Virus record (IMG/VR): IMGVR_UViG_3300021387_001758
Coordinates: 14,388-78,387 of that record
Length of the DNA: 64,000 nucleotides
Direction: 5' to 3' (one strand)
From: a virus
Taxonomy: Duplodnaviria; Caudoviricetes
The position numbers and the translations under genes were made by a program. The notes under the pieces were generated by a model. It was not told the origin of the DNA, searched no databases, and was given only the letters and a program-made list of their open reading frames with translations. Shown here in pieces: positions 1-64,000 of this stretch (its first letter is position 1; the number at the start of each line of letters is the position of its first letter).

Positions 1-802
1 TGGTATAAAGACGTTGGTTCCAGCTCTGAATATTTTTAAGTGTCTCATCTACCTCATCACGAGTCGCGCCATCATAGAAACGGTTCTTAAACCCTCTCTT
101 TTCGAGCCAGCGCACTAACTCACCAGTAGATTCAAAGTCACTCGCGTTTTTTACGTTCTTTGGAGTAAATTCTCCTGTCTTAACCAGCTTATCATAAGAA
201 GAAAGAAGCTTATCAAAATCTTCTCCCTCTCTAATCCTGCAATCTATTTCATAAGAAATCTTACAAATCTTAACAGCTTGGTCGCCTTGTAGCGCGCCAT
301 TGATATTCTGAGTCAATAAAAGCCCATCATATAAATTTTCCAAATAATGAAGAGCTTCATCATCATAATTAAAACCCCATTTCTCTTGGAGTTCTCTCCT
401 TTTGTCATCGCTAACTAAAGGAATAACTTCAGATAAGCCGCCTTGATTTTTCAGGTCTATATAAGCATCATAATAATCTTTCCAACCTATTCCATCATAC
501 TCGGAAGCAAAAAACATATTTGCATAAACTGGGAAAGCATCATCGCCATTAATATTCCTTAGTCTCTCAAATTCCTCCGGAATAAAAGGAATATCAATAT
601 ACTGACAAAGCTTGTCAATAAAATCCCATTCAAAATTATGCTCTTTTAAAAGCTCCTCAATGCAATCATTACAAATTGGCAAATGCTTATCTTGATAGAA
701 AATAGATTTGGTTCTAATATAGTTGGAAGAATTTTGCGGGCGGCCGCAGTGTTCGCACATCTTAGACGAGAAAACTGGTTTCGCATCAAAATTTCTATCC
801 AT
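1..802 (-). CDS. Partial CDS running off the left edge; N-terminal CxxC...CxxC Zn-finger protein, possible terminase small subunit-like gene
   Basis: Manual translation from ATG at 802 (TAATG overlap with upstream ORF): MDRNFDAKPVFSSKMCEHCGRP...ICNDC...QEKWGFNYDDEALHYLENLY; open to position 1. The function is recalled from similar genes preceding terminases in large Firmicute phages, not shown here. Confidence 0.45.
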   Translation of the reverse strand, partial: MDRNFDAKPVFSSKMCEHCGRPQNSSNYIRTKSIFYQDKHLPICNDCIEELLKEHNFEWDFIDKLCQYIDIPFIPEEFERLRNINGDDAFPVYANMFFASEYDGIGWKDYYDAYIDLKNQGGLSEVIPLVSDDKRRELQEKWGFNYDDEALHYLENLYDGLLLTQNINGALQGDQAVKICKISYEIDCRIREGEDFDKLLSSYDKLVKTGEFTPKNVKNASDFESTGELVRWLEKRGFKNRFYDGATRDEVDETLKNIQSWNQRLYT

Positions 803-1065
803 TAATCTTTTCCTCTATCCTTATTAGCTTTTTTCATAATAAAAAGTAAGTTTCTTCTTTGGGCCTTTGACATTTTCGGAACTTTTTCAAAAAGCTCGTC
901 AAAAAGTTCTTCTGCGCTTTTCGTAATCGTTCTTTCTTCATCTTTAAAAAGCTTGATTCCGCAAACCGTCAATAAACCCAAATATTCTTGGACTGGTAAT
1001 TGTATAAGCTCTCTTGCGAACTTATCCATATACTTATTAAGCTTTCGCTCATTTTTATCTACCAT
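802..1065 (-). CDS. Hypothetical protein (87 aa)
   Basis: ORF track; translationally coupled to both neighbours. Confidence 0.7.
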   Translation of the reverse strand: MVDKNERKLNKYMDKFARELIQLPVQEYLGLLTVCGIKLFKDEERTITKSAEELFDELFEKVPKMSKAQRRNLLFIMKKANKDRGKD

Positions 1066-2462
1066 TATTTTTTCTTCTCCTTCTCTTTTTTCTTAGCATC
1101 GCGCCGTTCCTTTTCGCATCTCTTACATTTCGAGTTAAAACCTGTTGCAGATTTACTTTTCTTCACGAAATTCCTACTATGGAGAAGTAGGGTTCTCCCA
1201 CAAAAATTACATTTTCTGAAGTTTTCCGGAAAGAACAAATTTCCAATAACCTCAAAATGGTATTCTGCGGCTTCATTAATTTTTTTAATAACCTTTTGCT
1301 TAAAGATAGTACTAATATAGTTTGTTGTATAATTCTTCCCATACTTTTGATTAATGAACTTTGCTATGTCCTGATTTCGCTCCCCTTGGATTTTTAGGCG
1401 CAAAATATCTTGTTGGGCGTCGCTAAGCTCCGCAAACTCCATGTAAAAGTAAAGCGTATCAAGTAAAGCCCCACTATTAGTTTCAAAGTTGAAGTCGGCT
1501 TCTGCTCTGGCCGCAGACTCTTCCAATTCCTGTATCATGGAAATGATCTGGTAAACGTCTTCTTGGCGGCGGAAATCAAGGAAGTTGGGGGTTTGGTTTA
1601 GTTCGGAAATTTTCTGCCAGTAAAATTGGGAAATGTAAGAAAGTTCAGAAGATGTATACTGCGCGGGGTCGAAGTCCAATCGAAAAATAAGCTGGGAGTA
1701 GTCTGAGTTAATGTTGAAAAGACCCAGCGGCGCAACTAAAACGTCACAATCCCAACTTATAGAGTCGTTTGCGGGCGGGCGCAACTCGTAGGAGGAAGGA
1801 AGTAGAGTCGGCGCATAGGAGTCCTTATACGTAAATTGCTGTTTACGAAGTTCGACTAATTCGTGACGTTTTTTAAGGTAGGAGTAGGGGTTGAGGTGGA
1901 GGGAACGCTCTTCGAGGGTTTTTTGTTCCTCTTCTGTAAATCGGTTCAAAAGCTCGTCGCGCGGTGGGGTTTTGCGTTTTCCGCTTCGTAAATCGTAGTA
2001 GTTTAGGGTAAGTTCGAGTTGGTCTATCGACCTCCATAACTCTTCTAAAATCGCTAAAATCTCTGGTGGAGCCGACTTACGAGCTGCCGCACGACTAAAT
2101 GTAGCTTTGGGTTGGGTATAGTGGACCGGATCGTTCGTTAGGGTTGCTTCGTTGAAGGTGGGAGCTTCAATAAGGGCGTCAAGCGATTCAGTTTTTTCCT
2201 TTGTATCCCAAGTCCCATGACTCGTCTTAATCTCTATGCCGGCTTTAGCTGCTACGGTTTCTTTTTTGTTAAAGGTTTTTTGGGTTAGGGGTTCCTCGTT
2301 TTGGCTTGCGTTTAAGGCGCGGCCCCATAGAATGTAGTTACCCATTGTTTCGAGTTCGTCGGATGTTGGGTTGAAGTCAATACGTTGAAGATAGTCTTCG
2401 AGGAATTTTTTGCGTTCCTCGGCATCTATAATTGTAAAATCTAGGTGTAATCGGTTTGCCAT
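1065..2462 (-). CDS. 465-aa protein with sigma-region-4/LuxR-like HTH and C-terminal Zn ribbon; candidate transcription regulator
   Basis: LSDAQQDILRLKIQGERNQDIAKFINQKYGKNYTTNYISTIF (HTH-like) and CNFC...CKRC. Confidence 0.55.
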   Translation of the reverse strand: MANRLHLDFTIIDAEERKKFLEDYLQRIDFNPTSDELETMGNYILWGRALNASQNEEPLTQKTFNKKETVAAKAGIEIKTSHGTWDTKEKTESLDALIEAPTFNEATLTNDPVHYTQPKATFSRAAARKSAPPEILAILEELWRSIDQLELTLNYYDLRSGKRKTPPRDELLNRFTEEEQKTLEERSLHLNPYSYLKKRHELVELRKQQFTYKDSYAPTLLPSSYELRPPANDSISWDCDVLVAPLGLFNINSDYSQLIFRLDFDPAQYTSSELSYISQFYWQKISELNQTPNFLDFRRQEDVYQIISMIQELEESAARAEADFNFETNSGALLDTLYFYMEFAELSDAQQDILRLKIQGERNQDIAKFINQKYGKNYTTNYISTIFKQKVIKKINEAAEYHFEVIGNLFFPENFRKCNFCGRTLLLHSRNFVKKSKSATGFNSKCKRCEKERRDAKKKEKEKKK

Positions 2463-2543
2463 ATATCTAATCTATGAATACGCTCGGCTTCGATTTGGTT
2501 TGTGGAGAGGTGAAGCGAACGTTAATTTTCCTCCTATAATATA

Positions 2544-2572
2544 AGTATAGCAGATTGCGGAGGAGAAGTCAA
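2544..2572 (-). promoter_or_regulatory. sigmaA-type promoter for the leftward operon
   Basis: TTGACT-N17-TATACT on the minus strand. Confidence 0.75.
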
Positions 2573-3287
2573 ATTTTAGAAGGCATAGGTTGAAAAAAAT
2601 ATCTTGTGGGGATAATAGGTTCAGATTTTTGTTTCGTGGAGATAATGTAGGGGCCGTTTTTCTCTAACGCTTTCCAAAACCTTCCTTTTCCTAAAATAAC
2701 CCCGGCCCTTCGAGCGATTGACTTTGTTAAATTTTTAACAACCTCTTCATCAATTCTCACTCAATTTTTCCGCAAGTTACTGTCGCCCAAAAGAACATAT
2801 GTTCTTTTTTCTATTGTCAAAAAATTTTTAGAATTTCGAAAGAATTCCTAAAAGGGGCCGGTCATTTTTTATTCACCCCTCTTCAATAAAAACCACCCCT
2901 CTTTTAGTCGAACAAAGGAGATCCTATTCTGCGGGCCAGGGTCGCGAAAAAGAACATATGTTCTTTTATTTAGTCCGGACTTTGTTAAATTTTTAACAAA
3001 GTCGTAGTCCGGACTTTGTTAAATTTTTAACAGGTGATCGTCTTATCTTTGGGACGTTTTAGTCCGGCCTTTGTTAAAAATTTAACAAAGTCCCGCGCGA
3101 GTTGGGGGGCCAAACACTTTAGCGCATTAAAGTAGTAAAGCGAACCTCTTCATTTTGTATTGTGTATACAGTATACAAGGACAAAAAAATAAATTAAAAA
3201 GATAATAAAAAAATAATAAAAAGGGGTTGACAAGTTATAGTATCCATGCTATTATATATATGTAAGAAAGAGAGAGGAGAAAAGGAA

Positions 3288-3698
3288 ATGACAAAGGCTT
3301 ACTACTTCGATATGGACGGCGTGCTCGCAAACTTCCATAAGGCATATAAAGAGGATAGAATGGTTGCTCTTAAGAGAGATAAGATGGCGAACCTTGAACC
3401 GTTCGAAGCAAACGTGAAACTCGTTCGCAACCTTATCGCACATAACGAAGTAGTATATGTACTCACTAAGGCAGCCAACGAAGAGGCGATGGAAGGCAAG
3501 ATTGAATGGCTTGCAAAGTACGTTCCTGAGATGGATAAAGAACACTTCATTTGCATCGTAGGTCATGGTAAGAAAGTTGACTTCATTCGTGAAGATGGCG
3601 TACTCGTTGATGATGATATGAAGAACCTTAAGCCGTGGGCAAAGGAAGGACACGAAGTATACTACGTAGAAGAAAAGGGAATGGAAGTAGTATTCTAA
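3288..3698 (+). CDS. HAD-superfamily phosphatase, 5'(3')-deoxyribonucleotidase-like
   Basis: YFDMDGVLANF motif I and LVDDD motif IV; start moved to the RBS-preceded ATG. Confidence 0.75.
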   Translation: MTKAYYFDMDGVLANFHKAYKEDRMVALKRDKMANLEPFEANVKLVRNLIAHNEVVYVLTKAANEEAMEGKIEWLAKYVPEMDKEHFICIVGHGKKVDFIREDGVLVDDDMKNLKPWAKEGHEVYYVEEKGMEVVF

Positions 3699-3873
3699 AG
3701 ATAGAAAGAGGGTAGATAAAAGGTTTACCCTCTTCATTTATAGATAGAAAATAGATAGATAAATAGACAGTGAAAAAAGTTTAACTAATTTGTAAAAAGG
3801 GGTTGACAGTACCTCTTCATTGTGGTATATTATAGTTAAGGAAAGGGAAGATAATTGAAAGGAAGGTAAACAA

Positions 3874-4050
3874 ATGAGGAATATAAACACTGAAAACATT
3901 ATTATAGCAATTACAATAATTGCGGCAATTATCGGAACAATCATTGGTATTATTGCAATCGTAAACGGACAGATAGTAGACAGTGAAACAGTTAGCCCCG
4001 CCAACCCAGCAAGTCCCGTTCATCAGTTAATGAAGAGTGTAATGTATTAA
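3874..4050 (+). CDS. Small membrane protein (58 aa)
   Basis: Manual ORF MRNINTENIIIAITIIAAIIGTIIGIIAIV..., RBS GGAAGG, own promoter and terminator. Confidence 0.65.
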   Translation: MRNINTENIIIAITIIAAIIGTIIGIIAIVNGQIVDSETVSPANPASPVHQLMKSVMY

Positions 4051-4308
4051 AGAAGTCGAAAGACTTCTTTTCATTTACCAAGGGACGAACATACGTTCGC
4101 ACCAAGCGAACATATGTTCGTCTACTGCGGGCGGCCGCGCGCACTTTAGCACGTTAAAGCATTAAAGCATTAGTATCGAGTTTGTTTGTTAATTAACAAA
4201 CGACATATTTATACATTGAAATGAATATTTATTTTTTTAATTTGAGGGTTGACAAATATATTCAGTTGTGGTATATTATAATTGACGAAAGGAAAGGAGA
4301 AAACACAA

Positions 4309-5052
4309 ATGACAAAACTAATATTCGATACTGAGACTACTGGACTGGATAAGCCGTTCTGTTACAATGTGGGCTATATCATTGTTAATGATGAGGGTAT
4401 GGTAGAGGTAAAGAAAGAGTATGTATGCGAGCAGGTATGGCATAATCCAATGCTATTTACTACTGCATACTATGCGAACAAAAGACCAATCTATGTTAAC
4501 AGAATGAGAGCAAGACAGATAACAATGAAGAAATTCGGTTATATCTGTCAAGAGATGATTAGAGATATTGAGCGCTATAATGTTACAATGGCTTTTGCTT
4601 TCAATAGCGACTTTGACGAGAAAGTGTTCGACTTCAATTGTGAATGGTTCAAATGTAATAATCCTTTTGATAATGTGGAAATTAAGGATATTAGAGGTTT
4701 CGTTCATCACTTCTTAATTGATAACGAGTTTAAAGCATTTTGCGAAGAACACGAACTGTTTACAGAATGTGGTAACTATTCCACCACAGCCGAAACAATG
4801 TATAGATATATAACTGATGATAATACTTTTGAGGAAGAGCACACGGCGTTAAGTGATAGCATTATTGAGTGGGAAGTATTGAAGAAATGTATTGAAAGGG
4901 GCGCTGATACTACAGAGAATTATAAAGCGTATCGCTCAATTAAAAGAGATACCGAAAAGGTATTAACAATTGATAATAAAGGCGATATATATACAATTCC
5001 TTGTAAAGAGTATAAAGTTTATAAAAGCAAAAATAAAATTGTAATTAAATAA
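4309..5052 (+). CDS. DEDDh (DnaQ-like) 3'-5' exonuclease
   Basis: FDTETTG, AFNSDFD and HTALSD motifs. Confidence 0.8.
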   Translation: MTKLIFDTETTGLDKPFCYNVGYIIVNDEGMVEVKKEYVCEQVWHNPMLFTTAYYANKRPIYVNRMRARQITMKKFGYICQEMIRDIERYNVTMAFAFNSDFDEKVFDFNCEWFKCNNPFDNVEIKDIRGFVHHFLIDNEFKAFCEEHELFTECGNYSTTAETMYRYITDDNTFEEEHTALSDSIIEWEVLKKCIERGADTTENYKAYRSIKRDTEKVLTIDNKGDIYTIPCKEYKVYKSKNKIVIK

Positions 5053-5148
5053 AAAAGTTTTGAAAAAGGGGTTGACAAACCCCTTTTTCCATGTTATTAT
5101 ATGTATGTAAGAAAGAGAGAGAGTTAAAAAAAGAAAGGAAGTAAAAAA

Positions 5149-5349
5149 ATGAAGTTCTTTAAGATGATGAAGGCGGCGGTAATGATTGGTAAAATGTTCA
5201 GCGATGAGGAAAAAATCAAAGAGTTAATCGACGAATACTTTGCCGAAACCGGATTAACAGTCACTGTTGAAGAGGTAAAGGCAAACGATTCAGAAAAAGT
5301 CGACTGGTTTGCGGAATGGGTTTCTGATAAGGTTATCGCACAACTTTAA
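5149..5349 (+). CDS. Hypothetical protein
   Basis: ORF with RBS and its own promoter. Confidence 0.65.
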   Translation: MKFFKMMKAAVMIGKMFSDEEKIKELIDEYFAETGLTVTVEEVKANDSEKVDWFAEWVSDKVIAQL

Positions 5350-5452
5350 AAAATAAAATAAAAAAATAAGCGAAAGGGGTTGACAAAACCCCTTTTGTAT
5401 TGTATTATAATTATAGAAAGAGAGAGGAAGAAAAGAAAGAGAGGTAAATAAA

Positions 5453-5611
5453 ATGACAAGAAAGATGGTAGAAGAAAGAATGAAATTCGTTGAAGAAAGA
5501 CTTTTCTATATCGCGATGGTAGATATGCCGACCGCAAGAGATAAAGAACTTGAAAGAGAATTTGAACACGAACTCAAAGGACTTAAAGAACAGATGAAGG
5601 CGTTCGGTTGA
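5453..5611 (+). CDS. Hypothetical protein (52 aa)
   Basis: Manual ORF MTRKMVEERMKF..., RBS GAGG. Confidence 0.6.
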   Translation: MTRKMVEERMKFVEERLFYIAMVDMPTARDKELEREFEHELKGLKEQMKAFG

Positions 5612-5841
5612 CGGACGCTTTTTTATGTCAACCAAAAGAACATATGTTCGTCCTGGCGCGGGCGCGTCCACTTTAGCACACTAAAGCGTTAAAGTGTAGA
5701 TCTTTCGGGCGCGCTTGTTAAAAATTTAACAAAGTTCCTCTTCAAAAAATTTTAAATTTTTTAAAATAAATACTTGACAAATAAATATATTTTATATATA
5801 ATATATATAGAAAGAGAAAGGTAAAAGAAAGGAAAATAAAA

Positions 5842-6285
5842 ATGACTAAAGCAATTTACTTCGATATGGATGGAACAATCGCTAACCTTTACGGAGTTGA
5901 AAATTGGTTAGATATGCTTATCAATGGAGACGAAACACCATACAGAGTGGCGAAACCGATGATAAAAATGAATGTACTTGCAAGGTACTTAAACAAGTTA
6001 CAGAGACATGGTTATATAATCGGAATTGTTAGTTGGTTGTCTAAAGGTGGAAACACAGAATATAATAAAAAAGTAACAGAAACAAAAATCAAATGGTTGC
6101 ATACTCACTTGAAAAGTGTTGAATGGAACGAAATAAAAATCGTTGAATACGGAACACCTAAAGAAACGATTGTAAACTATCCAAAAGGTATTCTGTTCGA
6201 TGATGAAAAACAGAATAGAAAAAATTGGAAAGGTAAAGCATATAAAGAAAATCAGATTATGGAAGTGTTGAAAGCGATTGCATAA
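5842..6285 (+). CDS. HAD-superfamily phosphatase (paralog of 3288-3698)
   Basis: YFDMDGTIANL and ILFDDE motifs. Confidence 0.75.
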   Translation: MTKAIYFDMDGTIANLYGVENWLDMLINGDETPYRVAKPMIKMNVLARYLNKLQRHGYIIGIVSWLSKGGNTEYNKKVTETKIKWLHTHLKSVEWNEIKIVEYGTPKETIVNYPKGILFDDEKQNRKNWKGKAYKENQIMEVLKAIA

Positions 6286-6370
6286 AATCGCTTTCAACCT
6301 TAAAAAAGGTATTGACAAGTTAAAAATTATATGCTATAATAAAAGCAGATAAAGGAAAGGGGAAAAGAAA

Positions 6371-6664
6371 ATGACACAGAGTATTATGCAGTTGGCGGAA
6401 TTATTAGACGAGTGGAATATTCCTTATGAATTAACTGACGATGTATGCGGAAACGAAAATAATCAGTTATGGTATCCTAACTATAAACATAATATTTGTG
6501 ATGTAATTTGTCACGAATACAGTTACGGCGGAAAAGATGGCTTACTTGAAATAATGGGTTTAGTCCCTGAAGAGGTCGGCGATGATGTAGAAGGGTATTT
6601 AACAGTTGCGGAAGTATTCCACAGAATTCTGCAGGACTATTGCGAAAATAAAGTAAAAAATTAA
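6371..6664 (+). CDS. Hypothetical protein
   Basis: ORF with RBS and promoter. Confidence 0.65.
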   Translation: MTQSIMQLAELLDEWNIPYELTDDVCGNENNQLWYPNYKHNICDVICHEYSYGGKDGLLEIMGLVPEEVGDDVEGYLTVAEVFHRILQDYCENKVKN

Positions 6665-6755
6665 AAAGTTTTTTTCTAAAAAGGGTTGACAAACCCTTTT
6701 TTTCATGTTATATTATATATGTAAGAAAGAGAGAGATAAAAGAAAGGAAAAGAAA

Positions 6756-6929
6756 ATGGCTTACGTAGAAATGTTCGATTATGTGCTTTCTGTAGAACAG
6801 TATGAACGCGAACGCGCGCAGTACCACGAAGAATGGTTAGCGATGGATGATTGGGACCGTTCATGGTATGATGATGAAGAGGAATTCATCGAAGACCGTT
6901 TCCATTCCGCTTGCTATCCGGATGACTAA
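6756..6929 (+). CDS. Small acidic hypothetical protein
   Basis: MAYVEMF... after RBS; D/E-rich. Confidence 0.6.
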   Translation: MAYVEMFDYVLSVEQYERERAQYHEEWLAMDDWDRSWYDDEEEFIEDRFHSACYPDD

Positions 6930-7227
6930 AGAAAAGAAAAGTAAGCCGCAAGGCTTATTTTTTTCTATCCATCAAAAGAACATATGTTCGGGCGCGGCCG
7001 GCCGCACTTTAGCGCATTAAAGTAATAAAGTGCGCGACTTTCGCCGTCGATTGTTAAATTTTTAACAATTGATCCTATATATATATTATAATTCTCTTCC
7101 CATTATATCATACCATACAAGAGAGATAATGTCAAGGGAAAAATTAAAAAAAATTTGTTAAATTTTCCCTTGACAGATTAAAAAACTCATGCTATAATAA
7201 AGACACAAAAGGAAAGGAGAGTAAAAA

Positions 7228-7464
7228 ATGAAAGCATTTGTTACGAAAGCAAACTCGGATTATTGGTACAAAATTAAAGAATTTGACACGATGGAAGATA
7301 TTGCAAAATTTATGAAAGAGGTTGAGTGCGGATTAATTATTGAAGAAAATGATTATACTGACGATGTACTTTTTGAATTTTGGGACGGAATGAAACAGGA
7401 AGACATTCCGATTATTAAAGAATGTGCTTTACATATCACTATTTACAATGATTATGTAGAATAA
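7228..7464 (+). CDS. Hypothetical protein
   Basis: ORF with GGAG RBS and promoter. Confidence 0.65.
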   Translation: MKAFVTKANSDYWYKIKEFDTMEDIAKFMKEVECGLIIEENDYTDDVLFEFWDGMKQEDIPIIKECALHITIYNDYVE

Positions 7465-7678
7465 AAATTCTGATAAAGAGAAAAGAGTTAGTCTTTACTA
7501 ACTCTTTTCTTTTGCGCGTCCCTCTTCAAAAAAAAACTTGACAAAATAAAAAAAATATGATATAATATATATAGAAAATAAAAAAGAAAAGAAAATTTGA
7601 AAAAAAATTAGAAAAAGGGTTGACAAACAAAATTTGAGTGGTATAATAATAGTAGAAAAAGAGAAAGGAGAAAAGAAA

Positions 7679-8035
7679 ATGGCTGTTAGTAGAAAAGTAG
7701 AAAGAGAACTTTTGAGAGAAGAGTATTTGAACAAACTGATTGAGTACTTTAAAGCCGATGAAGATGTTTTGAGAGTGAAAAGTAACGAAATCGCATTTCC
7801 TGTAGTTGGTTGTAACGATAGTGAGGATTTTATCGTAATTACAGTAAAAGTGCCTACGGGTGCAAACAAAGGTACAGAGCCTTACGATGGTTACGAACTT
7901 GCCGAAGAATACGAAATGAAGTTGAAAGAGAAAGAACAGAAAAAGAAAGAAAAGGCAATCGCAAAAGAAAAGAAAATCAAGCGTGACGAAGAAGTCAGAC
8001 GCAAGAAAAAGGAAATCGCCGAAAAAGGAAAATAA
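7679..8035 (+). CDS. MAVSRKVERE-family protein with lysine-rich C-terminal tail (paralog of 13361-13720)
   Basis: Clear sequence similarity to 13361-13720 (VLRVKSNEIAFPVVGC, KVPTGANKG.EPYDGYE.AEEYEMKLK). Confidence 0.75.
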   Translation: MAVSRKVERELLREEYLNKLIEYFKADEDVLRVKSNEIAFPVVGCNDSEDFIVITVKVPTGANKGTEPYDGYELAEEYEMKLKEKEQKKKEKAIAKEKKIKRDEEVRRKKKEIAEKGK

Positions 8036-8123
8036 AAAAAATAAAAAATAAAAGAGAAAAGGGGTTGACAAAATCCCTTTTTTCATATATAATATAATTG
8101 TAAAGAGAAAGGGGAAAGAAAAA

Positions 8124-8306
8124 ATGAAAAAGAAATACAGACTGAATAAAGTAAAATTTATCCGTTTTATCTGCTTTACAATTATGCTTTTAATCATCGG
8201 TTGGTTCATGGTTTCATACATTGAAATTCTTTGTAAGAATATCACAGAAAATCCGACTTACAGCGACTGGAATTTTATCTTTGTTGCACAAAAACTTTTG
8301 AAATAA
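8124..8306 (+). CDS. Small membrane protein
   Basis: Hydrophobic segment FICFTIMLLIIGWFMVSYI. Confidence 0.6.
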   Translation: MKKKYRLNKVKFIRFICFTIMLLIIGWFMVSYIEILCKNITENPTYSDWNFIFVAQKLLK

Positions 8307-9159
8307 TCACCTTTTACCTCCTTTTTTACAATATATGGAAAAGGTCACCACTGAGTGGTGACTTTTTCCGCTCTTCAAAAAGAACATATGTTCGCCTCCG
8401 GCGCCGGACCGGAGATTGTTAAAAAATTAACAATTTCGGCACCGCGCACTTTAACGCTTTAACGTGGTAAAGTGTACGCAGACGGGCGCGCCCGCTTTAG
8501 CGCGCTAAAGTGGTAAAGGATTGTACTAAATAAAAAACATTAAAAAAGGTATTGACATTTAGGGCGGGCGGGTGTATACTATAATTGTTCCAAGGGAGGG
8601 ACAAACGAAAATAAAAAAAATAAAAAAAGTTTGAAAAATCCCTTGACAAATCAAAGCCAATGTGCTAATATATACTTGAGGGTAGGAGAGTTAAGGGTTT
8701 ACCTCACTACAAAGTAGCAAGCAGTCGCAAGTACAAGCACTACCGAAAAAACCCGAAAAAAGTTTAAAAAAAGTGTTGACAAACTAAAGCAAATGTGCTA
8801 ATATATAATCAAGGAAAGGGAGATACTTCTGAGACTGTTCCCCAATACCGAAAGGCAAGAGAACTGTGAGCCAAATAAAATTTGTAGCCGCATAGGAAGT
8901 ATCACCCGAAATCCTAAAAAAATCTAAAAAAGGTATTGACAAACTTGAAAAAGTATGTTAATATATAAATGTCAAGAGGGTCGTGGAGAGGTCGCCCCAC
9001 GAAGTAGCGTAAGAGGATAACACACAGACCTAAATCGATAAGTGAAAACCTCTTGACAATATTACAAAAGTGTGATAATATATAATCACAGAGAGGGAGA
9101 CAGGAACTCCCAAAGGTAACTAAAAAGGGTCACGACCAACGTGAGAAAGTAGGTACACT

Positions 9160-9501
9160 ATGACTAACAGAGAATTCTTCGAAATGGTAATGAATGGTAA
9201 CGTAACTGACGAGGTTAAGGCTCACGCTGAAATGTCGATTGAGAAACTCGATGCGCGCAACGCAAAGAGAGCATCTCAGCCGTCAAAGAGAGCGATTGAG
9301 AACGAACCTATCAAGGCTAACATCAGAGAGTATCTCGCTGATAAAGAGCCGACTACGGCAAGCGAAATTGCCAAGGGACTTGAACTGACTGTTCAGAAAG
9401 TTTCCGCACTGTGTAGACAGATGGTAAATGATGGTATTCTCACCGTTACCGAGGTTAAGGTAAAGGGAAAGGGCAATCAGAAAGCGTATGCTATCGGTTG
9501 A
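9160..9501 (+). CDS. Winged-helix DNA-binding protein, paralog 1 of 3
   Basis: TASEIAKGLELTVQKVSALCRQMV wHTH-like segment; similar to 12643 and 14729. Confidence 0.7.
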   Translation: MTNREFFEMVMNGNVTDEVKAHAEMSIEKLDARNAKRASQPSKRAIENEPIKANIREYLADKEPTTASEIAKGLELTVQKVSALCRQMVNDGILTVTEVKVKGKGNQKAYAIG

Positions 9502-9794
9502 CAATAATTCCCAGCCGGGAAGAGAGAGAAAATCTCTCTCTTCCTTTTTTTACCATTCCGCGGTTAACAATAACAGGTATTATGTCAACCGCGACAATAA
9601 TAATATTATTGTCAACCGGCCAAAAATCTTTATCCACAGATTGTTAAATTTTTAACAGGGCGGCCGGCCGCGCGCACTTTAGCGAGTTAAAGCGTTAAAG
9701 GATCGAGCCAAAAAAATAATTGGAAAAAAGTACTTGACAAGTCCTCTTCATTATGGTAATATATACTTGTAAGAAGGAGAAAGGAGAAATAAAA

Positions 9795-9986
9795 ATGACT
9801 TGTACTGAATGGAATAAAGGGATTAAGTTCCTCACTACTGCAGAGGTAGGCGCGTGGGTTGACCACGAAGACCGCACAGTTATTATCGAGGAGATGTGCG
9901 GAGGCAGATATTTACTCCTCGACCGCAAAGAAGTTTGCGGGGTGACCGATTCGGTCATCGAGGCGATGTCATTCCTTAGGGGATAG
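9795..9986 (+). CDS. Hypothetical protein
   Basis: ORF after GGAG RBS. Confidence 0.55.
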   Translation: MTCTEWNKGIKFLTTAEVGAWVDHEDRTVIIEEMCGGRYLLLDRKEVCGVTDSVIEAMSFLRG

Positions 9987-10140
9987 GCAACCGCCTTTTT
10001 TATTAACCAATGAACGAACGTTCGCGCGGCCGGCCGCGCGCACTTTAGTCTGCTAAAGCATTAAAGGATCGAAAAAAAGTACTTGACAAATCCTCTTCAT
10101 TATGGTAATATATGGGTAGAAAGAGAAAAGGAGATAAAAA

Positions 10141-10314
10141 ATGAAAGTGATTTTTGCAGGGTATCTTATTGTAGTCTTTTCCCTTGGCGTTCATGGGATT
10201 TTTTATGATAAAACCGATAAAAACGGAAATTTTAAAGTAAATTGGCCTTTTGGTTTATTTCTTTTCTTGTTTGGACTTACTCCCATAATTGCGAAAATAT
10301 GTAATTTAATTTGA
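10141..10314 (+). CDS. Small two-TM membrane protein
   Basis: Manual ORF MKVIFAGYLIVVFSLGVHGIF..., GGAG RBS. Confidence 0.55.
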   Translation: MKVIFAGYLIVVFSLGVHGIFYDKTDKNGNFKVNWPFGLFLFLFGLTPIIAKICNLI

Positions 10315-10383
10315 AATTGCACTTGACAAGTCCTCTTCATTGTGATATACTTATTATAGAAAGAAAGGAAAGGAGAAAGGAAA

Positions 10384-10551
10384 ATGAAAACGTACTTATT
10401 TGAAGATTTTGAAACGGGTGAGAGATTCTTTGTTGAAGAGGAAACACCGGAAAAGGCAATTGCAGTTGCCGATGAATATTTTGACCACGCTATTTTCATG
10501 TGGGAAGTATCCGAAGAATGGGCGGACTTGGCAGGATTTGACACTTACTAA
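10384..10551 (+). CDS. Small acidic hypothetical protein
   Basis: Manual ORF MKTYLFEDFETGE..., RBS. Confidence 0.6.
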   Translation: MKTYLFEDFETGERFFVEEETPEKAIAVADEYFDHAIFMWEVSEEWADLAGFDTY

Positions 10552-10655
10552 AAAAAATTAAAAAAGTTTTGAAAAAGGGTTGACAAGTTCAACCCTTTAT
10601 GGTAATATATAATCGTAAGGAAGAGAGAGTTAAAAAAAAGAGAAAGGAAAAAGAA

Positions 10656-10847
10656 ATGATGTACTTAGTAATTTTTATCGAAGAATACGTTGGCTACCAC
10701 TTTGACGAACACACCAAGTTTTTCAAGGATGAACAGTCGGCAAAGGAATATTGCCAGAAATTAAACGCCGAATTTGCCGAAGAAAATCATTGTTCGGTTG
10801 AAGATTTAGGTGACTACTACACGGTTGAGTGGGTTAAGGAAGGTTAG
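10656..10847 (+). CDS. Hypothetical protein
   Basis: ORF after RBS. Confidence 0.6.
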   Translation: MMYLVIFIEEYVGYHFDEHTKFFKDEQSAKEYCQKLNAEFAEENHCSVEDLGDYYTVEWVKEG

Positions 10848-11085
10848 AAAGGACTAACCCACCAAAAAGAGGGCAACCTCTTTTTTTTTGTTCTGCCGGC
10901 GAACATACGTTCTCGGCGGCCGCCCTCGCGCACTTTAGCGTAGTAAAGTGGTAAAGTGGACGGATCCGGCGCCCGCGCATAAACATACATGAAAATGTAT
11001 AAATATTTTTTTCAAAAAAGTATTGACAAAATTGATTATATATATTATACTATAATGGGGAAGTATGCCCAGGCGTAAAAGTGCG

Positions 11086-11109
11086 AATTTTCTGAATTGT
11101 CAGAAAATT
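11086..11109. promoter_or_regulatory. Tandem overlapping CodY boxes
   Basis: AATTTTCTGAATTGTCAGAAAATT = two AATTTTCWGAAAATT matches overlapping by 6 bp, 20 bp upstream of a -35. Confidence 0.7.
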
Positions 11110-11199
11110 AAAACTTTTTATTTTGGGGTTGACAAATTCCGTTCTATCCCTTATAATAGTAACTGTAAGGTAAAGAGAAAAGGAAAGGAACGAAACAAC

Positions 11200-11865
11200 A
11201 TGAAAATCGACAAAAGAAAAAACTATTATCTGACAATCGACACGGAAACGGCAAACGGATTTGATGACCCGATTGTATACGATTTAGGCGGATGTATACA
11301 TGACAAGAAAGGCAACGTAATGGAAACATTTTCCTTTATCATTTACGAAACCTTTTGCGGAATGAAAGATTTAATGCAGAGTGCCTACTACTCCGAAAAA
11401 ATTCCGATGTATCAGAAAGAAATTGACGAGGGAAAAAGAAAAATCGTAACCTATACCACCGCCAAAAGATATATCAATGCACTTTGTAAAAAGTACAATG
11501 TCAAGGCAATAATCGCCCACAATATGAGATTTGATTATAGGGCAACGACACGGACGCAAAGATATATCACGAAATCAAAAGTCAGATTTTTTCTTCCGTA
11601 TGGCGTTGAATTGTGGGATACAATGAAAATGGCAAATGATACAATTTGCAAACAGAAAACATATATCAAGTGGTGTAAAGAAAACGGATATATGACAAAG
11701 AACGGACAAGTCAGAAAAACGGCGGAAATCCTTTACAAGTACATTTCAGGCAACTGGGATTTTGTGGAAAATCATACAGGACTTGAAGATGTGCTAATCG
11801 AAAAGGAAATCTTTTCCAAGTGTATGGCACAACATAAGCCGATGAGAAAATTATGTTTTGACTAA
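11200..11865 (+). CDS. DEDDh 3'-5' exonuclease (paralog of 4309-5052)
   Basis: IDTETANG, AHNMRFD and HTGLEDV motifs. Confidence 0.8.
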   Translation: MKIDKRKNYYLTIDTETANGFDDPIVYDLGGCIHDKKGNVMETFSFIIYETFCGMKDLMQSAYYSEKIPMYQKEIDEGKRKIVTYTTAKRYINALCKKYNVKAIIAHNMRFDYRATTRTQRYITKSKVRFFLPYGVELWDTMKMANDTICKQKTYIKWCKENGYMTKNGQVRKTAEILYKYISGNWDFVENHTGLEDVLIEKEIFSKCMAQHKPMRKLCFD

Positions 11866-11948
11866 AAAAATTCTAAAAAAGGGGTTGACAAAGTCAGCCC
11901 CTTTTGGTATTATAATTATAGAAAGAGAGAGAAAGAAAGGTAAGAAAA

Positions 11949-12101
11949 ATGTATATGGTATGGGTATTTGATGAAGATTTATATGATGATGTGTTGATTT
12001 TTGAAGGGTCATATGAACAGTGCCAAGAGGTAGTAGCCGAAGGGCGCGCAATCGGTGAGGACCCGTATATCGTAGCCAGCGAGGACTACTACGAGGACTA
12101 A
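11949..12101 (+). CDS. Small acidic hypothetical protein
   Basis: Manual ORF MYMVWVFDEDLYDD... Confidence 0.55.
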   Translation: MYMVWVFDEDLYDDVLIFEGSYEQCQEVVAEGRAIGEDPYIVASEDYYED

Positions 12102-12642
12102 GCCGAAAAGGATAAGCCGAAAGGCTTATCTTTTTTTTTGTTCTTAAAAAGAACATATGTTCGCGGCGGGCCGGTGGCGCGCACTTTAGTCTGCTAAAGC
12201 GTTAAAGCGATCCGCGCCGCTTGTTAAAAATTTAACAATCGATCCGGTCCGCCGATTGTTAAAAAATTAACAAAGATTTTTTTCAAAAAGGGGTTGACTT
12301 TTTCCCTATGTGGGTATATACTATAATTGTCAAGGGGAGAGGAAGCCGAGGGACTCACGAGGGCGCGCACTCCACGAGAGAAGGAAAAAAATTCTCGAAA
12401 AAAAATAAAAAAACCCCTTGACACTATCACAAAAATGTGATAATATATAATTGACCCAAGGGGAGAGGTTAAAAACGAAAGTAGTAAAATATTACAACCC
12501 CGCGGGTGAAAAAAAGTTTTAAAAAGTACTTGACAAGATAGACAAAAGGTGCTATACTTAAGTCAAGGAAAGGGGAAAGACAGGAACTTTCCCAAAGGTA
12601 AATCTAAAAAGGGTTGTGACCAACACAAGAAAGAGGTGTCTT

Positions 12643-12987
12643 ATGACAAAGAGAGAATTCATGGAAATGGTTATCGCTGAGGTTACTAACGCAGAACTCA
12701 AGGCTTTTGCCCAGTCTGAAATCGAAAAGATGGACGCGCGCAACGCTAAGAGAGCCGAAACGCCTTCCAAGACGGCAATCGCTAACGAGCCTATCAAGGC
12801 ACAGATTGTCGAATTCCTGAAGGGTTGCGAGGAAAAGGTTACCGCTTCCGCTATCGCTTCCGAGGTTGAAATCTCAACGCAGAAGGCTTCCGCCCTTTGC
12901 AGACAGTTGGTAGCAGATGGTGTTCTGACCGTCGCAGATGTGAAGGTTAAGGGCAAGGGTACACAGAAGGGTTACGAAATCGCGTAG
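12643..12987 (+). CDS. Winged-helix DNA-binding protein, paralog 2 of 3
   Basis: TASAIASEVEISTQKASALCRQLV. Confidence 0.7.
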   Translation: MTKREFMEMVIAEVTNAELKAFAQSEIEKMDARNAKRAETPSKTAIANEPIKAQIVEFLKGCEEKVTASAIASEVEISTQKASALCRQLVADGVLTVADVKVKGKGTQKGYEIA

Positions 12988-13360
12988 CCTAACCCAAGCC
13001 GAGGAAGGGAAAAATTTTCCCTTCCTTTTTTTACCATTCAGACGAACATATGTTCGTGGCAGAAATTGGAAGAACATATGTTCGCGAACATACGTTCGCG
13101 GTCGATCTGGTCCGGACTTTGTTAAAAATTTAACAATCGGGGCCGGCGCCGCGCACTTTAACACACTAAAGTGCTAAAGTCTTTCGATCCGGCGCGCGGT
13201 TTACATAATATTATTATCGTTATGCGGTGCGGTTTACATAATATTATTATCGTTACGAAAAAATCCGAAAAAAATTTTTGAAAAAGGGTTGACAAATTGT
13301 GTTCTATCCCTTATACTATATATAGAAAGTAAGAGTTGAGGTTAAGGAAAGGAGTTAACT

Positions 13361-13720
13361 ATGGCAGTATCGCGCAAGGTAGAAAGAGAAATCATCCGCA
13401 AACAGTATCTCGAAATGGTAGCCGAATTCCTCAAGGAAAAGGGTGAAGATGTTCTCCGTGTTAAGTCCAACGAAATCGCTTTTCCAGTCGTTGGATGTGA
13501 AGATAGCGAAGATTTTCTCGTTATCACTTTCAAGGTGCCGACTGGCGCCAATAAGGGAATGGAACCGTATGACGGTTACGAAATGGCGGAAGAGTACGAA
13601 ATGAAACTCAAAGCCAAAGAGGAAAAGGCGAAAGCCAACGCCGAAAAAAAGGCGAAGAAAATCGCTCGCGACAAAGAAATCAGAGCGAAAAAGGCAGAAA
13701 TTGCCAACAAGGGAAAATAG
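13361..13720 (+). CDS. MAVSRKVERE-family protein (paralog of 7679-8035)
   Basis: Sequence similarity; GGAG RBS. Confidence 0.75.
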   Translation: MAVSRKVEREIIRKQYLEMVAEFLKEKGEDVLRVKSNEIAFPVVGCEDSEDFLVITFKVPTGANKGMEPYDGYEMAEEYEMKLKAKEEKAKANAEKKAKKIARDKEIRAKKAEIANKGK

Positions 13721-14035
13721 CCATTTTCTTCCAGAGGGAAGAGGGTCGGTTGACCCTCTTCTTTTATTGTAAACCGCGCAACAATAATAATATTATGTCA
13801 ACCACGAACATATGTTCGCGGCAGCCGAATTTCAAAGGCGAACATATGTTCGCGGCCGGCCGTAGTTGTCCACTTTAACACACTAAAGCGATAAAGTGCG
13901 CGCCGGCGGGCGTCCACTTTAACACGTTAAAGTAGTGAAGTGCAGAAATCCGGGCCGCTCGTTAAATTTTTAACAAAGTCAAGTTTTCTGGCAACTATTC
14001 CGAAAATTAGTTTTTTAGGAATAGTTACAACCTCT

Positions 14036-14083
14036 TCACTATATATAGTATATTTCCCTCTTCAATACCACTATATATAGTAT
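14036..14083. promoter_or_regulatory. Tandem NrdR-box pair
   Basis: CACTATATATAGTA at 14037 and 14069 (32-bp period). Confidence 0.65.
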
Positions 14084-14219
14084 GTTTTGGTCGTGCCAAC
14101 TATTCCGAAAAAATGCTTTATCGGCATAGTTATACCGCCGAATTGTCAGAATATTCCAACTATTCAGAATTGTCAGAATATTCCAGCTTTTCGCTTTAGC
14201 GTACTAAAGCGTTAAAGCG

Positions 14220-14465
14220 TTGTCAAATTTTAAAATTTTTCCAGGAGCTGCGAAAGAGCTGCGATCGAAAATTTTTTTCACGGCCGTGGGGAGCTGCGAT
14301 TTGACTTTTTTATTTCGCATCCAGGAGCTGCAAAAAATTTGACTTTAAAAGTCAAATTTCTTTTATAAAATTCAAGGAGCTGCGCTTTGGAAATTTGACA
14401 AAAAAAGTCAAATTTTTAAGGAGCTGCAACTTAGAGCTTTTGGGAATTTGACTTTAAAAGTCAAA
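14220..14465. repeat. Alternating GGAGCTGC direct repeats and TTTGAC-N7-GTCAAA palindromes
   Basis: GGAGCTGC at 14244, 14290, 14324, 14376, 14420; palindromes at 14338, 14394, 14447 (also 15195). Confidence 0.9.
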
Positions 14466-14728
14466 TTTTCAGCGCGCACCCGCACGAACCTCTTCAAATT
14501 AAAATTTGAAAAAGCTCTAAAAATCTTTTATAATATATATAGAAAGTGAGGGAAGAAAAAAATAAAAAGCTCCTCCGCTGAAGAGGAAAGGGCAAAAGAA
14601 ATTTTGACAAATCCTCAAAAATCTTATATAATATATATGTAAGATGAAGAGAGGGAAAAGTAACTTCCTTCTAAAGTAAAAACCATAACGTAACTGGGTG
14701 GTGACCTACACCAGAAAGAGAGTACAAA

Positions 14729-15070
14729 ATGACTAAGAGAGAAATGATGAACCTGATCGCTAACGGAACTATCAATGAAGAGGTTATGGCTTGGGCTGTC
14801 GGCCAGATCGAGAAGATGGATGCGGCTAACGAGAAGCGCAGAAACTCCGTTTCTAAGAAAGCGCTTGAGAACGCTCCGATCATCGACAGAATCGTGAACG
14901 AGATCCTCGGTGAGGAACCGATGACTGCTACTGATGTAGCTGGAGTTCTCGGAGTTTCTGTCCAGAAAGCATCTGCACTCCTGCGCACTGCCGTGAAGGA
15001 AGGTAGAGCTGCTGCCGAGGACGTGAAAGTTAAGGGCAAAGGCACTCAGAAGGGGTACACTCTCGCGTAG
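14729..15070 (+). CDS. Winged-helix DNA-binding protein, paralog 3 of 3
   Basis: TATDVAGVLGVSVQKASALLRTAV. Confidence 0.7.
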   Translation: MTKREMMNLIANGTINEEVMAWAVGQIEKMDAANEKRRNSVSKKALENAPIIDRIVNEILGEEPMTATDVAGVLGVSVQKASALLRTAVKEGRAAAEDVKVKGKGTQKGYTLA

Positions 15071-15119
15071 TGCCGCGCGAGCTGTAGTAAACGGCTGAAG
15101 AGGGGAAATCACCCCTCTT

Positions 15120-16290
15120 CTTTTTATTTTATACGTATACTTAGACGTATTAGAATACGTTTGAGTATTATTTTTTTAACTTTTAATAGGAAAATTTGAC
15201 TTTTTAAGTCAAATTATTAATAATTTTAAACTTTTTTAAAGAAAAAATTTGATTTTAGTCGATGTGTGCGGCACCCACCTATTTCTGACCATACCAACTT
15301 CTTTCATAATCCTCCAACTCCTTTCAAAACCCCTCAACTTCTTTCAAAAACACGCAACTTCTTTCATTTTCCCCTTCTGAACTACCCCCTTCTCCGAGAT
15401 CTACTGCGCAGGACCACCGCCCTCCCATGCCCCGTGGCAGTCTACCTCCCTATAACGTATTACTAAACTTCTACTTATACGTAAACTTATACGTAACAAC
15501 CCGTTACCAGCTGGGTTATCCTTAGTCGTATACGTATACTTATACGTAGACTTATACGTTTTACCGTTACCCTTTTCCTACCTTTTTCGTTACCCTTTTC
15601 CTTATCCGTTTACTTATCCTTTTTTGTTACCTTTTCCGGTACATTTCCCGTTATCCTTTTTCGTAAACCCTTTCCCGGTACCTTAAACATATACGTATAC
15701 GTATACGTTTATCGTATTCGTTTTCGTAGAGGTAGAAAATAAAAAAGCTCCTTCCGCTAGAGGAAGAAGCTAAGTTAATCGTAGTAGTTGACCGTTACGG
15801 CTCCCTTGTTTTTCCCCACCGTTGGTGGTAAAACCTGCGGGAGCTTCACAACTAGTAGAAGGTTTTTAGATTTGAGGTACCTTAATATTATACGTTTATA
15901 CGTATAAGTATATGTATACGTATATTTATATTTTTTCCTTATACGTATAATAAGTGATTTTAGTTAAAAGAAGCTACAATTTTTTTCGTAAAACTGCGCG
16001 AGTCCGAAATTTTTCTGCAAAATTTTTTGGAAAATTTCTGCAAAATTTTTTGGAAAATTTTTTGGAAAATTTCTGACGCTGGAAATTTTTTGGAAAAAAT
16101 TTTTTTGGAAAATTTTTTGGAAAATTTTAAGCCAGGGAAATTTTTTGGAAAATTATTTTCCCAAAATTTTTCCCAAAATTATTGATATACGTAGACTGCG
16201 CGCTGTCAAAAACCTACTGATTTTCCCAAAATTTTTTGGAGAATTTTTTGGAAAATTTTTGATTGCGCGCAGTCGAAATAAAAAAGGAAG
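15120..16290. repeat. Non-coding repeat island between convergent gene blocks
   Basis: Blocks of CAACTYCTTTCA, TATACGTA, GTTACCCTTTT-like and TTTGGAAAATTT repeats; central hairpins at about 15735-15850. Confidence 0.85.
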
Positions 16291-16304
16291 CTACAAAGCT
16301 TCCC

Positions 16305-16487
16305 TTAAATCAACCCGTATTTAACTACTGAATCTTCAAAGAGTTTCATAAACCGGTAGAACTTTCCGATCTCACTTTCATTAAAAATAAGTTCAACCTG
16401 TCTTGTCTCCTCTGGAGAAGTAGCAGTCGCGCTAATTGATAAATCATAACTCCCATCGGGAATTTCTATTGGTACTAAAATTTTCAA
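16305..16487 (-). CDS. Hypothetical protein
   Basis: ORF in coupled leftward operon. Confidence 0.55.
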   Translation of the reverse strand: MKILVPIEIPDGSYDLSISATATSPEETRQVELIFNESEIGKFYRFMKLFEDSVVKYGLI

Positions 16488-16696
16488 TTTAACAATCTCC
16501 TTTCTTCTTCCTCATCTTCCATTGATTCATCATATACTATTATATAAGAGGAAATAATTACATATCCGTCATCTTCATAATAATTATGAATATAAGCTGC
16601 GGCACTTGGTAAATCTCCTGCGCCGACTACTCCTCGCGCGTTATAAATTTTTCCCTCTTCTGACAGCATAGTTAGATCATATGCAAAGTATATCAT
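16484..16696 (-). CDS. Hypothetical protein
   Basis: ORF in coupled leftward operon. Confidence 0.55.
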   Translation of the reverse strand: MIYFAYDLTMLSEEGKIYNARGVVGAGDLPSAAAYIHNYYEDDGYVIISSYIIVYDESMEDEEEERRLLN

Positions 16697-16922
16697 TCAT
16701 TAGTTCTCCTTTTTCTATCTGCATTACATAAGCTGGAATATCAACGCTTGCAAATTCTTCGCCACCTACGATAAATGCAATATCAAAAACGTATTCGAGA
16801 ATTTTTTCCGTTGACTTAAGATCGGCTTCATTTTTATTACCAAAACCATGAACAGCGATGTAATAAATAGCAGACAGCTTTTTACCGATTTCATTCTTAT
16901 TTTTTTCAGAAATTAATTTCAT
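16677..16922 (-). CDS. Hypothetical protein
   Basis: ORF in coupled leftward operon. Confidence 0.55.
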   Translation of the reverse strand: MKLISEKNKNEIGKKLSAIYYIAVHGFGNKNEADLKSTEKILEYVFDIAFIVGGEEFASVDIPAYVMQIEKGELMNDILCI

Positions 16923-16934
16923 CGCTTATTCTCC

Positions 16935-17201
16935 CTATTCACCCCTCATATCTGCACCGCATACAGCACAATAATTTTTCACACCTGTTATATCCTGTGT
17001 ATGCAAACACTCTGAACATTTGTGATAATCTTTTCCGTTACTGCCTTTTACCAGTATCCACTTACCTTTCTTCCGTCCCGATCGCGCGGGTGGTAATTCA
17101 TCAATAACGTCGATGACCGCATCTTTCCATGATACACGATGCTCTATATTCATATCCAAAATCGCATCAATTGTTTGCTGCCTGCTAATTGAATCATCCA
17201 T
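16935..17201 (-). CDS. Small Zn-ribbon phage protein
   Basis: ISRQQTIDAI N-terminus; CSEC...CAVCGADM. Confidence 0.65.
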   Translation of the reverse strand: MDDSISRQQTIDAILDMNIEHRVSWKDAVIDVIDELPPARSGRKKGKWILVKGSNGKDYHKCSECLHTQDITGVKNYCAVCGADMRGE

Positions 17202-17437
17202 TAGTTCTCCTTGAAAGCCTTCCTAATATCATCATACTCCATCAATCCGTCTTCTTCACTAATGTAGACTAGATTAATTGACTCAATCTCCTGCTCTCCA
17301 TAATAATTTTCAATATATGTCATAGCTTCAGAAAGGGAAGACGCGCAAACAACTCCTTTTGAAGTAATCATACCTTTACCAGTTTCCTCAAAATCATATT
17401 CGCTGAAATGTGTTACCTCGTATTTAATAAACCACAT
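17201..17437 (-). CDS. Hypothetical protein
   Basis: ORF, RBS GGAGG. Confidence 0.6.
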   Translation of the reverse strand: MWFIKYEVTHFSEYDFEETGKGMITSKGVVCASSLSEAMTYIENYYGEQEIESINLVYISEEDGLMEYDDIRKAFKEN

Positions 17438-17439
17438 TA

Positions 17440-18147
17440 TTATTCCTCCCATTCTACTTCTTCAATTTTTCGATACAAAATTCTAAAATTTTCTTTAACA
17501 CTTCTATCAATATGATAATGTCCACAATACCATTTCCCATAATTAGGACAATAGTACAAAATACTATTCAACATCTGACTTGTTTTGTCAGAACGATAGT
17601 CATTACCATAAAGATACTTTTTATAATCTGTTGGCGCCGCATGAGTGATGATAAGATCTGGCTTAAAATCAATCTTTTCTAAGTTCTTTAAAGCATTATT
17701 GAACTCAGTTTCGTTAGGCTCTTCCTCTGGCCACCAGTTCTCACCTTCTGTTCGCCAATATTTATCCGTAGACTGCGCGCCACCAAAAGCAAACAGAGTT
17801 CTGCCATCTATCTCAAACACCTCTCCTCTCATAAGGTGAATTACGCTTCGCATTATACGATGAACTTTTCCACCATGCCATTTCTCTACGTCATATGCGG
17901 CCAGTCGTGGAAAACATTCATGGTTGCCATCGACAAATAAAGTTGTCCAAGGCGCGCCGTCAAGCCAATTTAATAAATCCTGCTCTCGATCTGTCATTCC
18001 TTTATAATTAAAGATGACTCCAAAATCTCCACAAATTATTAAATAGTCCTCTTTCGTGAGGTTTTTACCCTCACGAAAGGCGAACTCATACAACTTATCA
18101 AAATCTATATAACTATGTAAATCTCCTGTAACAAATATCTTTGACAT
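17440..18147 (-). CDS. Calcineurin-like metallophosphoesterase
   Basis: GDLH, GDFG, DGNHE, ITHAAP and CGHYH motifs. Confidence 0.9.
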   Translation of the reverse strand: MSKIFVTGDLHSYIDFDKLYEFAFREGKNLTKEDYLIICGDFGVIFNYKGMTDREQDLLNWLDGAPWTTLFVDGNHECFPRLAAYDVEKWHGGKVHRIMRSVIHLMRGEVFEIDGRTLFAFGGAQSTDKYWRTEGENWWPEEEPNETEFNNALKNLEKIDFKPDLIITHAAPTDYKKYLYGNDYRSDKTSQMLNSILYYCPNYGKWYCGHYHIDRSVKENFRILYRKIEEVEWEE

Positions 18148-18151
18148 TATC

Positions 18152-18742
18152 CTAACCTATTACCATTATCAAACCAAATTCTTCATTCTCATTCAATACA
18201 GCAAACTCACTAATTTCTGACACAGCTTCACTAAGCACATTACAGATATACTCAACAGAATTTCTATTTATATATCCAACATGACCATATTCTGCACGAT
18301 CTTCTGCGCCCATCTCGGCATATACTTCTGCTGGTAAAACACCTGAAAGCTCGTACTCGATTACATCAGGACTATAATCAGTTCTAATAAGCATTTCCAT
18401 TTCATTATGAGTTAAGTAACCTCTAATAACAATATCATTAGGATCAACCCATACTTCACTCATAGGAAGCCACTCACAAAGAAGATAATTCCAACCAGCT
18501 CGCGCGCCTTTGTCAGCCTTATCATAACCAACAAGTTTCTGAAGATCAGCTGACGCGATAGATACATTTATACCGATTGCTTTTTCCTCAAAATCTTCCC
18601 AATGGATAAAACTTTTAGAACGGCAATACAAACATTCTACTTTGAACTCCCCATTTTTATCTTTGTAATAAGGACCAATGACGTCTACTGCGCCAGTTTC
18701 TTTATTTCTTTTTCCTGCATAGAACATATAATAAGTACTCAT
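18152..18742 (-). CDS. Hypothetical protein
   Basis: ORF with RBS and sigmaA-like promoter. Confidence 0.7.
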   Translation of the reverse strand: MSTYYMFYAGKRNKETGAVDVIGPYYKDKNGEFKVECLYCRSKSFIHWEDFEEKAIGINVSIASADLQKLVGYDKADKGARAGWNYLLCEWLPMSEVWVDPNDIVIRGYLTHNEMEMLIRTDYSPDVIEYELSGVLPAEVYAEMGAEDRAEYGHVGYINRNSVEYICNVLSEAVSEISEFAVLNENEEFGLIMVIG

Positions 18743-18854
18743 AATTTCATCTCCTTTCCCTTTCTATATATATTATATCAAAAATTTCTAGAAAATTCAA
18801 AATACAAATAGGAGAGGGATATACCCCTCCTACCTTTATATCCCAAAATTCACT

Positions 18855-19301
18855 TTACCAACTCACCATAAGCCACACTTCTCCTTCTTTAAAGGCTTCA
18901 CGAACTGCGGCATCGGCTTCATACCAAAGAGCAACTGCATGAGCTTCCCAATCTGCACCGAGATAGTAGCTGCTACCCTCATTAAAGATTCTATCCATCG
19001 TATACTCTATAACATTATAGAGATCACCAGTCTCATCTTCCCAGTTACGATAGTTAAGAACAAAGTCACGGAAATCATCATTCTTAAAGTAAGGCTCAAT
19101 TGCTTTATAAAAAGTATTCCAATCTTCTTCGGAAATGCGGAAGTTATATTCACTTCCATCAGTGATTTCTACGTTTTCCATGAAAAAATTGGCGATTGCC
19201 CAAGTTTTTCTTCCGTAGGCAAGTTCGCTTTCAAGTTCTTCCTCTATTGACATATCATGGATGTCTTTAGTCCTCTTGTAAAGTACAAGATCAAGTCCCA
19301 T
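18855..19301 (-). CDS. Hypothetical protein (MGLD-start phage family)
   Basis: ORF; YGRKTWAIANFF motif. Confidence 0.65.
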   Translation of the reverse strand: MGLDLVLYKRTKDIHDMSIEEELESELAYGRKTWAIANFFMENVEITDGSEYNFRISEEDWNTFYKAIEPYFKNDDFRDFVLNYRNWEDETGDLYNVIEYTMDRIFNEGSSYYLGADWEAHAVALWYEADAAVREAFKEGEVWLMVSW

Positions 19302-19321
19302 ATTGATTAGTTCTCCTTTCC

Positions 19322-19531
19322 TTAAATTATCTTTCCTTTTTCATGTTCCATTACAAAAAAGAAATCTTCTAATATTCTTTCAAAGTCATCATCTTCTAAA
19401 TAGTACAGATCCCCATGTCCTGAAAATACCTTAAGATTTTCAATAAGTTGCCCAAAGCGCCAGTCCGGAACCTTAAGCCAATAGTATTCAAGCAGTTCCA
19501 TCAAATGGGGAATTCGTGAAATGTTTCTCAT
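19322..19531 (-). CDS. YihD/DUF1040-like small protein
   Basis: MRNISRIPHLMELLEYYWLKVPDWRFGQLI pattern. Confidence 0.55.
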   Translation of the reverse strand: MRNISRIPHLMELLEYYWLKVPDWRFGQLIENLKVFSGHGDLYYLEDDDFERILEDFFFVMEHEKGKII

Positions 19532-19532
19532 T

Positions 19533-19736
19533 TTATATCTCTACCTTTCGCGCATTTGCTAAATCTAACATATCAAGTATATCTTTTAAAAGAAGCTGAT
19601 CAGATGGGTGTAATATATCTCTTGAATACTCATCAAACAGACACTTATGAACAAGAAGGAATTCTACTGGAGAAAACTCAACATAAACAGAATTCACACA
19701 GTCCTCATCATTTATAGCAACCATAATTCTTTTCAT
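19533..19736 (-). CDS. Hypothetical protein
   Basis: ORF in operon. Confidence 0.55.
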   Translation of the reverse strand: MKRIMVAINDEDCVNSVYVEFSPVEFLLVHKCLFDEYSRDILHPSDQLLLKDILDMLDLANARKVEI

Positions 19737-20050
19737 CTAAACCACCCTACTACAAAACGATAACCATCTTTATTTACAACTTCATAGTTGAAATTATCTT
19801 CATTATCTATTTCCTGCTTCTCTTCAATCATCTCAATTAAGTCAGCCGCGCGCACTTGTTCGTCATATTCATTAAGAACAACATACTCGCCAGTATCAAC
19901 TTTCTCTTTAATAAACTGAAGAAACTCATTATAATCTTGAAACCATTCACAGCTGTGAAAAAGAAAGCGCCAGCCCGCGGAAGACTTCCCAATATGAATT
20001 GGTTCTTCTATTGTTGGTCTATTTTTTACTGCAAAATAATTTGTTCCCAT
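19733..20050 (-). CDS. Hypothetical phage protein
   Basis: MGTNYF...HIGKSSAGWRFLFH. Confidence 0.65.
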   Translation of the reverse strand: MGTNYFAVKNRPTIEEPIHIGKSSAGWRFLFHSCEWFQDYNEFLQFIKEKVDTGEYVVLNEYDEQVRAADLIEMIEEKQEIDNEDNFNYEVVNKDGYRFVVGWFR

Positions 20051-20064
20051 CGCTTTCTCCTTTT

Positions 20065-20685
20065 TTAATAACAACCTGCATAATCTATGATAACGGGATG
20101 ATCTCCTAAATAACCTACGTTACCTTCATGAATATCATGAAGTCCCATACCATCACAAAACTCTAATAACTTAAAAACTTTCTCTAACGGGTAATATACA
20201 CTAAAAAGATTTACAATAACTTCTGCATCATCATAACACATACCACTATTATGGAAACGAGCATCTGATTCATAAACTCCACTAGAAATATCTGATGCAA
20301 TTTCATTTTCATCTACAAATGCCTTTTCCATTAAATAGAAATCAATATTGTGGAATGTGCCACCTTTCCAACATTTAGCAAAGTACTCTTCAAATCCATC
20401 GCCTTCGGCGTCTTTAAAGAAGTTAACTTCTCTCTCGCTTGCACTTTCGGATTCATCAACAAAATCGAATTTAATAACCCAATCGAAATCATTAATAACA
20501 AGAACTCCTCTATAACAACCGCTTGCAATATGAAGCCAATCTGTTTTAGGCGAGTTCATTTCAAACTCTAACCAATCGTTATTTTTCCCACTATCAATAA
20601 AATTTTCAAAATAGGCAGAGTCTTCGTATAAACACTCGATGATTTCATAAGCTCTATCATTAATTTCTGTTAATGTCATTCCCAT
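20065..20685 (-). CDS. Protein-kinase-like fold protein
   Basis: SGCYRGV (P-loop-like), VIKF, HDIHEGNVG catalytic loop, IIDY. Confidence 0.6.
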   Translation of the reverse strand: MGMTLTEINDRAYEIIECLYEDSAYFENFIDSGKNNDWLEFEMNSPKTDWLHIASGCYRGVLVINDFDWVIKFDFVDESESASEREVNFFKDAEGDGFEEYFAKCWKGGTFHNIDFYLMEKAFVDENEIASDISSGVYESDARFHNSGMCYDDAEVIVNLFSVYYPLEKVFKLLEFCDGMGLHDIHEGNVGYLGDHPVIIDYAGCY

Positions 20686-20772
20686 TGTTAACTTCCTTTC
20701 TATATACCTTTCCTATTTTCTATATATATTATAAAAGAAATTTTAAAAAAAATCAAATTAAAAAAAAGAAGG

Positions 20773-21048
20773 CTAATAGCCTTCTTCCAAGTCATAGTTA
20801 AGTTTTTCGAGCCTCCGTTTATCAGCTATGGGCGGATCATATGCCGGTCCGTACCAACCTTTTCTTTTCCGATTTGATTTGCTTGCGCACAGAGGACAGC
20901 TACAATGGATTTTATTTTTACTGTACTGATGCAAATTGTCAAACCATTCCCAATTACTATTATTAGATGAATATAGCTCTTTTGCGAGCCTACGTTTACG
21001 GCGCGCCTTCGATACATCGTTATGGCGCCGTTCAGCTCTTGTTCTCAT
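20773..21048 (-). CDS. Basic hypothetical protein with CSCPLC motif
   Basis: ORF track. Confidence 0.6.
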   Translation of the reverse strand: MRTRAERRHNDVSKARRKRRLAKELYSSNNSNWEWFDNLHQYSKNKIHCSCPLCASKSNRKRKGWYGPAYDPPIADKRRLEKLNYDLEEGY

Positions 21049-21066
21049 AGGATACCTCCTATCTAC

Positions 21067-21540
21067 TTATTGAACTATGCCTTCCTTTAAATATTTTTTA
21101 AGAAATTCATTGAAGCAACCGCGATTACCAAAGAATTTCTTCATAAAACACATCGCAATTCCTTTTTCCTCATCGAACTCTTCATCTTCTGCGCACGTTA
21201 CAGTTGTAACTGTTTTATCTTTCCACAGAATTGTGGTTGTACGTTTTTTGTAATTGAAAAAAACTCTATCAATTGGATCTTGCGGCCGCGCCTTAACTTT
21301 TTCTTTAGGTTTATAATCTAAAATTCTTGCCAAAGCATATTCCCATTCGCTCAATGGTATCTTCACTTGTCCAACTTTTATACTATTCCAATCATTTACG
21401 TATATTGGGTCAGTGCTGTAGAATTCATACGGCATAATGTATGTGCCAGTGCCAGTACCTGTTGTATTATAAGTGATGGTGTCGCCAGTTCCGGTGGTAT
21501 AAGTGATAGGGTCGCCCGTATTTAATGTTACTTTACTCAT
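21067..21540 (-). CDS. Hypothetical protein
   Basis: ORF; TTILWKDKT...DEEKGIAMC motif seen in phage proteins. Confidence 0.65.
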   Translation of the reverse strand: MSKVTLNTGDPITYTTGTGDTITYNTTGTGTGTYIMPYEFYSTDPIYVNDWNSIKVGQVKIPLSEWEYALARILDYKPKEKVKARPQDPIDRVFFNYKKRTTTILWKDKTVTTVTCAEDEEFDEEKGIAMCFMKKFFGNRGCFNEFLKKYLKEGIVQ

Positions 21541-21571
21541 AATTAATTCCTCCTTTTAACGCTTTTATATA

Positions 21572-23335
21572 TTAGAAAAGTTCATATATTGATGTCTTAT
21601 CATCATTCTTTGGGGTTACTTGTAAGAAAGAAGCAAAATTAAGAACACTTTTAATTCTGATGTTGGCTATTAATAGCTCATAAAGTCCTGAGTTTTCAGG
21701 AGTTGGAGTCCAACTAGTTTCATCATTACCTCTCCAATATTTTGTAAATTGGGGTGGCTCACCTGTATTGAAACGTTCATCAGTTGTTTTACCTCTTTTC
21801 AATCCTGTGATTGTTGTATCTGGTTGTTTCATTAATTTATTCGCTTTATAATCTTCATCTAACCTTTTATTATTATATAATCTAAGTATAATTTCACTAA
21901 CCGGTATTAATTTGTCACCACCTAAAAAATAAAAAGTATTGGTATGCTCGGGTTTTAAGCCATCTTTTACATTAAAGTTTAAAGCTCTCCAAATATACTT
22001 TTCTACATAATCTTTTAAAAAGCCCTTCATATTACCAACTTGTGAAGCAATAGAAGCATTAAACTTATAGTTAGCTATACTTGTAACTATATCATCACCT
22101 AAATTTGGAGCAATTAATCCTAAGTCAGTATTAACTTCTATCGAGTCATATCCTTCTCTATCTACGTTTTTAACTTGTAGACCAATATCTTGTGTACCTA
22201 TATCAGCACCTAGATCTACCATAATTTGATAATCGCTACGTCCTTGACCACGATTAACTTCCACACCGCCTTTACTACTTTGTTCTACTCTATCGCCAAT
22301 TATATGTCCTAATTTTCCATCGAACTCTTTATTAGCTAAAGACGCATAATTAAGCGCGACATCAAGAGCAAATTCTCCAGGATTACCTAAAACACCTTTT
22401 ATAAGGTTATCTCCCTCAAAGAAGAAATCTGTATCTAATTTATTCCAAGCCAAGTCAAAAGCGTCTTTTAACATTCCATCATCAGATACTTCTAATCTTT
22501 GTAATAAAAAATTTTTTACTTCTTCTCTTGCTTGATTAATTTTAGCAATTACTTCTTCATTTCCTTCATCTTTAGCCCTTTTAATATCACTTTTTTTGAA
22601 TTTACTAAAGGGCAATTCTTCTTTTGGTAAATCTTGAGTAATAGTTTGTGTGGTTGAAGTGTTTTTTGGTGCGTCAGTCGACACGGTTATACCTGGAATG
22701 ATTTGTTTTGCAAAAACATCAGACTCACCTAACTCATCTCCCAACCATATAGCAAGCGCTTTTGTATTAGTAGAATCGGGATCAAATTTACTAGTATTAT
22801 ATAAGTGACTTCTATTAAATGGGTCAAAATTACGTTCAAAATTTTTAGGTATACCTTTAATGTAATTAACAATCTCCTTCATAAGACCTACGTCAGCTGT
22901 ATTATTAATACTTAAGGTCATAGTATCACTTTCAAAAGCAAAAGAGCTATTCTTCCCTTTTAATTGTATTTTCCCCGCAGCTTCTTTTGTAATCGTTATT
23001 TTATAGTTAACGGGTACAGAATTAGATGTTATTGTATAATCATTTTTTAAAGAAGCATTTTTTAATCGAGCTATCTTTTGACCTGCGCGATCAGCTTTAT
23101 TAAAAATTTCTCGCATTTTCTCTATAAAAGTTTTATAATCTGTCACTCCAGGGAAAAATTTTTGATAAAAAGCTATTTCCCTTTTTCTCGCATAGTCAAT
23201 TGCATCTTGATAATCTTGAACTATCGAAGCTACATGAAACATAGATTTAAAACTTTCAGACTTATCGTTAAAATAACCCACCGCCCCAAAATAACTACTA
23301 TTTGTATGTAATAAGCCGTTGTGATATAGACTCAT
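21572..23335 (-). CDS. Large hypothetical protein (about 587 aa)
   Basis: Long ORF; start moved to RBS-preceded ATG; preceded by candidate phage-specific promoter. Confidence 0.75.
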   Translation of the reverse strand: MSLYHNGLLHTNSSYFGAVGYFNDKSESFKSMFHVASIVQDYQDAIDYARKREIAFYQKFFPGVTDYKTFIEKMREIFNKADRAGQKIARLKNASLKNDYTITSNSVPVNYKITITKEAAGKIQLKGKNSSFAFESDTMTLSINNTADVGLMKEIVNYIKGIPKNFERNFDPFNRSHLYNTSKFDPDSTNTKALAIWLGDELGESDVFAKQIIPGITVSTDAPKNTSTTQTITQDLPKEELPFSKFKKSDIKRAKDEGNEEVIAKINQAREEVKNFLLQRLEVSDDGMLKDAFDLAWNKLDTDFFFEGDNLIKGVLGNPGEFALDVALNYASLANKEFDGKLGHIIGDRVEQSSKGGVEVNRGQGRSDYQIMVDLGADIGTQDIGLQVKNVDREGYDSIEVNTDLGLIAPNLGDDIVTSIANYKFNASIASQVGNMKGFLKDYVEKYIWRALNFNVKDGLKPEHTNTFYFLGGDKLIPVSEIILRLYNNKRLDEDYKANKLMKQPDTTITGLKRGKTTDERFNTGEPPQFTKYWRGNDETSWTPTPENSGLYELLIANIRIKSVLNFASFLQVTPKNDDKTSIYELF

Positions 23336-23533
23336 TCCTTTTCCTCCAAAATAAAAAGGGTAACTTTTTCCAAAGCTACCCAAAGATATATGTATAAAGC
23401 CACTACCAATGGGTATGACTTGAATTTAATTTACTCTATTATTAAGTAAATTAAAGAAAAGGAAAGTATAAAATTTTAAAAACTTTTTTTCAATGGAGCT
23501 GGTGGAGGGACTTGAACCCCCAACCTAGTGATT

Positions 23534-24119
23534 CATACCACTACAGTTTTCACTGCCACTAAAATGTTTGTGGTCTGGACTTTCTCTTAGCCATAGATTA
23601 ATCCTTAGGCTCTCCCTGTAAAGTCTCTACACACGACTATTTGTCTTGCTCGGGATTAGCATATAATGAATATTGTTTACGGTCTTTTCTACCCTTTCCT
23701 TTATTCGCGCCTTTGTAGGTTGCGGTTAAAGAATGACAGTTAGGACACAAAACTATTAAATTATCTTCAGAATTATTTTGATAGTTACCATCAATATGTT
23801 CAATCTCTAATGGTAAAGTATTAGTAAAAGGATTAATTTCACCCCATCCGCAACGCGCACATTTATAATTATATTTCTCAAACAAATATCGCTTCAGATG
23901 TTCGGAAATGCCATATTTCCCTCTTAATCCAGTTTCTTGACCTTTTTTCCAACGAGTTACCCATTGTTTATGTTGGTAATCCATTTGGCATTGATTGCAA
24001 CAATATTTAGTTTGTCTACCAGTTAATTCTTTTCCGCAATTTAAACATTTCATTACTTAGCCTTCCCCGAATTAGGGGAGTGTTCACTTATAAGTTTCCT
24101 TATAAGGTTGCAATAATTT
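23534..24119 (-). mobile_element. Group I intron (586 nt) with HNH ORF
   Basis: P AATTCGGGGAA, Q AATCCCGAG, R GTAGAGACT, S AAGAGAAAGTCC; terminal G; exon TTGT pairs with GCAA. Confidence 0.9.
23637..24053 (-). CDS. Intron-encoded HNH homing endonuclease
   Basis: CARC...EHIDGNYQNN...LCPNCH. Confidence 0.85.
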   Translation of the reverse strand: MKCLNCGKELTGRQTKYCCNQCQMDYQHKQWVTRWKKGQETGLRGKYGISEHLKRYLFEKYNYKCARCGWGEINPFTNTLPLEIEHIDGNYQNNSEDNLIVLCPNCHSLTATYKGANKGKGRKDRKQYSLYANPEQDK

Positions 24120-24190
24120 ACAAATCACTTGCGCTACCAATTGCGCCACACCAGCACACTTAAGGGTAAGCTAGCTACTTCCTACCCTTA

Positions 24191-24283
24191 TGGTGGTTAT
24201 TTTTACTCACTACTTGCAGAGTACCTCAACCCTGGTTTTACCGACTCCAGGGGAAACGGGTGGCTGACTTTCGTAAAATAACC
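24191..24283 (-). ncRNA. 93-nt CCA-ended tRNA-like RNA with non-canonical interior
   Basis: GGTTATTTTAC.../...GTAAAAATAACC-ACCA closing stem; internal hairpins CCCTGG/CCAGGG and TACT/AGTA. Confidence 0.4.
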
Positions 24284-24340
24284 AAACTACTTGGGGAGCC
24301 ACAACCTATCCCTAGCACAGACAAAAGTCCTACTGGGTAA

Positions 24341-24415
24341 TGGCGGGAAGGATAGGACTCGAACCTACAACCTCGTGCTTAACAGGCACTTGCTCCACCA
24401 TTGAGCTACCAACCC
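24341..24415 (-). tRNA. tRNA-Asn(GTT)
   Basis: Cloverleaf, loop CTGTTAA, CCA. Confidence 0.92.
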
Positions 24416-24425
24416 ACGCTCAAGT

Positions 24426-24566
24426 CTATTCAGACTGCGCGCCTTCAAGATTTCTAATCTGTCTCTTCAGTTTCCTCACTACACCAGAACTCTCACCGTT
24501 CTTTCCGTTCGACTGAAGAAGATGCAGCCTATGTTTAAGACCTTCAATAGATTTTCCCTTTGCCAT
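24426..24566 (-). CDS. Small basic protein (46 aa)
   Basis: Manual ORF MAKGKSIEGLKHRLHLLQ..., AAGGAG RBS. Confidence 0.6.
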   Translation of the reverse strand: MAKGKSIEGLKHRLHLLQSNGKNGESSGVVRKLKRQIRNLEGAQSE

Positions 24567-24614
24567 AAAATAAACTCCTTTCTTAAAGAGCAAACACCCT
24601 TTAATAAATATATA

Positions 24615-25200
24615 ATTAAGAGTCTTTCAACTTACTAACTACTAACGCCACTATATTTGACTAATGGGGAGACATACCCAAGCAATAAGGAGCGACCCTA
24701 TTACTATATGCCCCGCTTGCGCCAAGCCCATAGAGGACTGATTACCTCTACCTTTCAGGTGATATTCGGCAATTTTTTAGAAAAGCAATCTCTCTATCTT
24801 CCTTGCTTCATACCAAATAAATTAATATGCTTGAGTCTTCGCAGATTTACCCTACTCGGAGTTGACATACAAACGGTTATACACAGATTTCTCTGCTTCA
24901 ACTGCAAAACGAATTATTGGCATTTCTTAGGTTTGCCCCTGGGCAGCCAACCCAAAACCTAACTAAGATTCGGCGTTTGCTATTAACAAGCGCTTCTATT
25001 ATTTCGCCCGTTCGTATTCTGTCTTTAGCTCACGTTAGCAGTAGCGCTACACCTTTGGTTTCGGCTTCCAACCTACACGATAGTCGTCACCGCCTATCGC
25101 ACAGCCCCTTAACGAGTATCCCCGTTTCTATGGACTGACCGCCCTTTCGGGTTGTTTCGGTGTACCTCAGCACTGCAATCAGCAACTCTTCACTGAGTTC
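24615..25200 (-). ncRNA. Candidate large structured ncRNA (about 580 nt; ROOL/GOLLD-like context)
   Basis: No credible ORF; several GNRA-capped hairpins; sigmaA promoter upstream; lies within the tRNA array. Confidence 0.55.
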
Positions 25201-25423
25201 TTATTTATATATTTATTAAAGAGTGTTTCTCCTTTCTTTACCTTATATAAATATTATACCGAAAATTTGGATTTTCGTCAAATTTTCAGAAATATTTTTC
25301 TCTAAAAATTTTATCTTGTTTAAAGGCTTTTGTTTATCGGTACGCCACAAGAGCCTTAACTCCCGCCACTACCCTACGTTTACCGTACAGACCCTCTCAA
25401 GCGAGCGCCAGTTAGTGGATTGA

Positions 25424-25498
25424 TGGCTACGGCGGCTGGGTTCGAACCAGCGAATGACGGAGTCAAAGTCCGTTGTGTTACCACTTCACCACGCCGCA
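25424..25498 (-). tRNA. tRNA-Gln(TTG)
   Basis: Cloverleaf, loop CTTTGAC. Confidence 0.92.
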
Positions 25499-25643
25499 AT
25501 ATAAGTGGCATATTTTCCCCATATGCCGGAAGGGCGAGTTTAACGGCCCTCGCGCCGCCTATTGATTATGCCCTCAACAGGATAAGAGCTGTGGTGCGCC
25601 TGACTGGAGTCGAACCAGCACGATCTCACAATCGAGGGATTTT

Positions 25644-26381
25644 CCTGCTACTCCATGTTGCCATGGCCGCGTCACCGCGTTGTAGTCTGGACTTTCTCTT
25701 CACCATGCGTTAATACGTTTAGGTGCGCGCCGTCAAGTCTCTACACGTTCCTCATTTGAGGCTTCGCTCGGGATTGTCCACGTGGGAGTTTCCCCGAATT
25801 TGACGCGATTCACATGGGAGTTTCCAACCCAAGTGCTCTATTTTATATTTTTGGTTTTATATGTATCAGTAAAATAATGACAATTAGGACAAAGTATTTC
25901 GAGATTATCTAAATGATTATTATTTTTATTGCCATCTTTATGATGTAACTCTAATGGAATAGGATTACCCAACCACTCAGTCAAGCCACAACGGCAACAT
26001 TTTTTCTCGAAAAATCCTTCGGCAAATAATCTATTTCTTAGTTTAAAAGAAGTAATTGCTTGTTCATTATTCAAATATTTTTCTATTGGAGTTCGATATT
26101 TTCCAATATTTTTTGTGTGTGCTTGACCAGTAAAATGAGAAGTATCAAAATTATATTTCTCACACATCTCTTTTATAGTCTTAATAGCAGAACCACCATC
26201 TGGATTATATCCTACTTTATTAGCTAACTCTCTAAAAGATTCACTCTCAGCACACATTACTGATAACTGTTCAACAGTAAATTTTTCATACTTTTTCATA
26301 CCTTTTCTCCTCTTATCTCTCTACTTATAAGTAGAAAAAAGGCAGACTAAATATAAAAAATTAAACCAAACCTATATCGAA
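25644..26381 (-). mobile_element. Group I intron (738 nt) with HNH ORF in the 5' (P1-loop) region
   Basis: AAATTCGGGGAA, AATCCCGAG, GTAGAGACT and AAGAGAAAGTCC core elements all downstream of the ORF; terminal G. Confidence 0.88.
25838..26299 (-). CDS. Intron-encoded HNH homing endonuclease
   Basis: CCRC...LELHHKDGNKNNN...LCPNCH. Confidence 0.85.
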   Translation of the reverse strand: MKKYEKFTVEQLSVMCAESESFRELANKVGYNPDGGSAIKTIKEMCEKYNFDTSHFTGQAHTKNIGKYRTPIEKYLNNEQAITSFKLRNRLFAEGFFEKKCCRCGLTEWLGNPIPLELHHKDGNKNNNHLDNLEILCPNCHYFTDTYKTKNIK

Positions 26382-26422
26382 AAGTCCCTTGCGTCTGCCT
26401 ATTCCGCCACAAGCGCGCAGTT

Positions 26423-26671
26423 CTATTCATCAAAGAACTTCCAAATCGGATTCACAAAATCATAATCCCGATTAGAAACTCTATAATTGCCAAACAACTT
26501 TACCAACTCGTCAAGCGTTCCACCGATTTTCAAATAATCTTTCATGGCTTCAAAAGCCTTACTCTGCGCGGCGATCTTATTCTTTTCCTTGTCTTTGAAC
26601 TGCTTTTCTGCAGCAAGGCAATCCTCAACTGTATCGTACTTCTTTCCGGTAATTTCACTTACAACATACAT
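26423..26671 (-). CDS. Hypothetical protein (82 aa)
   Basis: MYVVSEITGKKY... after GAGGAG RBS. Confidence 0.65.
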   Translation of the reverse strand: MYVVSEITGKKYDTVEDCLAAEKQFKDKEKNKIAAQSKAFEAMKDYLKIGGTLDELVKLFGNYRVSNRDYDFVNPIWKFFDE

Positions 26672-26705
26672 ATTGGTTTTCTCCTCACTAACAAGACAAT
26701 AATAC

Positions 26706-26786
26706 TGGTGGAGTCGATGGGAATCGAACCCATGTCCGAAACACTGCACTTTGGCCTTGATGCCCCGTCGAAACCATTCCGACCCC
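26706..26786 (-). ncRNA. ssrA: Miniature tmRNA: tRNA-like domain only (81 nt)
   Basis: 5' GGGGTCGGAATGGTTTCGACGGGG and 3' TTTCGGACATGGGTTCGATTCCCATCGACTCCACCA; G3:U70 pair; short loop in place of the mRNA-like domain. Confidence 0.8.
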
Positions 26787-26844
26787 ATAGAAGAAGGAGC
26801 TGAACGCTCCTTTCTTATATACCATATAGACAATGGTACGTAGG

Positions 26845-27265
26845 TGGTGAAACCTAAGAAATAAAAAATGGTTTAATTCTGATTCCGTAAGGTGGGTCGC
26901 AGTATCCTTCTGCGACTAAACCAATAGGTTACTTTGCCTTCTTATTTGGTCAAGGTGCGTTTGCCACAAGGCCACATATCAATCAATGAAAGCATAGTCG
27001 AACTAACTAAATCTTATGAGACAATTGCCGGTGGTAGTTTACCTATTAAAATCCATGTTAACGCATCTGCTACTGACCATCTGAGTAGCGCAGGGCTTGA
27101 CTTACATCGGCTCAAGCATACCTTGGAGAATTTAAGAACTAATCCTCAACCGCAATTCTCCTTACGATTACGTTCCGTCCGTAGACAACGCTTAGCCAGA
27201 TTAGTAATTTGCTGAATTTATATCGTTAGTCAGCGACTCCGTACACGTTTAGGGTCGAGTAAAGA
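26845..27265 (-). ncRNA. Candidate structured ncRNA block (about 420 nt)
   Basis: No credible ORF; hairpins GCTTGA/TCAAGC, GCTACT/AGTAGC, GTCGCAG/CTGCGAC. Confidence 0.4.
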
Positions 27266-27269
27266 CCAA

Positions 27270-27344
27270 TGGTTGCGGAAGTAGGATTCGAACCTACGAC
27301 TTTTAGGTTATGAGCCTAAATTGCTACCGCTGCATCATTCCGCC
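27270..27344 (-). tRNA. tRNA-Met(CAT), 1:72 mismatch (initiator-like)
   Basis: Loop CTCATAA; G1:A72 mismatch. Confidence 0.85.
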
Positions 27345-27349
27345 ATAAA

Positions 27350-27735
27350 GGAACTTTGGACGCATCCTTAGTTCCTAGGCTTACTCCGAAGAGATAGGCC
27401 TCTATTCTTCATTTGCTACAACTTCGAGTTCGTTCCACGGATCCTTTCTCTATATTTCCGAAATTCTTGTGGTGATCAAATCCACGGTGAGTATTGTTGT
27501 ATCGCATCCGTCCCTTTCGGAGACGCGACCTGTTGCTTCAGGCGACTCTCTCATAGACATTGTTCCGGAACTGCCTATGTTGGATTGTTGTATTTTATTG
27601 CAAACGCACTCCCACTTTACTCAAGGCTTGTGACTTGCACGGCCTAAACCTCTGTTTAAGCTTGATGGCGTGGTTACGTTTAGCATCGAGAGGGGAGAAA
27701 AGGAAAGGAAGTAAGATTTATCTCCCCTCTCTTAA
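27350..27735 (-). ncRNA. Candidate structured ncRNA block (about 380 nt)
   Basis: Follows a TTGACA-N17-TATAAT promoter; 5' hairpin GAGAGGGGAG/CTCCCCTCTC; GNRA hairpin GTCTCC-GAAA-GGGAC. Confidence 0.4.
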
Positions 27736-27786
27736 CTTTCTATATATATTATAGCAAAGTTTTATAATTTTGTCAAAATTTCTTTC

Positions 27787-28017
27787 TTAGAGTGCGGCCC
27801 ACTCATTACAAGCATCATATCTATCGTCAGCTTGATCTTCCCAAGCGAACCGAATTCTCGCGCGAAGGTCTTCAATGTCCTGTGCGAGTTCACCGATGAT
27901 CCATTCATCATCTTCATCTCCACGACCCCTTGCATCCTCAAGTGCAAACTCGAACTCTTCTTCCTTCATTTCAAGTTCCTTCTGGAGCATTATCGGATCT
28001 TCATAGTCTCTATACAT
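27787..28017 (-). CDS. Small acidic hypothetical protein
   Basis: ORF with AGAAGG RBS. Confidence 0.6.
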   Translation of the reverse strand: MYRDYEDPIMLQKELEMKEEEFEFALEDARGRGDEDDEWIIGELAQDIEDLRARIRFAWEDQADDRYDACNEWAAL

Positions 28018-28210
28018 TTATAACCTTCTTTCTTAGTTTAATTTTGAGAGTTGAACGCGGCGTCTCGTTCGGATTAGTGGGAATTGAACCCTTGGCTCTT
28101 ACCTACCATAAGTTTTTAACTTCGAGCCTTCTCTTACTTTTTCCTCTCTCTTAACTTTCTATATATATTATATAAGAAAATTATAAATATTTCAAATTAT
28201 TTTTTATAAA

Positions 28211-28287
28211 TGGCGACGCTGACGGGACTCGAACCCGTGACCTTCAGCGTGACAGGCTGACATTCTAACCAACTGAACTACAGCGCC
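28211..28287 (-). tRNA. tRNA-Asp(GTC)
   Basis: Cloverleaf with CCA. Confidence 0.93.
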
Positions 28288-28347
28288 AAATAATGGGAGG
28301 GGTCCTACATCTCCCGCTTTTCCACAGAACAATTCTCTGGCAGGACC

Positions 28348-28421
28348 TGGAGCGGATAACGAGAATCGAACTCGTATTCTCAGCTTGGAAGGCTGACGCT
28401 CTACCATTAAACTACATCCGC
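28348..28421 (-). tRNA. tRNA-Gly(TCC)
   Basis: Cloverleaf with CCA. Confidence 0.93.
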
Positions 28422-28430
28422 ATATAAGTT

Positions 28431-28507
28431 TGGTACTGCGACTGAGACTCGAACTCAGAACCTACGGATTAGAAGTCCGTTGCGCTCTCCAATTACGCTA
28501 CCGCAGC
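28431..28507 (-). tRNA. tRNA-Arg(TCT)
   Basis: Cloverleaf with CCA. Confidence 0.92.
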
Positions 28508-28510
28508 ATA

Positions 28511-28585
28511 TGGCATAGGCTCAAGGACTTGAACCTCAATTAGTAGTTTTGGAGACTACCGTGCTACCAATTACACTAAGCCTAC
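28511..28585 (-). tRNA. tRNA-Trp(CCA)
   Basis: Cloverleaf with CCA. Confidence 0.92.
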
Positions 28586-28589
28586 ACAA

Positions 28590-28665
28590 TGGTGGAGAAT
28601 AGGAGACTCGAACTCCTGACCCCCTGCGTGCAAAGCAGGTGCTCTCCCATCTGAGCTAATTCCCC
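28590..28665 (-). tRNA. tRNA-Ala(TGC)
   Basis: Cloverleaf, G3:U70. Confidence 0.93.
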
Positions 28666-28671
28666 AAAAAA

Positions 28672-28747
28672 TGGTGCGGGTGACACGACTTGAACGTGCG
28701 GCCCCTTAGTCCCAAACCAAGCGCTCTACCAACTGAGCTACACCCAC
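28672..28747 (-). tRNA. tRNA-Pro(TGG)
   Basis: Cloverleaf with CCA. Confidence 0.92.
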
Positions 28748-28751
28748 AAAA

Positions 28752-28840
28752 TGGCGGAGGATGTAGGATTCGAACCCACGGGGCTTTCGCCACAACAGAT
28801 TTCAAGTCTGCGCCGTTATGACCAACTTCGGTAATCCTCC
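28752..28840 (-). tRNA. tRNA-Ser(TGA)
   Basis: Cloverleaf with long variable arm. Confidence 0.92.
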
Positions 28841-28843
28841 AAA

Positions 28844-28924
28844 TGGTGGGCAACCAGGGACTCGAACCCTGACCCGAAGACTAGTTCCTAAGACTAGCGC
28901 GCCTGCCAATTACGCCAGTTGCCC
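28844..28924 (-). tRNA. tRNA-Leu(TAG)
   Basis: Cloverleaf with variable arm. Confidence 0.92.
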
Positions 28925-28938
28925 AAATTAATTTTTAA

Positions 28939-29015
28939 TGGTGGGCATGGATGGATTTGAACCATCGACCTTCCGCTTATCAGACGGATGCGCTAACCAA
29001 CTGCGCTACACGCCC
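28939..29015 (-). tRNA. tRNA-Ile(GAT)
   Basis: Cloverleaf with CCA. Confidence 0.93.
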
Positions 29016-29018
29016 ACA

Positions 29019-29093
29019 TGGTAGGGGGAGAAGGAGTTGAACCTTCCTCAAACGCTTATAAGACGCTTAGACTAACCGATGTCCTATCCCCCC
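29019..29093 (-). tRNA. tRNA-Ile(TAT)
   Basis: Loop CTTATAA, A73, CCA. Confidence 0.85.
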
Positions 29094-29103
29094 GTCAGAT
29101 TTT

Positions 29104-29179
29104 TGGTGCGCCGCCCGAGACTCGAACTCGGCACGCCGTGATTAAAAGTCACGTGCTCTTCCTGATGAGCTAGCGGCGC
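29104..29179 (-). tRNA. tRNA-Lys(TTT)
   Basis: Cloverleaf with CCA. Confidence 0.92.
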
Positions 29180-29339
29180 ATAAATTCCCAGACGCTAATC
29201 TGAGAATTAAGTTTAATTTGTTAGCGCAAATTAAACTTTTTCGTGTTATTTCGGGAAACACCGAAAGCTATCTACTTCGTTGTAGCGTCACTTCCAAAAC
29301 CCGCTAGTACTAACTACTACATCTTTTACGATGTAGAAA

Positions 29340-29416
29340 TGGTGACGGTACACGGACTCGAACCGTGACTCTACAGGATGAAAACCTGTTGTGTTGACCT
29401 GTTACACTATACCGCC
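29340..29416 (-). tRNA. tRNA-Glu(TTC)
   Basis: Cloverleaf with CCA. Confidence 0.92.
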
Positions 29417-29480
29417 ATAACTTTCTTTTTTCATCGTATATATATTATATATAAAATTTTTCAGAAAATCAAATTATAAA

Positions 29481-29567
29481 TGGTGGAGGGAAGTGGATTT
29501 GAACCACTGAAGGCATAGCCAACGGATTTACAGTCCGCCCCTTTTGACCAGACTTAGGTATCCCTCC
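29481..29567 (-). tRNA. tRNA-Tyr(GTA)
   Basis: Cloverleaf with variable arm. Confidence 0.92.
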
Positions 29568-29576
29568 TTATTCTAA

Positions 29577-29651
29577 TGGGTGGATGTAACGGTAACGCTC
29601 CGTTGTCTCCTGGGCCACAACCAGGCGCTCTACTTTTGAGCTAACAACCAC
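29577..29651 (-). tRNA. tRNA-His(GTG) with G-1 and atypical T-loop
   Basis: Loop TTGTGGC, C73, T-loop AGCGTTA. Confidence 0.8.
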
Positions 29652-29656
29652 ATAAC

Positions 29657-29732
29657 TGGTGGCTTAGGGTGGAGTCGAACCACCGACGCGCGGATTTTCA
29701 GTCCACCGCTCTACCTCCTGAGCTACCAAGCC
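29657..29732 (-). tRNA. tRNA-Phe(GAA)
   Basis: Cloverleaf with CCA. Confidence 0.92.
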
Positions 29733-29736
29733 ACGA

Positions 29737-29812
29737 TGGTGCGCGATACAGGACTTGAACCTGTGACTTTCTGCTTGTAAGGCAGGTACTCTCCCAGCTG
29801 AGTTAATCGCGC
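29737..29812 (-). tRNA. tRNA-Val(TAC)
   Basis: Cloverleaf with CCA. Confidence 0.93.
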
Positions 29813-29815
29813 ATA

Positions 29816-29890
29816 TGGTACTCCGTGTAGGATTCGAACCCACGTAAACTGCATCCGTAGTGCAGCGCCCATCCTCTAGACCAACGGAGC
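29816..29890 (-). tRNA. tRNA-Arg(ACG)
   Basis: Cloverleaf with CCA. Confidence 0.9.
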
Positions 29891-29894
29891 AAAA

Positions 29895-29989
29895 TGGCGG
29901 GAAGAGAGGGATTCGAACCCTCGCGCCGTATCTCTACGACCTAATCGCTTAGCAGGCGATCCTCTTAAGCCAGACTTGAGTATCTCCCC
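29895..29989 (-). tRNA. tRNA-Ser(GCT)
   Basis: Cloverleaf with long variable arm. Confidence 0.92.
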
Positions 29990-30295
29990 TTATTTTCTAC
30001 GACAACATTTCTCCCAATAATTTAACCAATCTTCGAGAGTAGGATAGTTAGTATAAATATAACCACTCAAAGCCCAACTTTCGTATTCTCGCTTAGCTTC
30101 TTCTTTTGTCCAACGCCAGCAATAATCAGAAATATCATATGACTCTGTAATTCGCTTATAGTAGGACGGAGACTGCGCGCCGTCAGAATTTTTATTCATG
30201 CGTCTAACTCGTCTACTTGCAAGCTTTTTATTCTGATGTGTTGAGTTTCTTTTATGGTCATTAACCCAGGGATTTTTCTTATAGCTCCGAGACAT
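29990..30295 (-). CDS. Hypothetical phage protein (MSRSYKK family)
   Basis: ORF track; start at second Met. Confidence 0.65.
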   Translation of the reverse strand: MSRSYKKNPWVNDHKRNSTHQNKKLASRRVRRMNKNSDGAQSPSYYKRITESYDISDYCWRWTKEEAKREYESWALSGYIYTNYPTLEDWLNYWEKCCRRK

Positions 30296-30300
30296 TAAAC

Positions 30301-30807
30301 TCACTCCAATCTATGAATAAAATATACAATAGGACTATTATAAATCCATCCATAAAGATACCAAGGATCGTCCGCTTCTAGTTCTATGTCAGTTTCTATA
30401 GGGCCTCGTCCACATTTTTCCTGCCATTTTCCATTACGAAAAACTCGAAAATGAAAATCGGTAGAGATGTAGAAAGAGTCGTTATCATATAAACCGACTC
30501 TAAAAGCAATTAACTCCTCATTCTCTTTTTCCTTATACTGAGAAGGATTATCAATAAAAATTATCTCATCTCCAAAATCTTTATCTATTCCTTCAGTACA
30601 CCTATCTAAAAGCTCGATCAACAACTCATCTAAGGTGTAATCACCAGTATCCCAAAGATCATTCACAAAATCATCATTAGGCTCATCCATCCCATCATCG
30701 GGTTGGTACCATTCTTCAATGTTGAGGGCAAAGCTGCCGCAATTAGTATCTTTTTGATTTTTTCTAAAAAAATTTTTGTCTGTATTAGTCGTGTAGTATA
30801 AACTCAT
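30301..30807 (-). CDS. Hypothetical protein, possible papain/NlpC-like Cys-His fold
   Basis: TNCGSFALN...DFHFRV...W.EKCG pattern. Confidence 0.4.
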   Translation of the reverse strand: MSLYYTTNTDKNFFRKNQKDTNCGSFALNIEEWYQPDDGMDEPNDDFVNDLWDTGDYTLDELLIELLDRCTEGIDKDFGDEIIFIDNPSQYKEKENEELIAFRVGLYDNDSFYISTDFHFRVFRNGKWQEKCGRGPIETDIELEADDPWYLYGWIYNSPIVYFIHRLE

Positions 30808-31345
30808 TATATGCCTTCCTAAAATTAGCGTTCAGCAGCTTTAAGGTCTTCCGCACATCAATGGTGTCTTTAAAGTAAGTAGCTGCGTATCTTGCTCCTT
30901 CTTGACGAAGCATTTCTGCTCCTAAACATTCCTTACAAAAAACAAGATATTCCTCATAGTCCATATTCAGAAGGCGCGCTTCCAAAACATGATAGGAAAC
31001 CTTTAAAGTTGGAATGGGTATCTGATCGAAGTTATTTGTAATAATATATCTATCCTTGACTGTCGGGTGAGCATCCAAATAAAAAGCATCAATGTTAGGA
31101 TTGTACTTCGCATCGCAAGTCCACCTATCAATACTATCTTCCATGAAGTCGACTTTCGGCTCCGCGCCCAGTACGTGCCAATCAATCGGTTTCAGCTCTA
31201 CTTCTTCAATCGTAAAGTTGGGATCGATGTATCTTTTGACCGTACCTGGCGATCTACCCACTTCTTTCGCGACAGCGGAATAAGTATGGTATATAAGATA
31301 CAACTCATTCATTCTTTTTATTTCAGATTCAGTAACTCTTCCCAT
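30785..31345 (-). CDS. Hypothetical protein with N-terminal HTH
   Basis: TYSAVAKEVGRSPGTVKRY. Confidence 0.55.
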   Translation of the reverse strand: MGRVTESEIKRMNELYLIYHTYSAVAKEVGRSPGTVKRYIDPNFTIEEVELKPIDWHVLGAEPKVDFMEDSIDRWTCDAKYNPNIDAFYLDAHPTVKDRYIITNNFDQIPIPTLKVSYHVLEARLLNMDYEEYLVFCKECLGAEMLRQEGARYAATYFKDTIDVRKTLKLLNANFRKAYNEFILHD

Positions 31346-31539
31346 TACAGTCCTTTTTCATCCTTCCATCTTTTAAATCTTTCTGGAAGCTCCGCCCGCA
31401 TCAGGCAAGTCTGATCTTCCATCCTCAAATAACAATCGTTGCATGAGTTCCAAGCGTTCTGATTGCAGAAATTCGATACAATCTGCAGGGCTTCAACCAC
31501 CAACGAATTAGGTATCTCTTTCAAAGGTTTTCTCGGCAT
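31345..31539 (-). CDS. Small Cys-containing hypothetical protein
   Basis: ORF with RBS and promoter. Confidence 0.55.
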   Translation of the reverse strand: MPRKPLKEIPNSLVVEALQIVSNFCNQNAWNSCNDCYLRMEDQTCLMRAELPERFKRWKDEKGL

Positions 31540-31760
31540 ATTATTCTCCTCTCTTTCATTCTATATATATTATATAAAAAAATTATAAAAAAATCAATTT
31601 TTAAAAATTTTCCAAATCCCTTCCTTTTATTAATCGCGCGCCTGCGCACGCGTGATTTTATCATAATTTTATTTTTAATTCAAACTTTCTCATTTATAGG
31701 AATTTTGATTTTCCAAGAAAAATTTGATATAATATATATAGAATTAGAGGAGGTTTAGAA

Positions 31761-32132
31761 ATGTCTGATTATGATTTATATGATAAAATAGTGGCTAGAA
31801 CTCTTCAAGAATTTATTTGTAAAGGTGTTAATGGCGGAGCTGCTATTAACAACTATACAGAAAGAGAGCATAATAAGTTCTTTATTGAAGTAGGCAAAAT
31901 GGCTAGTCATATAATGAAAATGTCCTTCTATGTCCAGATGGGGTGGTTTTCATTTATTATTTATAAGTTAAGTAACTGGAGATTAATGAAAGGAGTCAAA
32001 CGCTACCATGAATCAAAGGGAATAAAATTAATATCGGTTACAGCATTAACTAATCAAATTAAAGAAGAGTTTAATTTAGAGGATGACACTATTTTCCAAG
32101 ATATTTATGAGGAGTATTACAATATCAAATGA
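31761..32132 (+). CDS. Hypothetical protein
   Basis: GGAGG RBS, sigmaA promoter. Confidence 0.65.
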   Translation: MSDYDLYDKIVARTLQEFICKGVNGGAAINNYTEREHNKFFIEVGKMASHIMKMSFYVQMGWFSFIIYKLSNWRLMKGVKRYHESKGIKLISVTALTNQIKEEFNLEDDTIFQDIYEEYYNIK

Positions 32133-32617
32133 GTAAATACGAAATGTGGGTTGATGGTTCCACAAAGAATAACGGACAAGAAGACACTTACGGCGGCTGG
32201 GGCGTTTATTGCCTTAAAGATGGAGAGTATGAGGTTTCTTGGAATGGTGGATCTTATGATACTACCAACCAGAGAATGGAACTAACTGCCGCGGTTGAAG
32301 CTACAAAGATGTTTCACAGAAGTAAGGAGAAAGAAGATAAATTAGTTATCTATACCGATAGTGCCTATCTTTATAATTGTTGGAAAGAAAGATGGTATAA
32401 AAAATGGGTTGAAAAGAAATGGCTTAATTCAAAGTCTCAACCTGTAGCTAATCGTGATTTGTGGGAACTATTAATTCCTTTCTTCAAAGATAAATCAATT
32501 CGTTTCGTTAAAGTTAAAGGTCATGCCGATAATGAGGGTAATATTGAAGCTGATCGACTGGCCACGGAAGCAGCAGCAAGAGTGGAGGCTTTTGAGAATG
32601 AAAATCGTAGTAATTAA
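32129..32617 (+). CDS. rnhA: Ribonuclease HI
   Basis: VDGS, TNQRMELTAA, IYTDSAY, KVKGH and GNIEADRLA motifs. Confidence 0.92.
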   Translation: MSKYEMWVDGSTKNNGQEDTYGGWGVYCLKDGEYEVSWNGGSYDTTNQRMELTAAVEATKMFHRSKEKEDKLVIYTDSAYLYNCWKERWYKKWVEKKWLNSKSQPVANRDLWELLIPFFKDKSIRFVKVKGHADNEGNIEADRLATEAAARVEAFENENRSN

Positions 32618-33185
32618 TGGACAAGGCGGCGCAGGTAAAGACACATTTGTAAACTTTTGTAAAGAAGGTGAAAGAGATATTTTTATCCATAACTATTCAA
32701 TGGTAGATTTTGTGAAAATGATTGCAAAGGAATGTGAATGGGATGGAGAAAAGACTCAAAAAGCAAGACGTTTTCTTTCTGATCTTAAAGACGCTATGGC
32801 GAGATATAATGATATGCCTTTTTATTTCGTAGTAGAAGAGATCGAAAGAGCTTTATATGATTATAGGTCTTATGATATTGATACTAAAGATTTAGTTATC
32901 TTTATCCATGCGCGCGAGCCTGAAGACATTAGAAGATGGGTTAAAGATTTTAAAGCAAAAACACTTTTAATCCATCGTTCAAGTGAAGAGATTTTTAAGA
33001 ATCATGCCGACCAAGAAGTATACACGATAGATTATGACTATACGATTGTCAACAACGAAGATTTAGAAAGCTTGAAAAAGAAAGCAAAAGAATTTATTAC
33101 AAATATCAGAAAAGAAAATTGGGAAAGTGCAGGATATAATGAATTTTTTGAACTAATGCAGGAAAGGAGATTTGGTAGTAAATGA
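32598..33185 (+). CDS. P-loop (deoxy)nucleoside monophosphate kinase-like protein
   Basis: VINGQGGAGKDT Walker A; R..L..LKD; H.RE. Confidence 0.7.
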   Translation: MKIVVINGQGGAGKDTFVNFCKEGERDIFIHNYSMVDFVKMIAKECEWDGEKTQKARRFLSDLKDAMARYNDMPFYFVVEEIERALYDYRSYDIDTKDLVIFIHAREPEDIRRWVKDFKAKTLLIHRSSEEIFKNHADQEVYTIDYDYTIVNNEDLESLKKKAKEFITNIRKENWESAGYNEFFELMQERRFGSK

Positions 33186-34276
33186 CAATGATGATTGACG
33201 GTATTGATTTTCATAATATTGATATTATGAAATATTGGAGTTTTCCTTCTACTTGGGAGCAAGAGAAGAAAAAGAAAACAGTTAATGAAAGAGTTTTCAG
33301 CGGCGAGTGGTACGGCGCGCTTAAGCGTGATGGAGCGTTTTATAAATTTACCAAAGATATGGATGGCAATATGGAACTGACCGGCCGCAGTAAAAGTGTG
33401 AGTGGGGACTATCTTAATAAGTATGATTGGGTTCCTCATCTTCATAGCTTTTTTGAAAGTCTTCCGAATGGGACTTGCTTTCTTGGAGAACTCTACCTAC
33501 CAAGTAAAGAAGAAGCAAAATCCACAACTTCTATAATGAATTGCCTTGTTAATAAGGCAATTAAGCGTCAAGAGAAAGAGCCTCTTCGTTACTATATCTT
33601 TGATGTACTTGCCTGGGGAGGTAAATCTTATATAGACGTTCCGGCTCTGGTTCGTTTCGACCAGCTAAATGAATGTTGGAAAACGTATGGAGAAGACTTC
33701 TATGAATGGGCGGAATATTTTTCTGGAAAAGAATTGTGGCACTGGCTTCAGATGTATTTGGAAAGAGGCTTGGAAGGAATTGTAATTACAAAGGGTGACG
33801 CGCCATATCGTCCTGGTAAGCGCCCATCGAAAGAAACTCTTAAAATTAAGAAAGAGCTTCAAGATACTATTGATTGTATTATAATTGGGGCGAATCCGCC
33901 TACAAAAGAATATACTGGTAAAGAGATTGAAAGCTGGGAATATTGGTATAATGAACAGACCAATACAAAGATCAATAAGAATATGTATAAGTCCTACGCT
34001 GAGGGCGCGCCAGTGATTCCAGTTACGAAAAACTGGTATTATGGTTGGGCAGGATCGCTTAAGCTTGGAATGTATAAAGATGGAAAGGTGGTTCAAGTTG
34101 GTAATCTTTCCGGAATAAGTGATGATATTAAAGAGAATTGGAAAGATTATGTAGGTCAGGTTGCGGAAGTAGCTGCGATGGAGATCATGGATACTGGTGG
34201 TATCCGACATCCTAAGTTCGTCCAGTTTAGACCAGACAAAGACCCCAAAGATTGTGTATATGAGAATTTGAAATAA
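33182..34276 (+). CDS. ATP-dependent DNA ligase
   Basis: KRDG adenylation motif, GELY, FDVL, EGIVIT, LKIK, RHPKFVQFRPDK. Confidence 0.88.
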   Translation: MTMMIDGIDFHNIDIMKYWSFPSTWEQEKKKKTVNERVFSGEWYGALKRDGAFYKFTKDMDGNMELTGRSKSVSGDYLNKYDWVPHLHSFFESLPNGTCFLGELYLPSKEEAKSTTSIMNCLVNKAIKRQEKEPLRYYIFDVLAWGGKSYIDVPALVRFDQLNECWKTYGEDFYEWAEYFSGKELWHWLQMYLERGLEGIVITKGDAPYRPGKRPSKETLKIKKELQDTIDCIIIGANPPTKEYTGKEIESWEYWYNEQTNTKINKNMYKSYAEGAPVIPVTKNWYYGWAGSLKLGMYKDGKVVQVGNLSGISDDIKENWKDYVGQVAEVAAMEIMDTGGIRHPKFVQFRPDKDPKDCVYENLK

Positions 34277-34277
34277 A

Positions 34278-34309
34278 AAAAAAGAGAGGATATAACTCCT
34301 CTCTTTTTT
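34278..34309. terminator. Bidirectional intrinsic terminator
   Basis: A-tract, GAGAGG/CCTCTC hairpin, T-tract between convergent genes. Confidence 0.8.
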
Positions 34310-34321
34310 ATTACTCAGTTT

Positions 34322-34648
34322 TTATTCAGTAACTTCGTCTTCTTCCTCTACCTCTGGAAGCTCCACATCATCTAAGTCATCAATGTAGACTGTGTCTCCG
34401 CCTTCAATGAGCTGCTTAAACACCTGATGAAGTCCAGTAGAAGCCAAACCAGTTACTGCGCCGGCGCCAACACTCATAAGAGTAATTTCTTGCTTAGCTA
34501 CACAACCAAGAATAGCACCAAGAACTAACATAATTGTAGGAATCCATTTGTCATCAGCTGGAACCCATTTCTTAAAAACAAATCCCACACAAAGACAAAT
34601 AACTAATACGATAGGGATATATAAATCCTTAATAAAACTTAAATCCAT
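34322..34648 (-). CDS. Holin
   Basis: Multiple TM segments; KWIP...GLASTGLHQ..KQ holin motif; adjacent to cell-wall hydrolase. Confidence 0.8.
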   Translation of the reverse strand: MDLSFIKDLYIPIVLVICLCVGFVFKKWVPADDKWIPTIMLVLGAILGCVAKQEITLMSVGAGAVTGLASTGLHQVFKQLIEGGDTVYIDDLDDVELPEVEEEDEVTE

Positions 34649-34663
34649 TATACTACGCCTCCA

Positions 34664-35620
34664 TTATAACTTTTCTAAAAATCTCGTCTTACCATCAGAA
34701 CTCTTTACACATATAAATCCAGGTTTATTCAACCCTTTTTGCTTTGGAAAGTATGCCCATCTACCACGTTGTTTAGTAGATTTAAGCGTTACTCCTTTAG
34801 GTACACCACCAATTATATCTGCCTTAGTAGTATAACCCGCTCTAACATTCATGTTTTCTAAAGTTTTATATTTTAAAACTCTTTGTCTATATTTAGAGAA
34901 ATTTCCTTTATGGATGAAATATCCCTTATATTTTCCTTTTGCAATTTTATACCAATTATCGCTATAAGGAATTAAAGTCATTTTCGTATTGAATTTGACT
35001 TGTCCAACCTTATCAGCTTTTAAACTTGGTTTCTTTCGTACATTTACAACCTTTTTACTTACATAAAGTAAGGCTTTTTTAGAACCTTTAGTTTTCTTTT
35101 TCTTATATTGCGCCGGGTTGATAATCAGCCACTCTTGTCTATCAGCTGCTGCATAAGCAGACCACGGTGCTTTTTGTTGATAGTTAGAATATGAATATGG
35201 ATCGCTGATATAAACTGTTCCATTATCATATCCATAAAGTAAAATGAAGTGGCCGCCATGTGTCCAACGACTAGGTCCTACTAAACCAATAACCCAGTAG
35301 CCTTTCTTTAATGCTGTTTTAGCAGCTTCAGCGCTACCAGTTTGTTCTACATTAGTAATACCACCATGTTTTAAGATGGCTTTAATTCCTGTCCAGTATA
35401 AACCAGAATTGGCTGTCATATACCCATTCTGACAAGCCCATTTGAAGGTAGTTTTAGGTGTCCAAGTTGAATGAGTCAGCGCGCTGATGACGTTTACGCA
35501 TGAGGTTGGCCCGCAACCAGATCCACCAATTGTTGGCCTACCTCCGCTTACTGGATAGGAATATGATGCCCATCGAGGGTCAATTTGTTTATAAAAGTTT
35601 GGTTTCATCATATATCCCAT
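34664..35620 (-). CDS. Endolysin-like cell-wall hydrolase: C39-like peptidase plus two SH3b domains
   Basis: YKQ.D..W, SGCGPTS, GGHFILL, DP; SH3-like VNVRKKP and MNVRAG. Confidence 0.8.
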   Translation of the reverse strand: MGYMMKPNFYKQIDPRWASYSYPVSGGRPTIGGSGCGPTSCVNVISALTHSTWTPKTTFKWACQNGYMTANSGLYWTGIKAILKHGGITNVEQTGSAEAAKTALKKGYWVIGLVGPSRWTHGGHFILLYGYDNGTVYISDPYSYSNYQQKAPWSAYAAADRQEWLIINPAQYKKKKTKGSKKALLYVSKKVVNVRKKPSLKADKVGQVKFNTKMTLIPYSDNWYKIAKGKYKGYFIHKGNFSKYRQRVLKYKTLENMNVRAGYTTKADIIGGVPKGVTLKSTKQRGRWAYFPKQKGLNKPGFICVKSSDGKTRFLEKL

Positions 35621-35628
35621 TCATCTCC

Positions 35629-36219
35629 TTATTCAAGAATTTTCCATATGTGAGTAACTTCACCACTTAGAGCTGGAGTATAATTCATATCTCCCATTAC
35701 TCGGCAATCGTTATTAATGTAATTAACATCAACTAAGATTTCAAGTAAATTACCATAAGGATCAAGCCACCCTTCCCCATATAAAGTGTCGCAATATTTC
35801 TTCTGATCTGCAATAATGCATTTGACCTTTTTGTCACCTATTTGGATAATGAATTTGTCGCCTACCGCGCCGTAGCTCTGTCCAAGAGCTATGCAAATGT
35901 AGTCGCCATAACGAAGAATACCATCGTCGCCTACCCAACCACTACGAGTTATTGCCCATTGAGGACTTGATGTATCGGTAATTGCGTGATAGTCCATCCA
36001 TAGTTTTTGGGAGGTTATATTGTAGAGAGGAAGCTCTTCTACGTTTAGATTTCTTTCATGTTCTTTTACTATTTTAGATGTTTCTTTTAAGGTTTTTTTG
36101 GCATGATCTGTTACCGCGCTGATTAGCATATCGGCTTCCGCAGCATAGGTGAAATTTGGCAGAAACATTAGTATTACAATAACGGGTATTAATGTTTTTT
36201 TCTTGAAAAAATTTCGCAT
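35629..36219 (-). CDS. Exported protein, possible 3D/double-psi lytic domain
   Basis: Signal-peptide-like N-terminus; CIALGQSYG.VGD...IIADQK. Confidence 0.45.
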   Translation of the reverse strand: MRNFFKKKTLIPVIVILMFLPNFTYAAEADMLISAVTDHAKKTLKETSKIVKEHERNLNVEELPLYNITSQKLWMDYHAITDTSSPQWAITRSGWVGDDGILRYGDYICIALGQSYGAVGDKFIIQIGDKKVKCIIADQKKYCDTLYGEGWLDPYGNLLEILVDVNYINNDCRVMGDMNYTPALSGEVTHIWKILE

Positions 36220-36230
36220 ATAAACTCCTT

Positions 36231-36737
36231 TTATTTAATTCTAACGGCTTTTAATGTCCCAGATCGATCTGAAGTATTTGTACTAGGTAACATAGTACTT
36301 GATGCGGCTAAAGTACACCAAGTATTTTTAGTAACAATTTGTATATCTTGAACTGGAATTACCGCCCACCAACTATTACTCATATGGAAACGTGTTAACG
36401 TAAGCGGAGTAGTCAATGCCTGTTCTTGATTTCCAAAATATAATCTCGCACACAGCCCTCTTGTTCCACTAGTTCCACCACTTCTAAAAGCCACACGACC
36501 AGAAAGAATCCATACTCCTGGAGTCAATAATATAGAAGGACCTGCAACATAACTATCTAAATCTGCAGTGATAATATTTATGTCTCTTTTATCTGTTAAC
36601 ATCTCTCCAATTGGACCAGAATGACTAGCTAAATATAAATCTCCCTCTTTCGTGAGTTGAAAAGTTGGGTTTGCGATAGATGGCTTTTCATTGGTAAGAT
36701 CTATAGAGGCTGTTTTTGTATTAGTAATGGTACTCAT
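36231..36737 (-). CDS. Tail-associated beta-sandwich protein
   Basis: Similar to 50389-50820 (GVW, TR, ..A.RIK); lies in tail cluster. Confidence 0.5.
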   Translation of the reverse strand: MSTITNTKTASIDLTNEKPSIANPTFQLTKEGDLYLASHSGPIGEMLTDKRDINIITADLDSYVAGPSILLTPGVWILSGRVAFRSGGTSGTRGLCARLYFGNQEQALTTPLTLTRFHMSNSWWAVIPVQDIQIVTKNTWCTLAASSTMLPSTNTSDRSGTLKAVRIK

Positions 36738-36752
36738 TTTCTCCCCCTTAAT

Positions 36753-39065
36753 TTAAACTGAATCTTTAATTGTATGGTTTACCGCTATTTTTTTATTAGC
36801 AGCTGCATCAAAAACACTTTCATCTATTTTAAAGTTAATTCGATAAGCCTTTCTATTTGATTCTAAAATTTCTATAGGATCAATTATTATATCGCGTGTT
36901 ATTGTTTGGTCATTAAATTCAACTGAAAAATTGTCAATCCAACCGCTAGGTATATTATTTTTAAATATAACTGCTGTTATAGTAATAGATAATGTTGTTC
37001 CATTAGGAGAGAATATACCGTTTGAATCAACTCGTTTTATAGAATTTAAACCAACAGTTGGGGTCCCGGTACTAAAAGCATTATAATGTAAGTAAGGACT
37101 AGAATTAATTATAAAATACCATCCTCTTGGAATGGACCGTCCTTTCAAAACAAGTGAATTATATGGATCAATTATGTATATATGATTATTTATATCCAAA
37201 AACATATTTTCATAAGCTATAGCGTCCTGTTCTGTACTGTCGATATAAATATTTCCTTTTAAATTAATACATCCTGCAAACGTATATTGTAAATGCGCAG
37301 CTTTTATAACAAAATTTGCAGGTAAATTTTCTAATTTTTTACAATTATAAAACATATAATCCATATTAACTACGTGCGATGTATCAAAATTAGTTAAGTT
37401 AAATGATAAGTTCTGACAGTTATAAAACATATATTGCATACGATAAGCACTAGATGTATTAAAGTTACCTAAATTTAGTTCTGTTAAATTTTCGCAGTTA
37501 TAAAATACATAGATCATGTCAACCATTGATGCCGTATTAAAATTACTTATATTTAACTTTACTAAATTTATACAATTATAAAACATAAAAGATATGTCAC
37601 CTACATTAGTAAAATTGCTTAAGTCTAATTCTGTTAAACCTAAACAAGAATAAAACATATTATTTGCAAGTTCAACATTAGATGTGTCAAAATTACTTAA
37701 ATCTAACTCTGTCAAACTTTGGCAATCCTTAAACATATTATTCATATATTCAACATTAGATGTCCTAAAACTACTAATGTTTAAAGTAATTAAATTTATA
37801 CAGCCCTCAAATAGATAGCTCATATCAGTAACATTAGATGTATTAAAATTACTTAAGTCCAATTCTGTCAAACTTTGACAGCTATTAAACATTTCACACA
37901 TACTAGTAACATTAGATGTGTCAAAAGAACTTAAATTTAATTCCTTCAAATCTGTACAACACGCAAATACTCCGTCCATTCCATAAACATTAGATGTATC
38001 TAAATTATCTAAGTTATAAATTTTTTCTAAAGACCAACAATTTGAAAACAGGTAATCTATACTATAATCATTTAATGGGGCTTTGGTAGTTTTTTCAAAA
38101 TAAAGATGTAAAGATTCTTCTTTTGGATCAGTTACTATTTTAAGCTCTCCACGTTCATACTCATAATATGTTTTTTCTTCATCTATTTCAGAATCTAAAG
38201 TTAAAATATATTTTGCTCCTAACTGTATTTCTACTAAACTCATACACCCTTCAAATGTATTCTGCGCGTGAGTCAAGGAAGATAAGTTTGAATTTGATAA
38301 AAAAGGTACGTTATGTAAATTTTGACAATTATAAAACATTTCACTCATATGGATTAAATAATCAAAATATATATCTGTATCTACGCTATATAGATTAGTA
38401 CAACCAGAGAACATACCTGTAGTATACATAACGTCATTTCGTGGCTCTTCCTGCCGAAAAATTAGATCTCTTAAACCTGTACAATTTTCAAACATATAAG
38501 AAACATCTGTTATTCCAGGTTGAATAATATTAATCAATTCTAATTCGTGGTCTTCTAGATATGAATAAATGGAGTCTTCAATAATAGATCCACTAAATAG
38601 ATGACTTAGCGAAGTAGCTTCAGACCAATCTATATTTTCTAATCCCATCATTTTTCCTTGCTCTACAGTAGAAAAACTATTCATTCCACTAAAGGTTCTG
38701 GCAGTAACAACTTGTGACAATCCTGAGAAAAGACATTTCATATCACCTATTGCTTTAATAGGCATATCATTTTCTCCCAATTCTGCAAAAACTTCTTTAA
38801 TAGAAGAACTATAAAGTTGCCATGGAAAATATACTGTTGATAGTACAGTATGATTAATATCACCTTGTGGTAATTTACCATAGTCTTCTGAGTTAATTGG
38901 CTGCCTACTTGGTAACATACCTAAATTTTGGTCACCTAAGTCTTTAGATATTAAATTATGTTGGGTTGTCCTATCGTAATCACTACTCTTAATCGGGCGA
39001 AGCACTAAACGACCCGTATCAGAAATCGACCACCGTACTCCGCCCCAAGCTCCATAATCTATCAT
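36753..39065 (-). CDS. BspA/DUF285-type leucine-rich repeat protein (likely adhesin/receptor-binding)
   Basis: More than 10 repeats of LDLSNFDTSNVT.M..MF..C. Confidence 0.85.
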   Translation of the reverse strand: MIDYGAWGGVRWSISDTGRLVLRPIKSSDYDRTTQHNLISKDLGDQNLGMLPSRQPINSEDYGKLPQGDINHTVLSTVYFPWQLYSSSIKEVFAELGENDMPIKAIGDMKCLFSGLSQVVTARTFSGMNSFSTVEQGKMMGLENIDWSEATSLSHLFSGSIIEDSIYSYLEDHELELINIIQPGITDVSYMFENCTGLRDLIFRQEEPRNDVMYTTGMFSGCTNLYSVDTDIYFDYLIHMSEMFYNCQNLHNVPFLSNSNLSSLTHAQNTFEGCMSLVEIQLGAKYILTLDSEIDEEKTYYEYERGELKIVTDPKEESLHLYFEKTTKAPLNDYSIDYLFSNCWSLEKIYNLDNLDTSNVYGMDGVFACCTDLKELNLSSFDTSNVTSMCEMFNSCQSLTELDLSNFNTSNVTDMSYLFEGCINLITLNISSFRTSNVEYMNNMFKDCQSLTELDLSNFDTSNVELANNMFYSCLGLTELDLSNFTNVGDISFMFYNCINLVKLNISNFNTASMVDMIYVFYNCENLTELNLGNFNTSSAYRMQYMFYNCQNLSFNLTNFDTSHVVNMDYMFYNCKKLENLPANFVIKAAHLQYTFAGCINLKGNIYIDSTEQDAIAYENMFLDINNHIYIIDPYNSLVLKGRSIPRGWYFIINSSPYLHYNAFSTGTPTVGLNSIKRVDSNGIFSPNGTTLSITITAVIFKNNIPSGWIDNFSVEFNDQTITRDIIIDPIEILESNRKAYRINFKIDESVFDAAANKKIAVNHTIKDSV

Positions 39066-41162
39066 TTAACTTTCCTCCTCTTCTGCGCCCATATAGAAAA
39101 ATGAAATTGTACCAGTATCGTTTTGTTGTATAAACCAATCTTTTAGGAAAATACTTCCATCTCTATTAAGAACTATATTTTTACTTTGATCTTTAATAAT
39201 AAAATTACCACTAAGCTCTACTTCATTTTCTTGTATTTCTTCGGCTTTAGTATCTGATAAATCTTCAATCGGTTGGAAAATACCAATTCTATCTCCATTA
39301 GCTGAAAAATCTATTGTGAAAACTGCACGAGAAATAAAATCGGTTAAATTAATAGCATTTCCAGTTAAATCAATAGTATAATCGTTACTAACTTTTTTAG
39401 CTTCACCATTAATTATTATATCATATTTAGTATCTAAATCAAAAATATTTCTGGCAGCATCAACATCATTTTCATTATCAGTTACCCAACCTTTTTCAAT
39501 AGAAAGATTCGAGTCAGTAAAAGTCATGGTAAAAGTTTTTGTTAAATCACTGGAAATTGCTTTAACTTCATAAGTGGGATCAATATAATTGATTATTGGA
39601 CTTTGATATACTTCTTCTCCAGTTGTTTCATTAGTAGTATATAAATACTTAAAAATATATGGCGCGCCTTCTATAAATAATCGTATTAAGGCACTTGTGC
39701 CAGTGTCATTTTGTTTATAAGTCCATGTACCCGCATCTTCTATAGCATCTGCTCTTACTATATTATTTGAAGTTATATTTAAAAGCTGCGACCCAGTCCA
39801 TACTGGGTTAATTGTTAAATTTTTAGCTGGCATTTTATCGTTCAGCTCAATAGTTTCACCACTATCAGTATCCCATATTTGCCATTCTTTTAAGCTATAA
39901 TGAGAATAATAAGCATTATCATTAATTTGTTCATAATATTGTGATAAATTAGCTTTTATTGGAACAGAGACAACTTCATAACTATCACTACTTTCGTTAT
40001 AAATGTAATAAGTTTTAGAACTATCAACTTCAGTATCAGAAGTTTTATTATATATAACATTTAAAACTTTTATATAATTTATAATAGGATAATTTGGCAA
40101 AAAAGTTATAGGAGTATTATAACTCCATGAAAATTGATTTGTACTAAAATTTTCAATAGGGGGATAATTTATACATCTATTCCCATCTCGATGTGGATCA
40201 TCAACAGTTATGATAAAATCTTTCTGCCAAATAGCCTTTAGAGTAATTGATTCAGTAGAATTGGCTACATTTATCGTGTCTCCTGGTTTATATTTTACAT
40301 TTCCTTCTGTTCTTAACCAATACATAAAAGCATATTCTTCATCTTCGTATACTCGCGCGGGAGTTGTGATTGGTATTGTATAAGAAGAAGTATATTTTCT
40401 AGTTCCATTTGGTGGTATATTGGATGTACCGTCACCATTCGCATCAAATGTTACTGGATAAGAATTTTCAGACCAGTTGGCTGTTAAAGTCCTAGATGTG
40501 TTGCCGAGTATATTATTTGGTATAGTATTATTAGCAACGTATTTATTTGTACCTAACGTCCAATTTTGAAAAGTATACCCCATTTTCGTTGGTGTCGCAT
40601 TAGATGGTATTGTATAAGAATAATCATAATAATATGAACCAGAGGTAATTGCTGTCGCTCCCGCGCCACTATTATATGTTATTGCATACTTTGGCCTTGC
40701 TGGAATAGTTATTGTTGCATTTGAAGTAACAGAAAAGGTTTCTGTAGCTCCAAGACCAGATACATTACCACCAGAAGATATACTATATGTATCAAAATGA
40801 CCACTAACTGTTTGAGAAAAACTAAGTACAATATCGGAAGTTCCTCTGGTATAGGTATGAGTATGTTTACTGTATGGACCATACGTATAAGTATGGGTCT
40901 TAGTATCGTCAAAACCTTTAGCAGAATATGTTCCATTCTGCATATAATAGTTTCCCTTACTATCTTTAACATTGGCTGTTAGTTTTTTATGCTCCATTAT
41001 ATGTCTAGTAGTACCGGATCTTTTAGTGGTATGTACCTCATATCCATTCTGAACAGTTACCGTTCTTGTGGTATTTGTGGTTTCTGTTACAGTAAATACT
41101 ATAAACGCTCTAATTTTTATATTTGTCGTTAAAGTTTTCCAATTTCCATAACTTGTTGCCAT
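39066..41162 (-). CDS. Tail-associated protein with InlB-B/Listeria-Bacteroides-type repeats
   Basis: ITYNSG...PTKMGYTFQNW...LTANW; VTFDANG...F..W...LKAIW. Confidence 0.7.
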   Translation of the reverse strand: MATSYGNWKTLTTNIKIRAFIVFTVTETTNTTRTVTVQNGYEVHTTKRSGTTRHIMEHKKLTANVKDSKGNYYMQNGTYSAKGFDDTKTHTYTYGPYSKHTHTYTRGTSDIVLSFSQTVSGHFDTYSISSGGNVSGLGATETFSVTSNATITIPARPKYAITYNSGAGATAITSGSYYYDYSYTIPSNATPTKMGYTFQNWTLGTNKYVANNTIPNNILGNTSRTLTANWSENSYPVTFDANGDGTSNIPPNGTRKYTSSYTIPITTPARVYEDEEYAFMYWLRTEGNVKYKPGDTINVANSTESITLKAIWQKDFIITVDDPHRDGNRCINYPPIENFSTNQFSWSYNTPITFLPNYPIINYIKVLNVIYNKTSDTEVDSSKTYYIYNESSDSYEVVSVPIKANLSQYYEQINDNAYYSHYSLKEWQIWDTDSGETIELNDKMPAKNLTINPVWTGSQLLNITSNNIVRADAIEDAGTWTYKQNDTGTSALIRLFIEGAPYIFKYLYTTNETTGEEVYQSPIINYIDPTYEVKAISSDLTKTFTMTFTDSNLSIEKGWVTDNENDVDAARNIFDLDTKYDIIINGEAKKVSNDYTIDLTGNAINLTDFISRAVFTIDFSANGDRIGIFQPIEDLSDTKAEEIQENEVELSGNFIIKDQSKNIVLNRDGSIFLKDWFIQQNDTGTISFFYMGAEEEES

Positions 41163-41175
41163 ACCTTTTCTCCTT

Positions 41176-44100
41176 TTACCTTATATTTTTAATAGTCAAA
41201 TGACCATTGTCTCTTGCATATATAATCAAATTACCGGTTCCATTTTCTTCATCCGGACGTTTTGCTGCCTCATATCTTGGATAAGCGTTAGAGAAATATA
41301 AATCATCACTATTTAATGATGTTGCATTTACCCAAGTGTGAGCAAATTCAGTTTCTACTTCCGTATTAAAGAATTCAATTCTATCGGCTGTTAAATTAAC
41401 ATAACTTTGAAGTACCGGTTTCTCCGCGCCTTCAGGGGTTATCCCCTTAAATAACCTTACGTATTCGGGTTTTATTTCTATTGCGGCGTTAATTTCTCCC
41501 GCAGTTTCCACAACATTATTTATTTGTGTTATTAAAGATCCCTTTACTAAATCTTCTTCTCCACCAATAATGTCAATATCCTTAACTCTAATTGCTAGTG
41601 TTTTGTTACCATTATTAGTGTAATAAGCTATATATTGCTCATCATTACCAAGGTACATATTATCTGTAAATATACCTTGGGTTCCGCGCATATAATTATA
41701 AATATCATCATTGACTTTATTTTCCGGTTGAGTTGTCATATCTGGTAATGTACCAAATACGCCCTTATAATTGAGTCCTACACCTTGAAAGCGATCTTCG
41801 TCAATATTTCCTTCATATTCAAAAAGAGTAATAGCTTTTTCTGGCGCCATTGTATCGCTATTAGAACTATTAATAGCAATCCCATAATTATCTGATACGG
41901 TTGAAGTTTCAAAGTCAAAGTGCGCTAATGAGACAATAGCTGAACCTATTATATCTTCAAAAACCACTGGCTGTAAAGCCTTCTCATAGTAAGATTGAAT
42001 ATATTCAATGCTGGGTTCTGAAACTAAATCATAAGTTTGGGTTTCATTATTATAAATATAATATTCTTTTCCCTCAACGATAGTTTCATCTTCGGTCTTA
42101 ATATATCCATCAATACCTAATTCAAAACCTTCTAAAATATAATGACCATCTTCTTTTATTAATGTATAATAGCCACCATCATAACCTAATTTACAATAAT
42201 CTCCAGAGTTAAATATATCAGGATTTTCTATAATAACTTCTGTACCTACAACATCACCATTATGATAAGATCCTACAATATCTTTAATCGTAGAGCTTGG
42301 TCTAACAACTACTATACCACCAATAGCATTTATTTCTTCATATTCAAATACTGCTGCCTTAATCGAACCTTTAATGCTTACATTATTAAATACAGCATTA
42401 CCGTCATCATCAGTTTTAAATACTTCTAAATCAGCATCATTTCTAATTGACATTCCATAGCGAGTAGGGTAGTGGTCCTCATCGAATTCTAACGCACCAA
42501 TCTTAATTTTAGTTATCTCATCATTCGGTCCTAAAACTTTAACTACTCTAATGTCATTATCTTTAGAAATTGAAACATAGCCGCCAAGCTGTTTTACTAA
42601 TTCATAATAACTATCTATTTCACTTTGCTTATATGGTTTTTGAACAGGAACATATTGATTATCACTATTTAATTGATAATAGGTTTTCGAATCATCTGGT
42701 GCAGCATCAGAAGTTTTCTCATATATATCTTTAGTATAAGAATTTCTAATAAAGAATCCATTCCAAGTTAGTCCAAATGAAGCTTCATTTTCAATATCTT
42801 CCGGCGAAGATGGCACGAAGTCAAGATTATTATCAATCCCATATAAACCATATTTATCTAATCTAACATAGGTTGATAAATCATACAAATTATCATCTTC
42901 TGTTCTTTCATAATAATTTGCTATATCTTCATCTTTTGGGTTCTCAACTGGAACATATTCTTCCCCATCTTGTTCATAATAGGTCTTAGATGGATTAACT
43001 GTTTGGTCCGTAGTTTTGGTATAAACATAATTCTCACTTTGATCAAATGAATAAGCTGTAATACCATCCTTATCCCATCTAAATGAAGGGTAATTCCCAT
43101 CCATTATATTGATAGTACCAGCATCAATAATACCAGCCTTTATATATTTAATATCAATACCATCTGGTGAAACGATTGTGCGCCATGTGACTCCTGCATC
43201 TTCTGAAACCATTAACCCTTTCGGACTTAACTTCATTTGATTAATAGTTCTAGTAATATCAGTAACTACAATACCATCTCTATCAACATAAGCCGCGCCA
43301 ATGGCAGAAATACCAAATCTTGAACCACTAATATTATTTAAAGAAGCTGTAAGTAAGTTTGAATTAATCAATCCATTACTATCCAACATACTGGCCGCGC
43401 GCTGATAAGCTCCTTGGTTATATTCAACCGATTGAACTGCCGCGCCAATGCGTTGGAACAAATCTTCAAATTGTGTTTTATAATTTTGAATTGTAATTTG
43501 ATTTTCTTCGGGTTGATCTAAGTTCCAAACAACCTCAGAAACAATTACCTCTTCCTTAATCGGGGTTTTTAATCCACTTTGTAGGGTCCAACCAAAGAAT
43601 TCTGTATCTTCGATATAAGTTTTATCTCCTACATCGAATAAATAATTCTCTAATCCTTCTAACTCGCTAACCTCAACTACATTAATCGTATAAGTAACTT
43701 TCGGCTGCGCGCTAGTATTAGAAACTTGTAACGCATCGAGGTAATATAAATTATTATCCACGTAGTCTTCAGAAGTCCAAGTTCCTTCTTGAATAAAACG
43801 CCCATATTTTTCAAAAAAGTTTTTCTCTAACGCATCTTTCTCTTTTTGTTTTTCTTCTATTTGAGCTTTAATACTTTCATTATCTGTTTCAGTATTTGGT
43901 AATAAGTAGAAAAGGTGTGCTTGATTTGCGGCTAAATTTACAGTACCATTTATAACCTTATCCTTCTTACCATCATATATCTTATATTTACTACTTAATA
44001 TATCACTTAATTGGAACTCAACCTGGCAAGGACCAGTAAGATCTGTATAAGAATAGGTTTTATTAGATAAATTTAACTTAGCTATTTTTGTAGTCGTCCC

Positions 44101-47100
44101 ATTGGTTAAAGTACAAGTAAGACCACCCACAAAATCATCACTACTAACAATCGTTTGTTCATCCGATAAGCTAATAGTAATTTCGTACACTTGCGCGCCG
44201 TCTGCTTTTAACTGAAGATTCTTATATTCATTTAGTAACTGAGTAGTAATTCCGCCATAGTTTCCTTGAACCTGCTCCGCGGTTAAAATTTCCGCCAAGT
44301 AGTCCATAACAACTTCATCAGATTTATCTGTACGTTTGGTACTATTGATATAATTCTCATATGAAGTTGCTCCAGTAATTTTTTCCAGGTCATCTTCAGC
44401 ATCTTGGGCAAACTCTGGCGCGACATCCATAGTTATAGAATAAACTGTTAAGGTACTATCTATTCTAGTCATGGCGGCTTGAATATCTTCATATTCTTTG
44501 CTTAGCCTATCTATTTCAATATTCTTTTCTTTTAAATCTTTTTGGAACTGAGTGAACTCTTCATAGAAAGAACCATCAATTAATCCTTGATTTAAATAAT
44601 AAGAGAAATTAAGAATGTAACTTTCTCCACTAGGATTCGCGTCTGCTTTTCTAATAGTTAATACTCCACCATCTACATATTCACTAGCTGGTTGTGCAAC
44701 TATCATTTTACTAACAAACTCATTAGAATCTAAAGTCCTTTGAATAGAACTTAAATTAATACCATATTTAAATCCTGCAAAATTATCTTTGCCAGCATAT
44801 TCGTGGAAAGAAACTTTCTTAATTGCCTTTCCGTCTTTTGTCGTTGCAATACTACCATTTTCATTATGTGCAACAGTAAATTTTGCCCAACATTCAAACT
44901 TTTCACAAAGCTCTTGAATTATATTGAAATAATTAGATTCTTTAACTTCTATAGAAGTTATTTTATCATAATCATTATTATAAACTTGGATAATATTATC
45001 TACACTCACTCCTAAATCAGTTGCTAAAGCGTCAAGAGTGAAATAGGTTTTTACTTTTTCCTTATCTTTTAAAGTGTCATCTTTAATATAGTAATAATCT
45101 ACTTCATTGTTTGTCGCTTCCGGCGCGCTGCCAGGAATTAGGGTATGGCCATTACTATCTTGTCTGTATTTAAAGAATTCTATGTCTCTGACCCAATAAG
45201 ATTTTGCTGTATTTGCACAGTTAATAACAAAAAGACCAATATTCTTAGCCTTCAATTCTTCTGCACTAATTGATCTCAAGCAATCAGCCTTAATGCTCCA
45301 ATAATTAACCCCACTTTTCTGCGGCGCGTCTGGACCATTTTTTGATACATATTGATCTTCAACATTAGACCATACATATTCTTTATTTTGCCCTTCTTCT
45401 TCTGCTATATACACATATTTTCTAGAAGGAGGAATTGTATCTTTTCCCCAAGGCATTTCTTTAACATAAGTTTTATGGGTATTATCAAGGAAATAACCGC
45501 CAGTTATTTCATTATTACTTTTCTCATAATTTACAGGCTCATTATTTCCACTTGGCTTAAATTCAAAATATTTTTTTGAAAGGTCGGGCTGATAATATGT
45601 TACTTTATCACCATTAATTTCTATTGTTTTTACTTCATAATCAGCTACAACAAGGCCTAAAACCGGCACGGTAGCTGGCTGACTTTGATCAGTTTGGTCG
45701 GGATTCGGATTATACTTCGCGCGGAAGATATATTCTTCCCCTTTAGAGAACCCTCCAATTAAACTAGCATTATCTCGAATACCAGAGTTAAAAATAGCAT
45801 TGTCAATACCTGTTCCTTTAAAAGTCATTAATAAACAAGCATCAGTATCACCTAACTCTTGTAAATTTTTAGGGAATTTATCATATCCTTCTTCTTCTGG
45901 ACCGAAAATATCTTTTGGATAAGTAGAAAACTGTATATTGTTTGAATCCGCTATTGAAGCTTTTATTGACCCCCTATTACCATAAGGCGACCAACCCGAA
46001 ATACTTGATTTAAAAATATCAAAGTCAGTACCATTAGTAAAACTATTAAATAATATATCAGAAGTCAGATATTCGTAATCTTTATAATGGTATATATATT
46101 TCGTGATTGTTTCTTCATAAGTAACTTGATACAGATCCACATATTTTTCTGTTAATGGATCCCATTTACTTACTGGCGCATAGTTTAAACGATAGCCTTG
46201 AAATTCTAAATTAATGATAAAACCTGGCTGTCTATCTAATTCAAAGTAAGTAGGTAAATCAGCTGAAACTGGATTTTCTACTTCTACATAATCATTATTT
46301 TGTTTTATATAATAAGTTTTATTAGGATTTATTTCTGTATCAGTTGTATGAAAATATATATCAATATTATTACTTACAATATCAGGCTTATCACCTGTAT
46401 AAGTAAGCGAATTTCGTAACATATAATTAGAGCCTTTAACTACATTATTATCATCAAAAACCCACTTACCTTCTTCTCTATCTAAATCTCTTAAAACCTG
46501 TATATTTTCAGTTCTTTTTTGAATTATATCACTATAAAAGAAATAAATAACTTCACCCTTAGCTAAAGTTACTTCTTCTTTTTCAAGCATTTCATCAGTC
46601 TTAATGTTTTGAATTAGCTGTGCCTTATATAAGGGTTCTTGCACCCACTGCCTAATAGATTCAGAAGCTTTTTTATCAACTTCCCAATCCGTAGATTCTA
46701 AAACCCTTTCTGCCAGTTCTGTAACAGTTCCTTGATTATTCCCAAGTTCCTGCGCCAGCTCGACATTATATCCCGTTTTAGCTAACTCGTTTACCCATAA
46801 ATCAGTACAAGAATACTGGAAGGTATCAGCTTCGGAAGACTCTTCACAATTTTTTATAATAAAATCATACCATTCATCACCATACTTAAGTTTAACTTTA
46901 CGTTCATTAACCATATATGGAATAAGTGGATTGAAAATTTCTTCTCCCAAGTCATTATCAAAATAACGATGTAGCATTGAAAAAGTAAAAGTCACTTCTC
47001 CATTTACATTTTTAGTAAGCTGTGGAGAAAATGCTCTACTAGGAGAAGTCATAGTATCACTACCAATAATAGCAATCATTTCTTCATTAAAACGATTGTC

Positions 47101-47160
47101 ATTAGTAGGGACATCTTTCCATATTGAAATTTGATATGGTTTTTTAAGCTGTTCGTTCAT
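41176..47160 (-). CDS. Large tail protein (Tal/baseplate hub-spike type, 1994 aa)
   Basis: Follows Dit-like gene; N-terminal prophage-tail-endopeptidase-like region, coiled coil, IDAGTINI motifs. Confidence 0.75.
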   Translation of the reverse strand: MNEQLKKPYQISIWKDVPTNDNRFNEEMIAIIGSDTMTSPSRAFSPQLTKNVNGEVTFTFSMLHRYFDNDLGEEIFNPLIPYMVNERKVKLKYGDEWYDFIIKNCEESSEADTFQYSCTDLWVNELAKTGYNVELAQELGNNQGTVTELAERVLESTDWEVDKKASESIRQWVQEPLYKAQLIQNIKTDEMLEKEEVTLAKGEVIYFFYSDIIQKRTENIQVLRDLDREEGKWVFDDNNVVKGSNYMLRNSLTYTGDKPDIVSNNIDIYFHTTDTEINPNKTYYIKQNNDYVEVENPVSADLPTYFELDRQPGFIINLEFQGYRLNYAPVSKWDPLTEKYVDLYQVTYEETITKYIYHYKDYEYLTSDILFNSFTNGTDFDIFKSSISGWSPYGNRGSIKASIADSNNIQFSTYPKDIFGPEEEGYDKFPKNLQELGDTDACLLMTFKGTGIDNAIFNSGIRDNASLIGGFSKGEEYIFRAKYNPNPDQTDQSQPATVPVLGLVVADYEVKTIEINGDKVTYYQPDLSKKYFEFKPSGNNEPVNYEKSNNEITGGYFLDNTHKTYVKEMPWGKDTIPPSRKYVYIAEEEGQNKEYVWSNVEDQYVSKNGPDAPQKSGVNYWSIKADCLRSISAEELKAKNIGLFVINCANTAKSYWVRDIEFFKYRQDSNGHTLIPGSAPEATNNEVDYYYIKDDTLKDKEKVKTYFTLDALATDLGVSVDNIIQVYNNDYDKITSIEVKESNYFNIIQELCEKFECWAKFTVAHNENGSIATTKDGKAIKKVSFHEYAGKDNFAGFKYGINLSSIQRTLDSNEFVSKMIVAQPASEYVDGGVLTIRKADANPSGESYILNFSYYLNQGLIDGSFYEEFTQFQKDLKEKNIEIDRLSKEYEDIQAAMTRIDSTLTVYSITMDVAPEFAQDAEDDLEKITGATSYENYINSTKRTDKSDEVVMDYLAEILTAEQVQGNYGGITTQLLNEYKNLQLKADGAQVYEITISLSDEQTIVSSDDFVGGLTCTLTNGTTTKIAKLNLSNKTYSYTDLTGPCQVEFQLSDILSSKYKIYDGKKDKVINGTVNLAANQAHLFYLLPNTETDNESIKAQIEEKQKEKDALEKNFFEKYGRFIQEGTWTSEDYVDNNLYYLDALQVSNTSAQPKVTYTINVVEVSELEGLENYLFDVGDKTYIEDTEFFGWTLQSGLKTPIKEEVIVSEVVWNLDQPEENQITIQNYKTQFEDLFQRIGAAVQSVEYNQGAYQRAASMLDSNGLINSNLLTASLNNISGSRFGISAIGAAYVDRDGIVVTDITRTINQMKLSPKGLMVSEDAGVTWRTIVSPDGIDIKYIKAGIIDAGTINIMDGNYPSFRWDKDGITAYSFDQSENYVYTKTTDQTVNPSKTYYEQDGEEYVPVENPKDEDIANYYERTEDDNLYDLSTYVRLDKYGLYGIDNNLDFVPSSPEDIENEASFGLTWNGFFIRNSYTKDIYEKTSDAAPDDSKTYYQLNSDNQYVPVQKPYKQSEIDSYYELVKQLGGYVSISKDNDIRVVKVLGPNDEITKIKIGALEFDEDHYPTRYGMSIRNDADLEVFKTDDDGNAVFNNVSIKGSIKAAVFEYEEINAIGGIVVVRPSSTIKDIVGSYHNGDVVGTEVIIENPDIFNSGDYCKLGYDGGYYTLIKEDGHYILEGFELGIDGYIKTEDETIVEGKEYYIYNNETQTYDLVSEPSIEYIQSYYEKALQPVVFEDIIGSAIVSLAHFDFETSTVSDNYGIAINSSNSDTMAPEKAITLFEYEGNIDEDRFQGVGLNYKGVFGTLPDMTTQPENKVNDDIYNYMRGTQGIFTDNMYLGNDEQYIAYYTNNGNKTLAIRVKDIDIIGGEEDLVKGSLITQINNVVETAGEINAAIEIKPEYVRLFKGITPEGAEKPVLQSYVNLTADRIEFFNTEVETEFAHTWVNATSLNSDDLYFSNAYPRYEAAKRPDEENGTGNLIIYARDNGHLTIKNIR

Positions 47161-47169
47161 AACTCCTCC

Positions 47170-48612
47170 TTAGAAATAAAGATAATCATACATAATTTTT
47201 GGCGCGCCATTACCTGATAAGGTTGTACTAAATTTAATTTGTCCTTCAAAAGCGCCGCAACTATCTTCCATATCTTCATCATATTCTTCTAAGTTACGAC
47301 TACTATTTATTGTAAAGAAGTTGCCGCCTTCTATAAAATTATTATATAATGTACCTGTAGTTTTATAACTATTATCATCAGTTTTTTGAACACCTTCAAC
47401 TAATTGATTTTTGGTATTAATAATAATACCATCGTCTAAATTCTTAGTAGCAATATCTACCATTTTCTTCAATGCTGAGTTCCATGTTTTTGTGACTCTG
47501 GTTATAGTACCAAATCTCAGCTGCGCGCCTTCGACGGCAATATAGCTATCTTCATCTTCATTATATTCTTCTAACGTCATAGAAAAAGCATCAATAGTAT
47601 CACTAGTAAAAGGTATATAAAGTAAGAAAGGTGTGTCTATATCTCCTGGATTATATACTTTCATTTGGCTTATACCTGTTTTTTTATAGTAAGTAGTTCC
47701 TTGTATCGGATCTTTATCTATTGTTAAAACATATGTACTACCATTTAGTACATAAAGCTTTAATTTTTGAGGGTTATCCCCCTGCTGTGTGGTATATGCC
47801 TCATATTCTACATCCGTTTCATCATATGTATCATACCCTTCTAACGAATTTTTCAATCCAGAGGTGTCTTTCCACTCTTCTATATTATCATAATCTACAT
47901 ATTCAGCTAATGTTTTAGAAGGCGCGTGAGCAAAAGGTTCATAAGCTACTAAATTAATTTCACCTTCACCCTTATAAATACGTTCTGTTTTATCGGTATA
48001 AGTATGAGGATAAATTTTTTCCCTAGTAATTGTTGTCACTTTTTTATAATAATCTTTATTAGCTTGAACTTCTTCGTCCTCAGTCAATAAATATTCGTCA
48101 TCTATTAATACATACCACGTATGCTCTTTAGGATTGATTGGCGCTGTATAATCTTGCATATTTATTTTTTCAAAAGAAACTTCTCTATCTGCTACGCGGA
48201 GTCCATCTTGTCCTTCTTGTTCTTCATCAACGACAATTTGTTTTTCATCGAAACAAATTGTATCCAAAGAAATAGGACTCTCTAATTTGACCTTATAGCA
48301 CTTATACGGCGCCTCATCGTAAATTAAAGTCCCAGGTTTTCTCGTACTAAAAATCCTTCTGATTTTTCTATACTGCATTTCAGTAAGATGATCGAAGGCA
48401 ATATTTATAGTAAATTTTTTACTTTTATAATAACTGCCAAAATAATAAATGCCATCTCCACCTGGAATATCCACAGTAGCATCATCAAATTCTGGCGTTA
48501 ATTCATCTTTATATCTATCTCCATCACTAACTCTAACAATTCCCAAATCTTTACTATGGAAACCATTAAAAGAGAATCCAGTAAAATCTCCCATTTTATA
48601 ACTCCTAAACAA
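47170..48612 (-). CDS. Distal tail protein (Dit)-like
   Basis: GFSFNG.HS.DLGI...V.IPGGDG.YYFGS.Y...F.I.IAF typical of siphovirus Dit. Confidence 0.75.
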   Translation of the reverse strand: MFRSYKMGDFTGFSFNGFHSKDLGIVRVSDGDRYKDELTPEFDDATVDIPGGDGIYYFGSYYKSKKFTINIAFDHLTEMQYRKIRRIFSTRKPGTLIYDEAPYKCYKVKLESPISLDTICFDEKQIVVDEEQEGQDGLRVADREVSFEKINMQDYTAPINPKEHTWYVLIDDEYLLTEDEEVQANKDYYKKVTTITREKIYPHTYTDKTERIYKGEGEINLVAYEPFAHAPSKTLAEYVDYDNIEEWKDTSGLKNSLEGYDTYDETDVEYEAYTTQQGDNPQKLKLYVLNGSTYVLTIDKDPIQGTTYYKKTGISQMKVYNPGDIDTPFLLYIPFTSDTIDAFSMTLEEYNEDEDSYIAVEGAQLRFGTITRVTKTWNSALKKMVDIATKNLDDGIIINTKNQLVEGVQKTDDNSYKTTGTLYNNFIEGGNFFTINSSRNLEEYDEDMEDSCGAFEGQIKFSTTLSGNGAPKIMYDYLYF

Positions 48613-48775
48613 AATGCGCCCGTTTGACCGCGCGCAATTATAGTAATATTCTAATTTATCAAATTACGCCTTTCTCACCTATATTATAATTATACTCCTT
48701 TTCTATAATTAAGTCAAGTTTTTGGACATAACATATATGTTTTTAATGTAATAAAAAAGAAGTACATATGTACTT

Positions 48776-49627
48776 CTATATCTCAAAGCGTGATTTATCC
48801 GGGAAGCTTTCTCTAATATAATCACCTATAACTCCATTAAGAAAACTTCCTTCTTCAGTAGATACATAAGGTAAAGTTTTGTCTATTGGGCGACTATTAT
48901 CAGAATATTTAACATCATTAATAAGCTTTGCTTCTACTCCTGCATAATTTCCATAGATATTTTTAAAATTAGAAATATTAGGATATAAATTTAAAACCTC
49001 TAAAGCTTTTTCTTTATTAATTAACATTGGTAAATGTAAAGCATAATTAACTGTTGAAAGACCTTGACGTTTTAAAAACATCAAACACTCTCTTAAAAGA
49101 TTCGAATAAGAGCTTCTTTTCTTCAGCCTATCCTCCAACATTAAAACTCTAAAGGCTAAATCTCCATCAGTATAAGCGGGGTACTGCTTATTCGGCGCCA
49201 TTACGAAAAAATCATCATTGAATAGCCAAAAATTCTCAGAAATCTCTTCATTCTCACAAATTTTCCTCAAAGTATAACATACTTTATCCCATTTAGTATT
49301 ACCTTTTTGGTCTATTGGTAGCGCGCAATCTGGTCGTAAAAACTTCGGCTGGCCGCCCGCAAACCAAACCTTATTATACCTAAAATTTTCTAATGAGCGA
49401 AGAGAATAACGAAGTTCTTCCGGACTATCGTCAATATCATTTCGCAATACGTATACTATATCCCATAATGGTTCTTCTTCTTTTTGATTTAAAAAATTTT
49501 CTATTGCCGGATTTTCAAATTTTTCACGAACCTCTGGCGTTTGTCTTTTTTTATCTATAAGTCCTCTAATAGCAATACCAATAGCAAATCCTACTATTAA
49601 TAAAACTATTCCAATAATATATTCCAT
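48776..49627 (-). CDS. Membrane-anchored Stealth-like (CR2) sugar-phosphotransferase
   Basis: N-terminal TM; DIVYV, EELRYSLRSL and FWLFNDDFF motifs. Confidence 0.6.
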   Translation of the reverse strand: MEYIIGIVLLIVGFAIGIAIRGLIDKKRQTPEVREKFENPAIENFLNQKEEEPLWDIVYVLRNDIDDSPEELRYSLRSLENFRYNKVWFAGGQPKFLRPDCALPIDQKGNTKWDKVCYTLRKICENEEISENFWLFNDDFFVMAPNKQYPAYTDGDLAFRVLMLEDRLKKRSSYSNLLRECLMFLKRQGLSTVNYALHLPMLINKEKALEVLNLYPNISNFKNIYGNYAGVEAKLINDVKYSDNSRPIDKTLPYVSTEEGSFLNGVIGDYIRESFPDKSRFEI

Positions 49628-49654
49628 TGTTTCCCCTTTCGACTCCAAATAAAC

Positions 49655-50377
49655 CTAAGCAATACGTTTCCAAATATTAGCTGCTAAAAATGGCATTGTA
49701 TTATTATGTGCAGCTGAAGCACTGGCCGCAGTTGAAGTACCAACACTTCCACCAGAAACTGTGCAGCTCTCACCAGCAGCTATTGTTGGAGCAGACCTAC
49801 CTAAATTGTATCCACTATTTTCGCATCGAAGATACCTATAATTGCCACCCGATGGTAAAGAGCCTAACTGCACATTATACCCAGTCACAATAGTTGCAGA
49901 AGTAACATAGTGAGAATTGCTTGCTGTTAGTTTGGGAGTTGTAACCGTTGGTTTAGTAAAGCCATGTCCATGTGCAGTTGTACCAGATTCTGCGGCTGTT
50001 GATAAATGTGAATATTCTCCACCGGTATCACCAATCGATATTTCCCATGTACTTGGATTAGAATCTGATGTCATTCTACTACCAAAACCACTATTGCTAT
50101 TTACTTGATTAGAACTAGTTAATTCTCCTGCATCAAACGCCCCAAGAATAACTCGGCCAATAACTCGATCCCAAACACCGCCCCATGCTGTATTCGGATC
50201 AAAGGTCGAATCAAGTGTTTCATAAATTGTCCCAACTGGATAAAATTTATCTAAAAACCCATCTGGAGTAAAGTATAATTGATCTTCATCAATTTCATCA
50301 TTAGCTATAGCAGCATCATATTGCGCTTGAGTCAAATAATTGATTTTTAATTGAGGTAAATTAGTTATAGTTGGCAT
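49655..50377 (-). CDS. Tail fibre/collar-type protein
   Basis: FYPVGTIY...DPNTAWGGVW...GGEYSH...HNN.MPF.A..IWKRIA. Confidence 0.75.
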   Translation of the reverse strand: MPTITNLPQLKINYLTQAQYDAAIANDEIDEDQLYFTPDGFLDKFYPVGTIYETLDSTFDPNTAWGGVWDRVIGRVILGAFDAGELTSSNQVNSNSGFGSRMTSDSNPSTWEISIGDTGGEYSHLSTAAESGTTAHGHGFTKPTVTTPKLTASNSHYVTSATIVTGYNVQLGSLPSGGNYRYLRCENSGYNLGRSAPTIAAGESCTVSGGSVGTSTAASASAAHNNTMPFLAANIWKRIA

Positions 50378-50388
50378 TTTATTATCTC

Positions 50389-50820
50389 CTATTTTATTTT
50401 AACTGCTCTAAAACCATTAACGGTACCATCAGTACTACTACCTGCACCCATTGTGAGAGTAGAACCTGAATTTTGATAAGCTCTTAAATAAAAAGTAGTA
50501 TCTTCAGTTAGTGTCTTTATCGAGGTAAATTCGATTTGACAGGTATCATTAGAATTAGGAGCCACACTATAGTTCCAATAACTACCCGTGTCGACGGATG
50601 CAATATGTCCCACTCTTGTACCTGTAACGTTACCAGACCACCTTAAATAACAAGTTATCATCCAAACGCCCGCACTTAACTCTGCTTCACATATAGTATA
50701 CCATGTTTTATCATTTGCACTTAAAGTATTTGGCATATATGTTGTAACCACAGTACCGATACTTGTTAATCGAGTTAAAATTTTCTCTAATATTTTTTTT
50801 ATATATAATATACCTGTCAT
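50389..50820 (-). CDS. Tail-associated beta-sandwich protein
   Basis: Paralog-like to 36231-36737. Confidence 0.5.
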   Translation of the reverse strand: MTGILYIKKILEKILTRLTSIGTVVTTYMPNTLSANDKTWYTICEAELSAGVWMITCYLRWSGNVTGTRVGHIASVDTGSYWNYSVAPNSNDTCQIEFTSIKTLTEDTTFYLRAYQNSGSTLTMGAGSSTDGTVNGFRAVKIK

Positions 50821-50832
50821 TTTCCTCTCCTA

Positions 50833-50985
50833 TCAATCACTAGTATAACAATCAGTCCAACCTAATTCATCCAAGGCATTTATAATATTGTCATCAACTG
50901 TTTCAGATGTATCGTATCTTAATTCCTCTTGAATTACACAGTCGGTTATAAGTTCTACCTTATTTGAACCTAAATAAATTGCCAT
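50833..50985 (-). CDS. Small structural-cluster protein (50 aa)
   Basis: Manual ORF MAIYLGSNKVEL..., GGTAGG RBS. Confidence 0.5.
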   Translation of the reverse strand: MAIYLGSNKVELITDCVIQEELRYDTSETVDDNIINALDELGWTDCYTSD

Positions 50986-50988
50986 TTC

Positions 50989-51822
50989 CTACCACCTCAC
51001 TATTTGCGCACCATATACTTGCGCCCAAGTCGGCGCCCCAGAACCATTTGATTTTAAGTAATAACCACTTGTTCCAGTGGTTGTTGGTGCATAGAAACGT
51101 GGATTTGTTGTACCACTTCCATTAAGAGTAATTGTCGGGACAGTCGGGATAGATGGAATTGAAGCATCTACATACCCTTTTGTTGCAGCATCATCATCTG
51201 CGGTAGGCGTAACTAAATCGTGAATATAAATACTACCAGACGTAGAACTTATAGTAGTATTTCCATCTGAAGTTATATTAATTGCATCATCTGAAGCTAT
51301 TTGTAACTTATGTGTAGAGGATAAAGAAAGTTCAGCAACCATGGTTCCATTTTCGGTATATGTGCTGCATATAACTTTACTATTTGCGCCATTATTCCAA
51401 TAATCTATTGCGCTCATCATACTTCTTATATAAGTACCATCGCTTTCCTCTGCGTTTATAGAAAATCTTCCTATCTGTCCTCCACCAGTAGTAATTCCTT
51501 CCATATATACGCTAGGCTCACTTCCTCCTAAAGCGTAGTTTATGGCAAAGTCTCCATAAGAACTTAGTGTGTTAGATGTATCAACCTTCCCACTAATATC
51601 TTGATGAGACGTAAGTACTGTTCCTAAGTTTACAACTCCACTAGTACCTTTTGATACTCCATTCATTGTTATACCAGTTATTGTACCAATATTTGTTGTA
51701 TATCCTGCATCATTTGTCAAATCAGAAACTTTTGTAGGTATTGAAATAGCTCCAATGGAATCATCTACATATTTTTTTGTGGCTATATCTAAATTATCAT
51801 TAATTCCTGATAAATTTTTCAT
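50989..51822 (-). CDS. Tail fibre-like protein
   Basis: ATKKYVD, PTKVSDLTNDAGY and AATKGYVD fibre repeats. Confidence 0.7.
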   Translation of the reverse strand: MKNLSGINDNLDIATKKYVDDSIGAISIPTKVSDLTNDAGYTTNIGTITGITMNGVSKGTSGVVNLGTVLTSHQDISGKVDTSNTLSSYGDFAINYALGGSEPSVYMEGITTGGGQIGRFSINAEESDGTYIRSMMSAIDYWNNGANSKVICSTYTENGTMVAELSLSSTHKLQIASDDAINITSDGNTTISSTSGSIYIHDLVTPTADDDAATKGYVDASIPSIPTVPTITLNGSGTTNPRFYAPTTTGTSGYYLKSNGSGAPTWAQVYGAQIVRW

Positions 51823-51929
51823 ATCTACTCCATCTACTTAAACGCCCTTCCCTTAGAAGAGGAAGGGCGTTTAATCTATTATTTTCCTCTATTATTATTA
51901 TAACCTAAACAATAGAAAAAGTCAAATTC

Positions 51930-53381
51930 TTAAACTGTAACTACACATTTAATTGTAATCGCACTAGCTGCTGCCGAAGCTACTTCAAAAGCAGTTCCAT
52001 CATAATCTACTACAACCGCTTCTCCGCCTTGATAAGCTTGGAAAGTTATTAACTTACTTGCCACACCAGATGCGCTGACTGACGTTTGCCCTTGCGCGAT
52101 TGTAAGTGTTGTATATGTAATAGCTCCTTGTGATGCTGCTTCTAAGTTATCAAGTGTGGTTTTATCAGCCGCCGTCATTAAACCATCATTGGTTTGCGTA
52201 ACAGCTGGTATTGTAACCTCACCAGTTAAAGCAGTAGCAGATGCACCAAGTTTAATACCTGTTACATAATTTCCAAGTAAACCAGTAATATCCGCTTTAG
52301 TTGCTTCTGCTTTACCATTAACATGACCGAATTTATCAGTCATAATTTTATAAAGTTTAGCTGTAGCTACTGCGGAAGCCCCACTTGGTATAGTGTGATT
52401 TACTGTAAATGTTCCGGATGTAGTAATCGGACCCCCACTTACAGTGATTCCTCCATCTGTATTACTAATTCCCACGCTAGTAACTGTACCACTTGGTTCG
52501 TCACCGGATGGAATCAGTACCCACGCAGATCCATCGGAAATAAATGTATCGCCTACATCTGCAGCCTGTGAAGCATATGTTCCAGCTGTTATAACCTTAT
52601 ATGTCCAGCCTTCATTAGAAGATGAAGCGGTTGGAAGAGTAGTAATTGTACCACCGGTACCGAGCGAACCCTTGAATACCATCGGTTCTGGAAGAGCATC
52701 AACAGCATCATCTACATATTTTTTAGTTGCAGCATGAAGATTCGCTGTCGGCGCGCCGCTTAAGGTTAATGCACCAGTTAAAGTACCACCACTTAAAGGT
52801 AAATAAGAAGCAAGTGCCGCATTAGTTATATAACCTGCGTCGTTGGTAAATGCAGAAACATCCGTTGGCACGGTTGGTATTTGTAGTGTGTTACTTCCCA
52901 AAGTAATTGTGTCATTCTGAATTTTTGCATCAGTAATCCCATACCCAGCAAGTGTTGTAGCTGCAGTAGCTTTGGCCTCGATAGCCGCTTTAACTGTGGT
53001 GCTGTCACTAGATGACATTGTTAGGTCAGATGCATAAGCAGCTCCTGTGGTTTTAATATGACCATGACCATCTGTAGTAATCTTTTTTATTCCGGCGGTA
53101 CTAACAGCTGATGTTGTTTCAATATCGCTATGATTAATTGTAATCGCACCCGTTGAAGCAGAAACAGAAATATCTGTTCCACCTGTTATACTCGTAACAC
53201 CGCCATCATCTACAACTGGAACCCACTTAGTTCCATTATAGTAGTAAAATACATGATCTGCGGTATTATGATAAATTTGACCTTCTACCGGATTAGACGG
53301 CGCGGCCGCGAGATTTTGTACCCTCGCATTTTGTAATTCATTCTTATTTAAATTAAGATTAACTAAATAATCCATTCTCAA
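51930..53381 (-). CDS. Tail fibre-like protein
   Basis: L.LNKNELQNARVQNL N-terminus; YLPLSGGTLTG; AATKKYVD. Confidence 0.7.
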   Translation of the reverse strand: MRMDYLVNLNLNKNELQNARVQNLAAAPSNPVEGQIYHNTADHVFYYYNGTKWVPVVDDGGVTSITGGTDISVSASTGAITINHSDIETTSAVSTAGIKKITTDGHGHIKTTGAAYASDLTMSSSDSTTVKAAIEAKATAATTLAGYGITDAKIQNDTITLGSNTLQIPTVPTDVSAFTNDAGYITNAALASYLPLSGGTLTGALTLSGAPTANLHAATKKYVDDAVDALPEPMVFKGSLGTGGTITTLPTASSSNEGWTYKVITAGTYASQAADVGDTFISDGSAWVLIPSGDEPSGTVTSVGISNTDGGITVSGGPITTSGTFTVNHTIPSGASAVATAKLYKIMTDKFGHVNGKAEATKADITGLLGNYVTGIKLGASATALTGEVTIPAVTQTNDGLMTAADKTTLDNLEAASQGAITYTTLTIAQGQTSVSASGVASKLITFQAYQGGEAVVVDYDGTAFEVASAAASAITIKCVVTV

Positions 53382-53387
53382 ACCTCC

Positions 53388-53975
53388 TTAGTTACAATAT
53401 GCTTTTCCGCTAAAAGCTCCATTGAAACTAATAACGGCTTGCTCTGTTGTTTGTAAGATGATTTCTCCAACTACTACAGTACCGGCACTATCAACTACGG
53501 TAATAGACGGATATTTGCCCAAATTATGAACTACCGTCCATGTATCTGAAGCGACTTGTTGCTTATGAACATAATTCTTATCTGCCCCTTGCTTAACTTC
53601 TTCTTCAAGTGCCGCAATTTTTTCGGAATTTGTAGTAATTCGATTATCTAATTCGCCAATGGAACTACTTTCCATTTCTATAAACTGATCATCTTTCCAG
53701 AGGTGTGCTGTTCCATCGGTCTTGTTTATATAAAGTCGATCTTCTTGACCTTCTATCCCATCAAGACTATCAACAAATTCAACCTGCTCATCTACATTCG
53801 CATTAATATAATCTAATTCTAACCAAGGTTTCTTTCCATCACCAATTTTAATTTGGTTAGTATCTGTAGAAAAAGCTGGCTCGCCTAATCTTAAAATCGG
53901 ATTGGCTTGAATCCATTCATTTTCGGTGGCGCGCCGAAAACGTATTATTGCCTTTACATGTTTAGTTGTAGCCAT
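53388..53975 (-). CDS. Mtd-N/hyaluronidase-N-like tail protein
   Basis: RRATENEW...NPIL..GEP...DT..IKIGDG; C-terminal HNLGKYPS.TVVD. Confidence 0.7.
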   Translation of the reverse strand: MATTKHVKAIIRFRRATENEWIQANPILRLGEPAFSTDTNQIKIGDGKKPWLELDYINANVDEQVEFVDSLDGIEGQEDRLYINKTDGTAHLWKDDQFIEMESSSIGELDNRITTNSEKIAALEEEVKQGADKNYVHKQQVASDTWTVVHNLGKYPSITVVDSAGTVVVGEIILQTTEQAVISFNGAFSGKAYCN

Positions 53976-54147
53976 ATCCTTCCACACCTCCTCCGTCATA
54001 GTCTATTATATAATCATAATAGATGTCTTTATCTTCCGAAGAAGGCTCAAATTTTGGTTTCATTTCGTTTTTTGACTTCTTGAATTTTATGTTGCCAAAA
54101 TTATGAGAGGAAGAATCAAACTTTATCGAAAAAGTTTTGTTGTCCAT
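53962..54147 (-). CDS. Small hypothetical protein
   Basis: ORF with GGAGG RBS. Confidence 0.55.
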   Translation of the reverse strand: MDNKTFSIKFDSSSHNFGNIKFKKSKNEMKPKFEPSSEDKDIYYDYIIDYDGGGVEGYGYN

Positions 54148-54159
54148 TAACTTCCTCCT

Positions 54160-54549
54160 TTATATTTCTCCATCTTTTAAAACACCAAAAATTCGCTCTT
54201 TTACCGGAAGAGAAGCATAAGCCTCTCCGCTTGTATCAAGAATTCTAATTTGAATAACAGCAATATTACGTTTTGCAGCGGGATAGAAAGTAAATTTTAA
54301 TGTATCATCTTGAGTTAAATGAACAGTAAGCTGCGAACTATTTAACTGTTCTTCTGATAATTCTACTTCTTCCATTTCCGCATTTTCGTAATCGTCTGCT
54401 ACGTCTTCTAAAGTAACTCCATCATCTGTTAACGACTTCTCTAAAACTACCGCACCATTCTGAAAATATGTAACATATAATTCTGCTATATCTTCCGACT
54501 TCATCGGTAATGTGAAGTTATGATATGGAGTAGTTCCTCTTGTTAACAT
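54160..54549 (-). CDS. BppU-N-like baseplate protein
   Basis: RGTTP...F.LP...YVTYFQ...LEK...LTQDDTL pattern. Confidence 0.55.
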   Translation of the reverse strand: MLTRGTTPYHNFTLPMKSEDIAELYVTYFQNGAVVLEKSLTDDGVTLEDVADDYENAEMEEVELSEEQLNSSQLTVHLTQDDTLKFTFYPAAKRNIAVIQIRILDTSGEAYASLPVKERIFGVLKDGEI

Positions 54550-54568
54550 TTCGTCACCATTCCTTTAC

Positions 54569-54877
54569 TTATTTTTTCGGTAATTTACAATATTCTTCAT
54601 AAAGTTTCTTACCTGTACCATTACCTCCTATTTTAGCATAAACCGAATAAAGTGAGGTAATATTATCAAACTCATCAAAGGTTGTATAACCTCTTTTAAT
54701 AGCTTCTTTACAATATCTGTAAATTAAATCATGAAGTATAACTAAATCCGCTTGAGTCTTTAGATCGTATGCTTCATCTTTCTTTTGTTTTTTATATAAA
54801 ATATAAGTCCACATTCCTTGGGACGCAAGGATAGCTGGGACCACACAAATAATAAACTGCATTAAAAATTCATTCAT
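54569..54877 (-). CDS. Small membrane protein of tail/lysis module
   Basis: N-terminal TM; Y..GGNGTG motif. Confidence 0.6.
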   Translation of the reverse strand: MNEFLMQFIICVVPAILASQGMWTYILYKKQKKDEAYDLKTQADLVILHDLIYRYCKEAIKRGYTTFDEFDNITSLYSVYAKIGGNGTGKKLYEEYCKLPKK

Positions 54878-54952
54878 AGATTAGTCCTCCACTTCTCTTT
54901 TAAAAAGTAAAGTTTCACCTAGATAACTCTACTTTTATGCGGAGGCGATTCA

Positions 54953-55363
54953 ATGAGTAGTTATGAAGAGAAAATTATTACAATTTTAAAGCAAGCAAAA
55001 CTTGATTTTCTTAGAGAAAAAAGTTATAATAATCTTAAGAAGGGAAAATATAGGTTTGATTTTGAGATTTTCTACAAAGGACGGAAGGTTCTTGTGGAAG
55101 TCCAAGGTCAGCAACACTACCAAAAAGTTTCCAGATTTCAAAAGAAAAGAGGAGATTTTCTTGCACAACAAGAGCGCGATCGCAGAAAAATTCGTTATTG
55201 TCTTGTCAATAACATTCCTCTTTATATAATCCCATATTGGGAAGTTGAAAACCTACGGCGCGCCAGTGATATTTTCCAAGAAAAGTTTCTTGCCAAAGAC
55301 ATTTGGAAAAACAACAAGGACTGGATCAACTATCAAAATTTGACAAAACGATCAAAATTTTAG
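54953..55363 (+). CDS. Vsr/DUF559-like PD-(D/E)XK nuclease
   Basis: YRFDF...LVEVQGQQHY...RDRRK..YC. Confidence 0.75.
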   Translation: MSSYEEKIITILKQAKLDFLREKSYNNLKKGKYRFDFEIFYKGRKVLVEVQGQQHYQKVSRFQKKRGDFLAQQERDRRKIRYCLVNNIPLYIIPYWEVENLRRASDIFQEKFLAKDIWKNNKDWINYQNLTKRSKF

Positions 55364-55456
55364 TATAATTAAGGCGGAGCCGAAAAGAAAAAAAAAGTCC
55401 AAAAAAACAAAACAAAAATTTTATTATATTATATTATTTTTATAAGGCGGTCAATA

Positions 55457-56455
55457 ATGATTACAAATTATATGGAAGAACTATTGTTCGCCTTTCTTTT
55501 TATTATTGGTATTTTACTTATATTAAATAATAGAAAAAGAAAACAAATTAAACGATTAAGAAATATAAAAGAAGAAGAAATAAAAGAAGAATTTAAAGAA
55601 AGGTGGATACAAGAAGAGCGAAAATTTGAAATTTATCAGTCAGAATTAACAGTTAAAGCACGAGAATTTGAAGAACAAATTTCTCAACTTCAAAAAGAGT
55701 TAAAAGAAAAAGAATTACGATACAATGAAGTTAATCAAGATTTAGAATTATATCGTACTGGAAAGTTAGAAGAGATTAATAAATTTGTTACTAACGAAAG
55801 GGCGCACCAATTAGAGATTTTACACACTTCTTTTAAAGAGAAAGAAAAGAATTTCCAAACGGCTTATGAGAAAGAAAAAGAAGAACTTACTACTGATATA
55901 AATAAAATAAAAGAAGAATTAGAGGATATACGTAGTAAGCGCGCCGCCGTAAATGAAGAGATTCTACGTCAAAGAAAAATTGTAGATAACGAAGATTTCT
56001 ATAAAATTCAGATTGACAAAAATTCTCTATCTGATATATCACTATTACAAAGTATAGCTCCGCGCCTAATACATCCAGAAGCAGTTAATAAACTTATATG
56101 GTCAGGTTACTATCAAAAACCATTAGCAGAACTTAGAAAGCGCGCAGCTATAGAGGGAAGTGGTATTTATAAAATAACTCGTTTAAAAACTGGAGAAGTC
56201 TACATCGGACAGGCTGTAAATATTTCTACAAGATGGGCGGAACATTGTAAGTCAGCTTTAGGCGTCGGAACATTAGCTTCATCTACTCTTCATAGATTGA
56301 TGGCACAAGACGGACCGGAAAACTTCTCTTTTGAAGTAATAGAAGCGGTAGATAAAGATAAATTGAAAGAAAAAGAATCATTTTATATTGACTTTTATGA
56401 TAGTAAAAATTATGGTATGAATAGTATAAGTGGAGTTAAGAATGGAACTAAATAA
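55457..56455 (+). CDS. TM plus coiled-coil plus GIY-YIG nuclease domain protein
   Basis: GIYKIT...VYIGQAVN...RWAEH. Confidence 0.75.
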   Translation: MITNYMEELLFAFLFIIGILLILNNRKRKQIKRLRNIKEEEIKEEFKERWIQEERKFEIYQSELTVKAREFEEQISQLQKELKEKELRYNEVNQDLELYRTGKLEEINKFVTNERAHQLEILHTSFKEKEKNFQTAYEKEKEELTTDINKIKEELEDIRSKRAAVNEEILRQRKIVDNEDFYKIQIDKNSLSDISLLQSIAPRLIHPEAVNKLIWSGYYQKPLAELRKRAAIEGSGIYKITRLKTGEVYIGQAVNISTRWAEHCKSALGVGTLASSTLHRLMAQDGPENFSFEVIEAVDKDKLKEKESFYIDFYDSKNYGMNSISGVKNGTK

Positions 56456-57500
56456 AATTCAAGAACAGATTGTAAAAACAGACAAAAGTAAAGTATTAGT
56501 TGATAGCGCTGCTGCGAGTGGAAAAACAGCGCTTATTGTAGAGCGTATTCGTTATTTATTAAGTAGCGGAGTTGAGCCTTCAAAAATAGTAGCTATAACT
56601 TTTACAAATAATGCTGCTAATGAAATGTTGGAACGTTTAGGGCGGCCGAGTGGTCTTTTTATCGGAACAGTTCATTCTTATTGTAACTACCTTTTACGTA
56701 GTAATGCCATTGATACAAGCTCTTACATCGAAAAAGAAGATTTTGATGAATTGTTCCACCTTGTAAGAGAAAATCCATCTTGTATTAAACCAATAGATCA
56801 TTTAATCGTTGATGAGGCGCAAGACAGTACCGATCCGCAATTTGACTTCTTTGAACTTCTAAAACCAAAGAATTTTATGTACTGCTATGATCCACGCCAA
56901 TCTATCTATGGATTTGCAGATGCGAACCCAGAACGGATTCTACAAATGGAACATCAGCCAGATGTTACTGTTTATGAAATGAATCAAAACTATCGTAATG
57001 GTTATAATATTTTGAATTTCGCAAAAAACCTACTATATAATTTAGGAAGCGATTTTGAAGATAGAAGTATTGCAGTCCGCGCTGAAGATGGCTACGTATA
57101 CCATACCCACTGGAGCTATAGTGATGTAGTTGATTTCTTTGCAGGACTTAGTAATAAAGAATATGATAAGTGGTTTTTGCTTTGCCGAACAAATCAAGAA
57201 ATTAGTATTTTAGCTGATATGTTTGATAAGGCTGGTATACCATATACAACTTTTAAACAAGCACAACTTACTACAAAAGAAATTGAAGAAGAATTAGAAA
57301 GTAATAAAGTAAAAATTCTCACAATCCATTCTGCAAAAGGACTGGAATCTGATAATGTACTTGTTCTTAACTCTCAATTATATAATAATGAAGAAAGACG
57401 ATTATACTATGTAGCTGCTACACGGGCAAGAAATACATTGGTATGGAATAAATTACAAAAGAAAAAGAAACCGAAAATTAGAACAATGAATTGGGAATAA
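56442..57500 (+). CDS. Compact UvrD/PcrA-family SF1 helicase
   Basis: AAASGKT, ITFTN.AA, VDEAQD, DPRQSIYGF, NYRN, TIHSAKGLE, YVAATRAR. Confidence 0.88.
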   Translation: MELNKIQEQIVKTDKSKVLVDSAAASGKTALIVERIRYLLSSGVEPSKIVAITFTNNAANEMLERLGRPSGLFIGTVHSYCNYLLRSNAIDTSSYIEKEDFDELFHLVRENPSCIKPIDHLIVDEAQDSTDPQFDFFELLKPKNFMYCYDPRQSIYGFADANPERILQMEHQPDVTVYEMNQNYRNGYNILNFAKNLLYNLGSDFEDRSIAVRAEDGYVYHTHWSYSDVVDFFAGLSNKEYDKWFLLCRTNQEISILADMFDKAGIPYTTFKQAQLTTKEIEEELESNKVKILTIHSAKGLESDNVLVLNSQLYNNEERRLYYVAATRARNTLVWNKLQKKKKPKIRTMNWE

Positions 57501-57529
57501 AAAAGAGAGGTATTAACCTCTCTTTTTTT
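57500..57529. terminator. Bidirectional intrinsic terminator
   Basis: AAAAGAGAGG-TATTAA-CCTCTCTTTT. Confidence 0.8.
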
Positions 57530-57956
57530 ATTGCGATTCTTCAAGTATAAATGTTATTATTATTGTCTCAGCTTCAGAGTCAAGAAGTGGTCTTAAGTCC
57601 ATCCATCCATTACTATCGACTTCAGAATAGTGGGTATTATCAATAGTCCCATAAAGAGTTTTTCCACTCGGCAGCTGGTCATGAGAAACTTTAATGTGAG
57701 TCCAAGATGCTGGTATATAACCTTTATTAAGTGTAGTGGTATTTTCTGCTTGGCCAACAAACGCGCGAGTCTCATCTTTATTCGTAAAAGGAACAAGGAT
57801 ATTTAAACCAGTTGTTCCACTGTTAACACGAATCTCTAAATGTATCGGTTCTTCTTTTTCTTCACCACCATCTTCTAACATTGTATCTAATACCGCTCTA
57901 TTACTATTATAAGGGGTATTATCTATATAATCTAAAATTTCTTGTTTTGTAGCCAT
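57528..57956 (-). CDS. Hypothetical protein
   Basis: ORF with GAGG RBS. Confidence 0.6.
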   Translation of the reverse strand: MATKQEILDYIDNTPYNSNRAVLDTMLEDGGEEKEEPIHLEIRVNSGTTGLNILVPFTNKDETRAFVGQAENTTTLNKGYIPASWTHIKVSHDQLPSGKTLYGTIDNTHYSEVDSNGWMDLRPLLDSEAETIIITFILEESQ

Positions 57957-57965
57957 TATAACCTC

Positions 57966-58862
57966 CTACTTCATTAATTTATTAACGATTTTTTGAATTG
58001 CTGTGGGATCATAGCCAGCTGCTTTTAATTTCTTAGTGCGGGTTTCTCCATTACCCCACTTACCCTCAATAACCTCTTTAGCTATTTGAGTATTAGTTTT
58101 TTTCTTTGTTTTTTTAACTCCTAAAATTTGATTAACTTTAGCCTGAACTTTATCATAGTTATAACCAGCTTTAGTTAATCTCTTTTCGCGAGTCTTACCA
58201 GTACCCCATTTTCCTGCAATAACTTCTCTAGCAACTTCTGTTATTGCTTTCTTAACGATTGGTTTAACTTCCGCTTTCTTAACAGTAAAAGTACTAAGTG
58301 GTACATAAATTACATCTTTATCAAGTGGTCTACTAGTATATTGATGCATTACGCCTAAATCGGATTTGTATCTCTGAAGATTTCCATTATTAGTACCCCA
58401 ACTTGCAACCCATTTAGGATAGTTGACTCCTTTAATTATATTTGTAAGCCAAGATTCACTTGCATATACACCTGCATAGAAGCCAGCCGCAGTAATTGTT
58501 TTGCAGAAAGTATTACACATATTTGAAATGGTTTTGGCTGAAGGAAATCCATTTCTTCTCTTCCAACCATCGGCGTCTTCCATATCGAACCAAACACCAA
58601 CCTTAATATCTCTTCCTTTAATTAAACTAAGGCAAGTTTGTGCTTCTTGTTTAGCTCTAGTCGTTGTTAAGGCGTAAGAATACCAATAAATTCCATAAGG
58701 TATATTTAGTTTTTCACATAGATCCATGTTGCGTTTTGCTTTTTTGTCAATTGTAGTGGAATAACCTCCACGAATTATGACAAATTGTTTCGTATACGGC
58801 GCGAGGTTAATATTTCCATTGTGTTCAGAAATATCAATACCGTATTTATATATTTTAGCCAT
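57966..58862 (-). CDS. GH25 muramidase endolysin with two CW_7 repeats
   Basis: GIDISEHNG, WFDMED; AREVIAGKWG.G..R...L..AGY.Y..VQ..VN repeated twice. Confidence 0.9.
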   Translation of the reverse strand: MAKIYKYGIDISEHNGNINLAPYTKQFVIIRGGYSTTIDKKAKRNMDLCEKLNIPYGIYWYSYALTTTRAKQEAQTCLSLIKGRDIKVGVWFDMEDADGWKRRNGFPSAKTISNMCNTFCKTITAAGFYAGVYASESWLTNIIKGVNYPKWVASWGTNNGNLQRYKSDLGVMHQYTSRPLDKDVIYVPLSTFTVKKAEVKPIVKKAITEVAREVIAGKWGTGKTREKRLTKAGYNYDKVQAKVNQILGVKKTKKKTNTQIAKEVIEGKWGNGETRTKKLKAAGYDPTAIQKIVNKLMK

Positions 58863-58996
58863 ATTAATTCCTCCATTTGTCTATTATTAAATTCTACCAC
58901 CTATATAATAAGTAAAAAAATATGCTGCCCCAACTTCAAATTTGCTTTTTTATAAAAATTTTGGTATACTTATTATAGAATAGAAAAGGAGTACCT

Positions 58997-59161
58997 ATGT
59001 TTAAAGTAAAAAGAAAAGAAACTGGAAAGATTTATTTAGTGTTGGATACTTTCTTCGATCCAACATTCCATTTCACTTATTTTCTAATTTGGGAAAATGA
59101 TGGATGGAGATGGCGGCCCGCGGATAAATATGTACCACCGAATTATATAATAGGAGATTAA
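58997..59161 (+). CDS. Small hypothetical protein (54 aa)
   Basis: Manual ORF MFKVKRKETGKIY..., AAGGAG RBS, sigmaA-like promoter. Confidence 0.6.
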   Translation: MFKVKRKETGKIYLVLDTFFDPTFHFTYFLIWENDGWRWRPADKYVPPNYIIGD

Positions 59162-59162
59162 A

Positions 59163-59432
59163 ATGCAGATTACAGAAGAAGAACGTATTTTGCTCGCAAC
59201 GCAAAATAACTATTTATTACTTTTAGATGCCTTATATAGTAGAGCTGAACTTACTACAGATAGAGAGGAACTTTTTATTCCTACTAACGACGTTCGTGAA
59301 ATTTTAAAAGTAATAACACCAGACGCATATTATGGAAAATTACAAGAACTTCAAGAGAGAGCGAGAATTAGAGATGAACAAAGATATAAAACAGAAGAAA
59401 AAACGGAGAATGATGAATCGAGAACTCTGTAA
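59163..59432 (+). CDS. Hypothetical protein
   Basis: ORF with RBS. Confidence 0.6.
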   Translation: MQITEEERILLATQNNYLLLLDALYSRAELTTDREELFIPTNDVREILKVITPDAYYGKLQELQERARIRDEQRYKTEEKTENDESRTL

Positions 59433-59862
59433 ACGATACCCTTTTCTTACTATAAGAGATTGGAGAACTGGAAAACCATTAAAAGAATGGAAATATGCTT
59501 TTACAGAGCTTGATAATCTTCCTCATGGTTGGCGCAAAGCTTTTGGGTATCAAATGCTGGAAGAAATTAGAGATACACTTATTAAAGGCAATTATCTCTA
59601 TAAATATCGCATTACTCAAATAAAAGAAAAGTATGGTGGCCTTCGTTGGTATGATTACTGCGTGCCGGCGTCGATTTATGATGAACTGCAAAGCATAATT
59701 AACAAATATGAAGACCTCTCTTATCATACTTGTATAAAATGTGGCCGGCCCGCAACAAAAATTTCAAGAGGATGGATTAGTCCATTTTGTGACAAATGTG
59801 CGGAAAAACTGAGTGGTTATATGAAATTTGAAAATATAGAAGAATTTTATCATAATAAATAG
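59410..59862 (+). CDS. Hypothetical phage protein (QIKEKYGGLR family, C-terminal Zn finger)
   Basis: QIKEKYGGLRWY...TCIKCG...PFCDKC. Confidence 0.7.
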   Translation: MMNRELCKRYPFLTIRDWRTGKPLKEWKYAFTELDNLPHGWRKAFGYQMLEEIRDTLIKGNYLYKYRITQIKEKYGGLRWYDYCVPASIYDELQSIINKYEDLSYHTCIKCGRPATKISRGWISPFCDKCAEKLSGYMKFENIEEFYHNK

Positions 59863-59876
59863 AGTAGGAGATATGA

Positions 59877-61730
59877 ATGACATATAACGCAAATGATATA
59901 AAAACACTCTCTTTCAGAGATGCTGTGAGAGAGCGTGTTGCTATGTATATGGGTAGCGCAGACAATCAAGGCGTGCTACAATGCGTGCGAGAAATTATTA
60001 CTAACTCAATAGATGAAGCTACGATGGGTTATGGTAATTGTATTATTGTAGAATTAGATAAGGATAATATGGTTACTGTTACTGATAATGCAAGAGGCGT
60101 ACCATTTGGGAAAAGAACAGATGGTATTGAAGCGATGGAAGCTATCTATACAATGCCGCATACTGGTGGTAAATTTGATGAAAAAGTTTACCAAAATGTA
60201 GCAGGAATGAATGGAATTGGAAGTAAGGGTGTTGCCCTTTCTTCTTCCTATTTCCAAGCAGATTCTTTTAGAGATGGCAAACACGCAACACTAACTTTGG
60301 AAAATGGAATTAAAAAAGATTTTACTATTGTAGACGATAAAGAAAATAAACATGGCACAGTAGTAACATTTATTCCTTCACAAGAAGTTTATAATCTTGA
60401 ACCAATTAGAATTGAATACGAAGACTTGATAGAAATGTGCCGAAATTGGTCATATCTTACTAAAGGAGTCGAATTCATAGTAAAAGATAATGTGAATAAT
60501 AAAACTCAATCTTTTCTTTCTAAGAAAGGAATTGTTGACTTTTTAAATGACTCAATTACAAAACCGATTCATAAAACTCCTCTATTTATAAAAGTAGAAG
60601 AAAATGGGGTCGAATGTGAAGTTGCTATGCAGTGGGCGGCCGACCGAAAAGAACATTGGTATGTATTTACTAATGGACTTGCAAATTCAGAAGGCGGCAC
60701 CTCACTGACTGGAGTCAAAACGGCTATTACTAATTTCTTCAAAAAGAAATTCAAAGGAGAATTTAGTGCCGATACAGCTCGTAATGGTTTATTTTATGTC
60801 GTGAATTGTAAAGTTCCTAATCCGAGTTTTGCAAATCAGACAAAGACAAAAGTCAATAATCCAGAACTTCGTGGACTCGCGCAGCGTGCGACCGGACAGA
60901 TGCTGGAAGATTTTAGTAGACGAAATACAGTAGAGTTTGAACAAATTCTAAATCTTCTGACAAAAGAGCTAAAAGCTGAACGTGCGGCAGAGCGGGCGCG
61001 CAAACAGGTCCTTGAAGCTTCTAAAGAGGTTGAGAAAAACCAAAAGAAAAAAGTTTTTTCATCAGATAAACTAAAGGATGCCGAATTTCTTGGAGAAAAA
61101 TCTACTCTGCTTTTGGTAGAGGGAAATTCTGCGGCAGCTTCAATGGCTGTCGCCCGTGATGTTACTCGATATGGTATTCTCGCACTTCGTGGTAAAATGA
61201 TTAACTGTTTGAGTAACCCCGATGAAAAGATTTTTCAGAATGAGGAAATTAAGCTTTTCCTTAGTGCTATGAATATAGTACCAGGGAAATACAATGCTAA
61301 TAAATTGAGATATGGTAAGGTTGCTATTTGTACTGATGCGGATAGTGACGGTAGCCACATTGGACTTCTTATAATGGCAGCCTTGCGCTATCTCGCACCA
61401 GAATTTTTAAATGAGGGAAGACTATATTGGCTTCGTTCGCCATTGTATATAGTCAAACAAGGAAAAAATGAATCATACTTCTTTACCGATGAAGAATTTA
61501 ACAAAAACAAAAATAAAGTTAAAGGTGAAGTACAGCGTAACAAAGGACTTGGCGCTTTATCTGAAGTACAGGCGCGCAGGTCAATGTTTACCGAAGAGTT
61601 CCAGCGTATGGAACAGCTTATACCTAATAAAGAAAGCCTCTACTTACTCGAAGATTTAATGGGTGAAAGCGTAGAACCAAGACGAAACTTCATTATGAAA
61701 AATATTGATTTTAGTAAAGTGAGGGAATAG
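59877..61730 (+). CDS. gyrB: Type IIA topoisomerase subunit B (GyrB/ParE)
   Basis: EIITNSIDE, DNARGVP, GMNGIG, EGNSA, LRGK..N, DADSDG, RNKGLG. Confidence 0.9.
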   Translation: MTYNANDIKTLSFRDAVRERVAMYMGSADNQGVLQCVREIITNSIDEATMGYGNCIIVELDKDNMVTVTDNARGVPFGKRTDGIEAMEAIYTMPHTGGKFDEKVYQNVAGMNGIGSKGVALSSSYFQADSFRDGKHATLTLENGIKKDFTIVDDKENKHGTVVTFIPSQEVYNLEPIRIEYEDLIEMCRNWSYLTKGVEFIVKDNVNNKTQSFLSKKGIVDFLNDSITKPIHKTPLFIKVEENGVECEVAMQWAADRKEHWYVFTNGLANSEGGTSLTGVKTAITNFFKKKFKGEFSADTARNGLFYVVNCKVPNPSFANQTKTKVNNPELRGLAQRATGQMLEDFSRRNTVEFEQILNLLTKELKAERAAERARKQVLEASKEVEKNQKKKVFSSDKLKDAEFLGEKSTLLLVEGNSAAASMAVARDVTRYGILALRGKMINCLSNPDEKIFQNEEIKLFLSAMNIVPGKYNANKLRYGKVAICTDADSDGSHIGLLIMAALRYLAPEFLNEGRLYWLRSPLYIVKQGKNESYFFTDEEFNKNKNKVKGEVQRNKGLGALSEVQARRSMFTEEFQRMEQLIPNKESLYLLEDLMGESVEPRRNFIMKNIDFSKVRE

Positions 61731-61949
61731 ATGAGCAGAGAAAAAAGGATTATTGATTTCTTGAAAAATAGTCATTTTTTTGAAGAGCCAGCCAATTATA
61801 ATGTCTGGCAAATAAATCATTTCAGTGCAGGACCAAAATATAATGATCCCATCAATACCACTGATGAAGAAATGCTTTTGTTAGAGCGAAAAGGTAAAAT
61901 AAAACATTATTATACGAAAGATCATGGAAATTGTTATTATGTAGTTTAA
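61731..61949 (+). CDS. Hypothetical protein between topoisomerase genes
   Basis: ORF track. Confidence 0.55.
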   Translation: MSREKRIIDFLKNSHFFEEPANYNVWQINHFSAGPKYNDPINTTDEEMLLLERKGKIKHYYTKDHGNCYYVV

Positions 61950-61959
61950 GGGGAGATAA

Positions 61960-64000
61960 ATGGCTAATTTAAAACCAATAATAGAAGAAAGCTTTACACA
62001 ATATGCAGGAGCAGTACTTCAATCGAGAGCATTAGTCGACGCGCGTGATTGTCTTAAGCCGTCTGCACGCCAGATCTTTTATTGTCTTTATACAGATAAG
62101 TTCCTCCATTCTAAACCTTTTAAGAAAACTCTTAAAGCTATTGGGTCAGCTATGAGGGTTTATATCCATGGAGATTCGAGTTGTGAAGGAGTTATAATGC
62201 GCGCAGGTCAGCCGTTTGCGATGCGTTATCCTCTTGTTGAGGTAGAAGGATCTTATGGAAATTTGATGGAGTCTGGCAACTGGTCTGCACCGAGATATAC
62301 TTCAGCTAGACTCTCTCGCCTATCAGAGTATTTGTTTGAAGATTTAGAGAAAGAAACTATTGTTGAATGGCGAGATAACTATGATGATACAGAGCAATAT
62401 CCTGCGGTATTGCCAACTAAGGGTTTCTTTAATGTAGTGAATGGAACTTTTGGAATTGGTATTGGCGCAGCTTCATCAATTCCCCAGTTTAACATAAAAG
62501 ATTTGAATAATGCGCTTATTACATTAATTAAAAATCCCGATTGTTATTTTGAGGATATTTATTGTGAACCGGATTTTGCAACGGGCGCGCAGTTACTTAA
62601 TAATTCAGAAGTTAAAGAAGCCTTAAAAACAGGATATGGTGCTTCTTGTAAGCTCCGTTCTGTTATAGAATATAATAAGGCAGACCATACGCTGGTTGTA
62701 AAAGAGATTCCATATGGAGTATATACCAATACAATTTGTAAGCAACTGGAAGAATTGTTAGATAGTGAAGAAAATCCTGGTATTGAAAGGTTTAACGATC
62801 TTACTGGTTCAACTCCAAATATTAAGATTTATTTGAAGAAAAAGACCAGTCCAGAGCGAGTTCTGAAATATTTGTATAAAAATACTGCGCTTCAGTCTTA
62901 CTATGGAATTAATTTAACGATACTTGAAAATGGACGTTATCCAAAGACAATTGGATGGAAAGAACTTCTTCAAAACCATATCAACCATGAAAAAGAAGTC
63001 TATCGTAGAGGATATGAGTTTGACCTGCGTAAAATGCGCGGGCGTGTACATATTATTGATGGATTGCTTATTTGTTTGGCATCTATTGAAGAAGTTGTAC
63101 AGACAATTAAAAATTCAGCTACAACTGCCGCAGCGAATAAGGCTCTTCAAGAACAATTCTTACTTGATGGCGCGCAGGCTAAAGCGGTACTGGATCTGAA
63201 ACTTTCCCGCTTGGCGCACCTGGAAGTGGAAAAATTAGAAAACGAAAAAGCTAAACTATTAGACCAAATTGCAGAGATTGAAGACATTTTAAATAATGAA
63301 GAAAAGTTTAATCAACAGTTAATTAATAAGTGGCAAGAAGTAATAGATAAGTTTGGTGATGCTCGTCGTACTCAGATTCTCGATATAGAAGATGAAGATG
63401 ATGAACCAAAAGAGCTAAGAAAAATTTCTGTAAATCTTTCTAATCAGAACAATATCTATGTAACAGAAGTTACTACACTTTACTCACAATCTCGCGGCGG
63501 CGTTGGTAAAAAGTTTAAAATGAGTAAGGGAGAATATATTGTATCTACTCAGCAAGGAGATAATAATAGTACAATTCTCTTCTTTACTAAAAATGGAAAC
63601 TGCTACCACGCAAAAGTTGGAGAAGTTCCTTATGGAGAAGTAACTCCAATTGAAAGTATTAGTGCGATGCCGCCTACAGAAGAAGCTTGTTATATGACGA
63701 TTGTCAACAAAGAAAAGCTGAAAGATAACAACAATAATATAATCTTCTTTACTAAAAAAGGTTATATGAAGAAGAGTAAGCTTAGTGAGTATAATGTGAC
63801 TCGTCAAACTGGAGTAAAAGCTTTGAATCTCGAACCTGGAGATACGATCTGTTCGGTTGTAATTACTAATGATGATAAGGTTGGTATGCTGACTGCGCGC
63901 GGTCAGTTCGTAATGTGTGAGACCAAGAATGTGCGTTCGATCGGTAGAGTCGCAAGAGGGGTTAAAGGAATTTCCTTAAATGAAGGAGACGAACTTGTAT
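61960..64000 (+). CDS. gyrA: Type IIA topoisomerase subunit A (GyrA/ParC), partial, with beta-pinwheel CTD
   Basis: Manual translation: RALVDARDCLKPSARQI, HGDSS, APRYT (catalytic Tyr), QSRGGVG, VKGISLNEGDELV. Confidence 0.9.
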   Translation, partial: MANLKPIIEESFTQYAGAVLQSRALVDARDCLKPSARQIFYCLYTDKFLHSKPFKKTLKAIGSAMRVYIHGDSSCEGVIMRAGQPFAMRYPLVEVEGSYGNLMESGNWSAPRYTSARLSRLSEYLFEDLEKETIVEWRDNYDDTEQYPAVLPTKGFFNVVNGTFGIGIGAASSIPQFNIKDLNNALITLIKNPDCYFEDIYCEPDFATGAQLLNNSEVKEALKTGYGASCKLRSVIEYNKADHTLVVKEIPYGVYTNTICKQLEELLDSEENPGIERFNDLTGSTPNIKIYLKKKTSPERVLKYLYKNTALQSYYGINLTILENGRYPKTIGWKELLQNHINHEKEVYRRGYEFDLRKMRGRVHIIDGLLICLASIEEVVQTIKNSATTAAANKALQEQFLLDGAQAKAVLDLKLSRLAHLEVEKLENEKAKLLDQIAEIEDILNNEEKFNQQLINKWQEVIDKFGDARRTQILDIEDEDDEPKELRKISVNLSNQNNIYVTEVTTLYSQSRGGVGKKFKMSKGEYIVSTQQGDNNSTILFFTKNGNCYHAKVGEVPYGEVTPIESISAMPPTEEACYMTIVNKEKLKDNNNNIIFFTKKGYMKKSKLSEYNVTRQTGVKALNLEPGDTICSVVITNDDKVGMLTARGQFVMCETKNVRSIGRVARGVKGISLNEGDELV

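Follow-up and report, generated by a model that had tools for sequence, protein, structure and literature searches.

A ROOL RNA gene in the tRNA array of an uncultured gut or rumen phage

What does a stretch of DNA without any evident gene, set among the tRNA genes of a phage, encode? The phage in question is known from a 78,387-base virus record in IMG/VR, estimated by CheckV to be 66% complete, which is a fragment of an uncultured gut or rumen phage. The whole stretch of its DNA that was analysed, 64 kb in length, is here called the window. The genes of this phage encode a tail protein with a Sipho_tail domain, HNH endonucleases, topoisomerase II subunits, an ATP-dependent ligase and a phosphoesterase, and a 1994-amino-acid ORF is probably the tape measure. 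An earlier, sequence-only reading had remarked on about 580 nucleotides at positions 24615-25200, described them as free of ORFs, and suggested that they encode a large ornate RNA, of the ROOL/GOLLD class, in a phage tRNA cluster, while leaving the family unassigned. The class proposed is right, and Rfam supplies the family, which is ROOL. The gene and the tRNAs on either side of it, in the order in which they lie on their common strand, are as follows.

25424-25498, minus strand: tRNA-Gln(UUG), the upstream neighbour of the ROOL gene
24602-25221, minus strand: the ROOL RNA gene, 620 nucleotides, spanning all 574 Rfam model positions
24341-24415, minus strand: tRNA-Asn(GUU), the downstream neighbour of the ROOL gene

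In an Rfam scan of the 64-kb window, the gene matches the ROOL family (RF03087) with 305.7 bits, compared with a cut-off of 99.1, and an E-value of 2.4e-69. The match is untruncated, extending from model position 1 to 574 of 574 with the terminal closing helix included. The location given by the sequence-only reading therefore holds, and its length needs a small correction: the element is slightly longer than noted, because an AU-rich terminal helix closes 24602-25221.

The whole window was scanned against Rfam 15 at gathering thresholds, where ROOL is the sole large-RNA match, and positions 23400-30400 were rescanned at E <= 0.1. A search of the complete 78-kb record returns this ROOL with the same result and no other, and within the window an nhmmer profile built from 63 ROOL sequences matches at this one place, also when E <= 10 is allowed. 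A second ROOL considered at 26868-27268 is not supported, as that region has neither an Rfam match (E <= 0.1) nor an nhmmer match (E <= 10).

The phage tRNA-array context is also common to GOLLD, which would favor assigning the stretch to another class of large ornate RNA (GOLLD, OLE or raiA), or regarding it as a novel class with no more than a resemblance to ROOL. However, GOLLD, OLE and raiA give zero matches both in the whole window at the gathering threshold and in 23400-30400 at E <= 0.1, whereas the ROOL match runs the full length of its model. The comparison with the ROOL, GOLLD and OLE models that had been suggested earlier is thus decided in favor of ROOL, and the probability of another class is negligible. 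The sequence-only reading had also held that a strong Rfam match would make the RNA known rather than new. Because the ROOL match is strong and full-length, the stretch adds another example to an already catalogued family, and is not a new kind of RNA. With a probability of roughly 96%, positions 24602-25221 of the minus strand are a functional ROOL RNA gene of an uncultured gut or rumen phage. This settles the annotation of the 620-nucleotide gap in the phage tRNA array as a ROOL gene.

Relatives were collected by searching viral contigs, one genome per species, and metagenome contigs for motifs that are invariant in the first few ROOLs. The first DNA motif patterns returned 8 loci, none of which is a ROOL, and a looser pattern returned 120 loci that mostly reflect chance. 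More than 100 loci with ROOL nhmmer matches were gathered from viral contigs, species genomes and metagenome contigs, which shows ROOL to be abundant in the viromes of rumen and gut. The subset of these that was scanned with Rfam scores 286-308 bits. The window RNA and 62 distinct full-length ROOLs from viral or metagenome contigs were then aligned with MAFFT. Near-invariant blocks, judged from the Rfam alignment together with the invariant columns of this 63-sequence alignment, are all present in the window RNA: CAGUGAAGA, GGAUAC, AAUAGA, CCAAUAA, UGAA-N4-AGAAAU-N4-GUAUAA, GAGUAG, GGUAAUCA and GGUCGCUCC.

The secondary structure can be judged in the same set of sequences. The sequence-only reading had listed six hairpins and stems, and all of them are present. 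Each corresponds to a ROOL helix, except that CCC-GAAA-GGG belongs to a 13-nucleotide lineage-specific insertion. All lie on the minus strand.

25142-25151, minus strand: CCC-GAAA-GGG mini-hairpin, within the 13-nucleotide insertion that follows model position 72
about 25079-25100, minus strand: CGAUAG/CUAUCG stem, a ROOL helix in the Rfam alignment
about 24928-24963, minus strand: UUAGGUUU/AAACCUAA stem, a ROOL helix in the Rfam alignment
about 24885-24898, minus strand: GCAGA-GAAA-UCUGU hairpin, a ROOL helix in the Rfam alignment
about 24732-24753, minus strand: UAGAGG/CCUCUA stem, a ROOL helix in the Rfam alignment
about 24713-24720, minus strand: GC-GCAA-GC hairpin, a shortened stem at model positions 447-460

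Moving the Rfam consensus structure onto the window RNA by way of the cmscan alignment yields 152 pairs for which both partners exist. The minus strand has a predicted minimum free energy of -192.5 kcal/mol, compared with -162.1 +/- 5.5 for shuffled sequences (z = -5.6), and none of 20 shuffles is as good. Covariation had been named earlier as a test of the proposed RNA, and the 63-sequence alignment contains compensatory changes on both sides in 126 of the 152 consensus pairs. Of the alignment cells at these pairs, 78.4% contain a standard pair, whereas offsetting the 3' partners by 1-3 columns lowers the figure to 40-46%. The same offset brings the covariation score down from 0.468 to 0.11-0.16, and none of 500 shuffles attains the observed value of any measure. 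These pairing figures are conservative, since MAFFT aligned the sequences without regard to the structure. RNAalifold, applied to an independent, earlier alignment of 5 sequences, predicts 125 pairs, 76 of them compensatory. The helices of the Rfam consensus are therefore kept by compensatory changes across the relatives of this ROOL.

A recognisable sequence might nonetheless belong to a decaying or inactive copy that has lost the ability to fold or to assemble. Standard pairs are formed by the window RNA at 133 of the 152 consensus pairs in the cmscan alignment, and the 19 non-standard pairs could be read as signs of decay, as could the 13-nucleotide insertion, the shortened stem at model positions 447-460, and the long branch of this RNA in the ROOL tree (0.48; the nearest relative is 67% identical). 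Some of the 19 pairs are register shifts, and the stem at model positions 137-151 is weak in the window RNA. In contrast to what decay would predict, the match is full-length and untruncated with a score on a par with those of other ROOLs, all near-invariant blocks are intact, and the family is variable at the sites of the insertions. Moreover, RNA libraries from several studies contain near-identical variants, which have 7-10 differences, and their changes do not pile up in the conserved blocks. A decayed copy is consequently very improbable, and the reading as a functional ROOL gene is retained.

Two further parts of the structure are characteristic of the family.

24763-24846, minus strand: variable linker loop of about 84 nucleotides, corresponding to the model loop at 352-425 with a 27-nucleotide insert and low conservation
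24689-24697, minus strand: GGUCGCUCC hairpin tip, the most conserved loop of the family

The linker cannot be aligned among the 62 relatives, and it sits between the 5' and 3' halves of the RNA, as is usual in the family. The GGUCGCUCC tip is kept in most of the 63 sequences, and the variants UAGCU and UCGAC also hold self-complementary cores. Going by the text of the papers, this tip probably corresponds to the loop that pairs with itself to join the two half-cages, which is called L18 by Kretsch et al. and L15 in a review.

The description of the stretch as free of ORFs is correct in substance, though not to the letter. Two ORFs can be drawn mechanically on the opposite strand, and a protein encoded there, with the RNA structure only incidental, would be another reading of the stretch.

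24657-24962, plus strand: ORF of 101 amino acids with a TTG start
24917-25138, plus strand: ORF of 73 amino acids

Frame-breaking indels occur across the 101-amino-acid frame in all 62 aligned relatives, and close variants among the RNA contigs carry indels of 1 and 2 nucleotides there. These indels imply that the opposite-strand frames are not coding. Also, the conservation takes the form of covariation between paired columns and not of codon periodicity. A protein on the opposite strand can thus be virtually dismissed as the explanation of the locus.

Positions 24300-25500 are found, whole or in part, in sequencing runs from 13 studies of gut, bovine gut and sheep gut, and RNA libraries are among these runs. 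Four RNA runs from four studies were mapped as assembled contigs onto positions 23500-26900. Three of them gave contigs whose entire length lies inside the gene (within 24641-25197) and that differ from the window at 7-10 positions: a 546-nucleotide contig on 24646-25193 in run X14, a 524-nucleotide contig on 24641-25163 in run X16, and a 550-nucleotide contig on 24647-25197 in run X20. The fourth run, X18, gave a 275-nucleotide contig identical to 24919-25193, and a second contig in which 62 nucleotides of the linker (24769-24832) are swapped for 70 other letters. Depth is zero in the flanking bins 24412-24639 and 25210-25323 in all four RNA runs.

The sequence-only reading had made a discrete transcript a test of its proposal. 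The part of that test that contigs can address is in agreement, in that the RNA contigs are confined to the gene; strand, abundance and true ends are beyond the reach of assembled contigs, and RNA libraries may contain DNA. As far as contigs allow, gene-limited cover across several rumen and gut metatranscriptome studies is what a stable RNA of ROOL size would give. The contigs end about 25 nucleotides inside the model at the 5' side and about 40-45 nucleotides inside it at the 3' side. Ends near 25193-25197 and 24641-24647 recur across three studies, although contigs cannot define ends. The AU-rich terminal helix may be either trimmed in the cell or left unassembled.

How the ROOL RNA might be transcribed is suggested by the sequence around it. 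The promoter claimed earlier is present.

25253-25281, minus strand: sigma-70-type promoter sequence TTGACG-N17-TATAAT, with 11 of 12 matches to the consensus, recognised from sequence only

Its -10 element ends about 32 nucleotides upstream of the first ROOL model position. The region contains 3 promoter-like sites, compared with 1.9 expected by chance, so this promoter is a match to the consensus and not proof of function. An upstream promoter was also considered as a feature of the whole family and was rejected, because sites with at least 10 of 12 matches occur at 7 of 56 ROOLs compared with 26 of 300 control windows. A search for a terminator-like site after the ROOL on its strand found none before a small ORF and tRNA-Asn, which means that the ROOL is probably part of a longer transcript. 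Going by position, it would be transcribed within a longer RNA that runs into the small ORF and tRNA-Asn, and it would accumulate as a stable processed product of that transcript.

The small ORF is described here for its position next to the gene, without a claim that it belongs to the element.

24426-24566, minus strand: ORF of 46 amino acids with the ribosome binding site AAAGGAG, starting 35 nucleotides after the ROOL

Homologues of 41-48 amino acids, each with its own ribosome binding site, are found in 28 of the 62 other ROOL loci, and 26 of these 28 have it on the strand of the ROOL, 224-640 nucleotides downstream of the latter. An alignment of 27 homologues has invariant residues R13, G21, G28, V29, K32 and R35 and the motif RLh.L..NGKN.DSPGV.RKLERKIR, and the product is a basic helix-loop-helix protein. 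At least 386 protein clusters, none of them named, are recovered by a profile search. The protein has no significant match in Pfam or PHROG, no tblastn match among GenBank phages, and no named cluster in the ESM Atlas. AlphaFold predicts a two-helix hairpin (mean pLDDT of 79), for which no fold match was found in the PDB. A search of viral contigs that started from the protein returned 12 loci, with a ROOL directly upstream in 8 and within 4 kb in 2 more.

Perhaps the small protein is a dedicated partner or cargo of the ROOL in its clade, in which case it may bind the cage or its internal linker, or control assembly. In favor of such a relationship, the ORF keeps its place downstream of the ROOL even though the intervening sequence differs from locus to locus: 35 nucleotides separate the two in the window, and elsewhere the gap consists of 224-330 nucleotides without an ORF, of 370-640 nucleotides with an unrelated ORF of 80-110 amino acids, or of tRNAs. 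However, in the ROOL tree the small ORF is present in 27 of the 36 scorable members of one clade, and so is missing from 9 of them, and in 0 of 14 outside it, with at least 5 changes forced. Given this one-clade distribution, conserved gene order within one phage lineage fits as well as a functional link, and the recurrence of the ORF may be no more than that. No protein partner has been reported for any ROOL (PMC12286853). We regard a dedicated partner as unlikely, and the recurrent small ORF as a cheap, testable lead in the search for one. In one subclade, a second conserved ORF of about 75-110 amino acids lies between the ROOL and the small ORF; it begins with MIISSELTGK.Y.TVEECL, which is followed by a helix rich in lysine and glutamate. 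It is carried by loci L315, L401, L356, L391, L293, L111, L310, L285, L368, L351, L292, L343, L408, L412 and L309, and is absent from the window.

The tRNA array that surrounds the gene is typical of ROOLs. The Rfam and tRNA scan finds 21 tRNAs in the window, all on the minus strand, which is also that of the ROOL. At other ROOL loci with at least 1 kb of flanking sequence, a tRNA lies within 2 kb of the ROOL in 35 of 55, and all 183 such tRNAs are on the strand of the ROOL. ROOL has been described as a phage or prophage RNA near tRNA islands (PMC12286853), and the window context agrees with this. Contig L010, which is the only phage contig with a full-length relative of the 483-amino-acid protein encoded at 51930-53381, contains no ROOL, and this fragment (27% complete) is too short to tell.

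Several other RNA-related features were observed in the vicinity. An 81-nucleotide tmRNA match at 26706-26786 on the minus strand comprises only the tRNA-like domain (75.9 bits, with 306 model positions deleted). A similar mini-tmRNA adjoins the ROOL of another contig (L172:3860-3941, minus strand; 54.4 bits), such that tmRNA and ROOL co-occur in at least two phages. A full-length sub-threshold match to the type-P1 twister ribozyme (RF03160) is located at 27603-27680 on the minus strand, with 40.1 bits versus a cut-off of 67.2 and an E-value of 3e-7. This twister-like sequence retains almost every conserved letter of the core, and its variable insert is 26 nucleotides as opposed to 17. A near-threshold match to the group I intron family (RF00028; 47.3 bits versus a cut-off of 50, E = 1e-10) occupies 25665-25854 on the minus strand, directly 3' of an HNH endonuclease ORF (25838-26299, minus strand), and a second HNH gene is found at 23637-24053. 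Elsewhere, ROOL-bearing tRNA arrays include a drum RNA (L229:7060-7158, plus strand; 52.2 bits) and a DUF3800-XI RNA (L211:4309-4355, plus strand; 40.1 bits), both above threshold. Seven metagenome loci (L371, L409, L294, L297, L413, L308 and L388) have two tandem ROOL matches on the same strand, about 100-150 nucleotides apart; each match is below full length by nhmmer, and tandem genes may represent a distinct arrangement. The phage has an RNA island that comprises the ROOL, a tag-less mini-tmRNA, putative intron-bearing tRNA genes and a twister-like motif. Such RNA-rich islands are places in which to seek the function of ROOL.

Membership in the ROOL family (RF03087; Weinberg et al. 2017 and Cousin et al. 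2017, as cited in PMC12286853) carries an expectation regarding the form of the RNA, as ROOLs are among the few natural RNAs known to build cages free of protein. Three of them have been resolved by cryo-EM, which are the env-120 octamer (9MDS), the E. faecalis octamer (9J3T) and the L. salivarius hexamer (9J6Y) (PMC12286853, PMC12990946). They assemble without protein into closed dihedral cages by means of kissing loops and A-minor contacts, and their half-shells are joined by a self-pairing loop (PMC12286853, PMC12990946). The linker, which is not conserved, is disordered and occupies the interior of the cage (PMC12286853). Proposals in the literature for the cargo, and they are proposals only, include tRNAs, ribosomal parts and others.

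By homology to these three structures, the window RNA would fold as a flat, multi-junction monomer, and the monomers would self-assemble without protein into a closed dihedral cage, either a hexamer or an octamer. Kissing loops and A-minor contacts would hold the cage together, and the variable linker would point inward. Given that the window RNA is a ROOL, assembly of this same kind is likely. The number of subunits cannot be predicted, because small differences in an apical stem switch ROOL between hexamer and octamer (PMC12990946) and the published ROOLs differ in this respect.

Published members of GOLLD share with ROOL the character of a large ornate phage RNA near tRNA genes, and likewise form RNA-only cages with an internal disordered linker. 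GOLLD is an Rfam family whose cages are 14-mers and 12-mers. It differs from the window RNA in that its sequence and secondary structure are unrelated, and it has no match in the window. OLE is also a large ornate noncoding RNA of bacteria that multimerises, in its case as a dimer. It is encoded in the chromosomes of extremophilic Firmicutes, and works with OapA/B/C and RpsU. Its chromosomal location and its work with proteins, as well as the lack of an OLE match in the window, set it apart from the window RNA.

Within its own family, the window RNA is a divergent member. Its identity to the closest of the fetched ROOLs is 65-73%, over part of its length only, and blastn against 50,697 GenBank phage records finds no match. 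Its long branch arises at the base of a well-supported clade of 42 members. Unlike most ROOLs, it carries a mini-hairpin capped by GAAA in an insert that follows model position 72; the insert site (alignment columns 100-123) is empty in most of the 62 relatives, and L211 and L320 have a GC-GAAA-GC hairpin nearby. The stem at model positions 447-460 is cut to GC-GCAA-GC, whereas other ROOLs have 20-60 nucleotides there. The weakness of the stem at model positions 137-151 is a departure from the ROOL consensus, and a near-consensus promoter of its own is a feature that most ROOLs lack. The differences within the RNA itself fall at positions that vary in the family, so none of them argues against membership. 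The window RNA agrees with known ROOLs in its full consensus secondary structure, in all of the conserved blocks, in the place of its variable linker, and in its length of about 600 nucleotides, as well as in its phage origin, co-oriented tRNA array, rumen or gut habitat and presence in RNA libraries. To these known ROOLs it adds a divergent and apparently expressed copy from a large ruminant-gut phage.

Follow-up and report, generated by a model that had tools for sequence, protein, structure and literature searches.

In the 64,000-nt stretch of uncultured phage DNA analyzed here (the window), the minus strand carries at positions 26706-26786 an 81-nt gene that consists of nothing but the tRNA-like domain (TLD) of a transfer-messenger RNA (tmRNA), and which we call the mini-tmRNA. 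An Rfam search of the whole window assigned the gene to the tmRNA family RF00023 with 75.9 bits and E 1e-27, where the gathering score is 47; the family model aligned end to end with the gene, 13 nt standing for 306/374 internal model positions. Our own covariance model of the short form (R1, described below) scored it at 67.0 bits (E 1.5e-13). The 5' end of the RNA reads GGGGUCG...GGUUUCGAC, and its first seven nucleotides, GGGGUCG (RNA 1-7; 26780-26786), hold the G3 of the G3:U70 pair and form the 5' strand of the acceptor stem, with seven of seven pairs to the 3' strand CGACUCC (RNA 71-77; 26710-26716), which contains U70. The D-loop analogue GAAUGGUUUCGAC that follows (RNA 8-20; 26767-26779) shows the conserved GG and the UUCGAC signature and fits the Rfam consensus cuGGaUUCGAC. 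Helix P2a is made of GGGGCAU (RNA 21-27; 26760-26766) and GUGUUUC (RNA 43-49; 26738-26744), the region of the latter strand, UUUCGGAC, fitting the consensus cuuucGGAC, and between the two strands lies the apical element CAAGGCCAAAGUGCA (RNA 28-42; 26745-26759), an A-rich bulge with a small hairpin, GCC-AAAG-UGC. The GGAC junction (RNA 50-53; 26734-26737) is the partner of GAC in a G.A/A.G/C-G stack (the Rfam structure line sets GAC against GGA), and it leads into the T arm, AUGGG-UUCGAUU-CCCAU (RNA 54-70; 26717-26733). Direct reading of the sequence gives a discriminator A and an encoded CCA at the 3' end (RNA 78-81; 26706-26709). All features of a TLD are therefore present in this minus-strand gene, namely GG..UUCGAC, the GAC/GGAC stack, P2a, and the T arm GGGUUCGAUUCCC, and the conserved letters all match.

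The original prediction, made from the letters alone and silent on the strand, had described a non-permuted tmRNA reduced to its TLD and lacking a tag reading frame, and every structural element that it listed could be located, including G3:U70, the GGGGCAT/GTGTTTC helix, the 15-nt loop, and the total length of 81 nt. Only those 15 nt separate the P2a strands, so that the mRNA-like domain is missing together with its resume codon and tag frame; a stop codon is absent from all three frames, and there is therefore no tag frame. Pseudoknots PK1-PK4 and helix 5 are likewise lacking, and the gene cannot be read as a full-length SsrA, since the mRNA-like domain, pseudoknots, and helix 5 are all missing from its 81 nt. 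A two-piece, permuted tmRNA was rejected because the halves are contiguous and in normal order (5' then 3') and the permuted families all scored below threshold in the window. The proposal that the RNA might work in trans with a separate template found no support, as neither the window nor the 78-kb record from which it derives contained a coding piece or a second or permuted tmRNA above the Rfam threshold. Of the two programs named in the original prediction as a check, Rfam thus returned the match given above, and ARAGORN made no call at this locus, although it called 21 tRNAs in the window. With no such call, and with tmRNA as the best match within its Rfam clan, an identity as tRNA-Ala was also rejected; a genuine tRNA-Ala(UGC) sits at 28590-28665. 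The folding energy of the single sequence equaled that of its shuffles (z = -0.07), and the minimum-energy fold missed the T arm; it is thus the covariance model and comparison with other sequences, rather than thermodynamics, that support the fold. The locus 26706-26786 is a tmRNA TLD without a tag frame.

The gene belongs to a tRNA island of 22 tRNA genes, 21 of them called by ARAGORN and the other a split tRNA-Leu. Along the minus strand, the order is a promoter, a twister-P1-like element, tRNA-Met, a spacer of about 480 nt, the mini-tmRNA, 31 nt, and ORF83. The candidate promoter (27748-27776, minus strand) reads TTGACA-17-TATAAT with a TG and matched the consensus at 12/12 positions in a promoter scan for the sigma-70 type; judged by this arrangement, it may drive a unit running from tRNA-Met to the mini-tmRNA. 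The element resembling a twister-P1 ribozyme lies between the promoter and tRNA-Met (27603-27680, minus strand) and scored 40.1 bits where the cut-off is 67.2 (E 6e-7 for a 1.4-kb search), with nearly all conserved letters fitting and two departures. A hairpin with a T-rich run is found directly upstream of the mini-tmRNA, at about 26787-26813, and the mini-tmRNA itself ends 31 nt before a ribosome-binding site and ORF83 (83 aa), which matched no family and had no homologue at other mini-tmRNA loci.

Beyond ORF83, the same strand continues with the split tRNA-Leu(UAA), tRNA-Gln, a promoter, a ROOL RNA, and tRNA-Asn. The tRNA-Leu(UAA) gene (25592-26416, minus strand), missed by ARAGORN, is split by a group I intron; its exon 1 (26416-26382) and exon 2 (25643-25592) join into a clean 87-nt tRNA-Leu(taa). 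The 738-nt intron (26381-25644) contains an HNH homing-endonuclease reading frame (26299-25838) and an Intron_gpI core (25854-25665) scoring 47.3 bits against a cut-off of 50 (E 1.5e-10), all on the minus strand. It is inserted between U34 and A35, which we take to be the site of the classic cyanobacterial and plastid tRNA-Leu intron. The distance from the mini-tmRNA to the ROOL RNA downstream (24602-25221, minus strand; 305.7 bits) is 1.5 kb.

The source record is linear, 78,387 bp long, and about 66% complete. It encodes a Dit tail protein, a topoisomerase II, a ligase, a sigma factor, and a 1,994-aa tail-module reading frame of tape-measure size; the phage, with its Dit-type (siphovirus-like) tail gene, probably infects a Firmicute. 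Its topoisomerase gene reached at most 32.5% identity to any cultured phage, the neighboring 603-aa protein had no relative in viral contigs, and a BLAST search of the region against cultured phages matched only the tRNA-Met gene. Genes for SmpB, ArfB/RF-1, Pth, and a tyrosine integrase were absent from the 78 kb of this record.

Our scan of viral contigs revealed that the short form is widespread in phages, with more than 100 sequences recovered by a single pattern. UUCGAC, GGAC, and the T-loop core, at a spacing of 15-45 nt, were all that it specified; the acceptor stem, the outer T stem, P2a, and the GG of the D-loop analogue were left unconstrained. The pattern found at least 120 loci, and the matches listed comprised 100 distinct sequences of 66-98 nt, mostly 78-85 nt, among which the scan parse counted seven of seven acceptor pairs in 94, G3:U70 in 97, and a discriminator A in 96. 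Within the family, again for the matches listed, the three outer pairs of the T stem were 100% paired with three to five pair types each, and the first six P2a pairs were 84-99% paired, using all six standard pair types between them. A plain MAFFT alignment analyzed with RNAalifold gave the T arm only, because the 5' ends were misaligned, and was replaced by a realignment of 98 matches to R1, a model trained on 31 cleanly aligned sequences whose structure had been written by hand. In the 97 distinct aligned rows, standard pairs occupied 96.5% of the structure cells, compared with 67.0% after shuffling and 42-51% when the partners were slid; the covariation score was 0.688 against 0.134, and double-sided changes occurred in all four helices. 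Helix 2 (P2a) was 93.9% paired, six of its seven pairs changing on both sides.

The same alignment separates the near-invariant positions from the variable ones. G1-C72 and G2-C71 were present in 97/97 rows and G3-U70 in 96/97, the discriminator was A in 98/98 sequences of the family alignment, and the two positions of the D-loop-analogue GG were G in 91/97 and 95/97; acceptor pairs 4-6 covaried. An encoded CCA occurs in only about one third of the family, the first base after the discriminator being C in 93/98 and the next two variable (alignment columns 131-134). At E <= 1e-4, R1 made 98 matches over 889 kb containing more than 140 tRNA genes, all in loci of pattern hits or known carriers and all but one on the pattern-hit site itself, the exception being a weaker second copy (42.8 bits) at 5-84 of contig L074. 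An Rfam batch placed 14 mini-tmRNAs above the tmRNA cut-off (51-79.5 bits), and the 15th locus of the batch, L053, gave no tmRNA match.

After P2a, the family shares an apex composed of (U/G)AAAR, a small CC...GG hairpin (commonly CCG-CAYG-CGG), and a purine. In the family alignment, this apical helix 3 was 89.8% paired, with double changes in all three pairs. The Rfam tmRNA consensus at the same point has a GAa bulge followed by the C-rich 5' strand of P2b (gcGAacaCCCC), and because of this resemblance, we read the apex as the P2a/P2b junction with the first P2b pairs, capped by a loop. That these sequences have kept the apex suggests that the P2a/P2b junction matters. The window has a variant, AAGG-CC-AAAG-UG-C, in which two of the three model pairs form. 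The variant pattern AANNCC-RAAG-NG was found in 83 metagenome contigs (64 distinct sequences), the nearest being 88% identical; seven of seven acceptor pairs formed in 61 of the 62 complete sequences, and the outer hairpin pair appeared as G-C, C-G, and U-A.

The original prediction had also proposed looking in related phages, and the same short form was indeed found in relatives with 30-77% protein identity. These carriers, comprising L051 (ligase module, 30-59% identity), L079 and L009 (HNH endonuclease, 77%), L088, and L101, have it inside tRNA arrays, and no full-length tmRNA was detected in the stretches of them examined. Compensatory changes distinguish the RNA of the window from that of L051 in the acceptor stem, in the T stem, and in P2a. 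In addition, two contigs of Christensenella metagenome-assembled genomes (MAGs) in a gut catalogue carried the variant of the window within tRNA arrays, these being the only bacterial genomes found with it. Both MAGs have a separate 389- or 390-nt tmRNA with a TLD clearly unlike the mini form, which is therefore not a recent copy of the Christensenella tmRNA; the contigs could be phage DNA that was binned with these genomes. Genuine mini-tmRNAs were present in 2/151 genomes sampled from the same class, the other matches being tRNA-sized or short and scoring no more than 39 bits. The mini-tmRNA is mainly a phage trait.

One bacterial chromosome of the sampled class (G042:C1:2620936-2657109; loci L157 and L158) carries three copies inside 36 kb, each with its own intrinsic terminator. 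One is intact, one has UUCAUC in place of UUCGAC, and one has in addition lost the acceptor 3' strand. Two of the copies are situated just upstream of 98.7%-identical four-gene cassettes, beside IS21 genes, each cassette comprising a MoxR-type AAA ATPase, a DUF2201 VWA/metallopeptidase, and two unknown genes. This MoxR-AAA/DUF2201-VWA cassette was considered as a general partner of the RNA and rejected, as no homologue lies beside any phage copy. Two cultured phages also carry the gene, in both cases unannotated in GenBank. Streptomyces phage BRock has an 81-nt mini-tmRNA (KX925554.1, about 97140-97220; L143 252-332; 64.5 bits) between tRNA-Val and tRNA-Cys. The gene of Stenotrophomonas virus Jojan60 is 83 nt long (ON045087.1 37722-37804; L139 293-375; 61.8 bits) and overlaps in part with a "hypothetical protein" CDS immediately upstream of the primase gene.

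When all reading frames within 3 kb of 117 mini-tmRNA loci were clustered, no partner protein was shared across the loci; the neighbors were clade specific, and even the largest cluster took in no more than 16 of the 96 distinct RNAs. Small viral contigs of one clade (L107, L061, and about 24 more) have the mini-tmRNA on the coding strand downstream of the portal gene, with the head-maturation protease gene on one side, the major capsid gene on the other, and no other tRNA in the flanks examined; in another clade it stands beside a DnaB-like helicase, a primase, and endonuclease VII. In the lineage of the window, ROOL RNA and mini-tmRNA share one strand in nine contigs (the window and eight related ones), at 24-27 nt in L051, L189, and L217, with one tRNA in between in L191, L195, and L169, and at 6 kb in L199 and L222. 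Elsewhere, an EGFOA RNA was seen 180 nt after the mini-tmRNA (L102 5398-5503) and a RAGATH-24 RNA at L104 871-1073. Because the 78-kb record holds no phage SmpB, ArfB, or Pth and no partner recurs across the 117 loci, the mini-tmRNA would have to act with host factors.

A TLD-only tmRNA has a published phage precedent. The tmRNA of Mycobacterium phage DS6A was classed as "TLD only" by Hudson, Lau and Williams in 2014 (PMC4131195; tmRNA Website tmID 11587), and a 2025 database paper (PMC11915505) repeats the entry and adds plastid and mitochondrial tmRNAs without a coding sequence (CDS). The original prediction had named only mitochondrial precedents, although DS6A was already in print. We located the DS6A RNA at JN698994.1 28478-28560 (83 nt; 59.7 bits on R1). 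Like the RNA of the window, it is phage encoded, in one piece, about 80 nt long, and free of a tag frame, with an acceptor stem containing G3:U70, a D-loop analogue, P2a, and a T arm, and it shares the A-rich bulge and small CC/GG hairpin in an apex reading AAAACC-GCAC-GCGG. Because DS6A has the family apex, we place the two RNAs in one family, and by its sequence, the gene of the window is a TLD-only tmRNA of the same kind. The two differ in their Rfam tmRNA scores (75.9 bits in the window versus 43.2 in DS6A, which falls under the Rfam cut-off), in GGUCGAC and GCAC of DS6A versus UUUCGAC and GGAC, and in the CCG-CACG-CGG apex of DS6A versus the CC-RAAG-NG variant; the gene of the window, unlike that of DS6A, has an encoded CCA, lies in a 22-tRNA island with a ROOL RNA, and comes from an uncultured phage. 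The novelty of the single gene is therefore low, since both the DS6A TLD-only tmRNA and inhibition by molecules of this sort have been published. Our limited literature search found no published description of a widespread phage family of TLD-only tmRNAs.

Other known molecules share parts of this architecture. Standard SsrA (RF00023) agrees with the mini-tmRNA position by position in the acceptor stem, G3:U70, GG...UUCGAC, the GAC/GGAC stack, P2a, the T arm, and ACCA, but it has in addition a resume codon, a tag frame, a stop codon, four pseudoknots, and helix 5. The CDS-less organellar tmRNAs, known from jakobid mitochondria and, at about 65 bp, from Mallomonadaceae plastids (PMC11915505), are alike by description in retaining little beyond the TLD and in being tag free, presumably with SmpB; they are the only tmRNA of their compartment and vertically inherited, whereas the RNA of the window is borne by a phage in a cell expected to own a full tmRNA. 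The synthetic TLD constructs (Mao 2009; Shimizu and Ueda 2006; Neubauer 2012) have the same parts, a TLD with a loop-closed P2a, but they are engineered truncations, whereas the window holds a natural gene with a conserved apex outside the construct design. Such constructs bind SmpB and EF-Tu, enter the A site, accept peptide, and on over-expression inhibit tmRNA (PMC4131195, PMC3895274, PMC8363625). A TLD-like molecule strongly inhibits E. coli tmRNA in both chargeable and unchargeable form (Mao et al. 2009, via PMC4131195 and PMC11915505), peptide can be passed in vitro to a TLD-only RNA (Shimizu and Ueda 2006, via PMC3895274), and a truncated tmRNA has been crystallized with SmpB and EF-Tu on the ribosome (via PMC8363625).

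By analogy with such molecules, we lean, with confidence only somewhat above even, toward a role in which the charged mini-tmRNA binds host SmpB and EF-Tu, competes with the host tmRNA, and lowers SsrA tagging. The RNA would be excised from the transcript of the phage RNA island by host tRNA-processing enzymes, and host alanyl-tRNA synthetase (AlaRS) would charge it with alanine through G3:U70 and the discriminator A. It would then bind host SmpB and, once charged, EF-Tu, so that SmpB and the vacant A sites of stalled ribosomes would be contested between it and the full-length tmRNA of the host. As the mini-tmRNA lacks a template, no SsrA degradation tag would be added, and the net effect during infection would be that fewer nascent chains are tagged by trans-translation, including phage proteins made from broken mRNAs. 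The behavior of comparable molecules leads us to infer that the mini-tmRNA binds SmpB, is charged, enters the ribosome, and inhibits tagging; we also assume that it is matched to the SmpB and AlaRS of its host. Charging looks to be under selection, given an alanine identity set that is near-invariant while acceptor pairs 4-6 are free to vary. Because this set is so constant even though the published inhibition needs no charging, it is suggested that the mini-tmRNA reaches the ribosome. This pattern suggests that a purely passive SmpB sponge is disfavored, and charging fits either active competition at the A site or a productive, tag-free rescue of ribosomes, the latter at least as well. The three chromosomal copies in G042 are odd if the RNA strongly inhibits the rescue system of the very cell that carries it, barring tight regulation.

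Such a rescue is the main rival to competition with host tmRNA, and we consider it possible but distinctly less probable. Here, the charged mini-tmRNA, together with host SmpB and EF-Tu, would accept the nascent chain and add one or several alanines, the ribosome being freed by drop-off or by host release factors; the benefit would be more ribosome recycling amid mRNAs broken by host and phage nucleases rather than less tagging. Across about 100 diverged sequences, both the AlaRS identity elements and a full acceptor stem are almost invariant, which suggests that charging is required, and a TLD-only RNA takes up peptide in vitro (Shimizu and Ueda 2006, via PMC3895274). A CDS-less tmRNA is also the sole tmRNA of some mitochondria and plastids, where it is thought to be helpful (PMC11915505), and the gene of the window lies within a 22-tRNA island resembling a translation-support kit. 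The record, however, holds no ArfB/RF-1 or Pth release gene, and the sole in vivo datum on such a molecule is tmRNA inhibition (PMC4131195). A bolder version of the active role, to which we give a low probability, would make the mini-tmRNA a charged player in a translation-takeover kit of the phage, one that leaves alanine-only chain ends (single alanines or alanine tails) via host SmpB and EF-Tu, uses the P2b-stump hairpin as a specific recognition element, and, in this lineage, is perhaps co-expressed with the ROOL RNA and works beside it.

A role away from the ribosome appears improbable. The RNA could be a processing mark for RNase P or RNase Z, a decoy for nucleases or defense sensors, or an alanine donor for tRNA-dependent transferases, and the positions of the gene offer some encouragement: it is often wedged between protein genes of the same strand, as in the window, 31 nt before a ribosome-binding site and reading frame, and in the head protease/capsid clade; in 94 of the 117 loci, the flanks examined contain no tRNA besides it; and in the lineage of the window, it repeatedly adjoins ROOL RNA. 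A processing mark or generic decoy, however, would have no use for G3:U70, the P2a/P2b junction, the GAC/GGAC stack, or the D-loop analogue peculiar to tmRNA, all of which are conserved, and no recurrent gene for a tRNA-dependent transferase lies nearby that would suit an alanine donor. Less probable still is a dead remnant, left either by deletion of the central part of a phage tmRNA or, at an attachment site, as a piece of a host tmRNA gene. Integration at tmRNA genes is common, and pieces of such genes can end up in phages (PMC9004378), but attachment-site fragments comprise the 3' part only, whereas both ends are present and paired here, and no tyrosine integrase was found in the 78-kb record. 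Compensatory changes across about 100 distinct sequences, the retention of the short form in distant relatives, and its clear dissimilarity to the full-length tmRNA of the Christensenella MAGs, the only genomes found that could represent a host, also speak against decay. An assembly mis-join that dropped the middle of a full-length tmRNA, which the original prediction had named with recent deletion as the case against itself, can be dismissed as having almost no likelihood, since the same architecture and length recur in independent assemblies of many samples, the cultured phages DS6A, BRock, and Jojan60, and two MAGs, and the short form is found in distant phages and about 100 viral sequences with compensatory changes.

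Trans-translation is the main route by which bacteria rescue ribosomes and control the quality of their products. To the single published phage example, our analysis adds that the type is widespread, that it conserves a P2b stump and keeps its alanine-charging signals, and that it has been missed by ARAGORN and left unannotated in GenBank. The cultured carriers make the role of the mini-tmRNA directly testable. If the proposed competition with host tmRNA is true, the mini-tmRNA would be a ready-made tool for switching off SsrA tagging, and a phage RNA that redirects or blocks trans-translation would represent a compact, ribosome-level takeover of the host.
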